DNA from: Candidatus Lokiarchaeum ossiferum
Lineage (GTDB): Archaea; Asgardarchaeota; Lokiarchaeia; Sigyniarchaeales; Promethearchaeaceae
Assembly (NCBI GenBank): GCA_025839675.1
Contig: CP104013.1
Location: 2,977,121 to 3,041,120 of the forward strand
Reading direction: 5' to 3'
DNA length: 64,000 nt
Shown here in pieces: positions 1 through 64,000 of the stretch. Every line of letters starts with the position of its first letter. Position 1 is the stretch's first letter. The translations under genes and the position numbers were made by a program. Under the pieces are notes generated by a model. That model did no database searches. It saw only the letters and a program-made list of their open reading frames with translations, and had not been told where the DNA came from.

Positions 1-29520: not shown

Positions 29521-29928
29521 ATGTCAGATACAGTGCCAATACTTGCAATAATTTTTTCATTTCTATCTACTTTAATACTTTTCCTTTCAAACTACCTTAG
29601 GGAAACTAAGTTTAAGCAAACTTCTAAAATATATCAAATGAAACTTGACTTTTATTTAGAATTAATGGAAGAAATTACTTCAATAATATATCTCGGTTGT
29701 AATATAAAACAAAATATAAATAAATTATACCAAAAAGCTTTGATTTTATCTTCTGATCAGGTAATCAGGGAATATAATTCATTACTTTCAAGATTGGATG
29801 AAACAAAATGGGAAATGAAAGAAAATAGTGATATAAAATTAGCACAAAAACTTTTAATTGAATATAGAAAAGATTTAGGATTAAAAACAGCTTTATCCTC
29901 CTATGAAATAAAAAAACCATTCAATTAA
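29521..29928 (+). CDS. Hypothetical small membrane protein
   Basis: The N-terminal TM helix is ILAIIFSFLSTLILFL and the rest is helical and lysine-rich. Confidence 0.3.
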   Translation: MSDTVPILAIIFSFLSTLILFLSNYLRETKFKQTSKIYQMKLDFYLELMEEITSIIYLGCNIKQNINKLYQKALILSSDQVIREYNSLLSRLDETKWEMKENSDIKLAQKLLIEYRKDLGLKTALSSYEIKKPFN

Positions 29929-30021
29929 CCAACCTGGATTCATAGAATTATATAAATATAGTTCTCGTAGTAAATACTCATGATAGAATATAAAAAGTTG
30001 ATAAAATTTATATAAAAAAAT

Positions 30022-30351
30022 TTATCGTAAAACATTACGCATTTGGACTTTTTGCATTTCATTTTTTAAGATACTAATTTCATCTTCTAATTCCTTGATC
30101 TTTCGGTAAAAAAATATGTCTGTTTCTTTAAGGATGTTTCTATTTCTTCGATCAAAAGACAATCCAATATTATATTTAATTAAGTCTATTGTAATATTAT
30201 CCAATTCCTTTATATCATATTGTTCAAGAAGATAATGAACATTGTAATCAATTACATCTTTACTTTCAAAATTTTGATTGCAATTATGACATTTATATAC
30301 TCCACCAAATAAATTGATTTCTTTCTGACATTTTGGACAAACGGTATACAT
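30022..30351 (-). CDS. Zinc-ribbon (CPxC...CHNC) coiled-coil protein
   Basis: MYTVCPKCQKEINLFGGVYKCHNCNQNF provides four Cys ligands. The C-terminus is a coiled coil. Confidence 0.4.
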   Translation of the reverse strand: MYTVCPKCQKEINLFGGVYKCHNCNQNFESKDVIDYNVHYLLEQYDIKELDNITIDLIKYNIGLSFDRRNRNILKETDIFFYRKIKELEDEISILKNEMQKVQMRNVLR

Positions 30352-30810
30352 GATGTATTATAATTGATCTAATTGCTTAAAAATCTTTTAAAAGAAAAAA
30401 AAAAAAAAAGATTATGAATAATTTTGCTCTTCTTTCATGAAAGATATTATTTTTTGTTCAATTTCGTTATAAGATTCGACAGTAAATTCGGAACTATAAA
30501 TTTCGTTTGCGATTAGTTTAATTGTAGTATTGAATGAAAACTTTGATCGAATTTGGCGATAATTACCTGTCCAGAATATATCAGGAAAGAATAATTCGCA
30601 AGGTATTGTCAAATTATTTGATTGTGTCATTAAAATACGACCTCTGACAAATATTTACTTATAAAATTATTGTAAATCATTTTCTTATACTTATAGGATA
30701 ACATAGAATATTTAAATGTTTGGAAATTGACAAAAATCAAGAAAAAAGTTGGAAGAACAACCGAATTCATGAGTAAACATTTAAAATTTGAAGATATCCT
30801 GACAAAAAAA

Positions 30811-31857
30811 TCAGACTTTAGATGCAAGATCATCTAAAAATTGCTGATCCGCGTTAGCAGAAATTCCTTGATCTTTCGGTTTTTGACTAATGCGGGCATC
30901 GCTAACAGATAATTTGCTCGTTCCACTTGTAAAATCATAGATGGACTTATTCACATAATAATTTGTCATGGAAGCTAAAGTACTAACTTGCGAAGCGAAA
31001 GGCGCGTAAAGTAAGCATATCTGTTTTCCAATTTGAATTGGGGGTTTTCCTAAAATCTTAAAGGTGGCTTGAAAGATACTTTGTTCCTTTGCCCCGCCGA
31101 TTTGTTCTGCCAAATCATCTAAATCACTTTGCACGATGATTTCGGGAAAATGATCACTGTAAACTAATGATCCAAAATTGTTGGTCTTATAGATAGATGA
31201 AAGGCGTTGATTAGATGTATCATACCCTCCTGTTAAGTTAACTACACTTACAGATTGTTTCTGGGTTTAGTATCCGAAATCCCACACCGCATCGTTTGTC
31301 GTAGTCATATCTACTATTATGGACACGCCCTGGGTAGTAGTCATATCATCTGCGTGAATAAAAAGGTTAGATTCTATTCTAAAGCCCCAATTTTCATATG
31401 TACACAAAGTTCGATAAATTTCGTTAATTGTTTTCAGTTGGGCAATTGTGAAAATTGCATCTCGTTTTTTTGCATCACGTTCATCTAAGGTCAGGGATCG
31501 ATCGGGGGTGAATTTATAATGTTTCAACTTAGGAATAGGATTAAAATAGGCGATATTTTGGGATCGATAGTAGTCCTCTACTTGATCAAAGAAGGAATGT
31601 AAAATAGAAAGATTATAGCGTTTAGATGATTCCTTAAAATTATTAGGATGGGTATCTAAATAATTAAGATAATTCTCTGCATCAATACGGTTAATTTGTG
31701 TAACATCATAGATATTAATGTATTTTAGGAATCGTGTAATTGCACTTCGATACCCTGATTCAGTCCCTTTCCCTGTTCGCAATTTCTTAGTCAAATAGCT
31801 TTGGACAAGTTCCTGACTTTCAATTGGCATTAGACCTTCTAATTCAGTTAAAATCAT
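30811..31857 (-). pseudogene. Tyrosine recombinase/integrase-like gene interrupted by an in-frame TAA (at 31267-31269); C-terminal half degenerate
   Basis: The N-terminal 196 aa have a SAM-like integrase N-domain (SGYRSAITRFLKYI..., SKRYNLSILHSFFDQV) and a box-I-like GFRIES. ORF 30811-31134 is in the same frame with no other stop in 31135-31266. The C-terminal part resembles an integrase (SMTNYYV, cf. TTxxYTHV), but the HxxR position reads FQATF. Confidence 0.45.
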
Positions 31858-32321
31858 TCAATTAGCCCCCATTTTTTACTTTTAGGCTTAAATTCAATCC
31901 CTTTGCAATTTGAAAGAATATTATTAATCATTTCACTATCTACATCTAATAATTCACGCAATTTTGTTCTCGATTGATCACCAAATATTTCTAAAGTCTT
32001 AAGAACTTGTTTTTCATAGTCCGTGGTAGGGATATTGGACATGTTTTTCTTCATTTCCTGCATCATTTCCCCTAGCATCATACGCATGTTGATTTCCATA
32101 TCATCTATCTTTTGATCCACTTTTTCGATTTCATTTACAAGGGATTCCTGCTTGGTGGTTGTTTGCTGTTCCCCATACACTAATTTGTTCATAGTATTTC
32201 GAACAATTTTAGATAAAGGGATGTTGGATTTAGTCGCATAGTCTTTCCATGCAATTAAATCTTTAGGCGATACACGAATGGTATATTTTTCCTTTTTTTC
32301 TTGATGAACTAATTTCGGCAT
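31854..32321 (-). CDS. Ribbon-helix-helix/CopG-like putative regulator (excisionase-like position)
   Basis: The N-terminal KYTIRVSPKDLIAWKDYATKSNIPLSKIVRNTMNKLV is RHH-like. Its 4-nt overlap with the integrase-like gene start suggests an operon. Confidence 0.4.
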   Translation of the reverse strand: MPKLVHQEKKEKYTIRVSPKDLIAWKDYATKSNIPLSKIVRNTMNKLVYGEQQTTTKQESLVNEIEKVDQKIDDMEINMRMMLGEMMQEMKKNMSNIPTTDYEKQVLKTLEIFGDQSRTKLRELLDVDSEMINNILSNCKGIEFKPKSKKWGLIE

Positions 32322-32685
32322 TGTATCCTCAAACAGTAATTACCTGCAAAAGTATATAAAAGTATGGACAAATCATATCAATTGACCATACGTTTGATCT
32401 TGTTAATAAAATTTTATGAAAAAAAAAAAAATGGATGTTGGTTAATTGGGTTAAATTTGGTTTCAAACGATATTAATCATGAACCGGATATATACAGTAG
32501 GGAGTTATGATGTACCGACGGTATAGGTTGGTTTGATAATAATTATTGCTTCGATTCGACATGACTATGACAACTCATTGTATTATGTAATACATAATAT
32601 TTTTTGTATTACAGTAAATAATAGGAAATTCAAATATATAAAGTAACACATAAATTTTTTCTGTATTACCTTCGTTTATTATATT

Positions 32686-33363
32686 ATGGGAGGAAAGCCC
32701 AATCAAAAAACTCCATCGAAAGTATTTACAATTCGAATCGATGAACTGACTCTCGCCGAATTAGAAATGATCAAGAATATTCAATCGGTGAAATCTACGG
32801 GCAAGTTAATTAAGCAAGCAATAAATACATATATTGCAATGAATCCCTATAATCCTGAAAGACCAAATCCAAAGCTTATTATGAGCTATAATATTTTTAA
32901 GCCTCTTATGGATCTTGCTTCAGATGACGTTTTACGAGAGATGGCCCAAATTTCGTATGACAATGGGGTTTCCGATACAAAAAATATCCAACAAGAGTTA
33001 TTACGATCTGGATTGAAATATGAACATACATTTAAAGACGAAGTGGAACAGGTGATTCATGTTTTAGATTTTGTTCTAAAACCCCAAGGGCAAAATTGGT
33101 TTTACAATGCATCTTACCAGCTAAAAAACGATCAATTTTTTATCAAAGGAGAGCACGCCTTAGGAAAAAATTTTTCTATTTTCATTAAATATCTCCTTCA
33201 AAACTATCTCAAGGAGGCAAATATGGAACTAATTCAGGAAGACTATAGTGAAATTCAAAGAATCCAGAAAAACATTAAAGGAATTCCCACAAATACTATA
33301 ATTAATGGGGTAAGTTTTTTTTTCCAGCAAAAAACGACTCAAAATGCAGAACCTATAGAATAG
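32686..33363 (+). CDS. Hypothetical protein with N-terminal RHH-like segment
   Basis: The RHH-like segment is VFTIRIDELTLAELEMIKNIQSVKSTGKLIKQAINTYIA. A near-perfect 19-bp palindrome lies about 90 nt upstream. Confidence 0.35.
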   Translation: MGGKPNQKTPSKVFTIRIDELTLAELEMIKNIQSVKSTGKLIKQAINTYIAMNPYNPERPNPKLIMSYNIFKPLMDLASDDVLREMAQISYDNGVSDTKNIQQELLRSGLKYEHTFKDEVEQVIHVLDFVLKPQGQNWFYNASYQLKNDQFFIKGEHALGKNFSIFIKYLLQNYLKEANMELIQEDYSEIQRIQKNIKGIPTNTIINGVSFFFQQKTTQNAEPIE

Positions 33364-33513
33364 ACTAGAACTTTTATATTCGTTTTAAAAATTTTTATTT
33401 TTAGCAAAATCTTGAATTCCTATGTGAGCAATGCTCATTTTCAGATCCTTTATGTGGGAAGTATCATTGTACTAAATAACTAACTGGTATAGAAGGGAAG
33501 GGAATTGAAAAAA

Positions 33514-34410
33514 ATGCGAATTATCAGAATTAATCAAGAAATTTGTACCAGATGTGGTCAATGTTTATCTCAATGCTCTTCACGTCTACTATCATTTTCA
33601 GAAAAGGAAGAAGGATCTAAAAATTCGACGAAACTGATCTTTAAGGATCCTACCAATTCATGCAGTTTATGCGGACATTGTCTAGCAGTATGTCCCACAG
33701 AAGCAATCGAATATGATAAAGGAGATCCATGTTTTACTTCTGCAGCAATTCTGGATCCAAAACACTATTCCTATGATAATATTCTTGAAATCTTACGAGC
33801 TCGAAGATCTATCCGACAATATCATGCGAAAGCTGTCTCCCGGGAAGATATAAAAGCAATTTTGGAAGCAATGCGATATGCACCGAGTGCCAGCAACGAG
33901 CAAAACTGGGAATATCTCATACTAACGGATTCGAAGCAAATCCAAGAATTTTCCCAGAAAGTTCTGAACATGATCCGACTCACCTATAAATTAGTTTCTA
34001 ATTCTTTGATCAATACATTGTTTCTCTGGGGACCGACTAGAAAGCTGGCTCGTGATCCTAGCTTCCTCTTTTCCATGAAAAATCTTTTGAACCGAGCAGA
34101 TCGAGGAGAAGATCCCATATTCTTCAAAGCTCCATGCATAATTTTATTACACTCTCCCATTTATGGAAACTTAGCAGGGAATGATGCAGGAATTGCTTTA
34201 ACTCATGGAATGCTGGCAGCCCGATCCCTCGGACTTGGAACATGTTGGATCGGAATTGCTCAGGAAACCATGCAAAGGATTGGAAAATTTAATCGCTGGT
34301 TAGGAATCCCTAAAGGAAGAACAGTTTGGGGAATGTTTACTTTAGGTCATCCAAAAGAATCATTTCAACGGGCACCTCCTCGTGAACCTCTTAGAATAGT
34401 ATGGAAATAA
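33514..34410 (+). CDS. Nitroreductase-family protein with N-terminal 2x[4Fe-4S] ferredoxin domain
   Basis: CTRCGQCLSQC and CSLCGHCLAVCP are ferredoxin motifs. RRSIRQYHAKAVSREDIKAILEAMRYAPSASNEQNWEYLIL is a nitroreductase signature. The ORF-track start is TTG at 33505, and I used the ATG at 33514. Confidence 0.65.
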   Translation: MRIIRINQEICTRCGQCLSQCSSRLLSFSEKEEGSKNSTKLIFKDPTNSCSLCGHCLAVCPTEAIEYDKGDPCFTSAAILDPKHYSYDNILEILRARRSIRQYHAKAVSREDIKAILEAMRYAPSASNEQNWEYLILTDSKQIQEFSQKVLNMIRLTYKLVSNSLINTLFLWGPTRKLARDPSFLFSMKNLLNRADRGEDPIFFKAPCIILLHSPIYGNLAGNDAGIALTHGMLAARSLGLGTCWIGIAQETMQRIGKFNRWLGIPKGRTVWGMFTLGHPKESFQRAPPREPLRIVWK

Positions 34411-34505
34411 GAGAATCAAAAAAAAATGCTAACCATAGGTCTCTATAACACCTATATCTTTTTTTAATCAAATACAGTTATATAGAATAATTGCAGGAAT
34501 CACTC

Positions 34506-35549
34506 ATGTCTACAAAAACACACCACTCCCAAAAGAAAGCTTTGATCACTGGAGCAAACGGATTTGTCGGGAGTCATCTTACCAAATTCTTGGCCGATCA
34601 AGGGATCGATACCTATGCTTATATCCTGAAAGGAACAAATTGCGATTTACTGAAAATTTTACACCCTACCTTAACCAATGTGACAATTATTGAAGGAAAT
34701 GTGCTAGATCAAGCTTCCCTTGAACAGCACTTCCAGGGAATGGATTATATTTTCCATCTAGCAGGGGTGATTACGGGATATTCACAAAAAGATTTTGATC
34801 GCATTAACCTTCAAGGCACACGAAATGTCATTAAAGCATGTATGCAGGTAATTCCTGATCTAGAACGCCTTGTCATCATCTCATCACTCGCCGCTGCAGG
34901 TCCTGGAACAGCCGAAGATCCCCAATGTGAGGATAAACCCGCTACACCCATATTGGATGATTATTATGGAGTATCAAAATTCAAAGTTGAATGTGTTGCT
35001 AATGCATGTATGGAAGATCTTCCAATTTCGATAGTTCGTCCTTGCACAGTTTTAGGACCAGGAGACCGAGTTTCCTTGGATCTCTTCAAATCAGTAAAAT
35101 CCTATGTAAAAGCTTATGTTGGAGGAGCTCGTAGAAAATATAGTACGGTGGATGTGGGAGATCTAACAAGAGGGATCTATGCATGTGCCACTAATCCAAA
35201 AGCCATTGGAGAAATCTTTTTCTTCTCTAGTAATGGAACAATTACTTGGGACGAATTACATGAAGTCATTAACGCAAAAGTTTTTCATCGAAAATATGGG
35301 AGTCTTATCAATATCGCCTTTCCAAAATGGATGTTTAAGATATTAACGGTGGTAATGGAAGCAGTATATAAAATTGCCAAGCAACCCGCGCCCTTCCTAA
35401 ATCAATCGAAAATGCTTGCCGCATCGGCCCCAGGCCAATGTGTCAGCAATGAAAAAGCCAAACGTCTACTCGGATGGTACCCCCAAGAAACAATTATTTC
35501 AACCGTGGTTCGTGAAGGTCTATGGTTTCAAGAACAAGGATGGATTTAA
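34506..35549 (+). CDS. NAD-dependent epimerase/dehydratase (extended SDR)
   Basis: The Rossmann motif is ALITGANGFVGSHL and an SDR YxxxK catalytic region is present. The ATG at 34506 follows a TTG ORF start at 34491. Confidence 0.8.
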   Translation: MSTKTHHSQKKALITGANGFVGSHLTKFLADQGIDTYAYILKGTNCDLLKILHPTLTNVTIIEGNVLDQASLEQHFQGMDYIFHLAGVITGYSQKDFDRINLQGTRNVIKACMQVIPDLERLVIISSLAAAGPGTAEDPQCEDKPATPILDDYYGVSKFKVECVANACMEDLPISIVRPCTVLGPGDRVSLDLFKSVKSYVKAYVGGARRKYSTVDVGDLTRGIYACATNPKAIGEIFFFSSNGTITWDELHEVINAKVFHRKYGSLINIAFPKWMFKILTVVMEAVYKIAKQPAPFLNQSKMLAASAPGQCVSNEKAKRLLGWYPQETIISTVVREGLWFQEQGWI

Positions 35550-36269
35550 ATGACAATACAATTACCAGAAACGGACAATTCGCATGTCCCAGCCCGAGAA
35601 TTACTTTTATTGGCAATACCCGTCTGTCTTATCTTTGCGGTTTCGGGAATGGATTTTGTGGGTTATTTTATCAATAAATTAGCTGCAGCCGATCCTTACT
35701 CGCGGAGTTTATTAAATGTTTTACTCGGATTTCTCTTTACTACCTTGGCACTAGTAGTTCTCCCAATAATCGTGATTAAAAAACGATGGCAAAAACCTCT
35801 TTCCTACTTTGGAACCAAGCCGGGTAATAAAAAGTGGGGCATCATTATTTGCCTAGCTTTTATCTTGGCAACCCCCATCTTTTATTTCAGCTCAAATGAT
35901 GCTAATTTAATTAACACCTATCCATTAACCAAGGACGCCTTATCTTCATGGGGATTTTTTGTCTTCTATGAACTTCTCTATGTAGTATTCTACTATATTC
36001 CTTATGAATTCTTCTTCCGAGGAGTCTTACAGTTGGGATTAAGTAAAACATGGAAAAAATGGCAAAGCATTCTTTTTGTCACTATCCTTACAACTTTCCT
36101 ACATCTGACTAAACCCTTTACTGAGATCATAGCTGCCGCTTTCGCAGGGATTTTATTTGGGATCATTGCGGAAAAAACCGATTCTTGGTATTATGTCTTC
36201 CTATTACATATAACAGTTGGGATTCTTACCGATACATTTTGCGGGATGCGCTTTTTAGGAGTGATTTAA
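35550..36269 (+). CDS. CPBP-family (CAAX/Abi-like) intramembrane metalloprotease
   Basis: There are multiple TM helices. Motif 1 is YEFFFRG, motif 2 is FLHLTK (FxxxH) and motif 3 is HITVGILTD. ATGA start/stop overlaps on both sides place it in an operon between two epimerase genes. Confidence 0.6.
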   Translation: MTIQLPETDNSHVPARELLLLAIPVCLIFAVSGMDFVGYFINKLAAADPYSRSLLNVLLGFLFTTLALVVLPIIVIKKRWQKPLSYFGTKPGNKKWGIIICLAFILATPIFYFSSNDANLINTYPLTKDALSSWGFFVFYELLYVVFYYIPYEFFFRGVLQLGLSKTWKKWQSILFVTILTTFLHLTKPFTEIIAAAFAGILFGIIAEKTDSWYYVFLLHITVGILTDTFCGMRFLGVI

Positions 36270-36272
36270 AAG

Positions 36273-37334
36273 ATGGTCATTCCAGATGACGTATCAATCC
36301 GGCCAAAAGTGCTCATTACAGGTGCCAATGGTTTTGTGGGCAGTAATTTAACCAAGTATTTAAGTCAAGATACCAATCTGGATGTTTATGCAATGGTCCG
36401 ACCCAATGCACCGGTCAATTTTTTATACGATTTTCAAAAACATCCACAAACGGGTGAAAATCTATTCGAAATCGTGGAAGCCAATCTTTTAGATGAGAGA
36501 TCCATTGAAAATGCGGTGAAAGGCATGAATATGATTGTACACTTAGCGGGTTTTGTCAGTGATTGGGGAGATCGGTCCCGTTTTTGGGAATTTAATGTCA
36601 AAGGAACCAAACGGATCTTACGAGCCGCTTCTAAAGCGAAGGTTTCCCGTATTATTTATCTAAGTTCTCTAACAGTTCACGCGATGAACGGGCATACTTA
36701 CGCGGATGAAACAACCCCACGGGATGTGAAAAATTTTGCGTATGGAGAGTCAAAAAGAGAAGGGGAGGATCTCGTCACAGAATGGGCAACTACAGCACCT
36801 TCCAATGAAAAACGAAAAGTTGCCATAGTACGTCCTGGTTGGATTATTTATGGCCCTTACGATACAAATTCTTATATTACAGCTTTGGATGGCATTGTTA
36901 CTGGTAAATTTGGTTTCGTGGATAAGGGGAAACATTTGGTTTCTCATGTGTATGTTGAAAATCTCTGTTATGGCATTGGGCTATTACTTCATGCTTCTCA
37001 TATCCACGGTGCTTACAATATTTTAGATGGTAATATGACATGGAAGAAATGGGTTCACCAATGGGCAAAGGTAGCAGATACGAAAATTCCACGATTAAGT
37101 GTTCCATATTGGTGTATGGTGCCTGTTGCTGCGATTCTCGTGGGAATTTATAAACTCTTCCGAATTAAAACCTCACCTATCCTCAATTTTTACCGCATCC
37201 GTATTATGCATCGGGATTTAGCGTTCGTGAATACCCGTATCTCTACAGAAGTGGGGTATGAAATGCCTGTGCCTTTTAAAGAAGGAATCGAAAGGACCTT
37301 GGCGTTTTATGAAACAGTATATGGAAAAATATAA
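36273..37334 (+). CDS. NAD-dependent epimerase/dehydratase (second paralog)
   Basis: The Rossmann motif is VLITGANGFVGSNL. It is distantly similar to the epimerase upstream. Confidence 0.8.
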   Translation: MVIPDDVSIRPKVLITGANGFVGSNLTKYLSQDTNLDVYAMVRPNAPVNFLYDFQKHPQTGENLFEIVEANLLDERSIENAVKGMNMIVHLAGFVSDWGDRSRFWEFNVKGTKRILRAASKAKVSRIIYLSSLTVHAMNGHTYADETTPRDVKNFAYGESKREGEDLVTEWATTAPSNEKRKVAIVRPGWIIYGPYDTNSYITALDGIVTGKFGFVDKGKHLVSHVYVENLCYGIGLLLHASHIHGAYNILDGNMTWKKWVHQWAKVADTKIPRLSVPYWCMVPVAAILVGIYKLFRIKTSPILNFYRIRIMHRDLAFVNTRISTEVGYEMPVPFKEGIERTLAFYETVYGKI

Positions 37335-37349
37335 AAAAAATAGGAAAAT

Positions 37350-38153
37350 TTACTCTTTGATTTTTTCACTTAATTCAGCCTTCTTCTTTTTATCCCTGAT
37401 ATATACGAGTACGTTAGCAAGTATTAACATGAGAACTAAAACTCCGAAAATAATGTAAAAAATCATATTGAACATTCCAGATTTTTGATCTAATTGATCG
37501 AGAGTCATTTTTTTAATATCATCACTAGTCATATCTACAAATATGATACTCCCCAAATAAGAAAAAAATAAAGCCCGAGGAACCGATCCGACAGCAGTTG
37601 CAATGTAATATTGTTTGGCTTTAATGTTGGATAACCCTGCAGCATAAGAAATAGGATCAAACATGATCACGGGAACTGCACGACCAACAATAATGGCCCA
37701 AATTCCCCATTTTTCGATCCATTCATCCATAATTCCAATTATTTTGTCGGCAATACTGAGTTTGTCTCCTGTTGCTTCTAAAATTGATCGACCACCTTTA
37801 TTTGCTACATAATATGTGATTGCAGCACTGAGCATAGATCCAATCACCCCTAAAACTGTTCCTTTCCAAAATCCAAAAATGATTGAACCGGAAAGAAGAA
37901 TCAATTCGGAAGGAATGGGTGCTATTAAACTTTGGATCACCATTAGGGCTAAAAATATAAAATAAGCCCAAAATCTCAAATCTATTAAGGGAATAATGAA
38001 ATATTTCAAAATGGTTTCAAATAGAAAGGTCTCTTCTACAATAGTAAGAATAAATACTCCTACAGAAATTATTGCAATGAGGATAAAGATGATGGCCATG
38101 AACGCTTTTTTTTTGGTCCATTCAAATTTGTGTTTATCTTGATTTTCTATCAT
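37350..38153 (-). CDS. DedA/TVP38-family membrane protein (paralog 2)
   Basis: It has the DedA-type core (GKGG...WG..AIIVGRAVP..MFD.ISYAAGLS) and multiple TM helices. It is about 75% identical to the neighbouring paralog. Confidence 0.7.
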   Translation of the reverse strand: MIENQDKHKFEWTKKKAFMAIIFILIAIISVGVFILTIVEETFLFETILKYFIIPLIDLRFWAYFIFLALMVIQSLIAPIPSELILLSGSIIFGFWKGTVLGVIGSMLSAAITYYVANKGGRSILEATGDKLSIADKIIGIMDEWIEKWGIWAIIVGRAVPVIMFDPISYAAGLSNIKAKQYYIATAVGSVPRALFFSYLGSIIFVDMTSDDIKKMTLDQLDQKSGMFNMIFYIIFGVLVLMLILANVLVYIRDKKKKAELSEKIKE

Positions 38154-38971
38154 TATTCTTCAATTTTTTCTTGAATTTCTTGATGCGATTCACGATTATT
38201 CTTCTTTTCTCTTATATAGACAAGTAAATTGGCAAGTGCTAGCATCAAAACGAGTACACCGAAGATAATATAGAAGATTGTATTAAATTGCCCAGATACT
38301 TCTTCCAACCTTCCTGGAGGCAAATTCCGAATATAATCTGGATCTCGATTATCACCGAAGACTTGATTTCCCAAGAAAGCAAAGAAAAAGGCGCGAGGAA
38401 TGGAACCAATAAGAGTTGCAATATAATATTGTTTGGCTTTGATATTTGACAATCCCGCTGCATAGGATACTGGATCAAACATAATTAAGGGGACTGCGCG
38501 ACCAACAATGATAGCCCAAATACCCCAGCTTTCGATCCATTCATCCATAAGTCCAATCATTTTATCAGCAATACTCAACTTATCCCCAGTAGCTTCTAAG
38601 ATAGCACGTCCACCTTTGTTTGACACATAATAGGTAATTGCAGCACTGAACATAGATCCAATTACGCCTAGTACAGTTCCCCACCAAAAACCAAAAATTA
38701 AGGATCCGGAAAGAAGAATTAATTCAGAAGGTATCGGAGCAATTAAGCTTTGGATCACCATAAGAAATAGAAAAACAAAAACAGCCCAAAAACCGATTTC
38801 CAGTAAAGGTACTATAAAATAATCCCTTATTATAGTAAATAGGAAGGTTTCATCCATAATGGTAAGAATAAAAACCCCTACAGAAATAATAACGATAATT
38901 ATAAAAATAATGGCCATAATAACTTTTTTTTTTGTCCATTCAAACTTGCGTTTTTTGTGATTTTCTGACAT
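38153..38971 (-). CDS. DedA/TVP38-family membrane protein (paralog 1)
   Basis: The motifs match those of paralog 2. Its stop overlaps the downstream gene's start by 1 nt. Confidence 0.7.
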   Translation of the reverse strand: MSENHKKRKFEWTKKKVIMAIIFIIIVIISVGVFILTIMDETFLFTIIRDYFIVPLLEIGFWAVFVFLFLMVIQSLIAPIPSELILLSGSLIFGFWWGTVLGVIGSMFSAAITYYVSNKGGRAILEATGDKLSIADKMIGLMDEWIESWGIWAIIVGRAVPLIMFDPVSYAAGLSNIKAKQYYIATLIGSIPRAFFFAFLGNQVFGDNRDPDYIRNLPPGRLEEVSGQFNTIFYIIFGVLVLMLALANLLVYIREKKNNRESHQEIQEKIEE

Positions 38972-39088
38972 TGACGTAGGGGAAATAATATAGGTTTTTT
39001 AAATATTTTTTTGAATCAAATAATGTCGGATTGGAAAGGGGAAAAAAAAAAGAAAAATACCACTCATAAGCATATTGTCATTGGACCA

Positions 39089-64000: not shown

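Follow-up and report, generated by a model that had tools for sequence, protein, structure and literature searches.

The cryptic (defective) prophages of Escherichia coli K-12 carry truncated or fused integrase pseudogenes, and in archaea the integrases of some viruses, those of the SSV1 type, are split by integration. Tailed viruses of Asgard archaea are represented by the verdandiviruses, members of the Caudoviricetes (Medvedeva et al., bioRxiv 10.1101/2021.07.29.453957), whose description matches the contexts of the tail-protein relatives reported below, a likeness by description. The papers searched on viruses of Candidatus Lokiarchaeum ossiferum deal with another provirus, one with a DJR capsid, found in strain B36, which has 97.2% ANI to strain B35 (bioRxiv 10.64898/2026.02.13.705702), and they make no mention of the locus analysed here.

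The locus lies in a window of 64,000 nucleotides, the whole stretch of DNA that was analysed and to which all coordinates refer. It is a frame of 348 codons on the minus strand (31857..30811), which is with high confidence a chimeric pseudogene, left behind when an integrated virus or mobile element decayed, codons 1-141 coming from an integrase gene and codons 142-348 from a baseplate-hub gene. This is ordinary provirus decay, and the frame is neither a degenerate nor a recoded recombinase; the catalytic part of the integrase was lost by deletion or fusion rather than by point mutations. The similarities with the cryptic prophages of E. coli K-12 include a remnant that would have been fixed by loss of its recombinase, deletions joining unrelated phage genes, nonsense mutations, an atypical GC content and orphan genes. 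Unlike in E. coli K-12, the host is an Asgard archaeon, the core-binding domain of an integrase is joined in frame to the C-terminus of a tail hub, and the parental virus has metagenomic relatives only. The locus is thus a defective-provirus scar of a familiar kind, in an Asgard archaeon, and involves no new mechanism. Its main value is a correction, as the annotated gene NEF87_002532 and the small ORF that follows it are one chimeric pseudogene, and the apparent integrase motifs of its distal part are coincidences within tail-protein sequence. In addition, it is a trace of head-tailed virus DNA once carried by the lineage of a cultured Asgard archaeon, and it leads to two families not yet characterised, one of integrases that have an obligate partner gene upstream and one of hub proteins whose N-terminus is greatly extended; the two families are known from metagenomes only and could help to identify Lokiarchaeial viruses.

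Translation of the minus strand from 31857 to 30811 gives 196 sense codons, a TAA (31269-31267), 151 further sense codons and a TGA. This agrees with an earlier note on this DNA, which had placed the ORFs at 31270-31857 and 30811-31134 in one 348-codon frame broken by a single TAA, with 132 nt free of stops between them. After the TAA, translation could first start again at the GTG at 31134, and the distal part has its first ATG at the Met of the string SMTNYYV. At the stop-codon frequency of the surrounding island (0.070 per codon, all six frames), 44 stop-free codons have a chance probability of P = 0.04 and 151 of P = 2e-5. The geometry alone proves little, since three of the four same-frame neighbour pairs with one stop between them in the window are ordinary tandem genes; the frame is judged to be broken because homology crosses the stop.

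The TAA and the junction are real sequence and no error of the reference assembly, since two independent short-read Logan assemblies span both the TAA and the junction at 31435|31434, SRR32148622 being 100% identical to the window from 32319 to 31027 and SRR32148623 from 32319 to 31147. A sequencing error, which the earlier note had kept in play as the cause of the TAA, is therefore unlikely. The TAA is codon 197 (31267..31269, minus strand) and falls inside the hub-derived segment, 55 codons past the junction. In the hub alignment it occupies a variable column (K/S/Y/Y/S/S/I), so that a single base change, from AAA, TAT/TAC or TCA, suffices to produce it. A reassignment of TAA can be rejected because it is the commonest stop of the window, where it terminates 34 of the 44 long frames (at least 200 codons), the others ending with TAG (9) or TGA (1). 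The hub-derived fragment itself terminates with TGA, which is rare in the window (1 of 44 long frames).

The 5' fragment (codons 1-141; 31435..31857, minus strand) is shown by Pfam, by a family profile and by tblastn to derive from a tyrosine-recombinase gene, of which it holds the core-binding domain, the linker and the first turn of the catalytic domain. The SAM-like integrase domain seen in the earlier note is genuine. Indeed, aa ~23-95 match PF13495 with 31.9 bits (cut-off 27), and the same N-terminal region matches PF02899 with 23.4 bits (cut-off 22.3). Beyond this domain, sequence searches of the fused protein against Pfam, PHROGs, NCBIfam and PDB returned nothing, and in Pfam there was no match to PF00589 at E<=10. 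When 1.84e9 representative proteins were searched exhaustively with phmmer, the fused sequence being the query, two separate groups of homologues emerged, A and B. The members of group A (P0004, P0006, P0007, P0009 and others) have 313-402 aa and match aa ~2-167 of the query only, with complete recombinases of ~340 aa covering aa ~10-147. They are complete tyrosine recombinases, PF00589 being found in P0004 and P0007, and the identity of the frame to the N-parts of full integrases amounts to 36-45%. In P0007, PF00589 begins at FFTIDQL, which corresponds to IFTIAQL (aa 135-141) in the window, so that about seven residues of the catalytic domain survive. The alignment of group A displays GMRISE, ARKS, HKFR, LSNH and the Tyr, and none of these positions is present in the window. 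The catalytic residues R-K-H-R-H/W-Y are absent, as the window sequence leaves the integrase family before box I, and recombinase activity of the frame is impossible. Word-indexed homologue searches, for which the fused protein and the hub alignment served as queries, retrieved no sequence but the N-part of the query itself; scans of IMG/VR with the integrase alignment and with a four-sequence hub alignment gave no relatives, and the integrase N-part had no match in a collection of genome contigs that apparently does not contain L. ossiferum.

The 3' fragment (30811..31434, minus strand) comprises 207 codons and the original stop, and is shown to come from a head-tailed archaeal virus, namely from the 3' end of its baseplate-hub gene. 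The homologues of group B (P0003, P0005, P0008, P0013, P0024, P0026, P0030) are tail proteins of 669-992 aa, which match aa 136-345 of the query across the stop. Their genes are always located in tail modules, directly after a gene of ~160 aa. In particular, on the contig L001 a tape-measure gene (phrog_5493, E 1e-16) precedes the hub module, and an HK97/encapsulin-type capsid gene (PF04454) lies on the same contig; P0005 has a weak match to phrog_4930, baseplate hub, and P0003 comes from the 49.9-kb contig SRR27843389_1016. The full-length relatives have their gene in a tail module, downstream of tape-measure and distal-tail genes, whereas the window copy has lost this upstream context. The fragment corresponds approximately to the last 210 residues of these proteins and reaches their natural C-terminus with no frameshift, which points either to recent decay or to some constraint, given its one stop. 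A predicted-fold search also returned baseplate hub proteins, and the predicted fold of the fragment is that of the hub domain (gp27/gp44/gpJ-like). Among the matches listed were the T5 baseplate hub pb3 (9.4), tail-tip proteins of the phages 7-7-1, Chi and JBD30 (8.5-8.3), E217 gp41 (8.3), lambda gpJ (8.0), Mu gp44 (7.8) and the hub of Haloferax HFTV1 (7.2), and VgrG-type proteins were also among them. Sequence identity to T5 pb3, lambda gpJ, Mu gp44, T4 gp27-like and HFTV1 hubs is only 3-13%. In contrast to these hubs, the window copy is both incomplete and interrupted: of at least 669 residues it keeps the final ~207, with the TAA among them, and it is unable to build a hub.

Some features of the hub relatives are worth recording. 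In P0003, P0005 and P0008 (contigs L001, L004 and L005), which are the closest, the hub-like domain is C-terminal and follows a Ser/Thr/Tyr-rich region of 450-780 aa with BNR/Asp-box-like motifs such as SxDxGxxW, and P0008 has a weak match to PF02012 there. This order differs from that of hub proteins whose hub domains precede the extension. The more distant relatives P0013, P0024, P0026 and P0030 have further sequence after the hub-like region.

The join was located with an integrase profile, made from 18 full-length homologous integrases, and a hub profile, both built without the window sequence. The integrase profile gave 133.9 bits for aa 1-141, -1.5 bits for aa 142-196 and -2.9 bits for aa 198-348, versus -1.2, 16.5 and 124.8 bits with the hub profile, which scored aa 142-348 as one domain with 151.7 bits. 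In tblastn, the integrase of L002 (aa 29-160) stops at 31435, and the hub of L001 begins at 31434. Ten integrase homologues extend three codons further, K-T-I, to 31426, and one hub begins at 31440. The same or similar residues occur in relatives of both parents, P0006 reading ELKTIM and the hubs KTV or KTI. Since the integrase and hub alignments overlap at K-T-I (31426..31434, minus strand), the breakpoint lies within ~9 nt that either parent could supply, and by its sequence this zone is possibly a breakpoint microhomology.

In the origin we propose as the most likely, an illegitimate deletion, possibly at the 9-nt K-T-I microhomology, would have joined codon ~141 of the integrase to a point ~207 codons before the end of the hub gene, taking out the whole catalytic domain. 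If both genes belonged to one provirus, the deletion probably also took away the genes for replication and for the head, and most of those for the tail. The nonsense TAA would have been created by a point mutation, either before or after the two genes were fused. The island of ~5.9 kb would then have become fixed in the chromosome, because no recombinase activity was possible. The sole possible product would be a protein of 196 aa, made of the core-binding domain and 55 hub-derived residues and co-transcribed with the upstream gene ORF155. The in-frame join, which a random deletion has a 1-in-3 chance of producing, needs no selection. A layout of the kind expected for the parent is found in L009, from the 215.8-kb contig SRR22273277_212 (integrase P0007), where the partner ORF and an intact integrase lie on one strand, followed by a leftward VapE-like primase module and then by a run of co-oriented genes, the last of them a tail-tube gene (PF18906), with FtsX-type genes on the other side. 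By comparison with this locus, one deletion in such a layout would give exactly the arrangement of the window and would take nearly the whole virus with it. No retrieved locus combined an integrase of group A with a hub of group B, and a single provirus as the source of both halves is thus only inferred; it is possible that two adjacent elements were joined instead. In BLAST, the structural genes of L009 had no similarity to those of the hub-bearing contigs.

The remnant might have been put to use after its formation. According to this hypothetical reading, the truncated 196-aa protein would have been co-opted together with ORF155. If still expressed, it might bind related viruses at their arm or core sites and so act, as a decoy or in the manner of a repressor, in immunity against superinfecting relatives. 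The remnant would then have been domesticated and would not be junk; we consider this improbable.

It is also quite unlikely that the frame consists of two real genes, namely a 196-aa core-binding-domain protein with a natural TAA and a small hub-like ORF that starts at a GTG or a TTG. Such a division corresponds to the records, as the N-part is identical to NEF87_002532 of L. ossiferum, listed as a 'core-binding domain' hypothetical protein, and a 100-aa product (P0002) is on record for the C-part, called from a TTG at 31113; tandem same-frame pairs with one stop are common in the window, as noted, and ORF155 and its overlap with the integrase start are intact. However, hub homology runs as one continuous in-frame domain over aa 142-347, through the stop and the 44 codons without a start, and the last 55 residues of the supposed 196-aa gene are themselves hub sequence. 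Moreover, all examined integrase relatives of 313-402 aa continue into a catalytic region; two further relatives, P0016 (159 aa) and P0025 (201 aa), are short. The residual ORF with the GTG start (107 aa; 30811..31134, minus strand) represents the final stretch of the hub fragment and no gene of its own, the hub profile being continuous upstream of its start.

A split integrase of the SSV type is very unlikely. The attP would then have been inside the integrase gene, and integration would have split the gene and set its N-part against the hub gene of an older provirus. The arrangement does recall SSV1-type integrases in that an N-terminal fragment of an archaeal integrase abuts foreign DNA, and the break falls between the two integrase domains. 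On the other hand, tblastn found neither the reciprocal integrase C-part nor a hub N-part elsewhere in the 64-kb window, and no tRNA-like sequence is present at the junction. Likewise, there is no tRNA-derived att, as no tRNA fragment repeat was found and the uL2 gene stands between the tRNA-Lys gene (26756-26830) and the island. The homologue in L009, flanked by FtsX-type genes, is intact and was apparently integrated unsplit.

The earlier note had favoured a full-length tyrosine recombinase decaying in place, with one nonsense codon and a catalytic half that drifted to degenerate motifs, and this is extremely improbable. Its starting points are sound, as the frame is integrase-sized, the SAM-like domain is real and the three strings that it named, GFRIES, SIFQATF and SMTNYYV, do occur in the frame; GFRIES does resemble the box I sequence GMRISE. 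Nevertheless, MAFFT and BLAST place GFRIES on box I only by opening gaps of ~10-16 residues, which would have to have been deleted, whereas the hub alignment has no gap there and sets GFRIES opposite WIWYVG or WMWYVT. Its Arg, taken for that of box I, therefore lies in hub-derived sequence. Similarly, SIFQATF, read as a degenerate HxLRHxF, aligns with EIFQTSF or EILQIEF of the hub family, and SMTNYYV, read as the Tyr motif, with SAKYFVN or SAKYYVN. Gapped BLAST does carry some integrase alignments through GFRIES to aa 172-181, and the profile test argues that these are spurious. Together with the lack of PF00589, the distal 207 residues have a score of 0 bits or less with the integrase profile against 151.7 with the hub profile, and no recombinase was found among the 60 fold matches listed. 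What stands of the earlier note's interpretation is that the integrase gene is dead and that it marks a defective element; its catalytically degenerate C-part, the distal 60% of the frame, is hub sequence.

Finally, programmed readthrough or recoding of the TAA to give a functional fusion of 347 aa is scarcely credible: the fusion is in frame, its distal part has no frameshift and the locus may be transcribed, but TAA is the standard and commonest stop, a random deletion is in frame by chance in one case out of three, the product would be a core-binding-domain/hub chimera and no recombinase, having neither a catalytic domain nor the first ~460 or more hub residues, and phmmer found no relative with such an architecture among the 1.84e9 proteins.

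The chimeric pseudogene is situated in a low-GC island of orphan genes (approximate extent 27624..33504, ~5.9 kb), as delimited by its GC content, 0.23-0.31 versus 0.37-0.43 in the flanks, and by the bordering genes for ribosomal protein uL2 (PF03947) and a nitroreductase (PF00881). Apart from the chimera and ORF155, the ORFs of the island have no significant family matches and no detectable viral homologues, and a PADLOC scan of them gave nothing significant. The only related genome retrieved was the Promethearchaeota MAG AMARA_1, found via the nitroreductase flank with 61% identity. Its synteny begins exactly at the nitroreductase gene and holds on that side only, so that this distant genome does not fix the ends of the island. 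Repeats at the island ends are short and AT-rich only.

ORF155 (31854..32321, minus strand) is the partner gene that lies immediately upstream of the integrase and overlaps its start. Its homologues are the ORFs that directly precede the integrase in L002 (3878-4348; E 7e-12), L009 (9561-10001; E 1e-16) and L010 (9529-10017; E 5e-4), and ORF155 has a weakly ribbon-helix-helix-like N-terminus with weak RelB/DUF6364 matches. Members of this family of ~150 aa are always found immediately upstream of this integrase family, overlapping its start. From these comparisons, ORF155 and the integrase appear to be a conserved two-gene module of which the 5' half survives here, and ORF155 may be a regulator or excision factor of the element.

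Both Logan contigs with the chimera (L007, L008) begin exactly at 32319, inside the ATG of ORF155, and their ends differ; if these runs are RNA-seq, 32319 would mark a leaderless transcript over ORF155 and the chimera. A TTTATATA box is present at 32360-32353 on the minus strand. The promoter and terminator scan used a sigma-70 model and is uninformative for an archaeon. Divergent from ORF155, the island also holds ORF225 (32686-33363), whose N-terminus looks RHH-like by eye, and its part with the lowest GC (0.23-0.30) contains three plus-strand orphan ORFs of 224, 255 and 135 aa (27865-29928). None of these four ORFs has a significant family match.

Several short repeats were observed as well. 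An exact direct repeat of 19 nt, AATTCCTTGATCTTTCGGT, is found at 30089-30107, within the zinc-ribbon ORF109, and at 30862-30880, near the 3' end of the hub fragment. The two copies of AATTCCTTGATCTTTCGGT are in different reading frames and have no similarity past the 19 nt, and when the 25-kb region was simulated with a Markov-1 model, just 0.5% of the simulations contained a repeated 19-mer of any kind. The near-palindromic TAATAAAATTTTAT has exactly two copies, 27691-27704 and 32404-32417, both intergenic and at the two ends of the island (chance expectation 0.56, with up to 1 mismatch allowed). At both sites, GTATGGACAAAT (27738-27749 and 32362-32373) lies ~30 nt from TAATAAAATTTTAT, in opposite order. 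These elements may be what is left of att sites or operators, or may match by chance, the DNA being rich in AT. Elsewhere in the window, two tandem paralogous genes on the minus strand (37350-38153 and 38153-38971) share a stretch of 300 nt at 80% identity.
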